Below the pieces are notes generated by a model, which was given only the letters and a program-made list of their open reading frames with translations, had not been told where the DNA came from and ran no database searches. Below are positions 1 through 64,000 of a DNA stretch of 64,000 nucleotides, piece by piece; the stretch's first letter is position 1, and every line of letters starts with the position of its first letter. Made by a program: the position numbers and the translations under genes. The stretch is from an uncultured Methylococcaceae bacterium (lineage in GTDB: Bacteria > Pseudomonadota > Gammaproteobacteria > Methylococcales > Methylomonadaceae). The stretch lies in contig CAIPPE010000303.1 of assembly GCA_903866825.1 (NCBI GenBank), positions 1,663-65,662 of the forward strand, written 5' to 3'.

Positions 1-132
1 AAGAAAGTGTTTGAAAACCTTGCCGAAGATGGGGGTGGTTACCTGGTTTATTTGGCTAATAGTCGAGTCAATTTGCAGTTGACAGAAGAGCGATGGCCGG
101 ATATCAAATTTAGTGCTACGCGAGAATTATAA
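1..132 (+). CDS. 3' end of an unidentified CDS (truncated by window edge)
   Basis: Frame open from position 1 (...[35 protein letters not shown]), TAA at 130-132, followed by a hairpin terminator. Product not recognised. Confidence 0.4.
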
Positions 133-148
133 GCTTTCTCTGTGAGAT

Positions 149-190
149 AAAAGCAAGTGATGGCATGAGCTTATCACTTGCTTTCTTTTG
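149..190. terminator. Rho-independent terminator between convergent genes
   Basis: Inverted repeat AAAGCAAGTGAT (149-161) / ATCACTTGCTTT (173-184) with an 11-nt loop. T-rich tract follows on both strands. Confidence 0.55.
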
Positions 191-205
191 AGTGTTTATT
201 GTCGG

Positions 206-514
206 TTATTGTTTAATATTTTTATAACTTTCTTCACTTTCTCGTTGTATTTTTTCGCCTTCATCAATCATGCGATTACCTTCATCGATTTTGCCTTTAC
301 CATCACGGATTAGAAGATTTCCTTGGTCTATCAATTGCTTTCCTTTTTTCCACCTGTCTCCTAAGTTAGCAATATTTTTACTTTCGCTTATCATTTTATC
401 TCCAGAAAGAATTGGAGAAGCCGGTGTAGGGGCGGGGTCAGAAGCGCAACCTGAGAGCAGTGATACTAAGATGATGCTTGTTGCATAATATCGGTTAACG
501 AAGTGATGTTGCAT
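206..514 (-). CDS. Small lipoprotein, function unknown
   Basis: N-terminal signal peptide with lipobox LLSGC. Internal repeated (I/L)xDGxxKIDEGNxMI pattern. Confidence 0.6.
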   Translation of the reverse strand: MQHHFVNRYYATSIILVSLLSGCASDPAPTPASPILSGDKMISESKNIANLGDRWKKGKQLIDQGNLLIRDGKGKIDEGNRMIDEGEKIQRESEESYKNIKQ

Positions 515-704
515 TTATAAGTGACTCCAAATGGTTATATTCCAAAATTAGTTTAATTCATTCTAAAGTGTTATAGAAGCCTGAATCAATATCTAAATTC
601 CATTTTGGTTAATATTGGTATATTCAGAGAATAACTGGCAATGCTATTTATGCCCATATAGATTAGATATATGAATGGCATAAAAGCATGGCCAGAATGG
701 CAAC

Positions 705-2099
705 CTATTCTTTCAACGCTTTTAATACTGCCTGCATGGTTGTATTGGCATCACCAAATAACATGCGTGTATTCTCTAACACAAATAATGGATTACCTAC
801 ACCCGCATACCCCGATGCCATACTACGTTTTAAGACGATAGTTGTTTCGCCTTTCCAGCATTCTATAACCGGCATTCCTGCAATTGGACTATTAGGGTCA
901 TTCAGTGCAGACGGATTAACGATGTCATTCGCACCGATGACAATGGATACATCTACATTTGGGAAATCATCATTGATTTCGTCCATTTCAAAAACAATGT
1001 CATACGGTACTTTAGCTTCGGCTAATAATACGTTCATGTGTCCTGGCATACGTCCAGCAACCGGATGGATACCAAAGCGTACTTTTTTACCTTTATCTCT
1101 TAATAATTTGGTGATTTCATTAACCGTATGTTGTGCTTGGGCAACGGCCATGCCGTAGCCAGGAATGATCATAATGTTTTTGGCTTCTTTAAGTAATTGG
1201 GCTGTTTCCTCTGCACTAACTGGTTGAACTTCGCCTTCAATCGCAGCTGATTCTCCACCTGAAGTTGTACCAAATCCACCTGCAATAACACTTAAAAAAT
1301 GTCTGTTCATCGCTCGGCACATGATATAACTCAAAATAGCACCGCTACTGCCCACTAAAGCGCCGGTTACAATCAATAGGTCGTTACTGAGCATAAACCC
1401 AGTTGCCGCCGCTGCCCATCCTGAATAACTATTCAGCATGGAAATAACCACCGGCATATCTGCACCCCCGATAGCCATAACCATGTGTATACCAAAGATT
1501 AAGGCAATACCGGTCATAATTGCTAATGGAATAATGGCATCCCCACCGGCTTCGGTTTGTTGTAAGAACACATAACCTAAGATGATAGCAGCGATCAGTA
1601 ACAGTAGATTTAGCCAGTGGCGACCGGGTAATAACAAAGGTTTACCACTAATCTTTTCGCTAAGTTTACCAAAAGCAATCACCGAGCCTGAAAAAGTAAC
1701 CGCTCCAATGAGAATGCCGATATAAATTTCTACTTCGTGGATGGTTTTTTCAACACCCGAGATAGAAATCGCATGATCCATAAAGTTGGCATAACCGACT
1801 AAAACCGCTGCCATACCGACCAGGCTGTGCATAATCGCAACCAGTTCTGGCATTTGAGTCATTTCAACTTTGGCGGCGGCTTTGGCACCAATAGCACCCC
1901 CTACGATTAAGGCGGCGACTAAAATACCAAAAGCCGTAACAGAACCACTAAAAGTGGTAGCAATAATGGCAATGGCCATGCCTAACATGCCGTAATAATT
2001 ACCTTTACGAGCCGTTTCCTGATTACTTAAGCCGCTGAGGCTTAGAATGAACAGGATGGCGGCAACGATGTATGACATCGTAACTAAACTGTGTGACAT
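705..2099 (-). CDS. pntB: NAD(P) transhydrogenase subunit beta
   Basis: 464 aa. Polytopic N-terminal membrane domain plus C-terminal NADP(H)-binding domain (…[11 protein letters not shown]…[18 protein letters not shown]…), a full-length PntB pattern. Sits directly downstream of pntA. Confidence 0.95.
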
Positions 2100-2111
2100 T
2101 GTGATCTCCTG

Positions 2112-3674
2112 TTATTTTCTAAACATTTCTAACATACGGCGGGTGACAAAAAAACCACCGACTATATTGATAGAGGCTAAAAGAATCGCTAAACCCGCCA
2201 GAATAGTGACTGTTGAATTAGCGGTGGAAATTTGCACAATGGCACCTATTACGATGATACTACTAATAGCATTAGTTACGCTCATTAACGGGGTATGTAG
2301 AGAGTGTGAAACATTCCAGATCACCTGATAACCGACGAAGCATGAGAGTACAAAGACGGTAAAATGCGTCATGAATGACTCAGGTGCAACGGCTCCTATT
2401 CCAAACAATATAAACCCTGCAGTAACAATAGGTAGTAGTTGCTTGACAAACACTGGAAGAAACGACTTTTTAATTGACTCTTTAGGCGTTTCCGTTACTG
2501 CTGCATTTTGTGGTGTCGGACTGGCAGAAAGTTTCGGTGCTGGTGGTGGCCAAGTGATTTTGCCTTCTTTGATCACCGTGGTGCCACGAATGACCTCATC
2601 TTCCATATTAACATTGATTTCACCGTTCTTTTCAGGACAAAGCTCCGTTAACAAGTGTCGCAGGTTAGTGGCGTAAAGCTGGCTAGATTGGTTTGCTAAA
2701 CGACTAGGCAAGTCGGTGTATCCAATCAAAGTCACATCATGTCTGACGACGACTTGATTCTTTTCAGTTAATTCGCAGTTACCCCCTTGTTCTGCAGCTA
2801 AATCAACAATAACGCTACCGGGTTTCATTGACTCTACCATGGCAGCAGTGATTAATTTAGGCGCTGGTTTACCTGGAATTAACGCAGTGGTTACTATAAT
2901 GTCGACTTCTTTGGCTTGCTCGGCAAATAATGCCATTTCTGCATCTATAAATTCCTTGGACATGGTTTTTGCATAACCACCGGTGCCGCCGCCTTCTTCC
3001 TTGAAATCGAGCATGAGAAACTCGGCATCCATACTTTCAATCTGTTCTTTTACTTCAGGTCGAGTATCAAACGATCTGACGATAGCGCCCATGCCTTTTG
3101 CGGTACCAATAGCTGCTAAACCAGCAACACCTGCTCCTATGACGAGTACTTTAGCCGGTGGGATTTTTCCGGCAGCAGTGATTTGGCCGGTAAAGAAACG
3201 GCCAAAAAATTGCGCAGCTTCAACAATCGCCCGGTAACCGGCAATATTTGCCATAGAACTTAACGCATCCAGCTTTTGTGCACGGGACATACGCGGAACA
3301 CTATCCATGGCTAACACAGTGACTTGGTTATTGGCCAGCTTTTGCATGAGCGCTTCATTTTGTGCGGGCCAGATAAAACTGATTAAACATGCGCCAGGTG
3401 ATAATAAATCAGCTTCGTCTTTATTGAGTGTTTGATTATGTTCGGGTGCACGCACTTTCAAAATAATATCGGATTGCTGCCAAAGTACTTGGGTGTCGTT
3501 TACAATTTCGACACCGGCGGCTTGGTAAGCTTCGTCTGAAATGTTTGCATCAAGTCCTGCTCCCGTTTCGATACTGATCGAGAAACCCAGCTTTATTATT
3601 TGTGCAGCAGCCTCTGGTGTCGTAGCTACGCGTTTTTCGCCAGGGTGAATTTCTTTAGGTATACCAATCTTCAT
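2112..3674 (-). CDS. pntA: NAD(P) transhydrogenase subunit alpha (unsplit form)
   Basis: 520 aa. Alanine-dehydrogenase-like dI domain ([22 protein letters not shown] Rossmann motif) plus C-terminal membrane helices. Confidence 0.95.
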
Positions 3675-3992
3675 ACAGTCTCCTGTTGTTGTGATTTAGG
3701 GCATAATAACGCTCACTTAAGTTTTAGTTTAAATTAAAACTTAAGTCTATGAGCATAGGTGATTAGGCTTTTAGTTTCAATAAAAATATAGATTTGAAGT
3801 TAATAGAGGGCTGTATGATTAATTTGTTGGTGAGAGAATTTACAGGGCAAGCCTAGGCTAGTTCTATTAATAAGGGAACTTATGGATATAAAGGTAACAC
3901 TCAATCGGTCATTAATTTTAGGAGTAAAAGTTTTCGTATGAAAATGTTAATCGGCAACAAAGTTCATTGTGCCGTAATAATAGAGAAATAAA

Positions 3993-4925
3993 ATGATATT
4001 TTTACCTAAGGATTTTATTGAGACTGATGAAGGATTTATATTCGCAGTTGTCGCGCATGGTATTGAGCAGGGTAAGGTACTCTGTTTTTTACGATATATT
4101 AAGTTAGATGAGTCATGGATTAAGGTTGATACCGACCAAGCGAATGAATTGCTGAAAGAGCAATGCCCAAGCTACTTATACTATTCCGCTTTGCTGGATG
4201 CTAAGTTACACGCAGTAGCAATTGATAAAATTATTAAACATTATCAACCCAGAGAACGTCTGCAGTATATTTTGAATAAAAGACAATACGATGAAATTGA
4301 ACTTGATCTCATTCAATTGTGTGACTTATTGCAGGAAATCGGAATGGATTTATCCCACATCGGTATTACTGGATCACTCTTGGTCGGTGTGCAAAAGCAA
4401 AGCTCCGATATTGATCTAATTTGTTACGGGCGAGATGTTTTTCATCAATGTAGAGCAAGTGTTGCTAAGTTAATTAGGCAAAATAAATTACAAGATTTGA
4501 CGGAAGAGGAATGGATCTCTTCCTATAACAGAAGATCTTGTCATTTAAGTTTTTCTGAGTACGTCTGGCATGAAAGAAGAAAAGGTAATAAGGCACTTAT
4601 CAATGGACGTAAGGTTGATTTGAATTTTATTGATGATACGTCAAATACTGACACAATGAGTTATCAAAAGTGCGGAATGATAACGCTGCAATGCCTTGTT
4701 ATGGATGACACTTACGCCTTTGATTATCCTGCTGTCTTTAAAGTGTGTCATGGAGAGTATGATTCTATAGTCTGTTTTACTGCGACGTATACAGGTCAAG
4801 CGATTGCGGGTGAAATGATTGAAGTCTCAGGAAAAATAGAGCAAACACTGGAAGGTTTAAAGCGTATCGTGGTTGGCTCCAGCCGTGAAGCGATAGGTGA
4901 ATATATTAAGGTTATCCATGCGTAA
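3993..4925 (+). CDS. Nucleotidyltransferase-domain protein associated with the H4MPT cluster
   Basis: GITGSLLVG…SDIDLICYG matches the minimal Pol-beta-type nucleotidyltransferase G-S…D-x-D motif. Stop overlaps the start of the next gene (ATGCGTAA). Confidence 0.5.
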   Translation: MIFLPKDFIETDEGFIFAVVAHGIEQGKVLCFLRYIKLDESWIKVDTDQANELLKEQCPSYLYYSALLDAKLHAVAIDKIIKHYQPRERLQYILNKRQYDEIELDLIQLCDLLQEIGMDLSHIGITGSLLVGVQKQSSDIDLICYGRDVFHQCRASVAKLIRQNKLQDLTEEEWISSYNRRSCHLSFSEYVWHERRKGNKALINGRKVDLNFIDDTSNTDTMSYQKCGMITLQCLVMDDTYAFDYPAVFKVCHGEYDSIVCFTATYTGQAIAGEMIEVSGKIEQTLEGLKRIVVGSSREAIGEYIKVIHA

Positions 4926-5604
4926 ACTCACAGATTTTGCTGCAGTCATATTTGATATGGACGGATTAGTTTTGGACACGGAAAAGACTTATTTTAAAGC
5001 TTGGCAGACTGCTGCAAAATCAATGGGGTTTGATTTTACAGAGGTATTTTTAAATTCCTTGTCAGGATTACAGTATAAAGATATAGAAAGAAAAGTCTTG
5101 GCCAGTTTTGGAGAAGATTTCGATTTAAAATCCTTTAATGAACTCAGTGGTTTTTTTTGGCGAGAACAGATTTTTATTGATGGCATAGAGGTTAAGCGCG
5201 GTTTTGAGCAGTTTTTGAACTATATCAATGACTGCAAGATTCCCTACTGTTTAGCAACGAATAGTAGAGCGAACAATGTTCAAGAGTGTCTTGAGTTGGC
5301 TGGTATTAAAGAGGTGTTTGCGACAATTATTACTCGTGATGATGTGATTCAAGGTAAGCCTGAGCCTGATATTTTTTTAAAGGCAGCTGAACGATTAAAT
5401 GTGTCTGTTAGAGATTGTTTAGTCCTTGAAGACTCTTTTTCAGGTATTCAGGCGGCAGCAAAAGCAGGAGCATTTTCAGTTTTTGTGCCTTCAACAGAGC
5501 CAGTCGATTTAATGGCCATTGAGTTGTGTGATTTTATGGTAGCAGATTTGTCACAAGCTCTTTTTGCTTTTAAGTCCGTATGTAGGGATGTTAATACTGT
5601 ATAA
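4918..5604 (+). CDS. HAD-superfamily hydrolase (beta-phosphoglucomutase-like subfamily)
   Basis: Motif I DMDGLVLDTE and the distal EDSxxG motif. ATG at 4918 preferred over the ORF-track start at 4897 because it overlaps the upstream stop. Confidence 0.8.
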   Translation: MRKLTDFAAVIFDMDGLVLDTEKTYFKAWQTAAKSMGFDFTEVFLNSLSGLQYKDIERKVLASFGEDFDLKSFNELSGFFWREQIFIDGIEVKRGFEQFLNYINDCKIPYCLATNSRANNVQECLELAGIKEVFATIITRDDVIQGKPEPDIFLKAAERLNVSVRDCLVLEDSFSGIQAAAKAGAFSVFVPSTEPVDLMAIELCDFMVADLSQALFAFKSVCRDVNTV

Positions 5605-5640
5605 TTCGAGCATTTTTCAATCAAACATTACACCACTAGC

Positions 5641-6603
5641 TTGATAAGCCACTATTCTAAAGTTTCAGTTATTGCTCCAGCTCGGTTGCATATGGGTTTT
5701 ATAGATCTAAGCGGATCGTTAGATCGTCATTTTGGCAGTGTTGGCGTCGCACTCAATGAGCACTCAACAAAACTATCCCTGTCCCATTCAACTAGTCGCT
5801 TAGTAACAGGGCCATCTGCAAAGCGAGCCGATAAATGTTTGACTTTGATGTGCCAAGCCTTAAATGTCCCGGATAATTTGGCTGTAATTATAGAATCAGC
5901 TATTCCTGAGCATGTTGGTCTGGGTTCTGGGACGCAAATGTCATTGGCAATCGGTGCGGCACTTAATGCTTTTTATAATTTAGGGTTAAGCGTGCGGGAC
6001 ATTGCTACTCTAATGGATAGAGGCTTACGTTCAGGTATTGGTATCGGCGTTTTTGAGCAGGGTGGATTGGTAGTTGACGGTGGGCGTGGGGAAAAAACTA
6101 TTACACCGCCGGTATTGGTACATTTGGATATTCCTGACACATGGCGTTTTATTTTGGTACTTGATCAGCGTGGACAAGGTTTACACGGTCAGCAGGAAAT
6201 CGAGGCCTTCAAAATGTTACCTATTTTTCCAAAGCGTGAGGCAGAGCGCTTATGTTATCTATTATTGATGCAAGGATTACCGGCTGTGGCTGAAAATGAT
6301 CTTGGTAAGTTTGGTGATGTAATCACGCAACTTCAAAGTTCAGTGGGTGAGCATTTTGCCCCCGTTCAAGGCGGGATATTTACAAGTGCAGAAGTTGCAG
6401 TTGCGATGCAATGGTTGGCTGAGCAAGGTGCTGTTGCGATTGGTCAAACTTCATGGGGCCCCACAGGGTTCTGCGCTGTAGATAGCATCGAGCTAGCAGA
6501 ATCTCTTGTTCAAGAAGCGATCCAGAGATTTGCTCATTTTGACAATCTGAGTTTTGTGGCTACAAGCGCTAGAAACAGCGGTGGTGATGTGTTTGTTGTT
6601 TAG
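5641..6603 (+). CDS. mptG: Beta-ribofuranosylaminobenzene 5'-phosphate synthase (GHMP-kinase fold), H4MPT biosynthesis
   Basis: N-terminus VSVIAPARLHMGFIDLSG and the GHMP motif HVGLGSGTQMSLAIGAAL. Located in the H4MPT gene cluster. TTG start. Confidence 0.8.
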   Translation: MISHYSKVSVIAPARLHMGFIDLSGSLDRHFGSVGVALNEHSTKLSLSHSTSRLVTGPSAKRADKCLTLMCQALNVPDNLAVIIESAIPEHVGLGSGTQMSLAIGAALNAFYNLGLSVRDIATLMDRGLRSGIGIGVFEQGGLVVDGGRGEKTITPPVLVHLDIPDTWRFILVLDQRGQGLHGQQEIEAFKMLPIFPKREAERLCYLLLMQGLPAVAENDLGKFGDVITQLQSSVGEHFAPVQGGIFTSAEVAVAMQWLAEQGAVAIGQTSWGPTGFCAVDSIELAESLVQEAIQRFAHFDNLSFVATSARNSGGDVFVV

Positions 6604-6619
6604 AAATTATTGATGAACT

Positions 6620-7987
6620 ATGCCGCTCAACGGTGAGAAAACAATGAATAATCATAAAGATATTCAAGAGCCACTCTCTAATGTTATGGAGTTATTGGCT
6701 CGACATAAGTTAGTTGAAGATTTACTTCATCGGCAAGACATGCCACGACATGACTTGGTTGAAACATTAGTTCATAAGCAAAATAAAGTTGAGTTGCAAC
6801 GGTTACTTGATCAATTTGATCATCCTTTAGTAGCACGCATTCTGGAAGTTTTGCCTTCTGGTGATCGTAAAATTGTTTGGCAGTTAGTTCGGGAAGACAG
6901 GAAAGAAGAAATCCGTAAGGAGGTTTCTGAGGACATCCGTTATGATCTTGTGCTTGATTTTAGACATAAAAATAGAGCAATGATGATTCGAGTATTTGAT
7001 CTTCATGAAGGGCGTTTACGTCAGATTCCTATAGAATTTAAAGAAGATCTGGTTAACGTTAAACCTATTTGGGTTGATTTGGTTATGCCAGATGATGAGC
7101 AACTTGCCTGGGCAAAGGATATGTTTGGGGTAGATTTGCCTAACCCAAAAGAGTTGACTGATTTAGAAACGAGTGCGCGGTTTTATGTAGAAGATAACGG
7201 AGAAGTGCATCTACATTCTGATTTTCTTCTTGACCGAAAAGACGAATCTCGAAACGTGGCTGTTGCATTCATTCTTAATAAAGATACCCTGTTTTCTGTG
7301 CGAAATAAAGAGTTACCCGTATTCCGTTTGCAACGATTAAGAGCGAGAGCCGAGTTTGGTTATGTGACTGAAGCTAAAGATGTGTTGTTAGATCTTTATG
7401 CAGCTGAAGTTGAATATTCTGCTAATGCCTTAGAAGACGTCTATTCGGAATTGGAAGAAGTTGGGCGGCAAGTCTTCAGTTCCCACATGACAGATGATGA
7501 AGCTGCCAATATACTGGCTGCAATAGCAGAAGAAGAAGATCTTAATGGACGCATTCGTAGAAATGTTTTGGATACCCGACGTGCGCTATCTTTTTTAATG
7601 AGAGGCAAATTTCTTTCAGAGATTCAGCATAATGATGTCAGAGAAATCTTACGAGACATTGATTCTTTAGATGGGCATACAGCTTTTTTATTCAACAAGA
7701 TTAACTTCCAAATGGATGCTACGGTTGGTTTTATTAATGTAAATCAGAATAAAGACATTAAGAGATTGACAGTGATAAGCGTTGTTTTTATGCCTTTGAA
7801 CGTGTTGGCGGGGATTGGGGGTATGTCTGAGTTTACAATGATGACAGAAGGAATACCGTGGCCGCTTGCTTATGGTGGTTTTTCGGTGGCTTTGGTAACA
7901 ATCGGCTGGATTACCTATGCGGGTTTGAAGTTTTTTGAGAACCGTAAGATAAAAAATAATTCGGAGTCCAATAGAAAGGTGGCATGA
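6620..7987 (+). CDS. CorA-family divalent-cation channel homologue with a variant signature
   Basis: Large soluble N-domain plus two C-terminal TM helices. The loop motif reads G-M-S (GIGGMSEF, 7820-7828) instead of the canonical GMN. Confidence 0.75.
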   Translation: MPLNGEKTMNNHKDIQEPLSNVMELLARHKLVEDLLHRQDMPRHDLVETLVHKQNKVELQRLLDQFDHPLVARILEVLPSGDRKIVWQLVREDRKEEIRKEVSEDIRYDLVLDFRHKNRAMMIRVFDLHEGRLRQIPIEFKEDLVNVKPIWVDLVMPDDEQLAWAKDMFGVDLPNPKELTDLETSARFYVEDNGEVHLHSDFLLDRKDESRNVAVAFILNKDTLFSVRNKELPVFRLQRLRARAEFGYVTEAKDVLLDLYAAEVEYSANALEDVYSELEEVGRQVFSSHMTDDEAANILAAIAEEEDLNGRIRRNVLDTRRALSFLMRGKFLSEIQHNDVREILRDIDSLDGHTAFLFNKINFQMDATVGFINVNQNKDIKRLTVISVVFMPLNVLAGIGGMSEFTMMTEGIPWPLAYGGFSVALVTIGWITYAGLKFFENRKIKNNSESNRKVA

Positions 7988-8025
7988 TTGCTTCGATATT
8001 GTCGCTGATTTCATAGTTTCAGTTT

Positions 8026-9120
8026 GTGAATACGGTAGTCATTCCTGAGTACATTCTGATTATTGCCAGTTCGGCACGGATGTTAGCACAGGCGGCAAAA
8101 AGAGCTAATCTTAGGTCTTTAGTTATTGATCTGTTTGCTGATCTAGATACGATTTCTTCTGCTGAAGATTATTTTAAAGTCTCTTCGTTGGCTGTGGAGT
8201 GCTTGGCACCAGTTGTTGATGAGTTTATAAATAGGTATGCCATCAAATACATGGTGTATGGTAGCGGTTTTGAATACTATCCGGATAGTTTAAGCTATTT
8301 AAGTCGCCACTTAACTATTTTAGGCAATACACCAGATACTTTTGTAAGGATTCAGGATAAACGGGTATTTTTTGCTGCGCTGGATCAGTTGTCTATTTCT
8401 TACCCTGCTATTTGCTTTTCTGAGCCAGTGCCTGATGATTGTTGGTTAGTTAAGCCTCTATCAGGTCAAGGAGGCGTAGGTATAACATACTATGCTACAA
8501 ACTCATGTTCTCAAACTGCAGTTTATTGGCAAAAATACCAACAGGGAATCTCGTCTTCCGTTTTGTTTTTGGCTAATGGATATCAAACCCAGGTTATTGG
8601 TTTTAATACACAATGGACAACCGCTTTAAGTGAGACTCAGGGATTTATTTTTTCGGGTATCATGAATTACGTTGAAATATCGGATACACAAAAAAATTTG
8701 ATAATCTCCTGGCTGCAGAAGCTGGTGCTTTTTTGGGGATTAAAAGGACTTAATTCCCTAGATTTTATATTGGCGGGTGAAAGTCTTTATGTGCTTGAAA
8801 TTAATCCAAGACCCTCAGCCAGTATGCAGTTGTACGATGCCGATTTACTTCTGGGTCATATCAAAGCAAGTCAGGGTGAATGGGTTGATCTTAGCGTAAA
8901 TCAAGAAGGATTTACAGGTTATCAAGTGGTTTATGCGCCGCAGGATGTCACTATACCCGATGATTTTAAGTGGCCCGATGGCTGCATGGATTTACCTGGA
9001 TGTGGTGTTACTTGTCGCACTGGGCAGCCTGTTTGCAGTATCATTACGCGCCAAAAACACGCTCCATCCTTGATGGATGAGCTATTGATTAAACAATTTA
9101 ACTTACTAAAAGGTTTTTAA
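8026..9120 (+). CDS. ATP-grasp enzyme, H4MPT/methanofuran-cluster type
   Basis: ATP-grasp C-terminal signature [13 protein letters not shown]. Lies directly upstream of mch. GTG start. Confidence 0.65.
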
Positions 9121-9125
9121 CCACT

Positions 9126-10109
9126 ATGGAATATAAAGCTAGCGTTAATAAATTGACTCAGCCTCTGGTCAAGTATTTGATTGATAATGCGGATAAACTA
9201 CGTCTCAAAGTAGATGTTTTGGAAAATGGTTGCACCATTATCGATGCTGGTATTAAAGCGCTAGGCGGAATTGAGGCGGGTCGCATTATTGCCGAGATTT
9301 GTTTGGGCGGTTTGGGTACAGTTTCTATTAGCCATAGCCCTTATACTAATCATTGGCCGCTATCAGTGAATGTACATACAGGGAATCCCGTATTAGGTTG
9401 TTTAGGCAGTCAATATGCGGGTTGGAGTTTGTCTCATGAAAAATACTACGCCTTAGGATCTGGCCCGGCAAGAGCCTTGGCTACTAAAGTAAGAGACGGT
9501 AAAGAAGAGCCTGTTGAAGAATTATATAAAGAATTAGCGTATTTAGACTCATCGGATAGCGCCGCTTTGGTGGTTGAAAATGATGCCGTACCCCCCATTG
9601 AGATTATTGAAAAAGTAGCGGCGGCATGTAAGCTTGATCCTTCAAAATTAACAATTATTGTGACACCTACCAGCAGTTTAGCGGGTGGGGTGCAAGTGGT
9701 TGCTAGAGTATTAGAAGTGGCGTTGCATAAAGCCCATGCCTTACATTTTCCTTTAGAAAATATTATTGATGGCAGTGGTAGTGCGCCTATATGCCCCCCG
9801 CACCCTAATTTTGTTAAAGCGATGGGCCGTACCAATGATGCGATCTTATTTGCCGGTCAAGTGCATTTGTTTGTAAAGGGTAGTGATGAAGATGCTGAAA
9901 AATTAGCAAAAGACTTACCCAGTTCAACCTCAAAAGATTACGGTAGACCATTTGCAGAAATCTTTAAGCAATATAACTATGACTTCTTTAAAATTGACGC
10001 CATGTTATTTAGCCCTGCCAGTGTGATTGTCACAGCGGTTGACTCCGGTAAAAGCTTTAGAGCTGGTCAATTAGATAATGCCTTATTAGATCAGTCTTTT
10101 GGTTTATAA
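9126..10109 (+). CDS. mch: Methenyltetrahydromethanopterin cyclohydrolase
   Basis: 327 aa. The block [30 protein letters not shown] is characteristic of Mch. Confidence 0.9.
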
Positions 10110-10127
10110 CCCGTTAGCGCAGGGAGC

Positions 10128-11033
10128 ATGGTTAGCGTGAAAGGGCGTATCGCTATATTTACGGATGATCCGGGTTGGCATGGTAAGCAATTGAAACTTG
10201 CCTTTGCTGAGTTAGGTTATAGCAGTGACTATGTTTCGTTAACAGACTGTCGTTTTGAAATACAACCCGGACGTGTGCCGTTGGTGATTCCCGGTTTTGA
10301 AGATACGTTGCCTGATGGTGTGTTTGTTCGGGGCGTGCCGGGTGGTTCTTTAGAAGAAGTGGTGTTGTATCTGGATTTTTTACACGCCTTAAAGCGGATG
10401 AATATTCCCGTTTACAATAACGGTCATTCGGTAGAGCGCAGTGTTGATAAAGGCATGACCAGTTTCTTATTGCAGAATGCGGGATTACCAACTCCCTTAA
10501 CGTGGGTATTAAGAGATCGGGATATGGCTCTGAGTATAATTGAAAATGAGCTTAAATTAGGTCATTTCGTTATTAGCAAACCTTTGTTTGGTTCTCAAGG
10601 CGCAGGGATTCGGCGTCTTGAGAAAAAGACGGATTTAATGTGGTTGACCAGTAGTCAGGGCGTTTATTATTTTCAGCGCTTTGTGCATTGTGCGGGTGAG
10701 GGTTTTTCTGATATTCGGGTGTTTGTGGTCAATGATCGGGCCGTAGCGGCGATGCGTAGATGTGGTAAGTCCTGGCTGAATAATGTGGCTAGAGGGGCGA
10801 GTTGTGAGCGGATTGAGCTAGATTCCGACATGGTGACTTTAGCGATTAAAGCGACTGCCACCTTAGAAATGGATTATGCGGGTGTGGATATTATTAAAGA
10901 CCAGGATGGACACTATACGGTGATAGAAGTTAATAGTATTCCAGCTTGGAAAGGTTTAGAAAGTGTTTGCGATTTTAGCGTGGCCAAGGTCTTGGCAGAG
11001 GATCTTATTAAGCGGTATATGTATCTACTTTAA
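10128..11033 (+). CDS. RimK-type ATP-grasp alpha-L-glutamate ligase (H4MPT:glutamate ligase-like)
   Basis: RimK-family pattern (…KPLFGSQGAGI…YFQRFV…DYAGVDII…VIEVNSIPAWKG). Confidence 0.75.
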   Translation: MVSVKGRIAIFTDDPGWHGKQLKLAFAELGYSSDYVSLTDCRFEIQPGRVPLVIPGFEDTLPDGVFVRGVPGGSLEEVVLYLDFLHALKRMNIPVYNNGHSVERSVDKGMTSFLLQNAGLPTPLTWVLRDRDMALSIIENELKLGHFVISKPLFGSQGAGIRRLEKKTDLMWLTSSQGVYYFQRFVHCAGEGFSDIRVFVVNDRAVAAMRRCGKSWLNNVARGASCERIELDSDMVTLAIKATATLEMDYAGVDIIKDQDGHYTVIEVNSIPAWKGLESVCDFSVAKVLAEDLIKRYMYLL

Positions 11034-11128
11034 AAAACAGGGTAAATTGAACACCACTAATAATTATGTTGATAGCTAATGATAAGCATGTTAGCTCTCG
11101 GGCAGCCTCCTAGGGAAAAGAGCGGCTC

Positions 11129-14100
11129 TCACTTCATTGAGACTTGCTTACGAGTTGAATGCTCTATACACATTTTTGAAGTATGCTGGTTAATCATTTG
11201 AATACTTAAAAAGTGACCTATTGCAAATTCTGTAGCCAACGAACAAATTAGTTCAGTCATTAAAGTTATCCCTATAAATCTTGTAAATAGATTGAACAAT
11301 AGCATTGCTAACTTTACTTCCGCTTTAACACCATCATTACATTGCATAGAAACATAGCAACAAACATTGAAAACCCTTTCAGCATAACCGTTATTTCTTG
11401 GATTATTAATTCTTAAACCATTTAAAATTTCACCATCCAAAAAAGCCTTCGCTAGCACGGGACTCAATATAGAAGACAAGACTTCAACAGCAGTATTTGT
11501 ATCTATGAACGCTTTTGGGTATCGATAAATTAGTTCTGCTAAAAAATAATAGGCATGTTTATCATTTGACGAACTTAATAAGTTTACGTCCTGAAATGTA
11601 AGCGCATACGGGATACATTCTAGTGCATGCAAATACAGACCTTCTTTTTTTTGTTCAAAACTTAATGAACTCCCCATTTCGACAAATAAGTTAAAAGTAT
11701 CTACCGATTTCCCACCAAATGAGTGAAAAATCTGCGCCAGGATTCCATCAGTGCATAACCAAGGAATATCGTTGCTAATAGATAATTTAATACTGGAATA
11801 GACTGAATCATCAACCATGTCACGAATGCGAAGAATTAATGGCGGCATATCGGCTATTGCCGGAGTCACTACTTCAGATTCAGTAATAATCAAATTAAGG
11901 ACATCTATAATTTGACGATGTTGAGGGGATTGTTTTATATCTTCAGCCGTCACCCGAAATAATCCACCTCCTGGTCTAATGCCCATTGTTAAATAGTCTT
12001 CACGATTTATGTCATTTAACCAATCCTCAATAATATATTTTGTTTCCTGAGTTATAACAAAGTCAATTGACGTTTTTGTCATCCCAAATGCCAAACCCGT
12101 AAGGGCTAAATAGGCAATGGCATAGACATCTAGAATGACTTTTGTCGGAGTGCGTTCGCCAAAGTTAGGTAATGAATGTTTAATGGAGTTCTTTGTTGTC
12201 CACTGTATTAACGCGGCTTTGACAGGATCACCTCGGTTTTGAAAATGTCCCTTACAGCTTATTGGCATAACTGGATTTTTGAAGATTTCATCATCCTGAT
12301 GATATTGAGTTCGAACAAGCTTTTCTTCAAAAGTTGCTAACATCTCATCTGGATCAGTTGGCATTTGAAAGGCGTGAAAGCAATCGCTACCGTCATTCTG
12401 TTTTTGTCTTAATTGTGATGAAATACGATAGGCGGCAACATAAGCGGGTAGGCGTTCAATTAACTTATAATCGTACATACCGTTCCGTATTACTTGCTCA
12501 GTCTCCAAATTGTTAAGAAAAGCACCCAAAGGTGAATTTATATCTAAAAGATCTGGGTATTTTAGTTCAGAGTTATCAATTAATAATTTGGTATGTTGAA
12601 GATTGTCTTCGGTGTAAACGACACCTGCGATACAATCGCCAACTCTTTCAGAACCTAGCAAGGCTCTATTATTAGCATCACCTATCGTTAGACTTAAATG
12701 AAAATCGATCATTGCTTTTGCACAATCACTAGGATTTTCAATAAACCATGCAAGTATTATCTTTTCAGCTCGATTAAAATCACCTGTTTTAGCAATTTCA
12801 ATCAAAAGAGTAAGTGCAATATCTGATTTTTTTGATAACACCTCAGGCGGAATACCTTGCAGAACCGAACGCACAGTATCATCAGAATGCTCATCTTTTC
12901 TATGTAGACGAACTAAAGCAAGCCAACCATCCAATAAAGTATTATTAATTTCAATTGCTTTTTCAATAGCTTGTATTGCTTGCGGATATTGATCTAATTG
13001 CTCAAACACCGCAGCTTGAATTATCCATAATTCACTATCCCATTCACTTTCATTAATCTCTCTCAAAATAGCTGAAAGCGTAGCCACCTGTTCACTGAGC
13101 AACAAAGCTCTTAAATAAAGTCTAGTTATTGGCGACGCCCAAATATCACACGAAGGCATCAATGGTTTTAAAAGAGCGCAAACAATAAAAGAAAGCCCTG
13201 AATGTTGTAACAAACTTTCAGCTAGTTCAATTAATATAAAAGGATTTAGCTTTGCTAATTTTTCCTGGTAAGTGATAAGAAACTGCTCAGCTTGATCCCT
13301 TATATTTTCAATTTCTGCTCGATTATTATTGCTGCTGGATAAAACTATAAGCTTGAGTTGCAAATTACGAAAATCAGCCTCTAATGACTCTTCACTAACA
13401 ATTACCCCACCTGACTTTCCCCATTGACAGATTTTATTGATTTCAAAGTCTTTTAAAATAACAAATTTATCAACGGAAATTTCTTTTGAGGAGGATAGAT
13501 CACTTAATAGCTGTTCACGATATTCCTTATTCTCATTAGCTTGAATATGGTTACGCACAACACCATCTATAATTTTTGACGAATTTTTAGTATAAATGTT
13601 ATATAGTTGAGCGGCTATATCTGAGTGTATTTCTTCAAATTGTCCTACATATTTCCAGCAAATATCCCTTAATTCCTTATGTTCACCATTCATATACTGC
13701 AAGCTCAACGCCGCAACACTAAACAAGCGTTTATCCTTTCCGTTAGATTCATTAATCAACGAAACTAATTCTTCAACTAGATCAATAAGCTCAGCTTTTA
13801 ATTTTGACGTAATAGTCCAGAAAAAGGTTTCTTGCAATTTGCTATTTAAAAGAATTATTCCTTTCGCAAGGACAACTAATACTTTACTGTTGAATGATGG
13901 GAATACATCATTTAGACGATTAGCTGCTTTTAATCCCAATGCCAGATTTTCTATTCTGAAAGACCCACGAACAATGCCATTAAGCTCACTTTCTTCTAGG
14001 TTAATTTTATTTTTCTCATATCCACTTTCTAACTCATCAGCAGTTGCGATAAGTTCAAAAAATGCTTCTTTAGAATAAGAGCCAGGGAGGATGATATTAA

Positions 14101-14509
14101 GATAGCGCTCTCTGGCATCAGTACTTCGATTGCTTTCTACCTCTAATCGAATCAATGTCGCTAGACATAAATCGCGAGTTAAATCATCAGATGGTGTTTT
14201 AAGAAATGTAATGAGCGAACTTAAAAGTTTCTTTTTGTCTTTATCGTCCAGTAAATTTAAGTGAAACGAAAGGCTATCAAGAATAATTTCGCTATTTATA
14301 TCAAGTGTGCTGAGGGCTTTGATAGTTTCTAAGCGATTTTTCGCTGAATCCGGATTTTTTCCGCGAATGTCGGAGAGTATAAGTTCAATAGATTTTTGGA
14401 GTGCTTCAGGAGCGATGCTTTGATACTGATTTACAATTTTATCCCTTGCTATATTATCACCCGATCCACTATGAAGCTGATTAGGGATATTTGGCTCTAT
14501 TGAACTCAT
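11129..14509 (-). CDS. 1126-aa protein of unknown function: N-terminal pairing motif, TPR-like helical array, GreA/B-C-like segment, PIN-like module
   Basis: Uninterrupted 1126-codon ORF. AAGGAAG lies 7 nt upstream of the ATG, which begins 3 nt after the stop of the upstream ORF. No Walker A motif found by eye. Confidence 0.85.
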   Translation of the reverse strand: MSSIEPNIPNQLHSGSGDNIARDKIVNQYQSIAPEALQKSIELILSDIRGKNPDSAKNRLETIKALSTLDINSEIILDSLSFHLNLLDDKDKKKLLSSLITFLKTPSDDLTRDLCLATLIRLEVESNRSTDARERYLNIILPGSYSKEAFFELIATADELESGYEKNKINLEESELNGIVRGSFRIENLALGLKAANRLNDVFPSFNSKVLVVLAKGIILLNSKLQETFFWTITSKLKAELIDLVEELVSLINESNGKDKRLFSVAALSLQYMNGEHKELRDICWKYVGQFEEIHSDIAAQLYNIYTKNSSKIIDGVVRNHIQANENKEYREQLLSDLSSSKEISVDKFVILKDFEINKICQWGKSGGVIVSEESLEADFRNLQLKLIVLSSSNNNRAEIENIRDQAEQFLITYQEKLAKLNPFILIELAESLLQHSGLSFIVCALLKPLMPSCDIWASPITRLYLRALLLSEQVATLSAILREINESEWDSELWIIQAAVFEQLDQYPQAIQAIEKAIEINNTLLDGWLALVRLHRKDEHSDDTVRSVLQGIPPEVLSKKSDIALTLLIEIAKTGDFNRAEKIILAWFIENPSDCAKAMIDFHLSLTIGDANNRALLGSERVGDCIAGVVYTEDNLQHTKLLIDNSELKYPDLLDINSPLGAFLNNLETEQVIRNGMYDYKLIERLPAYVAAYRISSQLRQKQNDGSDCFHAFQMPTDPDEMLATFEEKLVRTQYHQDDEIFKNPVMPISCKGHFQNRGDPVKAALIQWTTKNSIKHSLPNFGERTPTKVILDVYAIAYLALTGLAFGMTKTSIDFVITQETKYIIEDWLNDINREDYLTMGIRPGGGLFRVTAEDIKQSPQHRQIIDVLNLIITESEVVTPAIADMPPLILRIRDMVDDSVYSSIKLSISNDIPWLCTDGILAQIFHSFGGKSVDTFNLFVEMGSSLSFEQKKEGLYLHALECIPYALTFQDVNLLSSSNDKHAYYFLAELIYRYPKAFIDTNTAVEVLSSILSPVLAKAFLDGEILNGLRINNPRNNGYAERVFNVCCYVSMQCNDGVKAEVKLAMLLFNLFTRFIGITLMTELICSLATEFAIGHFLSIQMINQHTSKMCIEHSTRKQVSMK

Positions 14510-14512
14510 CGT

Positions 14513-14845
14513 TTATCTTCCTTGATGAATTACTTTATCTCTGCCTACATTATCACCACTGCCGCTGTGAGACTGAATAATGGTATTGCCCTCTGCTATT
14601 GGTTTGATATTTTCAAGGAGTGAAATTAGTTCGGGCGAAGCCTGGATTCTCTTTTCAATTGCAGACTCGCTCATTCCATCAGTTAAACTTAGTTTATTAA
14701 CCTCACCAGCAAGTACTGATAATGAAGAATCATCTATAACCCATTCTTTTAATCGATCTTTAAGATTGTCTGCTGTCAGCAAAAAACCGCATTTGAGTAA
14801 GTCGTAAGCGATACCAGATAAAATAGTTGACGTTAAAAAGTCCAT
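14513..14845 (-). CDS. 110-aa helical protein whose C-terminal ~25 aa repeat the N-terminal motif of the downstream 1126-aa protein
   Basis: GAAGGA about 5 nt upstream of the ATG. C-terminus …IIQSHSGSGDNVGRDKVIHQGR compares with the neighbour's N-terminus …NQLHSGSGDNIARDKIVNQYQ. Confidence 0.75.
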   Translation of the reverse strand: MDFLTSTILSGIAYDLLKCGFLLTADNLKDRLKEWVIDDSSLSVLAGEVNKLSLTDGMSESAIEKRIQASPELISLLENIKPIAEGNTIIQSHSGSGDNVGRDKVIHQGR

Positions 14846-15174
14846 AAAATTCCTTCATTAAAAAACTCATATATTGGGTCAAAACTTTGGATTTCAACAG
14901 TTTGAGAAACCATAGGATTCCGTAGGATTGATCGGTTTTGTTCCTTTGTTTTTAATGCAGTCATTCGCTACATCTTACAATGACTCGCAACTATCTACAG
15001 CTTATTAACAAATCAATATCTATCAATAAGTTGGTCAAATAATTACAAAAAAACACTCAGAATAGATTGTGTCTTTAAGTGCTATTTAAAAATAAATCAG
15101 ATAGTTATATCTATTATTAAATTAAAGGACTATTGTCTAACTGTGACAACCCACCCATTAACCAAGGAAAGATA

Positions 15175-15789
15175 ATGAAAACGATTATAGCGCTGTTAGA
15201 TTTTGTAACCATTCCGATTAAAACCAAACCGACATACTTTAAGAATGTCATTACCCACCTAACCAACAACCCCGTCTATACGACCCCAGACATTCCTTTA
15301 GAGACTCTTCAGTTAGCCGTTGATAATCTTGAGCTTGCCATACTGGCCGCAGCAGATGGTAGTCATCCTGCTATATCTGCCATGCATGACAGCGCTGATG
15401 CCGCTACATTACTTTTTAAAAACACGGTAGGGTATGTTAATAGAATAGCCAATGGTAATTTAACTAAAATCTTAAGCAGTGGATTTAACGCTTCCAGTCA
15501 GCCTGCTGCCAGAGATAAACAGGTATTAACCCTGAGTGATGGCCCGCGTTCGGGTACTGCAAAAGCAACAACTCAACCGGTTGAGCACGCGGGTGCTTAT
15601 TCTTGGGAGAAAAGGATTACATCTGCTGCCGGTGTACAAGGCGTGTGGGGACCTGCTGGCCTTACCACTCAAGCAAACATTCTTATTGAAGGTCTGGAAG
15701 TAGGGTCAATTTTAGAAGTTAAAGTCTTAGCAGTAACAACCACAGGCGTTACCGATTTTTGCGTCCCGGTATCAAAGCTAATCAACTAA
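15175..15789 (+). CDS. FN3-like protein with helical N-domain (paralogue of 48272-48883)
   Basis: ATG at 15175 preceded by AAGGAAAG; the ORF-track TTG start at 15133 is less likely. Shares NNPV[YF]..PD, A[IA]I.AA.DG.H, Y[VI].RIA.G…ILSSGF…S.QP and a C-terminal beta-rich (…Y.F.V.A…) domain with the paralogue. Confidence 0.7.
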   Translation: MKTIIALLDFVTIPIKTKPTYFKNVITHLTNNPVYTTPDIPLETLQLAVDNLELAILAAADGSHPAISAMHDSADAATLLFKNTVGYVNRIANGNLTKILSSGFNASSQPAARDKQVLTLSDGPRSGTAKATTQPVEHAGAYSWEKRITSAAGVQGVWGPAGLTTQANILIEGLEVGSILEVKVLAVTTTGVTDFCVPVSKLIN

Positions 15790-15924
15790 GGGCGTTAAAC
15801 GCTTAAACTGATAATCTGACAGGCATTCCACTTATGAAGAACACCTGCCAGATTAAGTTTTAGGCAAATAATAATACCTAAATGACACTTTAAGATACCT
15901 TAACAAAGGTTTATAACGTTAAAA

Positions 15925-16258
15925 AGCCACTTAGTGATATTTAAATCAGGCTTATTGATATCTTAAGCAAGCTTTTAGATATCAATTCAACACTTTTAGA
16001 TATCAAAGTCCTTCTTTTAGATAGTAAAGCAACCCTTATTGATATCTAAACCCCCGATTTAATACTACAAGCAGGTTTTTAGATATTAACCCCGTCCTTT
16101 TAGGTTTTAAAAACTGTCGATTTAATAAATAAAACCGGGTTATTGATATCACTCCCGCCCTTCAAGGTATCAAAAACTCCCTTATTGACGCAACCCCCAC
16201 CCGTTTTAATATCAAAAACTACCTTATTAATACCTTAAGCGGCTTTTAACAGACATTC
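15925..16258. repeat. Array of about 16 degenerate tandem repeats, 21-bp period, core CTTTTAGATATC / CTTATTGATATC
   Basis: Hand-indexed core positions: 15933, 15954, 15977, 15998, 16019, 16038, 16061, 16081, 16102, 16124, 16142, 16164, 16184, 16208, 16226, 16248. Mean spacing is 315/15 = 21.0 bp. Confidence 0.85.
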
Positions 16259-16458
16259 AGCTCCCACTAATACTCGGAATTAGTGAAAATTGAAACCCAA
16301 AATTTCGATATGTGACCTTAGAAATCCTATAAAATGTAGCATTGTCTTTGTATTTATGAACCAATTAATATGTTTAATATTATAACTGCTGTAAATGGAA
16401 AACTTGATGTCCCTTTAATCCGGGAGTGGACTGTACAGCTTTATAAAACCGCTTTTTT

Positions 16459-17340
16459 ATGATGACGTTAGCTGAGCAGCTTGGTTATTTTTATCGGCAA
16501 GCCTGTGATATTGAACTACAGGCATTCAAACCGGGTAACGTGAGTATTTATGCAGATGGGCATGATATGACGGTTGCTGATTTTAGATTGAGTGCAGAGG
16601 TAAGTGCAGTACCTTTGTGTAATCCTAATTATTCCTTAGGCGAAAAGATATTTTATGCGGTCAAGGCGACGCGTGAGGCTGTTGCATGTAATACAAATTT
16701 AGGCATTATTCTTTTATGTGCACCCTTAATTCAGGCCATCGTTGATAGAAAACCGGATTGTACCTTAAGGCAATCATTACAGCGTGTTTTAACGACAACT
16801 ACAATCGAAGATGCTGAATGGGTTTTTAAGGCGATTGTGTTGGCATCGCCGGGTGGATTAGGTCGTTCTGACGCACAGGATGTGTCCGGGAAACCCTCGG
16901 AAAATCTGGCTGAGTCCATGAGATTAGCAAGCTCCAGGGATAGAATTGCCCTTCAATACATTACTATGTATCAAGATATTTTTGATTTTGCGATCTTGAT
17001 CCATTACAATGCAATGAGAAAATGGGGTAAGCAGGATTGGGCTGCTGTTTCCGTTTATGTTGGTTTGTTATGTCAGTTTCCTGATAGCCACATTGAAAGA
17101 AAATATGGCAGTCAGTATACTGAAATGGTAGCAAAGATGATGACTTCTCTTTCGGAAGAGTTGTCCAGTGTTGAAAGGCCAGAACAGGTGTTACCGTCGT
17201 TTTATAGTGCAGATAAAGCACTTAAAGAAAAGCACTTAAATCCAGGAACTATGGCGGATTTAACGGTAGCCACCGTATTTACAGTATTTTTAGAAGATAT
17301 TATTCAAATTAAGTCTTCGTATAAAAATCTTCCGACTTAA
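16459..17340 (+). CDS. Triphosphoribosyl-dephospho-CoA synthase (CitG/MdcB)-family protein, H4MPT-cluster type
   Basis: N-terminal …ELQAFKPGNVS… pattern of the CitG family. Position immediately upstream of fae, as I recall from methylotroph clusters. Confidence 0.6.
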   Translation: MMTLAEQLGYFYRQACDIELQAFKPGNVSIYADGHDMTVADFRLSAEVSAVPLCNPNYSLGEKIFYAVKATREAVACNTNLGIILLCAPLIQAIVDRKPDCTLRQSLQRVLTTTTIEDAEWVFKAIVLASPGGLGRSDAQDVSGKPSENLAESMRLASSRDRIALQYITMYQDIFDFAILIHYNAMRKWGKQDWAAVSVYVGLLCQFPDSHIERKYGSQYTEMVAKMMTSLSEELSSVERPEQVLPSFYSADKALKEKHLNPGTMADLTVATVFTVFLEDIIQIKSSYKNLPT

Positions 17341-17413
17341 TTGTTGGTAGTAATTAAAAACTCGATATTATAAACTCGAATTTTTTCATTTTTTTTAATT
17401 AGGAACTTTAAAC

Positions 17414-17932
17414 ATGGCAAAAATTAACAACTTGCGCGTAGGCGAATCTTTAGTAGGCGAAGGCAACGAAATCGCTCACATCGATTTAATCATTGGACCA
17501 CGTGGTTCAGCTGCTGAAACTGCGTTCGCAACTGCTTTAACTAACAACAAAGACGGTTTTTCAACTTTATTAGCGGTTGTTGCTCCTAACTTATTAGTTA
17601 AACCAGCTACTATTTTATTCAACAAAGTAACTATCAAAGGTGCTAAACAAGCTGTTCAAATGTTTGGTCCAGCACAACGTGCGGTTGCTTTAGCGGTTGC
17701 TGATTCAGTTGAAGACGGTACTATCCCAGCTGACGAAGCTGATGATTTATTCATCTCTGTTGGTGTATTCATTCACTGGCAAGCTGAAGACGATGCGTTA
17801 ATTGAAAAATTCAATTACCAAGCTACTAGAGAAGCTTTACAACGTGCTGTAGCAGGTACTCCAACTGCTGCTGAAGTTGTTGCTGCTAAATCTTCTGCAA
17901 AACACCCATTCGCTCCTAACGTAGCGGGTTAA
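17414..17932 (+). CDS. fae: Formaldehyde-activating enzyme
   Basis: 172 aa. [38 protein letters not shown]… is the canonical Fae N-terminus. Strongly biased codon usage, followed by a strong terminator. Confidence 0.95.
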
Positions 17933-17973
17933 TTTGATTGCATAATGCTTTAGGGCATCCTGTTTCAAATACT

Positions 17974-18006
17974 AAAAATACCTCAGCTTGCTGAGGTATT
18001 TTTTTG
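17974..18006. terminator. Bidirectional rho-independent terminator (fae / convergent hisA-like gene)
   Basis: Perfect stem ATACCTCAG (17978-17986) / CTGAGGTAT (17991-17999), loop CTTG. A-run before and T7 after. Confidence 0.85.
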
Positions 18007-18007
18007 T

Positions 18008-18685
18008 CTATAGTTTTTCAATCGTTTCTCTGTTGATTTCGCCAGAGTGTAATGCGCTCGCTATCAGTGCCTGTTGTACACCTATCTGTTTTAGCGCTAT
18101 TAAATCACTCCCATTTCTTATGCCTCCGGCAGCAATAAAGTTCTTATGAGGATACTTTTCACAATACTCCTTCAGCTTTATTAAGTCAGGGCCTTGTGCG
18201 CTTCCCACCCGATTTAAGGTCATGATGATAATCGATTCAGGCCATAGTGAAGGCTTAAGGAAAATGTTTTTGGCCCCTAGTGCTTCAGACTTGGAATAAT
18301 CCAGAGATAGGATAAAGTGCTTGTTGAAAGCTTCAAGTTCGAAGATGTCTTCCTCTCTGTAACACTCGCTGCCTAATATAGGTAAACAATTCTTAGGGTA
18401 TTGTGTCGGGCGTTGAAAACCCTTATCTATCCAGAATTGTAGGTGTGGAAAAGTAGTCAATACGTCCTTGATTAAAGCGTCATGATTACCCTGTAAAGTA
18501 ATGGCATCTAAGTCGGCGATATAGAAGGTATCAAAATTATAAAGGCGCAGAAATGCCTCAATCACTTTGTAAGTATTTGATGATTGGCACAGTGGGCTAC
18601 GAATGGGTTGGTAATGGTCTCGCTGACCATGCCTGGCATGTACTACGACGCCCCCTTTTAGATCAATAACGGGAATAATTTTCAT
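18008..18685 (-). CDS. HisA/HisF-family (beta/alpha)8-barrel protein, H4MPT-cluster type
   Basis: N-terminus MKIIPVIDLKGGVVVHA and C-terminal …FIAAGGIR… phosphate-binding motif typical of HisA/HisF-like barrels. Confidence 0.65.
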   Translation of the reverse strand: MKIIPVIDLKGGVVVHARHGQRDHYQPIRSPLCQSSNTYKVIEAFLRLYNFDTFYIADLDAITLQGNHDALIKDVLTTFPHLQFWIDKGFQRPTQYPKNCLPILGSECYREEDIFELEAFNKHFILSLDYSKSEALGAKNIFLKPSLWPESIIIMTLNRVGSAQGPDLIKLKEYCEKYPHKNFIAAGGIRNGSDLIALKQIGVQQALIASALHSGEINRETIEKL

Positions 18686-18726
18686 CGTTAAAGCTGGATT
18701 TAATATTCTGATGTTAAAATGAGTTT

Positions 18727-19734
18727 ATGAGAATTTTAGTATTTGAGTATATCACTGGTGGAGGCTTTAATAATCAGGAACTTCCTGCTTCTCTGGCAAG
18801 TGAAGGAATGCTAATGTTACAGGCATTGCTGGATAATTTAAGAGAAGTAATGATTCATAGGTGTGATCCGCCTATATCCATTTTGGTTATGATGGATGAG
18901 CGGGTTAAAGACATGATTAACGCACAAGGATTTGAACAGTGCCTTATTTCTCCGGCTCAAAATACTAAGGATGAATTTCTTCGATTAATGCAGCAGTGTG
19001 ATGCTGTGTGGCCAATTGCGCCTGAATCGGATGGTATTTTACAAGACCTTTGTGCTGCTGTTGAAGCGGCAGGTAAGAGATTGTTAACATCTCCTGCCAG
19101 TGCTGTTCGAGTTGCTGGAAATAAATTTAATACCTATCAATTGTTTATGCAGCATGGTATTGCTACTGTGCCAACAAAAATGTATATCGATTTTGAATGG
19201 GACGGACATTTGCAATGGATAGTTAAGCCGGTTGATGGCGTAGGTTGTGGAGACAGTTATATTTTATCCAAACCAGAAGACTTTAAGCAGATGGCTTTAA
19301 GAAAAGGTAGTTATATTATTCAGCCTCATCTGCAAGGTAAAAAAACCAGTCTATCCTGTATTTTTAAAGAAGGGAGAGGCTGGTTATTGTGCGTCAATAA
19401 TCAGCATTTTGAGATTATCGATCAGCAATATCATCTGGTGAACATAATAGTTAATCATGATATAAAGTCAGAAAGTTATCACTCTCTCGTTGCTAAGATC
19501 GCAGAAGCCATGCCTGACTTATGGGGTTATGTAGGCATTGATTTAATAGAAACTCCAGAACAAATCCTGGTGTTAGAAATAAATCCTCGATTGACGACTT
19601 CTTTTGCAGGTATTAAAGCAGCATTAGGTATCAATGTGGCCGAAAATATACTGCGATTATTAAAAGATGAGACAGCCATTCAGTTCGATTGTAACCAGCC
19701 TATAAATATTGCAGTGAAATATGAAGCAAATTAA
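18727..19734 (+). CDS. ATP-grasp enzyme, H4MPT/methanofuran-cluster type
   Basis: ATP-grasp signature ILVLEINPRLTTSF. 3' end overlaps the next gene by 14 nt. Confidence 0.65.
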   Translation: MRILVFEYITGGGFNNQELPASLASEGMLMLQALLDNLREVMIHRCDPPISILVMMDERVKDMINAQGFEQCLISPAQNTKDEFLRLMQQCDAVWPIAPESDGILQDLCAAVEAAGKRLLTSPASAVRVAGNKFNTYQLFMQHGIATVPTKMYIDFEWDGHLQWIVKPVDGVGCGDSYILSKPEDFKQMALRKGSYIIQPHLQGKKTSLSCIFKEGRGWLLCVNNQHFEIIDQQYHLVNIIVNHDIKSESYHSLVAKIAEAMPDLWGYVGIDLIETPEQILVLEINPRLTTSFAGIKAALGINVAENILRLLKDETAIQFDCNQPINIAVKYEAN

Positions 19735-20767
19735 CACGATAGGTTGGGATATAGGTGGCGCTCATGTGAAGGCGGCTGTGCTTAATTTAGATGCTGAAGT
19801 GGTTGCTGTTTATCAAGAGCCATGCCCCCTATGGAAAGGCCTGGATCAGTTGCAAGTAGCTGTACATAACATCCAGCAAAAGATTGGGATTTTGGATTAT
19901 TGTCATGTAATTACTATGACCGGGGAGTTGGTTGATTTTTTTGAAGATCGAAATGACGGTGTAAAGAAAATTATAGCAACTATGTTGGCCTTATTATCTC
20001 CAGGGCGCTGTTTATTCTATGCAGGAGAAGCAGGTTTTTTAGAGGATAGTCAAATTGATGCAGCGCATTATCAAATGATTGCGTCTGCTAATTGGTTGGC
20101 AAGTGCTTCTGTTGCAGCTCAAAAAAAGTGTGATGGTCTTTTTATTGATATAGGTAGTACGACCACCGATATTCTTTTGTTCAGGGAAGGTCAAGTTCAG
20201 GCCGAAGGTTATACGGATTATCAGCGCTTAATATCGCAAGAGCTAATTTATACCGGTATTATTAGAACTGCGGTCATGGCCGTTGCTCAGTCAGCTGTCG
20301 ATCAAAATCAAGTTATTGGCATAATGGCAGAGTATTTTGCAACGATGGCTGATGTTTATCGGGTCACTGAAGAGCTGGATGAGAGGCATGATCAAACGGA
20401 GTCGGCTGATGGTGCTGAGAAAACTAAAAAAGCCAGCGCCAAGCGCTTATCTCGCATGATAGGGAGTGATTTTTATCCTGAAGAATTACCTCGCTGGAGA
20501 CTGTTTGCCGAAAATATTCGTGCGCAACAATTACAAAAAATACAACAGGCTTGTGAGTATCGACTTCAGGGTATAGACTTTTCTAAGTCCTATCCTCTAA
20601 TAGGGGCTGGGGTTGGGCGATTTTTAGTTAGGCAAATTGCTCAAACTTTAGGGGTTGCTTATATTGATTTTACTGAGTTATTCCAACAGGTTGCCAGCCC
20701 AATAGGCTTAACTATTGCTGATTGCGCTCCTGCTGTTGCAGTCGCTTGGATGTATCGAGATAAATAA
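19721..20767 (+). CDS. Hydantoinase/oxoprolinase-like (ASKHA-fold) H4MPT-linked C1-transfer pathway protein
   Basis: IGWDIGGAHVKAA and FIDIGSTTTDI phosphate-binding motifs of the ASKHA fold. Cluster context. Confidence 0.65.
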   Translation: MKQINTIGWDIGGAHVKAAVLNLDAEVVAVYQEPCPLWKGLDQLQVAVHNIQQKIGILDYCHVITMTGELVDFFEDRNDGVKKIIATMLALLSPGRCLFYAGEAGFLEDSQIDAAHYQMIASANWLASASVAAQKKCDGLFIDIGSTTTDILLFREGQVQAEGYTDYQRLISQELIYTGIIRTAVMAVAQSAVDQNQVIGIMAEYFATMADVYRVTEELDERHDQTESADGAEKTKKASAKRLSRMIGSDFYPEELPRWRLFAENIRAQQLQKIQQACEYRLQGIDFSKSYPLIGAGVGRFLVRQIAQTLGVAYIDFTELFQQVASPIGLTIADCAPAVAVAWMYRDK

Positions 20768-20795
20768 TGACTAACTGTTTTAAGCTGTATTTTTG

Positions 20796-21974
20796 ATGAC
20801 TACTCCAGACAACTCAATTGAGTCAAATAATCCGGTTACGCCTGTACCTGAGAAGGTTGCGGCTAAACCTAGAAAGAGGGCTGCGCCTAAAGTTGTTTCT
20901 GATCCTGGTCAAAATCCTAAACCCAAGCCAAGTCCAAAGCCAAGAGCGAAATCAACGAGGAAGCCATCAAAGAAAAAGGCGTCTAAATTACCCGTTGTTA
21001 GTATTAAACATCGGCTTATGTGGAATAGTTTAGAAGTTCTTGGTTTTTCGATTGCTGCAGTTTCAGCGATTATGGTGCTGTTAGGTTATTCGGCGAAAGT
21101 ATTTTCAGGTACGAGCTTTTTAACTAGTTTGTTGCCTTTTGCAGTTGGAATATTAGCATTAATTATTGCGACAGCAGGCTTTTTAATAGGTTGGTGGACG
21201 TTAAGAAAATGGTTAAAGTCCAAGTATTTGTTTTTACCGGCAATATTGTCAGTTAGTCTGTCTTTGGTAATAGGATGGTTTTCAATACAAGATCAGTTTG
21301 CATTGGCACGAGGACATTTTCGGACATTACTGGGAGGTAAGCAAGAAGCCGGACGGGCGACTCTTGCTCATCAGGTCTATGCTGCTTATCGTCGTTATGA
21401 TCAGGAGCAATTGCAAAAAATACTGAAGCGTGCCGAAATTTACAACTCAGCTATTATTGAAGCGGCTGAGCAGTTTGAAATTGACCCTAATCTATTGCAA
21501 GGGGTTGCTGCAACGGAGTCCTCTTTTTTGCCTCGTGATAGTGCTGATGGGGGTAAAGGGTTATTTCAAATTACTCAAGTACCCAAAGAAGTGATTGAAC
21601 GTGCGGGCAAGAAACTTGAAGAACATCAGCTTTCGCTACAAAATCCGCGGCACAACGCATTTTTGGCGGCCGCAACGTTAAAGTATTATCTGGAACAAAT
21701 GAACGGTGATTTGTTTTTAGGTTTATTGGCTTACAATATAGGCCCTGCTAATGGCGGGCTTCGCTTTATCATGCAGCAATATGGGGCGAGTGATTTTTTT
21801 ACAATACAGCCTTATTTACAACAGTTGCCCCGTGATTATCCCATTCGTGTTTTATCTTATTCACTGGCGTTTAGGCTCTGGCAAAAGGATGGGGTATTAC
21901 TTGCTTATGAGGAAGGAAAAAATGCCCAACATATCCAGCGTATTGGGATACCCGGCTTACTAATGGATTTTTGA
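20796..21974 (+). CDS. Membrane-anchored lytic transglycosylase (SLT domain) with a Lys/Pro-rich N-terminal tail
   Basis: SLT catalytic block …VAATESSFLPRDSADGGKGLFQI…AYNIGP. N-terminal PKPKPSPKPRAKSTRKPSKKK followed by about four TM helices. Confidence 0.8.
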   Translation: MTTPDNSIESNNPVTPVPEKVAAKPRKRAAPKVVSDPGQNPKPKPSPKPRAKSTRKPSKKKASKLPVVSIKHRLMWNSLEVLGFSIAAVSAIMVLLGYSAKVFSGTSFLTSLLPFAVGILALIIATAGFLIGWWTLRKWLKSKYLFLPAILSVSLSLVIGWFSIQDQFALARGHFRTLLGGKQEAGRATLAHQVYAAYRRYDQEQLQKILKRAEIYNSAIIEAAEQFEIDPNLLQGVAATESSFLPRDSADGGKGLFQITQVPKEVIERAGKKLEEHQLSLQNPRHNAFLAAATLKYYLEQMNGDLFLGLLAYNIGPANGGLRFIMQQYGASDFFTIQPYLQQLPRDYPIRVLSYSLAFRLWQKDGVLLAYEEGKNAQHIQRIGIPGLLMDF

Positions 21975-23080
21975 TGAACAAATATTGCTTGAGTGTTGTG
22001 TTTAGTTTATTGATGAGTTTTGTAAATGTTGGCTTTGCCGATCAGTTTACAATTCCGATTCAATTGGATTATAGTCTTATTAAAAGAACATTGATGAGCC
22101 AGCTTTATAAAGGGGAAGGCAATACAGCTGAGCTTTGGCATGATAAGCAAGGTTGTAGTTATTTAACCTTGTCGAACCCTGAAGTCAGTGGTCAGAATGG
22201 ACAGATTAAGCTGTTGAATCAGGTGCGGGCCCGTTTCGGAACCGGCTTGGGCGGTGGGCAGTGCATTACCCTTATTGAGTGGGCGGGTATCCTGGAGACT
22301 TTGCAAATACCCACCATAAATGGCTCACAATCCATGCTGAGTTTACCTGTTACTCAAGTGAAGGCTACCGATTTAGATGGACGAACGGTGAGTAATAATA
22401 AAATCCAGGACTTGATCAAGCGTTTTGTTGAACCCAGGTTGTCTACTGCTAATGTTGATTTAAATGAATCAAGAGCAGATATTGAAAAAACAGTGACTGG
22501 GTTTTTACCTAAAGAAAATGCTTCTGAGGTTAAGCAGATGCTTAATACCTTAAAATTTACCAGCGCCAATGCCAATGATTCAGGTGTTGCCATTAAATTA
22601 GCTTTTAATACACCCACTCAAGTGGCGGTTAAAAAATCAGTTGCTCCTTTAAGTGAAGAGGAGCAAAAGCAATGGCAAGCCAGTTGGCAAGAATGGGATG
22701 CCTTTTTGACTAAAGCAATTCAACAGGCCTCAGAAGATGCTCAGTCACCAGAGCTAGGTGACACTTTGACGGAGATCTTGCTGGAATCCCGCAGTGCTTT
22801 TCAGGAGGGTTTGAAGGAGCAGGGTAATAATAAAGAGGATCCGGTTCGGGTATTTTTTACTCATACCTGGGAAAGTTTGGCGCCGCAATTAAAAAAATTG
22901 GCTAGCGCATTGCCAGAAATACAAGGCTTACGTTATATGACTTTTATTGCCGCTACTGATGTGATTTATGAGCTTGAGAAAATCGGAGCACCTCTGGGGC
23001 TAGAAATTTCTTCAGAGGGGCTACGAAAATTGGTACGCATTCTGATTGCTGGACAACAAGAGCATACAAAAAACAAATAA
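21974..23080 (+). CDS. Secreted protein of unknown function
   Basis: ATG overlaps the upstream stop (TGATG). Signal peptide …LLMSFVNVGFA/DQ. Confidence 0.6.
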   Translation: MNKYCLSVVFSLLMSFVNVGFADQFTIPIQLDYSLIKRTLMSQLYKGEGNTAELWHDKQGCSYLTLSNPEVSGQNGQIKLLNQVRARFGTGLGGGQCITLIEWAGILETLQIPTINGSQSMLSLPVTQVKATDLDGRTVSNNKIQDLIKRFVEPRLSTANVDLNESRADIEKTVTGFLPKENASEVKQMLNTLKFTSANANDSGVAIKLAFNTPTQVAVKKSVAPLSEEEQKQWQASWQEWDAFLTKAIQQASEDAQSPELGDTLTEILLESRSAFQEGLKEQGNNKEDPVRVFFTHTWESLAPQLKKLASALPEIQGLRYMTFIAATDVIYELEKIGAPLGLEISSEGLRKLVRILIAGQQEHTKNK

Positions 23081-23090
23081 GTTAATTCTG

Positions 23091-23942
23091 CTATTGGTTT
23101 AGCACATTGTTGCAGAGTTTGGGTAGTTCCAGCGGTTTAGGAGGCGCTTGTGGTTTGCTGGGATGCTTTGCTTCTTCTGAAAACCACCAGGCTAGTCCCG
23201 AATCGCAACCGTTACCAGTTGGTAATGGTTCTTGTCCCTGGCAGAATTTATTGTCGTTTGGGCATTTCAAACGAACGTGAAAATGATCCTCATGTTGCCA
23301 CCAAGGACGAATTTTTCTTAACCAGTCTTTGTCTGCAAGATGCGTGCAGAGTTCTCGTTTGATACTGGGATTAACAAAGATGCGATCAACTTCAGGTTGT
23401 TGTGCCGCTAACTCCAGGATTTTCTCGTTTTCTTTTGACCACTTTGTTAAATCAATGTTATCGGACTGGGCTTTTAGCATTGAGGGTGCGCCAAGCGTTT
23501 CGCGTTCATTGGATGACAGGTGGGTGCTCGACGTGTTTTTTGATAGTAAAAACCAAATATCAACATCAAGTCCAGTTTGATGGCTACGATGTCCGCTTAA
23601 AGTTGGGCCACCTCGTGGTTGCCCTAAATCACCAATCAGTAATGATCCTAGATGCTGATGGTCTGCGCTTTGGCCTAGTTTTTCAATAAATTGCTTTAAA
23701 TTGGGGTGGCCGTAATAGCGTTTTCTGGATAATCGCATGACTTGATAGCCGACGCCATCTATGGGTATAGATACGGCGCCACTGATGCAGCCTGCATTAT
23801 AATTACCTATGCTTTGCGCTATAATCTCAGAAGTTGGTTGCGTGACCATGGCCCACTGCTGAGCTATTGTTGTTGCCATACATTCCGAGGATAAAGCCAA
23901 TAATAAGCCACCGATAAAAAAGGCTGTTTTCATTTTTAACAT
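23091..23942 (-). CDS. mepA: Penicillin-insensitive murein DD-endopeptidase
   Basis: MepA metal-site blocks HRSHQTGLDVDIW and HEDHFHVRLKCP, with a signal peptide. Start assigned to an internal Met (MLKMKTAFF…); the ORF track begins at 23972. Confidence 0.85.
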   Translation of the reverse strand: MLKMKTAFFIGGLLLALSSECMATTIAQQWAMVTQPTSEIIAQSIGNYNAGCISGAVSIPIDGVGYQVMRLSRKRYYGHPNLKQFIEKLGQSADHQHLGSLLIGDLGQPRGGPTLSGHRSHQTGLDVDIWFLLSKNTSSTHLSSNERETLGAPSMLKAQSDNIDLTKWSKENEKILELAAQQPEVDRIFVNPSIKRELCTHLADKDWLRKIRPWWQHEDHFHVRLKCPNDNKFCQGQEPLPTGNGCDSGLAWWFSEEAKHPSKPQAPPKPLELPKLCNNVLNQ

Positions 23943-24365
23943 AGGGTTTCCAGAGTAGTTTGCGGAGCACAATATTCTAAAGTGATTACTTTTCTTCCGG
24001 GCATAAAAAAGCCCACATTACATGGGCTCCGTCCTGTTTTTTATTATTATGGTGGACGACTGCGTGTTGATTTGCAGCTTAAATTGAGTAGCGATTATTA
24101 ATGTTGTTTTTCCAGATTAACTGGCCGCTTTCCTCCTCACCTTCAAAAAGACCAAGAAACTCTGCAATCCAAGCCCTTTTCTTAAGGTGAGCGCATTGTA
24201 AACTGAAATAGATAGGTTGTCTATAAAAAGTGCGGCAATTTGTCACACCCGGTGGAATATTTTTTCTGGATTAATGATAGGGAGCTAAGCCTGGCACTTT
24301 TATTATTTTTTATAAAATAGTATAAACGGTATATACTGTTTTTTTATTAAATAATAGGGGAAGTA

Positions 24366-24821
24366 ATGATGAGTAAGGTAAAGTCTAAGTCAACAGAATC
24401 GGTCGTCGAGACTTTAAAGGAACAGCCGGTGATTGAAGCAGCAGAGGTTCAAGTCACCAAGAAAAAAACAAGGGCAAAACCTAAAGAAGTCGATGTTATT
24501 GAAGTTGTTATAGAGGAGAAAGAAGTGGTGGAATTAGTTGAATCAATTAAGCCGCCAGTTGAGTCAGAAATAAAAACAACTTCAAAGAAGAAAAAGGCAA
24601 ATAAAACAAAGGTAATTAGAGATAGTTTTTCATTCCCGGAACAAGATTATCTGAAAATATCAGAGATTAAGAAAACTTGTTTGGCATCTGGTGTTCATGT
24701 AAAGAAAAGCGAAGTCCTACGGGCAGGATTAATGCTCTTATCAAAATTAAATATAACTGAACTTAAAGAAGTGATTGAACAGGTAGAAAAGCTTCAAACG
24801 GGTCGTCCGAGTGCTTTATAG
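24366..24821 (+). CDS. Lys/Glu-rich protein with a possible C-terminal ribbon-helix-helix-like domain
   Basis: The C-terminal ~60 aa (VIRDSFSFPEQDYLKISEIKKTCLASGVHVKKSEVLRAGLMLL) have a strand-helix-helix pattern. The N-terminal half is a low-complexity K/E/V tail. Confidence 0.45.
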   Translation: MMSKVKSKSTESVVETLKEQPVIEAAEVQVTKKKTRAKPKEVDVIEVVIEEKEVVELVESIKPPVESEIKTTSKKKKANKTKVIRDSFSFPEQDYLKISEIKKTCLASGVHVKKSEVLRAGLMLLSKLNITELKEVIEQVEKLQTGRPSAL

Positions 24822-24946
24822 AATTTCAAATGTATCTTTGTCAAACTTACCTTTAGCCCCAAAGCAGTGTGGGTCTCTTAAATTATACGGTCTTAATATT
24901 TTATAAGGTGTATAAGTATGGTTTCTACACTTGCTATTTTAAAGGA

Positions 24947-25492
24947 ATGATCATGATTAAAAGTAAGAAAGTTATATCGGTTTTAGCTTTTTGCGTATTC
25001 ACAATATTTTGTGCAGGTATTCAAACTAAAACTGCTTCTGCAAATATTTGGCCTTCAGCGGGTTCTTTGGAACTGATTAAGTCATCATGTACTTCTGGGG
25101 CAGATCAGTACGGTGAACTCGTTCAATTGAAAAAAGAAATTGCGACTGCCGAAACTATTGATCAAGCGCGGACAATAGCGCTTGCACCGACTGACGATGC
25201 TATCGATTCACTAGAAAATGCACGTATGTTTATGCCCATGAGTGAAGAACTGCTTAATGCTGAAACTCGGCTTAATGATGCCCGTTCCCGAATCCTTGTA
25301 GCATCCTCACAGGCGCAAGTTGCTGATGAATTCTCAGGTATGATGCTTGCAGGGCTTGATAATGATCGTGCAGCCCATGTCCGTGTTGGTAAAGTGGGTT
25401 GTGATTACTCCACAGGTGAAGTGATTGCCATCGTGCTTGGGTTGATTTTGGGTATTATTCCCGGATTGATTTTACTGGTCGTGCTTTGCTAA
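24947..25492 (+). CDS. Secreted, C-terminally membrane-anchored protein of unknown function
   Basis: ATG at 24947 preceded by AAAGGA. Signal peptide …TKTASA/NI and a C-terminal TM helix IAIVLGLILGIIPGLILLVVLC. Confidence 0.55.
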   Translation: MIMIKSKKVISVLAFCVFTIFCAGIQTKTASANIWPSAGSLELIKSSCTSGADQYGELVQLKKEIATAETIDQARTIALAPTDDAIDSLENARMFMPMSEELLNAETRLNDARSRILVASSQAQVADEFSGMMLAGLDNDRAAHVRVGKVGCDYSTGEVIAIVLGLILGIIPGLILLVVLC

Positions 25493-25926
25493 TTAATTAA
25501 TTAAATTCATCTTTAACTACGCTATAGTAAATCTAAGATTCCTGAGTTCTTGCTGTGGATAATTTTCAAGAGGGTCTACCCTATGCATTATTGTATCCAG
25601 TTTTTAAATCAGGAATTGCATGAGCGCAAAAAAGAAGCCAAAAAGAAATTAATGTGGGTATTAATTGTTGATGTTCGTGCAGTCAGGAAACAAAATATGT
25701 CTTTATGGCATCATGATTAATTAAATGGCAGAACTTGATTTTACATAAGCAATAAGTGTTTCAGTACAAGAACAGGAGGCCCGGTTTTACTGGAACAGGC
25801 ATTAGGAATATACAAGTAGAGGATTCAAAAACCTATGGATGATGAAGTGAGCGATTCAAGATAACGGGTAAAGTTTTTAGGCATTCACCCTCTGGCCTTA
25901 AAATACAATATGGCAGAAATAGACGC

Positions 25927-26136
25927 TTATCTTGATAAGCGTTTTTGAATCTCAGCGGCAACCAAGGCATTTTCAGTGCTTAAATGAGTCAGAAAATGTC
26001 TTCTTAATGTGGAATCTTCAGGTATAACGATACTTGAAAAATCAGTTCTGCTTTTCTTAAAGGGGTTTAAAACGCTATCAGACAAAAATAGATAAGCTAC
26101 AAAAGCCAGCGTTAGAAACAGTATTACTTCAACCAT
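25927..26136 (-). CDS. Small single-pass membrane protein (hypothetical)
   Basis: 69-aa ORF with an N-terminal hydrophobic helix. No other support. Confidence 0.3.
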   Translation of the reverse strand: MVEVILFLTLAFVAYLFLSDSVLNPFKKSRTDFSSIVIPEDSTLRRHFLTHLSTENALVAAEIQKRLSR

Positions 26137-26442
26137 ATAAACTCTCCAAAGAACAACTAAAAAATAACAAAAGTAACATGTGTTCGATACAAATAAGAGT
26201 GTATCGAAATGTACTATAGCATTTTATATACCAAATCATTCGTCATTATCCTGTGTGTAAGTTTTTTAATACAAAATTAGTTGGGATTGTAATTTTTCGA
26301 ACAAATCCATAAAGATACTGTTGTATTTGTTATAAAGCAGACACCGTCATTTATATTAAACGACCTCCAGTTGTTAAATTCATTGAGTTCTTTAAGGTTT
26401 TATTCGGCTTGCTTTATCAGGCATAGATTGTGTTAATCAATC

Positions 26443-26644
26443 ATGAAACAGCCAAATAACACATATAATGCTATGCCCTTGTTGGTAGACCTTAATGCCA
26501 AAATAGCGGGCTATAAGCCAGATTGGAGTGTAAAATTTGTTGGCATGTCTATGACCTGCCTTTGGACAGCTACCTAATCATTGGAACTGTCCCACTTGTG
26601 GTGCTCAAAAGCAGGATTTTTTATTGTTGGAGGACTCGTTATGA
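26443..26644 (+). pseudogene. Hydrogenase-type rubredoxin (HupI/HoxR-like) pseudogene with two frame disruptions and an internal deletion
   Basis: Three frames each carry a colinear piece. MKQPNN…AGYKPDW starts at 26443. ECKICWHVYD spans 26526-26555. PAFGQLPNHWNCPTCGAQKQDFLLLEDSL* spans 26555-26644. The last stop overlaps the next gene's start (ATGA). Confidence 0.6.
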
Positions 26645-27114
26645 CGTGGCAAGATAGCAATCAATTGACTCATACACTGGAAACAGTTTTTAACCAGATA
26701 TTGGATCAACGCATGTGTGGGTTGCCGTTACTGAATCATGCACTGTCGGTGCAGGTGGCAGGTTTTAACCCAGTCAATGATGAGTGGGTGGGGATATTGA
26801 TCACACCCTGGTTTATGAATTTGTTGCTGATGCCTAGGCTCAATTGTGCTTGGGCCGGGTTGCATATGGGGGCAAAATTCGAGAAGTCTTTTCCTTATGG
26901 GGTGTTTGAGTTTACGCTAGCTGTTGAAGAGCGATTGGGTGCTTATGCACAGTGCTCATTGTTTTCCCCCATGTTTCAGTTCGCCACTCAGGCGGATGCA
27001 CTGGCGACGGCACAGTCTGCATTGGACGCTTTACTGGTCGGTGATAGGCCACCTGACTTGAACTTGAGCCGGAGAAATTTTCTGCGCGGCGAGCTGGGTA
27101 CTGGACGCGTTTGA
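26641..27114 (+). CDS. [NiFe]-hydrogenase assembly chaperone, HybE/HupJ-like
   Basis: Sequence pattern (…WVGILITPWFMNLLLMP…FPYGVFEF…) and position between the rubredoxin remnant and the hupK-like gene. The ORF-track start at 26581 is out-of-frame rubredoxin remnant. Confidence 0.7.
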   Translation: MTWQDSNQLTHTLETVFNQILDQRMCGLPLLNHALSVQVAGFNPVNDEWVGILITPWFMNLLLMPRLNCAWAGLHMGAKFEKSFPYGVFEFTLAVEERLGAYAQCSLFSPMFQFATQADALATAQSALDALLVGDRPPDLNLSRRNFLRGELGTGRV

Positions 27115-27558
27115 GTGACGGCAGCGGGCAAGATCAGCATTGCTTTATATCATCAAAATGGCCTGTTGGTCAGAATACTGGCTAGATTGTTGGAAGTGAG
27201 TCAGGTTTTGCCTCATTTAAGGCGGCTGTTAAATACTATCAACGACGATTTCTGTGTTAGGATTAATGAAGAGTTTGGGCGGGATATTGGCTTAGGCAAG
27301 GTTCAAGCCGCACGCGGCTTACTCATTCATCGAGTAGAATTATGGCAAGGACGAATCAAGGATTATTGTATCGTAGCACCTACCGAATGTAATTTTCATC
27401 CCCAAGGTGTTGTCGCACAGAGTTTAAAATCTCTGCAAGCCAATGACTCAGAGTTATTGCGGCAACAGGCAGAGTGCTTGATTAATTCAATTGATCCTTG
27501 CGTACACTATGATTTAACGTTAATCGACAGCGATAAGGCACAGTCAACTCATGCATGA
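27115..27558 (+). CDS. HupK/HoxV-like (hydrogenase large-subunit-like scaffold) protein, much shorter than I recall for the family
   Basis: Large-subunit-like C-terminal blocks GKVQAARGLLIHRV, IVAPTECNFHP and IDPCVHY. Only 147 aa, with a GTG start directly after the hybE-like stop. Confidence 0.55.
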   Translation: MTAAGKISIALYHQNGLLVRILARLLEVSQVLPHLRRLLNTINDDFCVRINEEFGRDIGLGKVQAARGLLIHRVELWQGRIKDYCIVAPTECNFHPQGVVAQSLKSLQANDSELLRQQAECLINSIDPCVHYDLTLIDSDKAQSTHA

Positions 27559-27892
27559 AATGTCACTCTGTGAAGGTATTTTACAAACCCTGGAACAACA
27601 AGCCAAGGTTCAGGACTATCAAAAGGTAAGAACAGTCTGGTTGGAAATTGGCGCTTTAGCGGGTGTTGAAATTGACGCTTTACGCTTCAGTTTTGACGTC
27701 GTGATGGAAGGCTCTTTGGCCGAGGGTGCCAAGCTTGAAATTATACCCGTGCCAGGACAAGCGTGGTGTTTGCCCTGTGGCATTAATGTGCCGGTGGAAC
27801 AATTATATGATCCTTGTCCCCACTGTGGCAGTCATCAATTACAGGTAAACGGCGGCGATCAAATGCGAATTAAAGAATTGGAGGTGGAATAA
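27551..27892 (+). CDS. hypA: Hydrogenase nickel-incorporation protein HypA
   Basis: MHEMSLCEGIL N-terminus and the zinc site CLPCG…CPHCG. Confidence 0.9.
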   Translation: MHEMSLCEGILQTLEQQAKVQDYQKVRTVWLEIGALAGVEIDALRFSFDVVMEGSLAEGAKLEIIPVPGQAWCLPCGINVPVEQLYDPCPHCGSHQLQVNGGDQMRIKELEVE

Positions 27893-28689
27893 TGTGTGGA
27901 ATCTGCGGTTGCGGCGAAGGCCACGTTCATTTAGATGAACACGAACATTCTCATGAACATGATCACAATCATACCCACAGTTATGCGGCTGTACACTCTC
28001 ATGCACCGGGTTTAAGCCAGGTGAGAATGGTGCAGATTGAGCAGGATATATTGGCAAAAAATAACCAGTATGCTCATGAAAACAGACGTTACTTTAGCGA
28101 TCACGGCCTGTTGGTCTTAAATCTGGTATCAAGCCCAGGTTCAGGCAAGACGACGTTACTGACTGAGACCATATTACGTTTAAAAGATGAAATAGGCATT
28201 GCCGTGATTGAAGGTGATCAGCAGACGGCACGTGATGCAGAGCGTATTCTTTCTACCGGCGTGCAGGCCATACAAATCAATACCGGAAAAGGCTGTCATC
28301 TTGATGCGCATCGAGTAGGTCATGCCTTGGAAAAGCTGCAGTTGCAAGATCACAGTGTGTTATTTATTGAGAACGTGGGTAATCTGGTATGTCCTTCTGC
28401 TTTTGACTTAGGAGAAGCGCATAAAGTCGTGGTTTTGTCGGTTACTGAAGGTGAGGATAAACCCATTAAATATCCTGATATGTTTCATGCCGCTAATTTA
28501 ATGATTTTAAACAAAATCGATTTATTGCCGCATTTGGATTTTAATGTTGAAGAATGTATTCAGTATGCGAAACAGGTTAATCCGCGTATTAAGATACTGT
28601 CCTTGTCAGCTAAAACAGGGGAGGGTATGGATAATTGGCTAGCGTGGTTAAAGGCGGAGTTGCAACTGCAATTTATTGATTACGCTTGA
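27892..28689 (+). CDS. hypB: Hydrogenase nickel-incorporation GTPase HypB
   Basis: CGCGEG plus a His-rich stretch (HVHLDEHEHSHEHDHNHTH), P-loop GSGKTTLL, ENVGNLVCP and NKIDL motifs. Confidence 0.95.
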   Translation: MCGICGCGEGHVHLDEHEHSHEHDHNHTHSYAAVHSHAPGLSQVRMVQIEQDILAKNNQYAHENRRYFSDHGLLVLNLVSSPGSGKTTLLTETILRLKDEIGIAVIEGDQQTARDAERILSTGVQAIQINTGKGCHLDAHRVGHALEKLQLQDHSVLFIENVGNLVCPSAFDLGEAHKVVVLSVTEGEDKPIKYPDMFHAANLMILNKIDLLPHLDFNVEECIQYAKQVNPRIKILSLSAKTGEGMDNWLAWLKAELQLQFIDYA

Positions 28690-28712
28690 GTTTAAGACGT
28701 GTTTTGTGAGTA

Positions 28713-28742
28713 CTTAAGCCTGGCAGCGTGTCCAGGCTTAAT
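28713..28742 (+). terminator. Possible terminator hairpin after hypB
   Basis: 10-bp stem TTAAGCCTGG / CCAGGCTTAA with an 8-nt loop. The following T-tract is weak. Confidence 0.35.
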
Positions 28743-29866
28743 TAGGTAGTCCTTTGAAGTGATCAATTTAAGGCGCGATGCAGAACTTAATGAACAGTCT
28801 GCAATGATTTTTTAGTGTCCCGCCACTATCAATATGCCTCTAGCCGAAACGATGAATGACTGGCCCAGTCTACAGTGTTATTTGAGCAATTTGATATAGC
28901 GCTAGGAAGTCATGACAGTGTTAAAATGATGACTTATGAGCGGTAGTGAGATACGTTGTAGTGCTGGCGCTGTTTGGGGAAGCGCTGGAAAGACCCACTT
29001 GATAGGTGCAAAAGGTCGGTGGATTTTTGTAAATTTACTTTGAACAATTTGTCCAACCCTTTAAAGCACTTCAAAGTTATGTTGAAGCTCTGGGCCGTTT
29101 TAAAAAGAGAAAATGACTGATTCTCCAGCAGTTCAAATGGACTTTTGAAGCACTCTAAAATGTTAGCTCAGTGGTTGAGTAGGTGTTTGGAGTCGCTTTT
29201 GGGGTCACTGAGTGGGTACTCCAGATAAGCCAAATCATTGGTCGGGTTGTTCCGGGGAGTCGCTATTTTTGCGAAAGATTTTTCCGGGCTTCCTGCTGGA
29301 AAAAATCAGCAAAAATCACGCGACCGCTATTGCCTTTGGCGGCCCCAATTCGTCCTGCTACACTCGCTATACACCCAACAAGGGGTGTGTCGCATAGTTT
29401 CGCAATGACTTTACGCCATTTCGTAATGCCTGCATTTTCACTACGCAAAAAGCGCTTCGTGAAAACACATGCCCTATGGCAACTTAAAAGCGGTCAAGAA
29501 TATCTTCAGCTTAGGCCGACTTATTCGATTTGGTTACTGGCAGAAAAGCTGTTAACCGATAAGTTCTAAGCCATAAGCTATTCGCCCTATTGGATGACTG
29601 TCAACATAAATATAATTTAACTGGAGCAATGTTAAATTCTAAGCTCTAAGACTCAATAATCCTGTTGGACGCTGTCGCTAGCACCGATAATCAGCTCGAT
29701 ATCTTCAGCAACGAGGTCGATATTAACGATGCTCAAACACCCTGACCTCTAGGGAATTTAATTCGACCGCAATTTGAACACCATACGAAGAGTTGTACGC
29801 GGAAATAATGCTTCTGTCACGTTGAATTCATTGCAAAGCTCAAAAATAGGTTATTTCCGTTTCTCG

Positions 29867-30316
29867 TTAATTCTTTCTTAGCACCACAGGTCGAGCATAG
29901 TAATTAAGTATCAACATGCTTTGTGCTCTATTTATTAACCACAATGAAAACAAGAAGCTCAATAAAGCACTGCTGGCAATCCATAAATCTAGATTTGGCG
30001 TTTCTACTGGTAACATTCCATTGGCTATTCCAGCCCCAAAAAAAAGGAAAATCAACGGCAAAAGATATAAAAGCAAAGAGGCACGCAATAACAGACTTTC
30101 ATCAATTGCAACAATAACTTCATCACCCACTTTTAATTGAATATCTGAATCAACTGGGACTTGCTTTTTCTTTATTACGCTGTTCAGAGCATTCGTTGTA
30201 CATGAAGTTTTTTGTTGGCAACCTCCACAAGCACTATTTGACCCACTGGTAACCCAGACTTGCTGATTTTCTATTTTTACCACCACAGCAAGTTCCTCAA
30301 TCATGGTCATCCTCAT
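29867..30316 (-). CDS. RseC/MucC-family membrane protein
   Basis: N-terminal Cys cluster ACGGCQQKTSC followed by two TM helices. An internal ATG at 30304 (MIEEL…) lies 2 nt upstream of the Rieske gene stop and may be the true start. Confidence 0.65.
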   Translation of the reverse strand: MRMTMIEELAVVVKIENQQVWVTSGSNSACGGCQQKTSCTTNALNSVIKKKQVPVDSDIQLKVGDEVIVAIDESLLLRASLLLYLLPLIFLFFGAGIANGMLPVETPNLDLWIASSALLSFLFSLWLINRAQSMLILNYYARPVVLRKN

Positions 30317-30674
30317 TGAGTGTTAAATGTTTCTCGGCAAAATAAAAAACACCCTCTAGTTCTTGCAATCGAAGCGTCTGCAATCGTTGTCCAAAACAAA
30401 CCGGACTTTGACATTCGCCCGTTTTTGGATCAAAAACAAACCCGTGCATTGAACAGCGTAAATATTTTCCAGTTTCATCAAAAATCGCATCCCGCTCACA
30501 ATTTAATAGCCGCTGCATATGCATACAAACATTAATGTATGCATAGGCAATATTCTCAAAGAGAAAAATAATGGCCGAAACAGGCTGTTTTTTATAGCGA
30601 ATTGCGATTGTCAAATAACTAATATTTTCAAGTTCTTGACGAGTACATGCTTTTTTTAATTTCTCGTTAGCCAC
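30297..30674 (-). CDS. Small Rieske [2Fe-2S] domain protein
   Basis: CMHMQ (C-x-H) and CSMHGFVF (C-x-x-H) Rieske ligand boxes. Confidence 0.7.
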   Translation of the reverse strand: MANEKLKKACTRQELENISYLTIAIRYKKQPVSAIIFLFENIAYAYINVCMHMQRLLNCERDAIFDETGKYLRCSMHGFVFDPKTGECQSPVCFGQRLQTLRLQELEGVFYFAEKHLTLNEDDHD

Positions 30675-30846
30675 TTTAGTTTCTCTGATTCGTTTTACAT
30701 ACCTGTCTAATTCTTAAACAGCGCTTATACAACAATTTATTGTGTATGCTAAGAAAATAAATCATTCTGCTGAGATAACCAAGCAATTTTTCTAGGGTAC
30801 CCAAACATAGAGCTGTTTTGTACCCTAAAAAACTAAAGTTAACGCC

Positions 30847-31419
30847 TTATTGCGTTGGTGGAGCAGGCGGTGTTCCCGCAGGTGGAGTAGGTATAGAACT
30901 GCTTGGCGCTGTATTAATGGCACCAGAAGGCGGTGGAGGTGGAACGGTTGAAGGGTGGACTGTGTAGGGTGAACTGGTTGCGCCAGAGAATTGACCCACC
31001 ACGGGTACTTGATGACCTTTAGCATACATACATTGAATATAGGCTGCATCATAGCGCTGTTGATCAGCATACATTGTGTTATTTGACACACCGGTGCCGA
31101 CTAAACTTCCTCCTACCAAACCCGCACCCGCACCTATTGCAGCACCTGGCCCCCCACCTATTGCTGCTCCAGCTGCAGCACCAACTGCCGTGCCGACTGC
31201 AGCACTGGCAATTCCATTATTCACACCTGCCTGACCAGGACTTATACCTCCTATCTGAGAAAAAGCATATTGCTGACAAACCGCATCATCATTACGAAAC
31301 CGATCAAACGTCAGCCCTGTTCCTGGTAACACCATAACGCCAGGACCGGTGGGTAAACTTGCACAGCCTGTTATGGCAAACAGAGCAATAACTAAAACTA
31401 ATATAAATGAACGTGACAT
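30847..31419 (-). CDS. Glycine-zipper lipoprotein with a Pro-rich C-terminal tail
   Basis: Start at the internal Met (MSRSFILVLVIALFAITGCAS; lipobox). Gly-zipper AVGAAAGAAIGGGPGAAIGAGAGLVGG. The longer ORF-track version overlaps the upstream gene. Confidence 0.7.
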   Translation of the reverse strand: MSRSFILVLVIALFAITGCASLPTGPGVMVLPGTGLTFDRFRNDDAVCQQYAFSQIGGISPGQAGVNNGIASAAVGTAVGAAAGAAIGGGPGAAIGAGAGLVGGSLVGTGVSNNTMYADQQRYDAAYIQCMYAKGHQVPVVGQFSGATSSPYTVHPSTVPPPPPSGAINTAPSSSIPTPPAGTPPAPPTQ

Positions 31420-31429
31420 ATGAAACTCC

Positions 31430-31918
31430 TTAGCGTGGTGCAGGGGGGGTAGGCTCAACTTGTTGCCAACCATTGGGGCAGGTTTTGATATAGGGATAAT
31501 AACCTTGAGGATTGCTGCAATAATACCAATAACCCTCTGGATATTGTTGAGTGACTGGGGGAGCTTGTTGAATATAAACAGGCGGTGCAACCGGTACTTG
31601 AGCAACTTGGGGATATGAATAATAAGGATAGCCTCCATATCCATAATAAGGATATCCACCGTAGTAGCCCAAACCATAACCTATACCCAATCCTAAGCCT
31701 ATACCACCGTAATAAGCGCCACGACCATATCCACCATATCCGCCACCTCCATAGAAATGACCGCCACCGCCACCAAAGTGACCACCACCGCCGCCAAATC
31801 CTCCGCCGCCGTGTCCGCCACCGCCGCGTGCCCAAGTGTAATTACTGGCCATCAATACGATAAGAACCATAGCCAACCTCATCAGTACAATCATAATCTT
31901 TTTCATAGAGTTCTCCAT
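31430..31918 (-). CDS. Secreted Gly/Tyr-rich low-complexity protein with a Cys-containing C-terminal module
   Basis: Signal peptide, then GGGGHGGGGFGGGGGHFGGGGGHFYGGGGYGGYG…, then EGYWYYCSNPQGYYPYIKTCPNGWQQVEPTPPAP. Confidence 0.6.
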   Translation of the reverse strand: MENSMKKIMIVLMRLAMVLIVLMASNYTWARGGGGHGGGGFGGGGGHFGGGGGHFYGGGGYGGYGRGAYYGGIGLGLGIGYGLGYYGGYPYYGYGGYPYYSYPQVAQVPVAPPVYIQQAPPVTQQYPEGYWYYCSNPQGYYPYIKTCPNGWQQVEPTPPAPR

Positions 31919-32227
31919 ACCGCGTCAGCGGCATTCACAAAAATTGACTTCGACCACATAAAGCAAAAAGACATTCTTCAATCTTTCGCTATTCAATCAA
32001 ATAACATCTTAGAAAAGGGCAGTAAAAATCTCTATTGAATGCTACAGGATATAATTAAGGAATCTTGGATAATTATTAAGCAATTAGCAGACCACAAATA
32101 TCCAAGTCTTTAAATTCAATAGTTCAGATGATATTGACTCAAAATAGTTCCAACCCGAAAGTAGAAATAAACCGATTAATCATTCATTTCAGGTTGAAAA
32201 CAACCAGCTTCGAAGCTGAAGAAAAGA

Positions 32228-32267
32228 TTCAAACCATCTGGTTCAATGCAAGCATAGATGGTTTGAA
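32228..32267 (-). terminator. Terminator hairpin downstream of the pilin gene
   Basis: 12-bp stem TTCAAACCATCT / AGATGGTTTGAA, followed on the minus strand by a T-rich tract (TCTTTTCTTC). Confidence 0.5.
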
Positions 32268-32278
32268 GTTGATATAAA

Positions 32279-32761
32279 CTAAACTTTTGGCAAGTACTTA
32301 CTGATATTTGTACCTGTACCGGCCACTGTCCAAGAGGTTCCGGCATCTGGACTACAGGCCGCTGTGTAGACAATAGAGTCACCCGCTACGACACCCGAGC
32401 CAATGGCTTTCAACACTATCGTCACTGTGCCAGACAAAACTACCGACGTTCCTGTTGTCGCTGCACCAACAGCTGTCACCGATGTGGTGTACTTTCCATT
32501 AATAGCAGTGGCAACGCCTAAATTTAAAGAGGCATTATCGACAGCGGTACTGCCTAAAGTACCCTCACTACACGCCACGCTAATCGCTGTCAATGCAGGT
32601 GTAGCTAAACTGACGGCTTCTGTTACCTTGGCTTTAATCGTGTAATCCTGATAAGCAGGTACTGCGACTGCAGCCAAGATACCAATAATCGCGACCACGA
32701 TCATTAATTCAATTAACGTAAAACCTGGCATTATTTTTTTTGTAACTGATAAATTGTTCAT
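32279..32761 (-). CDS. pilA: Type IV pilin (PilA-like major pilin)
   Basis: Prepilin leader and conserved N-terminal helix [40 protein letters not shown]. Start at the internal Met (32761). Confidence 0.9.
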
Positions 32762-32911
32762 GAGTAAATTCTCTTGGGAGTAAAAAATCAAATCACAATA
32801 AATGGGGATACCGGCTTATGTATACGGATAAATTATGATACTGTTTTAGTCGAACGATGGAAACCCAAGTTATGAGCAAATCAAAATACTAGAACTATAG
32901 ATCAAACTTGG

Positions 32912-32927
32912 AGCAACACTTATACCA
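32912..32927 (-). promoter_or_regulatory. Candidate sigma-54 promoter for the pilin gene
   Basis: The minus strand reads TGGTATAAGTGTTGCT, with GG and GC at the canonical -24/-12 spacing of TGGCAC-N5-TTGC. About 150 nt upstream of the pilin ATG. Confidence 0.4.
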
Positions 32928-33041
32928 TAGTATTATTATTGAAAGTATGCGTATTAATACGTAATTAAACATTACCCACTGAGATTATTTATTTAACAAT
33001 CCTGAATAACTAACAACCTCGTTGAGCAGACCACCCACTGT

Positions 33042-33686
33042 TTAAGCGCCTAACAGAAGCTCTATTCTACGAAACACATCTGAAAACATGTCCTTCGTCA
33101 GACGCTTTGTTTGTACGTTATAACGACTGGTATGATAAGAATCTATTAATATTTGGCCGTTTGATAGTTGATGAACCGCATTATGTGAAAAAGGCACATT
33201 ACTCGACTTTAAGTTATAAGCTTTTAACACAGCTAGATGAGCAACAGTTCCTAACGCAAGAATAACAGCGTTATTAGCTAGTGTATTTAATTCAGCAGCC
33301 AAAAACTGATTACACTGAGTTATTTCATGACCAGTCGGTTTATTTTGCGGCGGTAAACATTTAACAGCATTTGTAATTCGACAGCCTTTAAGCTCCAAGC
33401 CATCGTCTAATGATTCAGATTTTAATTGATTACTGTAACCAAATTCATACAGGGCTTCATAAAGCAACAAGCCCGCATAATCCAGGGTAAAAGGTCGACC
33501 CGTTGCATTAGCACCATGTAAGCCTGGAGCTAAACCGACAATTAATAGCCTAGGATTTTCATCGCCAAATGGGGCAACAGGACGTGCATGATAGGCAGGG
33601 AATTTTTGTTTAACCTCACATAAAAAATCATTTAGCCGTTTGCATTGACGACAGTCCTGATCAAATATTTCTTTTGAATATATCAA
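33042..33686 (-). CDS. Uracil-DNA glycosylase superfamily protein (family 4/5-like)
   Basis: LLIVGLAPGLHGANATGRPFT motif and C-terminal HTSRYN motif. Confidence 0.75.
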   Translation of the reverse strand: MIYSKEIFDQDCRQCKRLNDFLCEVKQKFPAYHARPVAPFGDENPRLLIVGLAPGLHGANATGRPFTLDYAGLLLYEALYEFGYSNQLKSESLDDGLELKGCRITNAVKCLPPQNKPTGHEITQCNQFLAAELNTLANNAVILALGTVAHLAVLKAYNLKSSNVPFSHNAVHQLSNGQILIDSYHTSRYNVQTKRLTKDMFSDVFRRIELLLGA

Positions 33687-33691
33687 CTCAA

Positions 33692-34240
33692 TTATTCTCT
33701 TACTGGTTTCTTGTCCAGCTTTCTTTGCAATGTCCGCCTGTGCATATTTAAAGCTCTTGCCGCCGCAGAAATGTTACCATCATGTTGCATCAATACTTTC
33801 TGCAAATGCTCCCATTCCAAGCGCTTTACCGAAAGTGGGTTTTCACTAATCAGAACCGAGGAATCACCTTCATTTTTACTCAAGGCGGTCACAATTTCAT
33901 CAGCGTTGGCAGGCTTGGTTAAATAATGAATCGCCCCAAGTTTTATCGCTTCAACAGCCGTCGCGATACTGGCAAATCCTGTCAGCATAACAATTCGGGT
34001 ATTATCATCTAATGAAATCAGCTTTTTTACCAACTCTAAGCCTGATTCATAACCGATACGCAAATCAATAACCGCATATTCAGGAATATGCTTTTCAGCC
34101 ATAAAAATACCATCAGCAACATTAGTGGCCATTACGACATCGTAATTTCTTTTCTCCAGGGCTGATTTTAAAACCTTACAAAATGTTTCATCATCATCAA
34201 CAAGCAACAAGCGAGGATTATCCGTTTCCAAAATGGTCAT
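33692..34240 (-). CDS. regA: Redox-responsive response regulator RegA/PrrA/ActR family
   Basis: Receiver domain plus a near-invariant C-terminal HTH NISAAARALNMHRRTLQRKL. Confidence 0.85.
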   Translation of the reverse strand: MTILETDNPRLLLVDDDETFCKVLKSALEKRNYDVVMATNVADGIFMAEKHIPEYAVIDLRIGYESGLELVKKLISLDDNTRIVMLTGFASIATAVEAIKLGAIHYLTKPANADEIVTALSKNEGDSSVLISENPLSVKRLEWEHLQKVLMQHDGNISAAARALNMHRRTLQRKLDKKPVRE

Positions 34241-35600
34241 CAGTAGTCTCTGTATTTAAGAGAGGGAGTGTAATTTCAACAATAGCCCCCCCAGAATCGC
34301 TATTGTAATGTTTAATGATACCGCCTAAACGGGTAATTGTGGAGTACGTCAAAAATAAACCAACTCCTAAGCCACGTTTTTTGCTGATAACCGGTTGTTT
34401 ACCTGCAAACTCAACGATCTCGGGTGGAAAGCCAGGACCAAAGTCTCTTATTTTGATCTCGATATTATTTAAATCCCAACTAGCGTGAAACTCAATACCC
34501 AATTCAGGCGGTGACGCTTCAGCGGCATTATTTAAAATGTTAATCAACGAATGCGTTAAGGTGCGCTCGGCGATGATTTTAGCATCTGTTTCGACATGGG
34601 GATCAATAAAATAATTGAGTTTAACTCCTGATTCATGGGTTCTCCATTGGTTGATGACATCATCTATATAATCTATCAATAACATTACACTACCTGATTC
34701 AGCGCGCACTTCCCCAGCAGACGCAGACATTACTGAAAGCGCTTCCTTGCATCGATTAATTTGCTGTTGAATGATAGACATCTTTTCGTAGAGTTCTGGA
34801 TAACGATGGCTGGGGTATTCTTGACCCAACTCATGAGAAACTATCGCTATAGTACCCAAAGGCGTTCCCATATCATGAGCAGCACTGGCAGCCAGAGTAC
34901 CCAAAGCAATCACTCTTTCATCTCTTAATGCATTCTCCCGTGCCTTGGCAAGACTTCTTTCCTGAACCCTCAAAGTTCTAGCCAGCTCAACAACAAAAAA
35001 TGCGACTAAACCCGCACTAAATACAAATCCGAACCACATCCCAAACATATGTAAGCTAAAATAACTTTTATCATTCATTACATGGGCATGTTGTAGCAAT
35101 AGATAGCCCTCTGCATCAGATTTCATGAGTTCCGGATCAGGCATATGTGGCTCTATCGATGGCAAGGGGACGTTAAAAGCAATTAACATCGTATACAGGG
35201 ATGTGGTCAATATGACCATATACCACGCATACGCCTGCGGCAACATGATAGCGGTGATAATAAGGGGTAGCAAAAACACCCAGGTAATTGGATTTGAAGC
35301 GCCCCCCGTTAAATATAACAAAGCGGCAATAGCAAAAACATCAAGGGATATTTGGGAGAAAATCTCCAGCTCTGTCACCAGATCATCGGCCTGCATACGC
35401 ATTGATGTATATAAATTAGCTGCACCGGTTGCTAAAACGACCAGCCAAAGCTGCTGTTCGGGCAAGCGTATTCCAAGTCCATGCACAGATAAAACAATCA
35501 GCAATACTTCACAACATATCATCAAATTCCTAAGAATATACAACCACTTTAAATTTTGCCGAAGGGATACTTCTGATTTTGGTGATATATGTGAAAGCAT
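34218..35600 (-). CDS. regB: Sensor histidine kinase RegB/PrrB/ActS family
   Basis: Six N-terminal TM helices. H-box AASAAHDMGTPLGTIA and G-boxes DFGPGF / GLGVGLFL. Confidence 0.85.
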   Translation of the reverse strand: MLSHISPKSEVSLRQNLKWLYILRNLMICCEVLLIVLSVHGLGIRLPEQQLWLVVLATGAANLYTSMRMQADDLVTELEIFSQISLDVFAIAALLYLTGGASNPITWVFLLPLIITAIMLPQAYAWYMVILTTSLYTMLIAFNVPLPSIEPHMPDPELMKSDAEGYLLLQHAHVMNDKSYFSLHMFGMWFGFVFSAGLVAFFVVELARTLRVQERSLAKARENALRDERVIALGTLAASAAHDMGTPLGTIAIVSHELGQEYPSHRYPELYEKMSIIQQQINRCKEALSVMSASAGEVRAESGSVMLLIDYIDDVINQWRTHESGVKLNYFIDPHVETDAKIIAERTLTHSLINILNNAAEASPPELGIEFHASWDLNNIEIKIRDFGPGFPPEIVEFAGKQPVISKKRGLGVGLFLTYSTITRLGGIIKHYNSDSGGAIVEITLPLLNTETTDDHFGNG

Positions 35601-35827
35601 TTAATAGATAAAAATGAATTTAAGAGAGAAAGGTTTTTATGCCTTATACTCTAAAAAGTCATCTGCGACAATATGTCACATTTTTATTTGCATTAGCTAT
35701 TGATATTATTAAGCTAACTTTTAAAGCTTTATAAAAGCTTTTAGCTGAAAGTTGCGTTATATCACTCCTAATAGTTTTTAAGGCGGTTTAATTACCGCCT
35801 TTTTTTTATCGGTCATACCGTAAAATG

Positions 35828-36460
35828 TTACGCAAAATTAACACCTAAGCCTTTCAAGCCACAATACCCCATGGGTTCTTTAGCAAGATATTGCTGATGA
35901 TAATCTTCCGCGTAATAAAAAACATCTGCCGATCTAATTTCTGTAGTTATTGAGTCAAAGCCTGCCTGAGTTAAAAGCACCTGATAATCATGTTTTGACG
36001 CTAATGCCTCACCAAGCTGTGCTTCACTATTAGTATAAATTCCTGAGCGATATTGTGTTCCCACGTCATTGCCTTGTTTCATGCCTTGAGTCGGATTATG
36101 CGAGGTCCAGAACACTCTGAGTAGCTCAGAGTAAGCTATTATTTCTGGATCATATATAACTTTAACTACTTCATTATGTCCAGTTAATCCGGTACACACT
36201 TCCTCATAGGTAGGATTAGGTGTATAACCACCACTATATCCTACTGCAGTACTGATTACTCCCTGCTTTTGCCAGAATCTTCGTTCAACGCCCCAAAAAC
36301 ATCCCATACCAAAACAGGCCTCGTGTAAATGGGCAGGAAAAGGCGGCGCAATCGGATAACCCGTTACAAAATGCACATTTGTAATCACCATGGGAGTATC
36401 TCTTCCCGGCAATGCTTTTGAAGGTTCAGGTAAAGTAAGCTTTTTTGATGTTAAAATCAT
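35828..36460 (-). CDS. msrA: Peptide-methionine (S)-S-oxide reductase
   Basis: Catalytic GMGCFWGVE motif over the full length. Confidence 0.95.
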
Positions 36461-36553
36461 AACCTATAATATTTTGGTAGCTAGTGAGTTATTATTCATT
36501 TTCATCTTACTGTTTTTTTTGATTATAGCAACCCAACTTTTAAAGAGAGATAA

Positions 36554-37423
36554 ATGATAGAGCAAGATGTCTTACGCAGATTTATATTTGAATCATTAGG
36601 TATCCGTGGGGAGTGGGTAAAACTCACCACCAGTTGGCAAATAGCCAAGCAACATCAACAAGGTCCTGAGAATGCCCAATTACTATTAGGGCAAGGTTTA
36701 GCGGCTGTTGTTATGCTCTCAGCTACTATCAAATTCAAAGGCTCAATGATACTTCAGGCTCAAGGTGATGGTGACTTTAAAGCACTGGTTGCCCAATCAA
36801 CTCACGATAAGAAAATTCGTGGATTAATCCGTTGTAATGACGACGTTAACAACGGCTCACTGGAATCAACCTTTGGTAAAGGTCAATTAGTGTTAACCAT
36901 TGAGCCCGATGAGGGACAACCTTACCAGGGTATTGTACCCTTAGAGGGCGAAAATCTAGCCGCCGCCTTACAAACTTACTTTGAGCAATCCGAGCAGCTC
37001 AATACCCGGCTGTGGCTAATTGCTAATGAAACTTATGCGGTGGGTTTGCTGCTACAAGAATTACCTGCTCAAGCTACCGATAAAACGGGATGGGAGCGCA
37101 TTGAGATTTTAGCCAATACCATTACAGAAAAAGAATTGTTAGCCTGGGATTGTGAACAACTCCTTTACAATCTGTTTAATGAAGATCAGATCAGATTGTT
37201 TGATAGTGAACCTGTCCAGTTTGAATGTTCTTGCGGTCGTCCCAGAATTGAAAGAACCTTACGGGCATTGGGCGCAGAGGAACTAGAATCCATATTGAAA
37301 GAACAAGGCAAAATTGAAGTGGGCTGCGAGTTTTGTGGTGAACACTATACCTTTGATAAAGTTGATGTGAGCACCCTACTCCTCCGGGAAAAGGGGATTG
37401 CCCCCTCGGATACTCTACACTAA
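36554..37423 (+). CDS. hslO: Redox-regulated chaperone Hsp33
   Basis: C-terminal zinc centre CSCGRPR…GCEFCGEHY. Confidence 0.95.
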   Translation: MIEQDVLRRFIFESLGIRGEWVKLTTSWQIAKQHQQGPENAQLLLGQGLAAVVMLSATIKFKGSMILQAQGDGDFKALVAQSTHDKKIRGLIRCNDDVNNGSLESTFGKGQLVLTIEPDEGQPYQGIVPLEGENLAAALQTYFEQSEQLNTRLWLIANETYAVGLLLQELPAQATDKTGWERIEILANTITEKELLAWDCEQLLYNLFNEDQIRLFDSEPVQFECSCGRPRIERTLRALGAEELESILKEQGKIEVGCEFCGEHYTFDKVDVSTLLLREKGIAPSDTLH

Positions 37424-37558
37424 AGTTACTACTGACCTCCTTAACTTAATGGCATTGGAGTGCCCCCCCCCATTGTTAACAGAACAGTCGAAATTTAATG
37501 TAAACTCATCGATAATGCTACGTTTTTTAACCAAAATACAGGACGTTTATAATCAGTT

Positions 37559-40500
37559 ATGAAGTTGGAGAAGATTAAACTTTCGGGCTTTAAATCATTT
37601 GTTGATCCGACAGTCATCCCCATACACGGAAACCTAACCGCTATAGTGGGTCCCAATGGTTGCGGTAAATCCAATATTATTGATGCCGTGCGTTGGGTTA
37701 TGGGCGAAAGCTCTGCCAAACACTTACGCGGTGGTAACATGGCTGATGTCATCTTTAATGGCTCATCCGGTAGAAAACCCGTCAGCACTGCCTCTGTAGA
37801 ACTCATCTTTGATAATTCTGCCGGTAAATTAGGTGGCGAATATGCACAATACGATTCCATTGCTATCAAGCGTCAAGTGAGCCGAGATGGTCAATCCTTA
37901 TTTTTGCTTAATGGCTCACGCTGTCGACGTAAAGATATTACTGATTTATTTTTAGGAACCGGTTTAGGTTCAAGAAGCTATGCGATTATAGAACAAGGCA
38001 CCATCTCTCGCATGGTTGAGGCCAAGCCCGATGAGCTCAGAGTACATATTGAAGAAGCTGCGGGTATTTCAAAATACAAAGAGCGGCGTAGCGAAACAGA
38101 AACCCGGATGAAACACACCCGTGAAAATCTCGAACGACTTGATGATTTGCGGGAAGAAGTTGAAAAGCAACTGAAGCATTTACAAAAGCAAGCAGAGAAA
38201 GCAGAGAAATATACGGCGCTGAAAAAACAGGAGCGCCAGTTTAGACTCGAATTATTGGCGATGCGCTGGAATGCGTTTTATCAAACCAGCAAACAACTGG
38301 AAATAAAGCTTCATGAGGTCGCTAACGAACATAACCGTTTATTCGTAGAGGTACGTGACATTGAAAAAGTGGTCGAAATAAAACGCGCAGATCATAAAGC
38401 CCAACAACAGCTGTTTAATAAAGCCCAAGGAGATTATTATACGATCGTTGCTGAAGTAAGTGGTTTACAGCAAGCCATTAAACATCATGAAGTCAGCTAC
38501 GAAGAAACCCTGCATGAAATTAAGCGTACAAAACTTCAGGCCGAGCAATCATTAAATCAGCTAGAGTCTGACTTGCAAACTTTAGAAGAGTTAAAACAAG
38601 CTCTTTTAGAAGCTGAAGAAGACCTCCAGATTGCCGAAGACAAACAGACTGATGTTTTGCAACTTCAACAAGATATCCTTCAACAAAAAGCAGCATGGCA
38701 AGTTCAATGGGAAGATTATCGATTCTTGAGTTCTGAAAACAAAGAACAAGCTGAAGTACATAAGACCAAAATGATCCAGCTAGAAAATCAGCTTCGTCAA
38801 TTACAGATTCGCCAGGATAAATTAAAAAACGAACAAGACGAACTGGCGACCAGTGAATTACAAACAGACCTTGAAACCCTGGATGCAGATATTGAGATTA
38901 TAGGCTTTCAACGAGATGATTTTCAGGCTCAATTAGAACAATTACATCATCAAATTCGTGAACAACGCCAACAGATAAAGCAGTTCCATGACGCTCTTCA
39001 TACTCGTCGTTCAGAGAGCCATAGTATCAAAGGTAAAATAACTTCATTAGAGTTATTGCAACAACATGCAATGGGTAAAGATAATAAGAATTTATCAGCG
39101 TGGCTAGAATCCATGAATCTAGCTGATAACCAACGCCTAGCTGAGTTTTTAGACGTTGATTCTGGATGGGATACTGCTGTTGAAACCGCATTGGGTAATT
39201 ATTTAGAAGCTATTTGCATAGCTAATCCCGAATCTGTTTTTCATGGTTTAGAACGTTTAAATAAGGAATCAGTAACTCTGTTCAATGTTGAAAAGGCCAT
39301 AAAGAATGACTTAGCTGACAGCCAATTCACCTCATCTTTACTACTGAATAAGATTAAAGCACCTTGGGATATTAGCTCCTTATTAGGCGATATTTACTGT
39401 GCCGACACTAATGAAGCCGCCATCGCCTTAGCGGAGGAAATGAGTGCTCACGAGTCCGTTATCACGCCAGAAGGCACTTGGTTTGGCCCGAACTGGTTAA
39501 AGGTAATGCACACCAAAGATAGTAAAGTGGGTGTTTTGCAGCGTGAAAAAGAATTACGGTTGTTGAAAAGCCGTCAAGAAGAATTGGCTCAAGAAATTTA
39601 TAACCTTGAGGATCAATTATCCAGCACTGAGCTTGAGTTAAAAGAGGCTGAAATCTTACGCGAATCTATCCAGCAGCAAGATAATAAGCTGGGTGCGGAA
39701 CTCTCTTCAAAGAGTGCGGAGTTCAGCGCTTACTCGACGCGCTGGGAACATCAGCAACGCCGCCTTGAACAAATTGCGAATGATCTTGAAGAAATAATGC
39801 GTGAAATAAGTGAAAATACCGAGATAATGGCTGAATCCAGATTGTTACAGGAAGAAGCTGAAGCGACATTAGAGCAGCAAGAAGACATCAAGCTAAAACT
39901 TGAAGAGGCTCATCAGCGTTTACAGCTTCAACAGAACAATACCGAACGGGCTGTTAATGAAGCCATGCAGCAAACCTATGCACTAAAAGCAAAAATTGAC
40001 TCCTTACGTAGCTCTGAAAACTCAACCATTAAACAAATTGATCGACTCAAATTCCAACATCAACAGTCTGTTGAGTGGTTAGCTACGCTTGAAAATAAGT
40101 TGCAACAAACACGCTCTCCTCTGGATAATGAAAAAGAACAACTCAAGCAAAAAACCCTCGAAAAAGATAAAATAGAGGTTAATCTAAAAGCACAACGCCA
40201 GTTACAAGAGGCTATTGAAGCTGAAATTACCCGATTATCAGAACAACAGTCTTTCACACAACGAGCGCTAGAAAAACAGAAAGAAGGTCTTGATACAATC
40301 CGGTTTGAGTTGCAAGAATGTAAAGTGCGTCAGCAGACCATTAATGAACAACTTAAAGAAATTGATGCAAACGCTGAGCACGTTTTGAAGACATTACCCG
40401 AACAGGCCGAAGAATTAAACTGGAAAATTAAAGTTGACGAATTAACAAATCAAATTGAGCGCTTAGGGACTATTAACCTGACCGCCATAGAAGAATATAA

Positions 40501-41077
40501 AGCCCAATCAGAGCGCATGAACTTCCTGAATGAACAACATGCTGACTTAATTGAGGCATTGCAAATACTGGATCAGGCGATTAATAAAATTGATAAAGAA
40601 AGTAGGCTGCGTTTTAAAGAAACATTCGATAAAATAAACACCGGATTACAAGAAAAATTCCCAAAGTTATTTGGTGGTGGACAAGCTTATCTGGAATTAA
40701 CCGAGCAAGATTTGTTAGAATCAGGTGTAAACATTATTGCTAGACCTCCTGGAAAGCGAAACAGCTCAATTCATTTGCTATCAGGTGGAGAAAAAGCATT
40801 AACAGCTGTCGCTTTGGTGTTTTCAATTTTTGAACTGAATCCAGCACCTTTCTGCTTATTAGATGAGGTTGATGCCCCACTTGACGATGCGAATGTCGGA
40901 CGGTTTTCAAAAATGGTAGAAGAGATGTCGTCATCTGTACAATTTTTGTATATTTCTCATAATAAAGTCACTATGGAAATTGCAAAACAATTGGCCGGTG
41001 TCACGATGAAAGAACCGGGTGTGTCCCGAATGGTCGCAGTTGATATTGAAGAAGCAGTGAGTCTGGCGGAAATCTAA
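37559..41077 (+). CDS. smc: Chromosome segregation protein SMC
   Basis: N-terminal Walker A GPNGCGKSNIIDA, long coiled coils with a hinge, and C-terminal signature LSGGEKALTAVALVF plus Walker B FCLLDEVDAPLD. Confidence 0.95.
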   Translation: MKLEKIKLSGFKSFVDPTVIPIHGNLTAIVGPNGCGKSNIIDAVRWVMGESSAKHLRGGNMADVIFNGSSGRKPVSTASVELIFDNSAGKLGGEYAQYDSIAIKRQVSRDGQSLFLLNGSRCRRKDITDLFLGTGLGSRSYAIIEQGTISRMVEAKPDELRVHIEEAAGISKYKERRSETETRMKHTRENLERLDDLREEVEKQLKHLQKQAEKAEKYTALKKQERQFRLELLAMRWNAFYQTSKQLEIKLHEVANEHNRLFVEVRDIEKVVEIKRADHKAQQQLFNKAQGDYYTIVAEVSGLQQAIKHHEVSYEETLHEIKRTKLQAEQSLNQLESDLQTLEELKQALLEAEEDLQIAEDKQTDVLQLQQDILQQKAAWQVQWEDYRFLSSENKEQAEVHKTKMIQLENQLRQLQIRQDKLKNEQDELATSELQTDLETLDADIEIIGFQRDDFQAQLEQLHHQIREQRQQIKQFHDALHTRRSESHSIKGKITSLELLQQHAMGKDNKNLSAWLESMNLADNQRLAEFLDVDSGWDTAVETALGNYLEAICIANPESVFHGLERLNKESVTLFNVEKAIKNDLADSQFTSSLLLNKIKAPWDISSLLGDIYCADTNEAAIALAEEMSAHESVITPEGTWFGPNWLKVMHTKDSKVGVLQREKELRLLKSRQEELAQEIYNLEDQLSSTELELKEAEILRESIQQQDNKLGAELSSKSAEFSAYSTRWEHQQRRLEQIANDLEEIMREISENTEIMAESRLLQEEAEATLEQQEDIKLKLEEAHQRLQLQQNNTERAVNEAMQQTYALKAKIDSLRSSENSTIKQIDRLKFQHQQSVEWLATLENKLQQTRSPLDNEKEQLKQKTLEKDKIEVNLKAQRQLQEAIEAEITRLSEQQSFTQRALEKQKEGLDTIRFELQECKVRQQTINEQLKEIDANAEHVLKTLPEQAEELNWKIKVDELTNQIERLGTINLTAIEEYKAQSERMNFLNEQHADLIEALQILDQAINKIDKESRLRFKETFDKINTGLQEKFPKLFGGGQAYLELTEQDLLESGVNIIARPPGKRNSSIHLLSGGEKALTAVALVFSIFELNPAPFCLLDEVDAPLDDANVGRFSKMVEEMSSSVQFLYISHNKVTMEIAKQLAGVTMKEPGVSRMVAVDIEEAVSLAEI

Positions 41078-41742
41078 TGGATAAAGAACTATTAAGAGTT
41101 GTAATTATTGGAACGGGTCTAATAATTGTCATGGGTCTATTGGCTTGGAGTTATTTAAGAAATAGAAAGCTACAAGAAGACGAAGATTTTGATTTTCTAG
41201 GGATTAACAAACCTGGCAAAAGATATGCTTCTAAGGATAATAAATCAACGTCTTTTTCTTTAGAAGACGATGATGTGGGTCCTGTCCACACCCTTCAGCA
41301 AGATGATGATTTTTACGATAGTGATGATGATCTTGAACACTCTCCACGGATATCTGCTCCAGCCATCATCCAGTTTAGCCTTATAGCTAATGCCAATGAG
41401 GGTTTTAATGGGATTGACTTAGTCAATGCCTTTAGCATTGTTGGACTTGAATATGGCAGTTTAAAAATTTATGAACGCCTGGATGCTAAACGATTAGTCG
41501 ATTATGGTGTTGCCAGTATGATTGGAACCGGAATATTTCCTGATGAAGACATAGAATCTTTTTACACACCGGGCTTAGTCTTTTTTATGCAGCCTGGCGT
41601 GCTGGATAATGCCCAAGCTATTTTTGATGACTACATTGAAACCTTACAGCTATTGGCTATAGAATTAGATGGAACTATCCTTGATCATCATAAACGTAAA
41701 CTAACCGATGCCACTATCCAGGCACTTCGCTTAAGTTTATAA
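41077..41742 (+). CDS. zipA: Cell division protein ZipA (short form)
   Basis: N-terminal TM anchor, acidic linker and a C-terminal FtsZ-binding-type domain. smc-zipA-ligA synteny. Confidence 0.7.
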   Translation: MDKELLRVVIIGTGLIIVMGLLAWSYLRNRKLQEDEDFDFLGINKPGKRYASKDNKSTSFSLEDDDVGPVHTLQQDDDFYDSDDDLEHSPRISAPAIIQFSLIANANEGFNGIDLVNAFSIVGLEYGSLKIYERLDAKRLVDYGVASMIGTGIFPDEDIESFYTPGLVFFMQPGVLDNAQAIFDDYIETLQLLAIELDGTILDHHKRKLTDATIQALRLSL

Positions 41743-43833
<2,091 letters not shown>

Positions 43834-43854
43834 CGTTCCCTGCTGATAAAAGCC

Positions 43855-45189
43855 CTATTTCTTAAACAACGCGATAGACTCAACATGCCCTGTCTGAGGA
43901 AACATATCCATCACCCCGGCTTTAACCAGTTTATAGCCTAGCTCATTCACAAGAATCCCGGCATCACGGGCCAATGTTGATGGATTACAGGAAACATAAA
44001 CAATTTGCTCAGGCTGCCACTTTTTAAAATACTTTAAAACCTCAGAGGCCCCTGCTCTAGAAGGGTCTAACATGATTTTGTTATATTTCCGATTAGCCCA
44101 GGGTTGATCACTGATATCTTTACTTAAGTCAGCCGCGTAAAACTCAACATTGCTGATATTGTTGTAGCGCGCATTTTCTTTAGCATGATTAACCAGCGGT
44201 TGATCGCCTTCAATACCCACCACGAGTCCGGCAAACTTTGCCATGGGCAAGGTAAAGTTACCTAAGCCACAAAACAAATCCAGAACGGTATCATTTTCAT
44301 TTAAATCCAAAGTTTCCAAGACCCGGTTAATCATTTGTTTGTTAATTTCGTAATTAACCTGAGTAAACATAGCCGGTCTAAATTTAAACTCAATACCTTG
44401 GTCAGGTAAAGCGTACATCGGAATCACTTCAGGTTCACCGTTTAAAGGCACAATCGTGTCCGGGCCTTTAGATTGCACACATAAACTCATGTTATGTTGC
44501 TGCCCAAAAAGACGCATCTTCTCTTGATCTTCTGCCGTCTCCGGTTCAAGGACACGAAAAGACAATACACACTGCTTATCACCAATGGCGACTTCTATTT
44601 GAGGAATTTTGTCTCGAATAGATAAACCTGCGATCATTTCACCCAATGCTACCAGCTTGGTACCGACAATAGGATGCATCACCACACAACTATCGATTTC
44701 AGCCAAATAAGGATGCCGTCTTTCTCTAAAACCAACTAATACCCGGTTTTTCTTCTCAACATATTTAACACCCATACGGGCTTTTCGGCGATACCCCCAA
44801 TGTGGCCCCTCCAAAGGTTGCCAGAGCTCAGGTATCTCTACTTTACCAATACGTTTAAACTGCTCGTTAAGTAATTCCTGTTTAATTCTGATTTGCGCTG
44901 CAGATTCAACATGCTGAAAACTACAGCCACCGCAAACACCGTAATGCGGACATAACGGTTCAGTCCTGTCAGCCGCACGGCTTAACAGATTAACCACTTT
45001 TCCTTCTGCGTAATCCTTACGGCTGTCTGTATAGACAAACTCGACTTCTTCACCCGGCAACGCTTCATCAATGAAAATGACTTTGCCTTCAACATGGGCA
45101 ACACCACGACCATCATGTGCAAGCGACTCGATGGTCACTTTAACGGGCGTTTCAGGGAGTTGTTTTTTTCTTGGTCTTCTTTTTGACAT
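43855..45189 (-). CDS. rlmD: 23S rRNA (uracil1939-C5)-methyltransferase
   Basis: TRAM domain, Fe-S cysteines CPHYGVCGGC, and SAM motif DLFCGLGNF. Confidence 0.9.
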   Translation of the reverse strand: MSKRRPRKKQLPETPVKVTIESLAHDGRGVAHVEGKVIFIDEALPGEEVEFVYTDSRKDYAEGKVVNLLSRAADRTEPLCPHYGVCGGCSFQHVESAAQIRIKQELLNEQFKRIGKVEIPELWQPLEGPHWGYRRKARMGVKYVEKKNRVLVGFRERRHPYLAEIDSCVVMHPIVGTKLVALGEMIAGLSIRDKIPQIEVAIGDKQCVLSFRVLEPETAEDQEKMRLFGQQHNMSLCVQSKGPDTIVPLNGEPEVIPMYALPDQGIEFKFRPAMFTQVNYEINKQMINRVLETLDLNENDTVLDLFCGLGNFTLPMAKFAGLVVGIEGDQPLVNHAKENARYNNISNVEFYAADLSKDISDQPWANRKYNKIMLDPSRAGASEVLKYFKKWQPEQIVYVSCNPSTLARDAGILVNELGYKLVKAGVMDMFPQTGHVESIALFKK

Positions 45190-45221
45190 GCAATCGATAT
45201 TATTTAATTTATAGAGAATGA

Positions 45222-46121
45222 TTAAGCCGGGAATATGCCCGTAGATAAGTAGCGATCGCCTCGATCACAGATAATGACCACGATGATCGAATTTTCGACT
45301 TCTTCAGATAGTTTTAAGGCAGCAGCCACCGCACCGCCCGAGGAAACGCCTGCAAAGATACCCTCTTCTGACGCTAATGCTCGCGTGGTGTTTTCTGCGG
45401 TCAATTGATTAATATCAATAATTCTATCAACTCGCTCGGGCTGATAAATTTTAGGCAGATATTCCTTGGGCCAACGTCTGATGCCAGGAATTTTAGAGTC
45501 ACCTTCCGGCTGAACACCGACAATTTGAATCGCGGGGTTCTGTTCTTTGAGATATCTTGAGGTGCCCATAATAGTCCCCGTGGTTCCCATTGAGCTAACA
45601 AAATGAGTGACCTTTCCATGAGTATCCTCCCATATTTCTGGCCCCGTACTTTCGTAGTGGGCCAGTGGGTTGTCAGGATTACCAAATTGATCCAGTATGC
45701 GACCTTGTCCAGCAGCTTCCATTTCTCTGGCCAAATCAATCGCCGCCTCCATGCTACCAGAAGCAGGCGTAAGAATAATCTCAGCACCGTAGGCTTTCAT
45801 TGATGCCTTTCGCTCATCACTCATATTATCAGGCATGATCAAAGTCATTTTATAGCCTTTAATAGCCGCAACCATGGCTAAAGCAATGCCTGTGTTACCA
45901 CTAGTAGCTTCTATTAAGCGATCACCCGGCTTGATCTCACCTCTAGCCTCAGCGTGTTTAATCATACTCAGTGCTGGCAAGTCTTTAACCGAACCGGCTG
46001 GATTATTGCCCTCCATCTTGGCCAGGATAACATTACTGGTATTACCGGGTAAGCGTTGCAGCCTGGCTAACGGTGCGTTACGTACGAAAGATTCAATCGT
46101 TGGGAAAGTCATGGTAGTCAA
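45222..46121 (-). CDS. cysM: Cysteine synthase B
   Basis: Close colinear match to CysM (EGNNPAGSVKD…EATSGNTGIALAM…). Confidence 0.9.
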   Translation of the reverse strand: MTTMTFPTIESFVRNAPLARLQRLPGNTSNVILAKMEGNNPAGSVKDLPALSMIKHAEARGEIKPGDRLIEATSGNTGIALAMVAAIKGYKMTLIMPDNMSDERKASMKAYGAEIILTPASGSMEAAIDLAREMEAAGQGRILDQFGNPDNPLAHYESTGPEIWEDTHGKVTHFVSSMGTTGTIMGTSRYLKEQNPAIQIVGVQPEGDSKIPGIRRWPKEYLPKIYQPERVDRIIDINQLTAENTTRALASEEGIFAGVSSGGAVAAALKLSEEVENSIIVVIICDRGDRYLSTGIFPA

Positions 46122-46174
46122 TCCATTTTAGTAGTGATGGCTTGGATTATCCCATAAAAACAAAAAACAGCACA

Positions 46175-47839
46175 CTACCAAAGTGACCAGGCTGAATAGT
46201 GAATTACATAAGCCGATAACAGTAAGTTAGTGACTGAATGAGCGATAACTGCATCCATCACTCGATTTCTATAAAGACGAATCAAGCCAAACGAGACACC
46301 TGATAGAGTCGCTGCAACCCAGTCAGAATGGAGAAGTCCAAAACCAACTGAGGTAACTGATAGTACAGTGATTGTCTTAATACCTGCGCCATATTTGCCA
46401 AGATAGGTTTCTAGAAAATATCCCAGCTCATCAAACAAATAGCCTCTGAAAGCCAACTCTTCGGCAAGCGGGACAATTACCCCGGCACCTAAAACTCTAA
46501 AGCTTACCCAAAGCAATACACCCCATTCAGGAACAGAAAACAATTTAGTTGCAAAGAAACTGGATTTTGCTTTGTCTACCGGAACCAAACTTATCCAGAT
46601 TATAAAAGTGATGACACCCAGAGCGATAGGTAACAATGGTTGTTTTGAAAACTTCAGATTTAAATGTGGCCACCAAGACCACAAAAGAATTCCAACTATT
46701 ATTACTTTAAATGGATAGACCCACTCAAAACCTGGACTTAATAGCAGGGAGAAAAGTGAGGCAAACATGAGTAAAACTTGCGGCACTAGTTGAACTTTGT
46801 TTTTTGAGAAATCAAAAGTAAAGTCCGTTGAAACCTTCGAAAAGAAGGCTGATTTATTGACGAGCAACAAACTTAAACCCAATACAATCAATAATTCAAC
46901 CCACCCAGCAGCACTATGAAACCCTATGATTGCCATATCTGATGAGATTTTTTCACCAATAATCATCAAAACAGCAATGCGTAAGCTATTTAAGATAAAT
47001 AGCAGCAAAATTATTACGGGGTAGACCAATAGTATATGAGGAAAATTTAATCGTTGCCGATTAAAGAAAAAATACGATGATAAGACTACCAGGCAAATTA
47101 TCACACCTTCATAACCCAAACAGACAGGCTCTACCTCAACTGCAAAATTACCTAAGGTAATCTGGTAAATTGCTAAATTCGTTGTGGTAACAAAACCCAT
47201 CAAATTTAGAATAGTCACTACCAACCATGCCGTCGGGGGGAAAAGTAAATTGTGAAAATACTCCTCAAGCACCACGACATTAAGAGCCTCAATGGCTGAT
47301 AAATAAGCAATTGTCCCTATAAAAAGAATCCACAATATAACGCTCTTTAGGTTCTTTCCAAGGTAACCGAACCAAAATGCTTTAGGGGCAACAATTAAAA
47401 ATGTTGCTATCGAATAAACAAGACCCGAAACAACATAAGCCAAAAGAAAACTGGGAGAACTGGGACTAGTACCAAAAAGACAGTACGCATTCGGGTTGCT
47501 GTTCAAAAAAGCCATGACTAGCAGCGAAACAATATGAGCCCCAAATAAAAAAGATTTCTTTAATAGGGATTTCGGTAATCGCTGAAAAGTATTTAAGTCT
47601 GAAAAAAGCTTTTTGCCATGAAAAAGAATCCAAACCATTCCGCCAAACAGACTGTACTTAACAAAATTACGGATCGATAGAAGAATCCAATCGGCTTTGA
47701 CTATCGAAGGGGTAGTCAGATCAGAACAGGGCTTTAGAAAAATAAGCTCATAAAAATTACGATATAAAGTATATTCAAGCGCAAGAACACACAATACCAA
47801 TAATGCTAATTGCCAATAAGAAAGCCGCTTGAGTAACAA
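46175..47839 (-). CDS. Exosortase fused to a CPBP (CAAX-type) intramembrane protease (exosortase E-like, VPEID-CTERM system)
   Basis: Exosortase motifs VEPVCLGYEG (Cys), NSLRIAVLM (Arg) and IGFHSAAGWVE (His). C-terminal CPBP motifs AEELAFRGYL, GLLHS and AHSVTNLL. Adjacent VPEID-CTERM ORF. Confidence 0.8.
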   Translation of the reverse strand: MLLKRLSYWQLALLVLCVLALEYTLYRNFYELIFLKPCSDLTTPSIVKADWILLSIRNFVKYSLFGGMVWILFHGKKLFSDLNTFQRLPKSLLKKSFLFGAHIVSLLVMAFLNSNPNAYCLFGTSPSSPSFLLAYVVSGLVYSIATFLIVAPKAFWFGYLGKNLKSVILWILFIGTIAYLSAIEALNVVVLEEYFHNLLFPPTAWLVVTILNLMGFVTTTNLAIYQITLGNFAVEVEPVCLGYEGVIICLVVLSSYFFFNRQRLNFPHILLVYPVIILLLFILNSLRIAVLMIIGEKISSDMAIIGFHSAAGWVELLIVLGLSLLLVNKSAFFSKVSTDFTFDFSKNKVQLVPQVLLMFASLFSLLLSPGFEWVYPFKVIIVGILLWSWWPHLNLKFSKQPLLPIALGVITFIIWISLVPVDKAKSSFFATKLFSVPEWGVLLWVSFRVLGAGVIVPLAEELAFRGYLFDELGYFLETYLGKYGAGIKTITVLSVTSVGFGLLHSDWVAATLSGVSFGLIRLYRNRVMDAVIAHSVTNLLLSAYVIHYSAWSLW

Positions 47840-47928
47840 TGATAATACCCGTTAGTATAACCAAACAACTTTGTAGGTTGGTGCTCTTAACACCAACCCA
47901 GGATAAAATAATTCTGTGGGGGACTAGC

Positions 47929-48078
47929 TTATTTGCGCTTCTTTTTAAGCAGTAAACCTAAACCACCCACCATAGCAATAACTTGAAGCGACAAAGAACC
48001 ATCAATTTCTGGAACTGGAGTCGCGAAAGCTAAGCTTGAAATAGAAAAAATGGCTAAGGTTATAAGTACGTTTTTCAT
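47929..48078 (-). CDS. 49-aa VPEID-CTERM peptide (signal peptide plus sorting signal only); absent from the ORF track
   Basis: The reverse strand translates to MKNVLITLAIFSISSLAFATPVPEIDGSLSLQVIAMVGGLGLLLKKKRK*. This is a signal peptide, a VPEID motif, a TM helix and a basic tail, 90 nt upstream of the exosortase gene. No obvious Shine-Dalgarno sequence. Confidence 0.7.
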   Translation of the reverse strand: MKNVLITLAIFSISSLAFATPVPEIDGSLSLQVIAMVGGLGLLLKKKRK

Positions 48079-48271
48079 TTTAAATTATGAAGATATGTGT
48101 CAATTGCAAAGAGTGATCATTATATCACCCGCTCATTAAATACAACTGTTTTCTTTTAAGTATTTAAGCACTGTCCTTTCTTAGGATCGGAGATTCGTTG
48201 AATGATTGCAACATCCAGCACCGAGTATTCAGTGCCGGGTGTTGCAGAGGGTCAAGCGGATAAATTGAGAT

Positions 48272-48883
48272 TTATAACACTGTGATTGACACTATTTGAC
48301 TAAAAGCCAGAAGCCCCGCTGGTGTAATCGCTGCGACTCTAAATTTATAAGTCACCCCTTTAATCAAGCCTGTGATGATGATATGAGCCTGGGTACTGGC
48401 ATAAATGGTCCAGCCAGTTTCCGATTCAGGCACATCATTAGCACAACCTTCCCATAGATATCCCCCGGCAGTAAGCGTTGTTTGGGTGTCTAGCCTGATA
48501 GTGCCCGAAAAATCGGTGTAGCTAGCAGTGAGCTGTTCTTTGGTGGGGACTGTAGGCTGTTTAGATATGCCAAAGCCGCTACTTAGTATAGTGGTTTCAT
48601 CCCCATCTGCGATTCTATCAACATATTTCGCAAGTAGAATGAATTTTGCATTTACAACCCTTTCACAATCATTCCTGGCAGAAACAAAGGTGTGTCCTCC
48701 GTCTTTAGCAGCGATGATAGCGGCCTCAAAAGCAGTTAATGCATTTGATGCGTCAGTAAAAGAAACATCGGGGTTGGAAAAGACCGGATTATTTGACATC
48801 CTGGCTAATACATTCCGACAGTATGCAGCTTTAGCAGAGATTGGAAGCTCCGTAAAACTGGTTACGACCTTTAATTTTCTCAT
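48272..48883 (-). CDS. FN3-like protein with helical N-domain (paralogue of 15175-15789)
   Basis: Colinear similarity to the 15.2-kb copy across the full length. No signal peptide. Confidence 0.7.
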   Translation of the reverse strand: MRKLKVVTSFTELPISAKAAYCRNVLARMSNNPVFSNPDVSFTDASNALTAFEAAIIAAKDGGHTFVSARNDCERVVNAKFILLAKYVDRIADGDETTILSSGFGISKQPTVPTKEQLTASYTDFSGTIRLDTQTTLTAGGYLWEGCANDVPESETGWTIYASTQAHIIITGLIKGVTYKFRVAAITPAGLLAFSQIVSITVL

Positions 48884-49104
48884 AATATTTCCTTTATTAT
48901 AATCAATAAGTTAATGACGTGAGTTTAATATTACGCCATTGATTGGGCTGAAAATATTATCTTAGCCAATACGAAACTAATCTTTGATGTATTCATAAAA
49001 TCCCTTATTAAATTACCTGGGATCACTATAAACCTATAATTACACAATAAATAGGAAAATTTAATTTATATCTATATGAGCGTATCTGGACTGATTTTTA
49101 GACT

Positions 49105-49290
49105 GGGTTCACCAATCGGGGCAATCGGTATACGGATCGGGTCAAGTCGTATAGCGTTTCGGTCGATCGGTGTTCATCCTGGTTAAATCGGTATACCGTT
49201 TCAGTCGATCGGTATTCAGTTCGGTTAAATCGGTATACCGTTTCAGTGAATCTGTATTCGGTTCGGGTAAAATCGTTCTCGGTTCGACTG
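49105..49290. repeat. Array of degenerate tandem repeats, 21-bp period with 42-bp higher-order units, core AATCGGTATAC / GATCGGT
   Basis: TCG cores at 49147, 49166, 49188, 49209, 49230, 49251 and 49273. An exact 25-mer GGTTAAATCGGTATACCGTTTCAGT occurs at 49181-49205 and 49223-49247. Confidence 0.85.
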
Positions 49291-49728
49291 AACTGTCAAG
49301 AAACAAGCTTAATCAGTCGGGGTAATTATAAGGATTTGTTTCATTTTGAATATTTGCCGCTATTGACTGGCGCGACTATAAACAGCGCCGATAAATACCG
49401 TGGACGCTTTAATTGCTGAACAGAAAGCTATTAGAGTATGACCGCAACTGGAAAAAGGTTTAATATGTGTAGCAAAATTTTCTGGAGTTTCGACTTATAG
49501 CCCCCCTTAATCTGAATATCAAGATGCTTTTCAGCTTTCGGCTGCTGTCTTCCTATTGCATCCTGGTATTCCCTTCGTTTCTTAACCGCCGTACAACTTA
49601 TGAAGCCTTACGGTAAATTACCACGACAATTTAATCATGCGTGCACATTTCTTGCACATTTGGTTGTTACTATAAGACCCTAGACGTAATATTTGTAATA
49701 TTGACTATATAAATAGGATTGGTGCCTT

Positions 49729-52700
49729 ATGATACCCGCTAGTGAAAAAAACGAAACGCTATTAACGGTCAACAAAACCAGACTCTCTATAGCGATCCTC
49801 ATCGCTTTAGCGGCTCTTTCCGATACCCCGGTTACCTTCGCTAGTCCTGGTGAAGTCTGTTCAGATGGAACATTGCCCACCACTCCTCATACCTGTACCA
49901 ATGGCATAGTCATTCCTACCAATTATGCTAACAGCCCAATCTTAAGAAAGTTTGTGGATACCTTACCCGGCTTAACGCCCGCCGGAACCAACACTTTCGC
50001 TGATGGAACGCCTGGCACCTATATCCCCATTGCCGTCACAGACAGTACTTCTTATCCTGGCTCTCATTATTACGAATTAGCTGTCGTAGAATATACTCAA
50101 AAAATGCACAGTGACTTACCCAAACCCACTCAGCTAAGAGGCTATGTACAAGTGGATAGAGCCACGACTAACAGCCAACCACCAGCAACTCCCTCTGATA
50201 ATCCACTCGCCCTCAAGTACGCCGATGGATCACAAATTTATGTGGCTAAAGAAAAAGGTGTTATTAATGGTGTATGGGATCACAGCCTGGATAAAGATAG
50301 CGTAGGGAACCCTATTCTGGTTGCCGCTATTGCCTTCGATAAGCCTCACTATCTTGGTCCCACGATCGTGGCTACCCGAGGCATACCAACACGTATTAAA
50401 ATGAATAACCTGCTACCCAAGGGTCACGCCACTGTTGATAATCAGGGTAAAGTCATTCGGAATGGTGATCTTTTCCTGCCTGTTGATGAAGCGCTGCCTG
50501 GGGCCGGTAATTCAACCATCCCGCTGGCTACTTTTCCGCAAAACCGGGTGGCCATTCATTTGCACGGCGGTGATAACCCTTGGATTAGTGACGGTACGCC
50601 GATACAATGGTTCTCAGCTGAAACAGATCCTTCGATTGACCCCAGCCTAAAACGCGGTAACCGCACCTTTAATGTTCCTGATATGCCTTATCCGGGAGAA
50701 GCCGCAGTCACCATTTTCTGGCCTAATAACCAAACGGCTCGGTTAGCCTGGTATCACGACCATGCCTTCGGCATTACCCGACAAAATGTGTATGCGGGTG
50801 AAGCAGCCCCTTATTTGATCACAGACGCCGCACAGGATACCGCACTGGGTTCAGCAGTTCCTTCGGATATGCTTGCGTTTGTGTTACAGGATAAAACCTT
50901 TATACCTAACGATATTGCCAAACAGGATAATAAATGGGATCAAGCCCATTGGGGGGTTCCCGGCGATTTATGGTATCAACACGTCTATGAACCGAATATA
51001 CTCGATCATGATCCCAACACGGGGCAGCCCTTAAGCTCTCCGCTGGTTAACCCCGCCGGACGTTGGGATTATGGCCCGACTGCGAGTGGTGCGGACTCAA
51101 CACCGGCTGTTTTACCCTTGCCCGATGGTAGCTATGGACAAGTCTCATCAAGCCCGGAAGTCTACACAGATACCGCGATGGTTAATGGCGTTGCCTACCC
51201 CACGGTCACGGTTGAACCCAAAGCCTACCGGGTACACTTTCTTAACGCCGCCAATGACCGTTACTTCAATTTATCCTTATGGGTAGCCGACAGTAATACT
51301 GTGAGTACGGATGGCAGAACCAATACCGAAGTCAAAATGGTGCCTGAAAGTGTTATATCCGGCTTTACCATTAATAATGCCGGCAGCGGATACAAAAATC
51401 CGCAGGTCATTATTACAGATCCCAATGGTTATGGCAGTGGCGCCCTTGCAACCGCCCAAGTTGATAATTTAGGCAGAATCACCGGCATTACGCTGGTCAA
51501 CCGAGGCTCGGGCTATAGCAACCCGCAACTACAAATCACTGATGTCTCAGGCACAGGCGCCTCTGTTTCATTTCAGCTAGACGAAAGTCGCCCCGGTGGT
51601 ATTCCTGATCCTGCGTCTGCAGGCCCGAACATTATTAATTTCGGGAATGAAGCCGGACTGTTACCCCATCCGATTGTTCATAAACCTAAAGCCATGAACC
51701 TTGATCAATATGGAACTGAAACCAGTGGCGGCTTTTATTTGTCCAACGCAGAAAGGGGGGACACTGTCATCGATTTTTCTCAATACGCCGGTAAAACGTT
51801 AATTCTCTATAACGACTCTACGGCCCCCGTCCCGGATGGCGACCCACGTTATGATTATTATACGGGTGATCTTGATCAGCGTACCATTGGCGGTGCACCA
51901 ACCACTAATCCCGGTTACGGCCCCAATACCCGAACCCTTATGCAAATCAAGGTGTCGGCAAATGGCAGCGTTGGCCAAGCCTATGACCCTAACGGCAATG
52001 GCGGTCCTTTAGCCACGGTGTTACCGGCTGTTTACGCTCGCACTGCCGACCCCCATATTGAACTAGGCATCGTAGCTGACGGTAAACCGACCTCGACCAC
52101 TTTAGACCACTGGAGAGCCGCTCATAAGAACATCACACTGGTTACCAAAACGATTGAAGGAGGCTTTGATGTCAATTTCGGGCGTTTAATCGCTAATTTT
52201 GGTATTGAGTTACCTGGGCAAAACAAACCCACGCCGCTGGCTTATATCGATTCGCCGAGTGACATCATTCAGGATGGCAAAGTACAATATTGGCACATTG
52301 AAAACAATGATGCGGATAATCACCCCATTCATTTTCACTTGTTCAATGTTCAGGTCATTGCCCGCGTGGATCACGCAACCGGCATGTTGATTAACCCAAA
52401 ACCGGATGAATCGGGCTGGAAAGAAACCGTGCAGAACTGGCCCTTTGAGGATGTTATTGTCGCACTTAAACCGAAAACCCCCGCGTTACCTTTTGGTTTA
52501 CCGGACAGTGTACGCTTAATGGATCCCGTGTTAAACCCAGGCGACTATACCAATACCTCACTGGACCAAAACTATAATCTCGCTAACGTATCACCTTCTT
52601 CAATCCCGCTGATATTTCAGCAATATGATTTACTCACAGGTGCTTTTATTCCACCGGTTAATAATATACCCGGCGTAGTGAATGATATTAAAAACTACAG

Positions 52701-53472
52701 TTGGGAATATACCTTCCATTGTCATATTCTGGGACATGAAGAAAACGATCTCATGCGTCCGATAAAGTTTATTCCTAAACCTGCAGTCGTCCCACCGGCT
52801 CCTAAAAATGTAACACTGGATATAGCGACCGGCAAACTTAGCTGGGTAGATCCTACGCCGGCCAAATCGCCCTCTACTACAGGAAACCCTGCTAATGAAA
52901 TTGGTTTTCGCGTTGAGTATGCTTCTAAAATTCATGGGGTAGTTGGCTCTTTTAGTAATGCGATTCCTGCAGGTGGTTTAGATCCGCTTACGATCATTCC
53001 AGACAATAATCTCAATCAAAACCTAAAAAGCAACCCGACTCCAAAAGTCAATACGTTAGCAAATGCGGTTTCTTTTACTATTGATAACCGCTTATTACCT
53101 GACACAGATCTGGTTTATCGGGTTATCGCCGTAAATCAGCTAGGAGAAACACCCTCAGCACTAACTTTTGTGGCCCATTCAGTTACTGCACCGACTAATG
53201 TAGTGGCGACAGTTAAATCAAATGGGTCTATACAGTTAAACTGGATTAATAATGCGAGCAATGAGTCGGGATTTACAATACAGCTAGCGACTACTCCAGA
53301 CTTTAGTACGGGGCTGATAACGACTAAAGTTCAGAGTATTAATAAAGGGCACCTGCAAAGCTACCTGCTTAAAAAGTTACCTAGCGGAAGCTATTATTTT
53401 AGAGTTCAAGCTACTAATGCAGTCTTTGTCTCGAACTGGGCGACTTCGGTGACACCTATCACCGTACCATAG
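49729..53472 (+). CDS. Large secreted multicopper oxidase with C-terminal FN3 domains
   Basis: Signal peptide and all four MCO copper boxes: HLHGG, WYHDHA, HPIHFHL and HCHILGHEENDLM. Two FN3-like modules lie at the C-terminus. Confidence 0.85.
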   Translation: MIPASEKNETLLTVNKTRLSIAILIALAALSDTPVTFASPGEVCSDGTLPTTPHTCTNGIVIPTNYANSPILRKFVDTLPGLTPAGTNTFADGTPGTYIPIAVTDSTSYPGSHYYELAVVEYTQKMHSDLPKPTQLRGYVQVDRATTNSQPPATPSDNPLALKYADGSQIYVAKEKGVINGVWDHSLDKDSVGNPILVAAIAFDKPHYLGPTIVATRGIPTRIKMNNLLPKGHATVDNQGKVIRNGDLFLPVDEALPGAGNSTIPLATFPQNRVAIHLHGGDNPWISDGTPIQWFSAETDPSIDPSLKRGNRTFNVPDMPYPGEAAVTIFWPNNQTARLAWYHDHAFGITRQNVYAGEAAPYLITDAAQDTALGSAVPSDMLAFVLQDKTFIPNDIAKQDNKWDQAHWGVPGDLWYQHVYEPNILDHDPNTGQPLSSPLVNPAGRWDYGPTASGADSTPAVLPLPDGSYGQVSSSPEVYTDTAMVNGVAYPTVTVEPKAYRVHFLNAANDRYFNLSLWVADSNTVSTDGRTNTEVKMVPESVISGFTINNAGSGYKNPQVIITDPNGYGSGALATAQVDNLGRITGITLVNRGSGYSNPQLQITDVSGTGASVSFQLDESRPGGIPDPASAGPNIINFGNEAGLLPHPIVHKPKAMNLDQYGTETSGGFYLSNAERGDTVIDFSQYAGKTLILYNDSTAPVPDGDPRYDYYTGDLDQRTIGGAPTTNPGYGPNTRTLMQIKVSANGSVGQAYDPNGNGGPLATVLPAVYARTADPHIELGIVADGKPTSTTLDHWRAAHKNITLVTKTIEGGFDVNFGRLIANFGIELPGQNKPTPLAYIDSPSDIIQDGKVQYWHIENNDADNHPIHFHLFNVQVIARVDHATGMLINPKPDESGWKETVQNWPFEDVIVALKPKTPALPFGLPDSVRLMDPVLNPGDYTNTSLDQNYNLANVSPSSIPLIFQQYDLLTGAFIPPVNNIPGVVNDIKNYSWEYTFHCHILGHEENDLMRPIKFIPKPAVVPPAPKNVTLDIATGKLSWVDPTPAKSPSTTGNPANEIGFRVEYASKIHGVVGSFSNAIPAGGLDPLTIIPDNNLNQNLKSNPTPKVNTLANAVSFTIDNRLLPDTDLVYRVIAVNQLGETPSALTFVAHSVTAPTNVVATVKSNGSIQLNWINNASNESGFTIQLATTPDFSTGLITTKVQSINKGHLQSYLLKKLPSGSYYFRVQATNAVFVSNWATSVTPITVP

Positions 53473-53473
53473 T

Positions 53474-55270
53474 ATGAACTTCCTTCACTGCCTGACCTTA
53501 TTGATGTTTATGTTACAGGTAACGTTAGCATCTGCAGAAACTGGCAATAGCTATTCCAATCCGGCAGATTTATCGCCGCTGGAAGCACAAGGACGTGCAC
53601 TTTATTTAGAGGGAAAGCTGCCTAATGGTGAGACGTTAACAGCGATAGGGGCTGGTAATACCCGACTCACTGGTATCCAGGCAAGCTGCGTCAATTGTCA
53701 CCGACGTAGCGGCCTTGGCGGGGTTGAAGGTAACGAGGTAATTTTACCTATTACAGGTCGCGCCTTGTTTGGGGGAGGCAACCCGGTCATTGTGCAAATT
53801 GATAAACAATTTAATCAGCGTTTATCAAACCAGTCTGAATTCTATAACGACCAAAGCTTTGCCAAAGCGTTACGTTTAGGACAGCATATCTCAGGGCGAA
53901 GCTTAAATCCGTTGATGCCCCTCTATGCTGTTTCAGACTCTCAGTTACAAGCATTAACTGCTTATTTAAGCACGTTATCTAATGCCTGGTCACCCGGTGT
54001 TACGGATAACGACATCCATTTGGCAACCGTTATTACGCCCGAAGTAAAGCCTGAACGTAGGCAAATATTTTTAAAAACACTGAATGAGCTGGTTGATCAA
54101 CATAATGTCAATGTAGTGTCTGGTCTCAGACAAAGAATTCCACCTATCGAACGTAAAATGCATAACCGAAGGCACTGGAAAATGGATATCTGGGAACTTA
54201 AAGGCTCCAGTTCAACCTGGAATGAGCAACTAGAAAAATGGCATCAGCAAAGTCCGGTATTTGCTATTTTGTCTGGACTTTCTGAGGGCGACTGGCAGCC
54301 CGTACAGCAATTTTGTGAAGCCAGTAAAGTACCCTGCTGGCTCCCCAGTATCGACATCGTACCCAATGATGCCAATAAAGAAACCTATAGCCTTTATTTT
54401 TCGGAAGGTATGCAAATAGAAGCGAAAGTTATCGCTAATCAAATCTTGCTAAGCAAACCCCAGCCTAAAAAGATTGTTCAATGGGTAGGTCATGAGGCTT
54501 CTGCACAAAATGCCGGGGTAGCATTACGTCAATTATTGAATAGTAAAGATATTGAAATACAAAGTCTTTCGAGCGAGGAAAGTACAGTATCCATATCAGA
54601 AACGCTCAAATCATTAGAGGCTGAAGATGTATTGGTGTGCTGGTTAAACACTGACGAACTCAAGGCATTGACAAGCACAACGTCCACACCCTTAGGCCGT
54701 ATTTATTTGTCATCAACCTTAGCTGGTGAAAACATCCCTAACTGGACAAAAGACTGGGCGCAACAGACCTGGTTAATTCAACGTACTGAATTACCTAAAA
54801 TGCGTGCGGCCAACCTGTCCCGCTTTAATGAGTGGCTTAGCCACTGGCAACTGCCTCTCATTGATGAAAAGATGCAATCTGACGTTTATTTCTCAGTTAA
54901 TTCATTTTCATGGGTAGTTTCTTCACTATTAAATAACTTTCATACCGATTATTTAATCGATCAGGCAGAAGCGTCCCTATCCATGCGCGAAGCCATGCAG
55001 GTACAGGAAGAAGTTCAATCCATGATGATGGGCGGCGGGGGGCGCCGACCTCAAGCCATAAAAAGTACTTCACAAACACCCTCCACACAGGTAGATACGA
55101 ACAGTTCTGTCGATATCGGTTTATTATCTAAACGTGAAAGCATATCTGCCTACCCTCGTATCAGCTTTGGAGTAGGTCAACGCTTTGGTTCAAAAGGGGC
55201 TTATGTTAGACAATTTTTACCCCAAATAAACAATTTTGACGAAACTAAAGCGCAATGGATTATTCCTTGA
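53474..55270 (+). CDS. Periplasmic protein with one c-type haem-binding motif; remainder possibly solute-binding-protein-like
   Basis: Signal peptide and a single CXXCH (SCVNCHRRSG). ATG lies 1 nt after the MCO stop. Confidence 0.55.
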   Translation: MNFLHCLTLLMFMLQVTLASAETGNSYSNPADLSPLEAQGRALYLEGKLPNGETLTAIGAGNTRLTGIQASCVNCHRRSGLGGVEGNEVILPITGRALFGGGNPVIVQIDKQFNQRLSNQSEFYNDQSFAKALRLGQHISGRSLNPLMPLYAVSDSQLQALTAYLSTLSNAWSPGVTDNDIHLATVITPEVKPERRQIFLKTLNELVDQHNVNVVSGLRQRIPPIERKMHNRRHWKMDIWELKGSSSTWNEQLEKWHQQSPVFAILSGLSEGDWQPVQQFCEASKVPCWLPSIDIVPNDANKETYSLYFSEGMQIEAKVIANQILLSKPQPKKIVQWVGHEASAQNAGVALRQLLNSKDIEIQSLSSEESTVSISETLKSLEAEDVLVCWLNTDELKALTSTTSTPLGRIYLSSTLAGENIPNWTKDWAQQTWLIQRTELPKMRAANLSRFNEWLSHWQLPLIDEKMQSDVYFSVNSFSWVVSSLLNNFHTDYLIDQAEASLSMREAMQVQEEVQSMMMGGGGRRPQAIKSTSQTPSTQVDTNSSVDIGLLSKRESISAYPRISFGVGQRFGSKGAYVRQFLPQINNFDETKAQWIIP

Positions 55271-55333
55271 ACGGTTAGGATAATTTATATAAACATACAG
55301 AAACAGCCCTTAATCACTCATGAGATTATTACC

Positions 55334-55579
55334 ATGTTAACTAAAAAATATTTAATTGCCATTCCTTTGTTAATCGCAACCCATTGTTATGCCACACCGA
55401 CACTACCTCCTATTTCAGACAATCCTACTCCTGAAGCACTTGTAACTGCTCATAAAATCAAATATACAATTCATAGGGATTGTAAAAAAGAAGCTGATCA
55501 AAAGAATTTAAGCGATGAAGATCGTCCCGCTTATATCGCTACCTGTGTGAAGAGTTCCGTCAGCAATGTCATTCATTAA
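55334..55579 (+). CDS. Small secreted PsiF-like protein
   Basis: Signal peptide plus the C…A…L…R…C(V/L)K repeat pattern (DCKKEADQKNLSDEDRPAYIATCVK). Confidence 0.45.
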   Translation: MLTKKYLIAIPLLIATHCYATPTLPPISDNPTPEALVTAHKIKYTIHRDCKKEADQKNLSDEDRPAYIATCVKSSVSNVIH

Positions 55580-55681
55580 TTGTCTAGTGGACAGATTTTC
55601 TTCAATCAAACAGCCTATCTACTCGATTATGTGAATTTAGGGTATCATGCTAGCTCTGGTTTTCTTGAATACTAACAATAG

Positions 55682-56614
<933 letters not shown>

Positions 56615-56649
56615 TTCTAACGATAACTAATCCCCTTAGGACTCAATCA

Positions 56650-57465
56650 ATGCAAGGCAACCTGCATAAAATGTACACGCAACTGGACACTGTTGTTCAG
56701 TATGAATTACCCATCGGTAATGAACGTATTCCTTTAAACGCCTTGATTGGCAAGTCAATTAAATTGCGTTTTACGGGTCAAATCTTATGCATTCATTGCC
56801 AAAGATCCATTAAGAAAAGCTTTAGTCAGGGCTACTGCTACCCCTGTTTTACGTCTTTGGCGCAATGTGATATGTGCATCATGAAACCGGAAACCTGTCA
56901 TTACGAAGCAGGGACCTGTAGAGAGCCTGGCTGGGGAGAAAAATTTTGCTTTCAACCGCATATCGTTTATCTAGCTAATTCCAGTGGTGTTAAAGTTGGT
57001 ATTACCCGACAAACCCAAACCCCAACGCGCTGGATAGACCAAGGTGCTGTTCAGGCCTTACCCATTTTTAAAGTTCAATCCCGATTCCAGTCAGGCTTAA
57101 TTGAAGTTGCCTTTGCTAAACATGTCAGTGATAAAACCAGTTGGCAGCAAATGCTTAAGAGTCATGTACAAGCTATAGACTTATTCGAGAAGCGTGATAA
57201 CCTGATGGAGCAGTGTCAAGCCGAATTAACTGTAATTGCTGAACGCTTCGCGGTAAATGATATTACGCCCTTATTCAATGAATCTATTGTAGATATTCAC
57301 TACCCTATCGACACCTATCCCAAAAAAATAACCTCTTTTAACTTTGATAAAAACCCTGTCGTATCTGGCGTTTTACAAGGTATTAAAGGCCAATATCTAT
57401 TATTGGATACAGGTGTTATTAACATAAGGAAGTATACTGGCTACGAAGTAGAATTCTCAGCATAG
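56650..57465 (+). CDS. DUF2797-type conserved protein
   Basis: GxILCIHCQR…SFSQGYCYPCF cysteine pattern, as I recall for DUF2797. ATG at 56650 preferred over the ORF-track start that overlaps hemF. Confidence 0.6.
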   Translation: MQGNLHKMYTQLDTVVQYELPIGNERIPLNALIGKSIKLRFTGQILCIHCQRSIKKSFSQGYCYPCFTSLAQCDMCIMKPETCHYEAGTCREPGWGEKFCFQPHIVYLANSSGVKVGITRQTQTPTRWIDQGAVQALPIFKVQSRFQSGLIEVAFAKHVSDKTSWQQMLKSHVQAIDLFEKRDNLMEQCQAELTVIAERFAVNDITPLFNESIVDIHYPIDTYPKKITSFNFDKNPVVSGVLQGIKGQYLLLDTGVINIRKYTGYEVEFSA

Positions 57466-57660
57466 ACAAATCAAAACTATCGTTATTATTTGTTATAATT
57501 GACACATCATTATTATCTTTCCAACGGCCAGCGGTTTTTGATACCCGCCTTAACCTGGAAAACTTAAATTACACTGCAATGTATTGCTATCAATGTTGAA
57601 GATTAAATTTCTGAACTACAGTAAGCGATTGTTTTTATCCCTCGATAAAAAAAGTTAATC

Positions 57661-60600
57661 ATGACAAGACGTCAACTATCAAAAAATCGGGGCAATAACA
57701 ATGGCCTTCAGAGATTTCTGTTACTTTATATAATTGTCATATTAGTTCTAGTCTGTTTTGTCGTTTTTAAACTCGTCCGCGACGAAGTTAGAACATCAAA
57801 GTTTCAGGCTAAGTATTTATCGGCAATAAGTCATCAATTAGGTTTCAAGCTTGCCTCTGGCCCTAGTTCATCAATTCGGTACCCAGAGTATGGTCCCTAT
57901 GACCAAAGATTAGGCTATACCCTATTGCCTGACATTATTAATCGTTTAGATCAATCAGGTTATCGCATTACCTCTCAGGCCTCTTTTTCACCCATGATGA
58001 CAGAGCTTGCTAACTATGGCTTTTTTAATATCTATCACGAAAAAACTCAGGCTGGACTTCGGATAACAGATAAATCCAATCAAGTCCTTTTTAGTGCTAT
58101 TTATCCTGCTTATGGCTATGCAGACTTTAAATCAATTCCGCCTGTTATTCTCAACACCCTGCTTTTTATAGAGAATAGAGAACTCCTTAACGACGAAAAC
58201 GTGACTATCAATCCAGCCATTGAGTGGGATCGCTTAGGGTTTGCTACCTTACAGCTAATGGCAAACAAATTAGGTGCTACCAGTGCTGTGCCCGGAGGAA
58301 GTACGCTTGCGACTCAAATAGAAAAATATCGGCATTCAAAGAATGGTTATACCAATTCAGTTGTAGATAAGTTCAGGCAAATGGGCACAGCCTCTTTAAG
58401 AGCGTATATGATGGGCCCCAACACCCTGGAAATGAGACAGGAAATTGCCTTATCCTATTTAAATTCAATGCCTTTAGCTGCAACACCCAAATTAGGCGAG
58501 GTACATGGTTTAGGTGACGGCTTATCAGCATGGTTTGGCACTGATTTTAATGTTGTCAATCGCTTACTCAGTCAGGATGCATTAAAAGCTCCTAAACAGA
58601 TAACACCTCAACAAGCAAAAGCCTATCGTCAGGTTTTAAACATTTTATTATCTCAAAGACGTCCCTCTTATTTATTAGGTCGAGGCTTCGATGCTTTACA
58701 GACGCTTACTGACCGCTATCTACGGATAATGACAGAACAAGGTGTTATCTCAACAGCGCTTAGAGATGCAGCACTACAGATTCACACCAGTCGCCCCTCT
58801 AAAACAGAGTCCGCAGAGCCTCAATTTTTTACAGAAAAAAAGACCCAAAATGTGTTACGTGCCCGGCTGGCTACTACGTTGGGAGTAAAGTCTAACTATG
58901 ATCTTGATCGACTCGATCTAACCGTTAAAACCACACTGGACTTTAAAACCCAACAAGCAGTTACTCACGCCCTAAAACAACTGAGCCAACCCAACGAAGC
59001 ACGTACTGCGGGAATCTTGGGCTTTAGATTGCTTAATGAAAATACAGATCTTAAACCCATTGTTTATAGTTTAATGCTGTTTGAGAAGGATAAAACGGGC
59101 AATCTTTTACGCATCCAAACAGATAACTACGACCAACCTTTAGATATTAATGAAGGGATCCGAATCGATTTAGGATCAACGTCCAAGTTCCGCACGATGG
59201 TGCATTATCTTGAACTGGTGACCGACACTTATCAGCAGTATAAAAACTTTTCAACACTCGCGCTAAGCCAGGTCGACCTGCATCCTCGAGATTATATTTC
59301 TACGTGGGTTGTTGAGCAGTTAAAACAATCCCCAAAGATTAATTTGGAATCTTTGCTTAATCTTGCTCTTGACAGGCGTTTTTCAGGAAGCCCTGGAGAG
59401 TACTTCTTTACCGGCGGTGGTCTTCATCACTTTAATAATTTTACAAAAGATGAAGATTATAAAATCATGTCAGTACGGGATGCTTTACGTGATTCTGTTA
59501 ATCTGGTATTTATTCGTTTGATGCGTGAAGTTGTTTATCATCATCTTTATAAACCAGAAGGTATCGCCAGATGGCTTGATACACCAGACAGCCCGAAACG
59601 TAAAGAGTACCTGGAGCGTTTTGCCAATAACGAAGGTCAGGTTTATTTACAGAAGTTTTTCTCTCGTTATGAAGGTAAATCTCCCGAAGAAGCAATGGAC
59701 ATGCTGGTTAAAAGGATCTATCCAACAGCTACGCGACTAGCCATGCTGTATAGGGCCGTTTACCCTGATAAAGACGAAATGGCTCTCAACGCTTTTCTTA
59801 ATAAGCAGTTAGATAAAGCTTCGTTAGCCAAGTTAGATATTTATGACTTATACGATAAATATTCAGTAGAAAAATTTGATCTACAGGATCAAGGTTATAT
59901 TACCAAAATTCATCCATTAGAGTTATGGTTAGTAGGGTACTTGGCTAAGCACCCTCATGCAACGAAAAAAGAGGCCATTGAGGCCAGCGCTGAACCACGA
60001 CAAGTTGTTTACCGCTGGTTATTTAATAATCATCGAGCTAATGCCCAACAACAAAGAATCATGACGCTTTTGGAAGAAGATGCGTTTAATGAAATTCATG
60101 CCGCCTGGAAACGGGTGGGCTATCCATTTGAAGAACTAACCCCTTCCTATGCAACTTCTATCGGCGCTTCGGGCGACAGACCCGCCGCGCTGGCTGAACT
60201 CATGGGTATCATAGTCAACGATGGGGTAAAACTACCTGCCGTAAGATTCCAAAGCTTGCATTACGCTGAAGGAACACCTTATGAAACTATTTTAAACAAA
60301 GCGCCTGATGAAGGTGAACGTATTTTTGCTCCCGAAATTGCTAAAGTTTCCCGTGGTGCGCTAATAGGTGTTGTGACCGGCGGAACTGCAGTACGTCTTA
60401 ATGGTGTTTACACCGACGCGAATAATAACTTACTTGCAGTTGGTGGAAAAACAGGCACGGGTGATCACCGCAAACAGATATGGGGGCCAGGCGGAGTATT
60501 GCTGGACTCAAAATTTATTAGTCGTGCAGCCACATTTACTTTCTTTATTGGAGATCGTTTTTTTGGCGTTATTACCGCTTATATTGAAGGCGACAACTCC

Positions 60601-61359
60601 GAGCGTTATCATTTTACCAGCGCATTACCAGTACAAATCGTTAAGTATTTAAAACCAATATTATCACCATTGATTAATAACACTGAGGCAAACAAAAGCC
60701 CGGTTTCAATTCCAAAAAGTATAGTATCTACTGATAAGGTTAACCCCATCATTAACCCAGTAACCGTTAATACAAATACCCCATTAATTGAAAAGACAGC
60801 AGTTAAAGTTGCTGAACCATCGCCTGAAAAGCCGAGCTTACAACCAAGTCAGTCTTTGGTTGAAAAAACGGCTGTTAAAGCAGTGGCACCTGAAAAGCAA
60901 GCCATTAAGGCAACTTCAACTCCAGTGGCAAAACCGACGGTTAAACCTGTGGAGCCTAGCCTTGAAAAGCAAGCGCTTAAGCCAGCTCAACCTACAGTGG
61001 TAAAACCAGTCGTTAAACCGGTTCAACCTTCTGTTGATAAAGCGACCGCTAAACCTGTAGAGCCTGCTATTGAAAAGCAAGCCCCTAAAGTAAGTCCACC
61101 TCCAGTGGCAAAACCGACTATTAAACCCACTCAACCTTCGATTGATAAAGCGGTTACAGCCATAAATCCGTCAGTCAAAAAGCTACCCGCTATTGAGCTT
61201 AAACCGATTATTCCTACACCAACACCTAAAGTGACCAAAACACCCGTGCCTGAGAAAGCGATCTCTAAGGACAAAAACGATAGTAAAACCCGATATTATA
61301 AATATCCAGTTCCCCCGGCTATTCCCCCTCTAAATGAGCCTCCTAAACCCGCTAATTAG
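57661..61359 (+). CDS. Atypical class-A PBP-like protein: GT51 transglycosylase plus transpeptidase-like domain plus Pro/Lys-rich repeat tail
   Basis: N-terminal TM anchor. GT51-like blocks (LLFIENRELL, GGSTLATQIEK), SxxK (GSTSKF) and KTG (GGKTGTGD). The C-terminal ~190 aa are VKP/EKQ repeats. Confidence 0.7.
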   Translation: MTRRQLSKNRGNNNGLQRFLLLYIIVILVLVCFVVFKLVRDEVRTSKFQAKYLSAISHQLGFKLASGPSSSIRYPEYGPYDQRLGYTLLPDIINRLDQSGYRITSQASFSPMMTELANYGFFNIYHEKTQAGLRITDKSNQVLFSAIYPAYGYADFKSIPPVILNTLLFIENRELLNDENVTINPAIEWDRLGFATLQLMANKLGATSAVPGGSTLATQIEKYRHSKNGYTNSVVDKFRQMGTASLRAYMMGPNTLEMRQEIALSYLNSMPLAATPKLGEVHGLGDGLSAWFGTDFNVVNRLLSQDALKAPKQITPQQAKAYRQVLNILLSQRRPSYLLGRGFDALQTLTDRYLRIMTEQGVISTALRDAALQIHTSRPSKTESAEPQFFTEKKTQNVLRARLATTLGVKSNYDLDRLDLTVKTTLDFKTQQAVTHALKQLSQPNEARTAGILGFRLLNENTDLKPIVYSLMLFEKDKTGNLLRIQTDNYDQPLDINEGIRIDLGSTSKFRTMVHYLELVTDTYQQYKNFSTLALSQVDLHPRDYISTWVVEQLKQSPKINLESLLNLALDRRFSGSPGEYFFTGGGLHHFNNFTKDEDYKIMSVRDALRDSVNLVFIRLMREVVYHHLYKPEGIARWLDTPDSPKRKEYLERFANNEGQVYLQKFFSRYEGKSPEEAMDMLVKRIYPTATRLAMLYRAVYPDKDEMALNAFLNKQLDKASLAKLDIYDLYDKYSVEKFDLQDQGYITKIHPLELWLVGYLAKHPHATKKEAIEASAEPRQVVYRWLFNNHRANAQQQRIMTLLEEDAFNEIHAAWKRVGYPFEELTPSYATSIGASGDRPAALAELMGIIVNDGVKLPAVRFQSLHYAEGTPYETILNKAPDEGERIFAPEIAKVSRGALIGVVTGGTAVRLNGVYTDANNNLLAVGGKTGTGDHRKQIWGPGGVLLDSKFISRAATFTFFIGDRFFGVITAYIEGDNSERYHFTSALPVQIVKYLKPILSPLINNTEANKSPVSIPKSIVSTDKVNPIINPVTVNTNTPLIEKTAVKVAEPSPEKPSLQPSQSLVEKTAVKAVAPEKQAIKATSTPVAKPTVKPVEPSLEKQALKPAQPTVVKPVVKPVQPSVDKATAKPVEPAIEKQAPKVSPPPVAKPTIKPTQPSIDKAVTAINPSVKKLPAIELKPIIPTPTPKVTKTPVPEKAISKDKNDSKTRYYKYPVPPAIPPLNEPPKPAN

Positions 61360-61409
61360 TTGAAAAGCCATTTAGGTCTATCGATAAGGACTGTTGTGGA
61401 ACTTTTGAT

Positions 61410-62021
61410 TCATTGCGATTGAGTTGACGCTTCTAGTGCATCTAACTCTGTTAATGTATTAATATTCCTAAATACCTGGGGCTGGTCACTGAAATCCACA
61501 GTCACCACCCTATGTTGTTTTAACCATTTCTCAACCTTACGCTGTCCATTATCCAGATAGTTTTGTAAACTAGACCTTAATGAAGTTTTTATCGCTAAAA
61601 AAACAGGATGCAATCGTTCTCCGTCAAATGCAACTGCCACATCAGCATTTGTTTTTGCACGCATCTTAAGTAATTTATGTAAATGTTCAGCCTTAATCAA
61701 GGGTGAGTCACAAGGCACAACAACCAGTATTTCGGCAGTTGTATATAGCATTGCACTTAATATTCCTGCCAAGGGACCAGCAAAATCGGTCGATTTATCA
61801 ACAATCACCGGTAATCCAAAAGCCTTATAAACTGCCAGATTACGATTTGCATTAATCAGTATTAGCTCCGTAACCCCAGAAAGCGCATTAATAGGATAGC
61901 TCACCAAAGGACGCCCCTTGTACAATACTAAGCCCTTATCTTGATTCCCCATTCGTCTGGCAAGCCCACCTGCTAAAATGACACCAGCGACCACTTTTTG
62001 ATTATCCATATGTTGACCCAT
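61410..62021 (-). CDS. mobA: Molybdenum cofactor guanylyltransferase
   Basis: GVILAGGLARRMG…DKGL N-terminal motif and the size are typical of MobA. Confidence 0.85.
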   Translation of the reverse strand: MGQHMDNQKVVAGVILAGGLARRMGNQDKGLVLYKGRPLVSYPINALSGVTELILINANRNLAVYKAFGLPVIVDKSTDFAGPLAGILSAMLYTTAEILVVVPCDSPLIKAEHLHKLLKMRAKTNADVAVAFDGERLHPVFLAIKTSLRSSLQNYLDNGQRKVEKWLKQHRVVTVDFSDQPQVFRNINTLTELDALEASTQSQ

Positions 62022-62141
62022 GGAAATTGTTTATCTGCTTCTACTAACTATAGAGCATTAAATGATTTTTCAGTTAAAATAACTGACAATCTAATATGAA
62101 CGGAAATAGTTTTTCCGATCATAGTTTTTACTTTCTGAATT

Positions 62142-62564
62142 ATGGAATCTATATCACCAATGAAATATAAATACATTTCTTATTCCTTAGGGATTTTCTT
62201 AAGTGCACTATTAATCGGTTGCACTTCAACCGTTGAAAAACCAACTGAACAAACACCTGTCGAAACAACTAGTTTAGTTAATGATTATCCAACACGTGAC
62301 CGGGTTGAATATGTTTTGAACTGCGTCGCTCAGCATGGAGGTCTAAATTATATCAATCAATACGCATGTGGCTGCAAGATAGACAAAATTGCTGAAAAAC
62401 TAACCTTTAGTGAGTTTGAATCTGCAAAAACATTTACTTATTTAAGTAAGGGACAAACCGGCGATGCGGGTGCCGTTTTCCGTGACCCTGCTCAATCTAA
62501 AGACTTAAGAGCACGACTTAAAGAAGCAGAAGCGTCCGCTGAAAAAAGTTGTTTCGTAAAATAA
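62142..62564 (+). CDS. Lipoprotein of unknown function
   Basis: Signal peptide with lipobox LLIGC. Confidence 0.5.
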   Translation: MESISPMKYKYISYSLGIFLSALLIGCTSTVEKPTEQTPVETTSLVNDYPTRDRVEYVLNCVAQHGGLNYINQYACGCKIDKIAEKLTFSEFESAKTFTYLSKGQTGDAGAVFRDPAQSKDLRARLKEAEASAEKSCFVK

Positions 62565-62611
62565 TTAATCATTTTTAACATTGTAATAATTCATCAGCAT
62601 TAATTTGGGCA

Positions 62612-62639
62612 GTTGAAATCTTCATTTTTTCCCACATTT
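62612..62639 (+). promoter_or_regulatory. Candidate sigma-32 (heat-shock) promoter of hslVU
   Basis: GTTGAAA (62612-62618), a 12-13 nt spacer, then CCCACATTT (62631-62639). Compare consensus CTTGAAA-N13-15-CCCCATNT. About 60 nt upstream of hslV. Confidence 0.45.
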
Positions 62640-62696
62640 TAAATGTATACCATGTAAAATCAACACCCTGTTTTTTTATATTAATAGGATATTAAA

Positions 62697-63242
62697 GTGT
62701 TTAGAGGAACAACCATACTTTCTGTTCGCCGAGGCAACAAAGTGGTCATTGGTGGTGATGGGCAAGTCACCCTTGGCAACACCGTTATGAAAGGAAATGC
62801 ACGCAAAGTTCGCCGTTTGTATCATGATAAAGTTATCGCTGGATTTGCGGGGGCAACCGCAGATGCCTTTACTTTATTTGAGCATTTTGAAAGTAAGCTT
62901 GAAAAGCATCGCGGCAACTTAACCCGCGCAGCTGTTGAAATGGCTAAGGATTGGCGTACAGACCGTGCCCTGCGTAAACTAGAAGCTTTATTAACCATCG
63001 CAGACAGTAAAACGTCTTTAATCATTTCAGGTACTGGTGATGTCATCGAACCTGAATATGATTTGATGGCAATTGGTTCAGGTGGTGCTTTTGCACAAGC
63101 GGCAGCACGGGCTTTATTAGAAAATACTAACCTAAGTGCTCGCGAGATAGTTGAAAGATCATTAAATATAGCCGCAGATATTTGTATTTATACCAACCAC
63201 AATCTCCGAATTGAAGAACTGGACGCTGAACCCAATGAGTAA
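62697..63242 (+). CDS. hslV: ATP-dependent protease subunit HslV
   Basis: (M)[23 protein letters not shown] with the catalytic Thr after a short propeptide. GTG start. Confidence 0.95.
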
Positions 63243-63246
63243 CCGC

Positions 63247-64000
63247 ATGACACAGATGACCCCTAAAGAAATTGTAAGTGAATTAGATAAACATATTGTT
63301 GGTCAAGCCAGTGCTAAACGTTCAGTTGCAATCGCCTTAAGAAATCGTTGGAGACGTCAACAGGTTGATTCATCTTTGCGAGACGAAATCACCCCCAAAA
63401 ACATCTTGATGATTGGCCCAACCGGTGTGGGCAAAACTGAAATTGCCCGCCGTCTCGCACGCTTGGCGAATGCACCTTTTATTAAAATCGAAGCGACAAA
63501 ATTTACAGAGGTAGGTTACGTTGGTAGAGATGTTGAATCCATCATCCGTGACCTAGTTGATACCGCTGTCAAAATGACCCGGACAGCAGAAATGGAAAAG
63601 GTTGAAAACAAAGCCTACGACGCAGCAGAAGAAAAGGTTCTGGATATTTTATTACCCCGTGCTGGAAGCGGTATGCTGTCCGAAACAGAGGAATCAACCC
63701 GCCAAAAAATGCGTAAAAAATTGCGTGAAGGTGATCTTGATACAAAAGAAATTGAAATTGATGTTCAAGTTGCCTCAATGGGCGTTGAAATTATGGCTCC
63801 TCCCGGCATGGAAGAAATGACCAGCCAATTGCAAAGCATGTTTCAAAACATGGGTTCTAGCAAAACCAAGTCACGTAAAATGCCAATTAAGAAAGCATTG
63901 AAAGCAATACAAGAAGAAGAAGCCTCTAAGCTTGTCAATGAGGATGACATTCGATTTCGTGCTGTTGAGTCAGTAGAACAAAATGGTATTGTCTTTCTCG
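63247..64000 (+). CDS. hslU: ATP-dependent protease ATPase subunit HslU (5' part, runs off the window)
   Basis: Hand translation gives [40 protein letters not shown]… with Walker [16 protein letters not shown]. Not in the ORF track because no stop lies within the window. Confidence 0.95.

Follow-up and report, generated by a model that had tools for sequence, protein, structure and literature searches.

The window, by which the whole 64,000-nt stretch of Methylococcaceae DNA analysed here is meant, carries on its minus strand a gene pair that belongs to the GapS6a/GapS6b family and that very probably represents an antiphage abortive-infection system of the Bab/Agp (GAPS6) type. The first gene (14513..14845), a homologue of gapS6a/bab, encodes an effector of 110 aa, in which a helical Babybell domain (Pfam HetE-N) is followed by a BASS11 motif at the C terminus. 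The second gene (11129..14509), a homologue of gapS6b/agp, encodes a 1126-aa sensor of the NCBIfam GapS6b family, in which a BASS11 motif, a helical/TPR region, a GreA/B-C-like domain, a PIN domain and a conserved C-terminal region follow one another from the N to the C terminus. An earlier sequence-only reading of this DNA had described two adjacent ORFs of these sizes with AAGGA-type ribosome-binding sites; both ORFs were found, with 3 nt separating the stop of the small ORF (14513) from the start of the large one (14509), and such sites are present upstream of each start. Both proteins are named by NCBIfam and Pfam family models, with scores above the curated cut-offs. Identity to the characterised E. 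coli proteins is only 45% for the effector and 30% for the sensor, the latter over the full length of the 1094-aa GapS6b/Agp (E 4e-153). All residues required in Bab/Agp are kept in the window pair, namely D2, G11, Y14, D15, Q91, D98 and N99 of the effector and N19, S659, L665 and D794 of the sensor. By analogy, the window pair would behave like E. coli Bab/Agp. Neither window protein was matched by the PADLOC 2023 models; this library is older than the description of the system, and its silence is therefore not evidence against a role in defence.

The system is already known, and the window pair is a further member of low novelty, not a new variant. It adds little to a family already covered by curated models in NCBIfam and Pfam, by a crystal structure and by two experimental papers. 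The abortive-infection system Bab/Agp of E. coli ECOR25 has been characterised experimentally: the BASS11 motif common to both proteins forms amyloid and relays the signal of the sensor Agp to Bab, an effector that targets the membrane (Ibarlosa, ... Saupe, “Amyloid signaling in antiphage defense,” bioRxiv 10.1101/2024.11.07.622273). The window pair resembles it in gene order and protein sizes (110/1126 aa in the window versus 109/1094 aa in E. coli), in the Babybell fold, in the location of BASS11 at the effector C terminus and the sensor N terminus, and in the TPR/GreA/B-C/PIN architecture of the sensor. GAPS6 (GapS6a/GapS6b), found in GMT islands of Vibrio, consists of two genes that lower coliphage plating; no mechanism was proposed for it past the TPR and PINc domains, and neither the shared motif nor amyloid was mentioned (Mahata et al., bioRxiv 10.1101/2023.03.28.534373). 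According to NF047935 and NF047936, the window pair falls into the same protein family as GAPS6. In E. coli, the gene encoding a protein identical over residues 1-81 to the chain in PDB 9H9V, the Bab crystal structure, is annotated gapS6a and is followed by a 1094-aa gapS6b, and these lengths agree with those given for Bab and Agp. GAPS6 and Bab/Agp are thus the same system, and the amyloid mechanism of one therefore explains the other. In this way the data connect two bodies of work between which there are no citations. The sequence-only reading had taken the lack of a P-loop in the large partner and the proteobacterial host as signs of an undescribed variant. This suggestion was not upheld: the non-NLR receptor is a TGP protein as described by Kaur et al. 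(2021), a Babybell/TGP pair whose members share an amyloid motif has been known from a gammaproteobacterium since 2024, and the same family was already reported as antiphage under the name GAPS6, NCBIfam naming both window proteins.

The small protein scores 136.6 bits against the NCBIfam model NF047935 (GapS6a, cut-off 90) and matches Pfam PF20701 (HetE-N) with an E-value of 2.5e-36. Its globular Babybell domain, residues 1-82 (14600..14845, minus strand), matches the sequence of 9H9V, “Babybass,” with an E-value of 1.3e-15, and the AF2 model of the protein superimposes on this structure with a TM-score of 0.90 and an rmsd of 1.9 Å, so that the fold check proposed earlier for the N-terminal domain of the small ORF led to E. 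coli Bab by both sequence and predicted fold. Hydrophobic helix 1, at about residues 3-18 of the Babybell domain and likewise encoded on the minus strand, lies in the region carrying D2, G11, Y14 and D15, and the sequence of the N-terminal helix is MDFLTSTILSGIAYD, with these four residues kept. All four are needed for killing by Bab, and mutation of the residues equivalent to G11, Y14 and D15 abolishes Bab function (Ibarlosa et al.). Among 29 effector homologues, G11, Y14 and D15 are invariant. The small and large proteins gave no match to the Pfam families HeLo, Helo_like_N or NACHT.

The effector motif QSHSGSGDNVGRDKVI occupies residues 91-106 (14528..14575, minus strand), near the C terminus of the 110-aa protein, and the sensor motif QLHSGSGDNIARDKIV occupies residues 11-26 (14432..14479, minus strand), near the N terminus of the 1126-aa protein. 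Alignment to Bab indicates that the window motif corresponds to BASS11 as defined by Ibarlosa et al. The sharing of one motif by the two termini, as originally noticed, is far above chance: 11 of 16 residues are identical, and a local alignment of the last 35 aa of the small protein with the first 35 aa of the large one scores 76, versus 19.1 ± 4.0 (maximum 45) in composition-preserving shuffles of these termini, none of 5000 reaching the observed value. Among the 29 effector homologues, Q91, G97, D98, N99 and K104 are invariant. Q91, D98 and N99 are the counterparts of Bab Q92, D99 and N100 in the alignment to Bab, and mutation of any of these three Bab residues abolishes aggregation or defence (Ibarlosa et al.). 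Across 21 GapS6b homologues, G15 of the sensor motif never varies, and conservation reaches at least 90% at G17, D18, N19 (which corresponds to Agp N12) and K24.

At the nucleotide level the two copies share 32 of 48 positions. The statement that they differ at most synonymous positions holds for five of the 11 identical residues (His, Ser, Gly, Ser and Arg), the other six being encoded by the same codon; in particular, the second Gly, listed as GGT/GGG, is GGT in both copies. The conclusion drawn from it, that conservation acts on the peptide and not on the DNA, holds and is better backed by the occurrence of the motif in both partners of 28 distant pairs. Recent duplication and assembly artefact were considered as origins of the repeat and rejected, because only 32 of 48 nucleotides are shared and the motif is kept across distant pairs.

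Comparison of homologous loci extends the published picture: in about 28 species the motif is kept by the two partners alike, and one genome shows a coordinated motif swap. Both members of 28 gene pairs, each from a different species, carry the pattern Q.H.G.GDN[VI]..[DN]K; its absence from one partner had been named beforehand as an outcome that would speak against the proposal. It is kept in pairs whose sensors share only 21-30% overall identity. The co-variation anticipated within pairs was also seen, motif identity being 10.1 of 16 within pairs versus 9.3 across pairs (permutation p 0.00045), which is a modest effect in a test that ignores phylogeny. A different motif is shared by the Babybell protein and the sensor, a bona fide GapS6b at 1140 bits, of Planctobacterium marinum; it scores 57 versus 24.7 ± 4.9 in shuffles, and in this one genome both partners switched motif together. 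A further extension concerns the partners of the effector: Babybell proteins with the same BASS11 motif are joined to unrelated, non-TGP partners, namely CTD9/ABC-3C, AAA+TPR and a 930-aa protein with no annotation, and the motif also occurs in pairs of neighbouring genes from other phyla. These observations bear on the idea that the two copies are a relic devoid of a signalling role, left when an ancestral HetE-N-TGP fusion split into two genes or when a local duplication copied the linker. Such histories are plausible in themselves, since Kaur et al. list HetE-N among the N-terminal effector modules of TGP proteins. As an account of the motif, however, this idea is extremely improbable and already contradicted by the comparative data, that is, by conservation in both partners despite the low identity of the sensors, by the differences between the copies at one third of nucleotide positions, by the unrelated partners and the pairs in other phyla, by the joint swap in P. 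marinum, and by the absence of any fusion longer than 1000 aa among the best 150 representative Babybell proteins.

The large protein covers the NCBIfam model NF047936 (GapS6b) from position 1 to 1089 of 1089, with a score of 1188.9 bits (cut-off 850). The statement that it has no NACHT or NB-ARC module was borne out: no match to NB-ARC, NACHT or AAA models was obtained in Pfam and NCBIfam. Its long helical region contains a detectable TPR unit at residues 493-535 (12905..13033, minus strand), with weak matches to Pfam TPR_1, TPR_14 and TPR_2. A family profile built from 21 full-length sensors and compared with PDB sequences matched consensus TPR structures over its positions 487-533 with an E-value of 1e-19; TPR proteins were the only ones found in this search, GreA and PIN being absent from the matches.

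The evidence for the GreA/B-C-like and PIN assignments consists of Pfam PF20698, the conserved residues and a fold search of moderate confidence. A beta-rich GreA/B-C-like domain is placed at about residues 626-701 (12407..12634, minus strand), with the motif SPLGxxL (S659, L665). Pfam GreA_GreB gave no match in the 1126-aa protein. Foldseek search with an AF2 model of residues 580-940 returned GreA/GreB 2PN0 as the best match (probability 1.00, 74 columns, E 0.11), with GreA 9A7T also among the matches; the weak E-value is due to the query being a two-domain fragment modelled from a shallow alignment of 11 sequences. The depth of the alignment and the confidence of the model (mean pLDDT 72.6) were limited because the word-index homology search with this fragment returned 10 proteins. 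Evidence for the GreA/B-C-like fold in the window sensor is accordingly moderate, while homology to Agp across this region is unambiguous, with S659 and L665 aligning with Agp S628 and L634 and L665 invariant in the 21 GapS6b homologues. Mutation of Agp S628 or L634 abolishes defence (Ibarlosa et al.).

The PIN nuclease domain spans residues 792-929 (11723..12136, minus strand) and is recognised by Pfam PF20698 (PIN-TPR-GreABC, E 9.2e-18). Two of its acidic residues, D794 and D921, are shared by all 21 sensor homologues, D794 aligning with the catalytic Asp of Agp, D762, and the PIN proteins 1O4W and 1V8O were matched by the 580-940 model in Foldseek (probability 0.90-0.97). The invariance of these aspartates, the conservation of the GreA/B-C-like motif and the dual model of Kaur et al., given a stronger nuclease weighting, are all consistent with a large protein that acts as a self-sufficient first line of defence, docking on RNA polymerase through GreA/B-C and cutting phage transcripts with PIN, the small protein being a dispensable back-up. 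This is nevertheless very unlikely, given that E. coli Agp had no Bab-independent activity against the phages tested and that defence in E. coli needed the motif in both proteins. It also complements signalling through the shared motif more than it competes with it.

In the signalling mechanism favoured here, the 1126-aa TPR-GreA/B-C-PIN (“TGP”) protein would serve as the sensor, and we infer that in the window pair it probably watches, via its GreA/B-C-like domain, RNA polymerase taken over by a phage. Upon activation, presumably by oligomerisation, its N-terminal BASS11 motif of 16-25 residues would take a cross-beta (amyloid) fold and template the same fold in the C-terminal motif of the 110-aa protein. 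Refolding of the effector would then detach its hydrophobic N-terminal helix from the small bundle of helices that makes up the Babybell domain, and the freed helix could attack the membrane, so that the infected cell is killed or arrested ahead of phage progeny. For the E. coli orthologue, fibrils, phage-induced sensor-dependent assembly and relocalisation to the membrane were reported, and beta-breaker mutations led to the loss of defence (Ibarlosa et al.). Homology to E. coli Bab/Agp thus strongly supports the earlier proposal of a small helical executioner and a motif-matched receptor acting by templated folding as a death or defence module. That reading of the mechanism, made from raw sequence alone, was essentially right and offers a useful calibration.

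Alternatively, the motif could be a homotypic docking tag of non-amyloid nature, holding the two proteins in a soluble complex, for example by pairing of beta-strands, with activation by release or conformational change and no prion-like templating. The sequence data show a conserved, matched motif, as any homotypic interaction would predict, and the effector tail (residues 85-106) is predicted to be disordered in the AF2 monomer model (pLDDT < 50), which is uninformative on the assembled state. Such a tag is unlikely, however. The motif of the E. coli orthologue forms fibrils that bind ThT and Congo red and whose beta core is rigid according to solid-state NMR, its aggregates are transmissible in the manner of a prion, and it can be functionally replaced by the unrelated amyloid motif of HET-S/NWD2; the residues critical in the E. 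coli motif are also kept in the window motif.

The window pair also resembles several other known systems. Among these are the TGP conflict systems, for which a TPR-GreA/B-C-PIN core was defined, with HetE-N among the variable effectors (Kaur, Iyer, Burroughs, Aravind, eLife 2021, PMC8195603). The constant sensor core is the same in the window pair and the HetE-N module occurs in both, whereas in the systems of Kaur et al. fusions within one gene predominate and adaptors of the EAD type were predicted, the window effector being a separate gene coupled through a short shared motif. The same effector/receptor logic is found in the Bell/BASS-NLR pairs of Actinobacteria and Cyanobacteria, in which the C-terminal amyloid motif of a helical membrane-targeting effector is repeated at the N terminus of the adjacent receptor (Dyrka et al., 2020, bioRxiv 10.1101/2020.01.06.895854). 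Unlike these, the window receptor is a TGP protein and not an NB-ARC/NACHT NLR, the effector domain is the shorter Babybell, and the motif, by its match to Bab, probably corresponds to BASS11 and not to BASS1-10. The similarity to HET-S/NWD2 of Podospora anserina is mechanistic only, consisting in amyloid templating from the receptor N terminus to the effector C terminus and release of a membrane-active N-terminal helix. This system is functionally interchangeable with Bab/Agp in published swap experiments (Ibarlosa et al.); it is, however, eukaryotic, uses another motif family and has no detectable sequence homology to the window pair (no HeLo/NACHT match).

Unlike the E. coli pair, which resides in a prophage defence hotspot, the window pair is located within an H4MPT formaldehyde-oxidation cluster of a Methylococcaceae-type methylotroph, and its motif tail reads RDK instead of the GNK of Bab. 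The methylotrophic nature of the host, as stated earlier, is confirmed by the Fae, MCH and CitG-like genes adjoining the pair. The two genes stand alone inside this housekeeping methylotrophy cluster, outside any recognisable GMT island in contrast to GAPS6, and no prophage, GMT island or visible defence island was found around them, unlike the E. coli and Vibrio copies. It is highly improbable that this setting reflects domestication of the pair as an amyloid-controlled switch for death or growth arrest that answers transcription or C1-metabolic stress instead of phage, or a sensor trigger different from that of Agp. The genes flanking the pair were sought at the loci of Methylobacter, Methylovulum and Methylomonas and none was found, which means that the family has no conserved insertion site. 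A search of the flanks for direct repeats that would mark an insertion found none, and scanning the surroundings of the pair for promoters and terminators yielded fewer sites than the shuffles did. The pair forms a lower-GC insert, and the same arrangement occurs in two independent metagenome contigs.

The pair consists of two adjacent genes on the minus strand: a 110-aa ORF (14845..14513) encoding the putative effector and a 1126-aa ORF (14509..11129) encoding the putative sensor. The stop of the first is separated from the start of the second by 3 nt, and AAGGA-type ribosome-binding sites, as had been reported from sequence inspection, are present upstream of both starts. The small protein ends in ...TIIQSHSGSGDNVGRDKVIHQGR, and the large one begins with MSSIEPNIPNQLHSGSGDNIARDKIVNQ. 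In 16-residue windows anchored on the GDN core, the effector copy of the motif, QSHSGSGDNVGRDKVI (residues 91-106; 14575..14528, minus strand), and the sensor copy, QLHSGSGDNIARDKIV (residues 11-26; 14479..14432, minus strand), are identical at 11 of 16 residues and at 32 of 48 nucleotides. When the C-terminal 35 residues of the small protein were aligned locally with the first 35 of the large one, the score was 76, against 19.1 +/- 4.0 (maximum 45) for shuffled sequences, 0 of 5000 of which reached that value; the motif proposed for the two termini is thus real. The accompanying argument, that the peptide rather than the DNA is conserved, reached the right conclusion but was somewhat overstated: codons differ at five of the 11 identical residues and are the same at six, and the second glycine, for which a GGT/GGG difference was claimed, is encoded by GGT in both copies.

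The small protein matches Pfam HetE-N (PF20701; E 2.5e-36) over its full length and NCBIfam GapS6a with 136.6 bits (cut-off 90), while its residues 1-82 match the structure of "Babybass" (PDB 9H9V; E 1.3e-15). An AlphaFold2 model, built from an alignment of 29 homologues, superposes on 9H9V with a TM-score of 0.90 and an rmsd of 1.9 Å; the tail (residues 85-106) has pLDDT below 50. The large protein matches NCBIfam GapS6b with 1188.9 bits (cut-off 850) across the whole model, and contains a PIN-TPR-GreABC domain (Pfam; residues 792-929, E 9.2e-18) and weak TPR matches at residues 493-535. Neither protein is covered by a PADLOC 2023 model. Comparison of the full-length sensor profile with structures by sequence returned TPR structures only. 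Residues 580-940 were modelled from an 11-sequence alignment (mean pLDDT 72.6), and the top Foldseek matches in the PDB were Nitrosomonas GreA/GreB (2PN0; probability 1.00, 74 columns) and the PIN-domain proteins 1O4W and 1V8O (probability 0.90-0.97). The query covers two domains, which makes the E-values of all three weak (~0.1). The modelled central domains agree with the published GreA/B-C and PIN architecture, and taken alone provide moderate evidence for it.

Such TPR-GreA/B-C-PIN (TGP) proteins were predicted to sense hijacked RNA polymerase through their core and to cleave the transcript or, failing that, to release an effector (Kaur et al., PMC8195603). A Vibrio two-gene system, GAPS6 (WP_248387294.1 and WP_248387295.1), reduces coliphage plating by orders of magnitude; only TPR and PINc domains are given among its features (Mahata et al., bioRxiv 10.1101/2023.03.28.534373). 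Two proteins of Escherichia coli ECOR25, Bab (109 aa) and Agp (1094 aa), were characterised by Ibarlosa et al. (bioRxiv 10.1101/2024.11.07.622273); neither preprint cites the other. Of 5426 complete E. coli genomes, 22 carry the pair by megablast with an enterobacterial locus as query; it is annotated there gapS6a and gapS6b. In strain EcPF15 (L064, 6001-9627) the products are 109 and 1094 aa, and the former, gapS6a in RefSeq, matches the 9H9V chain exactly over residues 1-81, which identifies GAPS6 and Bab/Agp as the same system.

The window effector is 45% identical to the EcPF15 109-aa protein (E 2e-29), and the sensor 30% identical to the 1094-aa protein over its full length (E 4e-153). 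All functionally defined residues are conserved: Bab D2, G11, Y14, D15, Q92, D99 and N100 correspond to D2, G11, Y14, D15, Q91, D98 and N99 of the window effector, and Agp N12, S628, L634 and D762 to N19, S659, L665 and D794 of the sensor, allowing for EcPF15 numbering being that of the Agp paper plus one. G11, Y14, D15, Q91, D98 and N99 do not vary among 29 effector homologues, nor do L665, D794 and D921 among 21 sensors. Homology thus assigns the window pair to an already known system, Bab/Agp (GAPS6).

In that system the motif, BASS11, assembles into ThT- and Congo-red-positive fibrils whose beta core is rigid by solid-state NMR; it spreads as a prion-like aggregate and, together with Bab, is functionally interchangeable with HET-S/NWD2-R0 (Ibarlosa et al.). 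Bab/Agp protects against T5 and some Drexlerviridae by abortive infection; T5 infection leads to Agp-dependent motif assembly and relocation of Bab to the cell periphery. Defence is abolished by either beta-breaker (Bab N100P, Agp N12P), by the Bab helix-1 mutation G11K, by S628L or L634P in the Agp GreA/B-C domain, and by the PIN mutation D762N (same preprint).

Scanning one genome per species gave 63 loci; at 26 of them a GapS6b homologue is encoded downstream of the gene for the Babybell (HetE-N) effector. In 28 pairs, Q.H.G.GDN[VI]..[DN]K occurs both at the Babybell C-terminus and at the N-terminus of the next gene product; these include Methylobacter, Methylovulum, Methylomonas, Psychrobacter, Marinobacter, Enterobacter, Pectobacterium, Pseudomonas, Shewanella, Vibrio, Moritella, Marinomonas and Rahnella. 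Co-variation, proposed as a check on the pairing, was found: motif identity averaged 10.1/16 within pairs versus 9.3 for non-partners (permutation p 0.00045, phylogeny ignored). The clearest case is Planctobacterium marinum (L032, 6232-6480), where BASS11 is absent both from a bona fide GapS6b (1140 bits) and from its Babybell partner; the two instead have another common terminal motif, IGxNV...Q...V..G..T.N (VSQSSEIGNNVYIQGNGNVTVGGITVN versus VNQSAGIGINVNAQPDSIVNIGNLTIN; score 57, shuffles 24.7 +/- 4.9, 0/5000 reaching 57), a coordinated swap in both partners. Degradation accounts for the apparent exceptions: the Pantoea septica sensor (L029, 6250-6480) starts with an intact motif followed by a stop codon, with the rest in another frame, and L010 (6250-6330) lacks a sensor and has an effector cut short in its tail.

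These comparative data, together with the published orthologue experiments, disfavour three other explanations of the window pair: docking of the termini without amyloid, a relic of gene fission, and defence by nuclease activity only. An amyloid-templated abortive-infection module is the best explanation. The sequence-only reading was correct, by homology to Bab/Agp, in proposing amyloid-type effector/receptor signalling. Its suggestion of an undescribed variant does not hold, since the non-NLR sensor and proteobacterial host on which it was based are both already features of the published system.

At five loci of Methylobacter, Methylovulum and Methylomonas (L001, L003-L006) the sensor motif reads QNA[TS]G[DE]GDN, with Ala for the otherwise conserved His, and the effectors retain QHHSGSGDN, making the partners asymmetric; the window pair has His in both.

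Other partners encoded after Babybell/BASS11 proteins are 186-aa CTD9 (ABC-3C system) proteins, an AAA+TPR protein and an unannotated 930-aa protein, in which the motif reads GHN rather than GDN (L008, 915-1804; L017, 6001-6890; L009, 2585-5722; L016, 6001-9116; L036, 6001-8696). Adjacent gene pairs with BASS11-like motifs are also present in Bacteroidota, Cyanobacteria, Campylobacterota and Paceibacterota. Judged from these sequences the motif is modular, in agreement with the report that BASS11 accompanies other immune domains (Ibarlosa et al.); the main text of that preprint names neither CTD9 nor the 930-aa partner as associated with BASS11. Searching 1.84 billion representative proteins with a profile yielded 305 Babybell clusters; almost all are stand-alone proteins of 100-125 aa, with no Babybell-sensor fusion among the best 150. 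In a Bacteroidales MAG (L055, 2438-6105), a BASS11-like motif recurs in three genes in a row: it sits C-terminally in a 124-aa segment, N-terminally in an 863-aa segment and close to the C-terminus of a 239-aa segment, an arrangement that suggests one receptor with two effectors.

The pair is an insert of lower G+C (window 11050-16450), 33-37% compared with 39-44% in the flanks, and lies within an H4MPT formaldehyde-oxidation cluster, bordered at one end by the genes for a RimK-type ATP-grasp protein and MCH and at the other by those for a CitG-like protein and Fae. The remaining window genes are housekeeping (SMC, LigA, PntAB), with no defence island visible, and no flanking insertion repeats were found around the pair. 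The low G+C, the site and the surroundings indicate a solitary insert, probably horizontally acquired. Two metagenome contigs (L065, L066) carry a 95%-identical effector at the same site and in the same arrangement; in the Methylobacter, Methylovulum and Methylomonas genomes the pair is at other sites. Divergent from the pair and likewise located between the H4MPT genes is a 218-aa ORF (15133-15789, plus strand) with no Pfam or NCBIfam match; L065 and L066 have partial ORFs at its position. Between this ORF and the CitG-like gene, an intergenic array (15930-16260, plus strand) comprises about a dozen degenerate ~21-nt units, their cores resembling CTTTTAGATATCAA and CTTATTGATATC, spaced at 21, 21, 21, 62 and 63 nt, and looks like an iteron or operator array.
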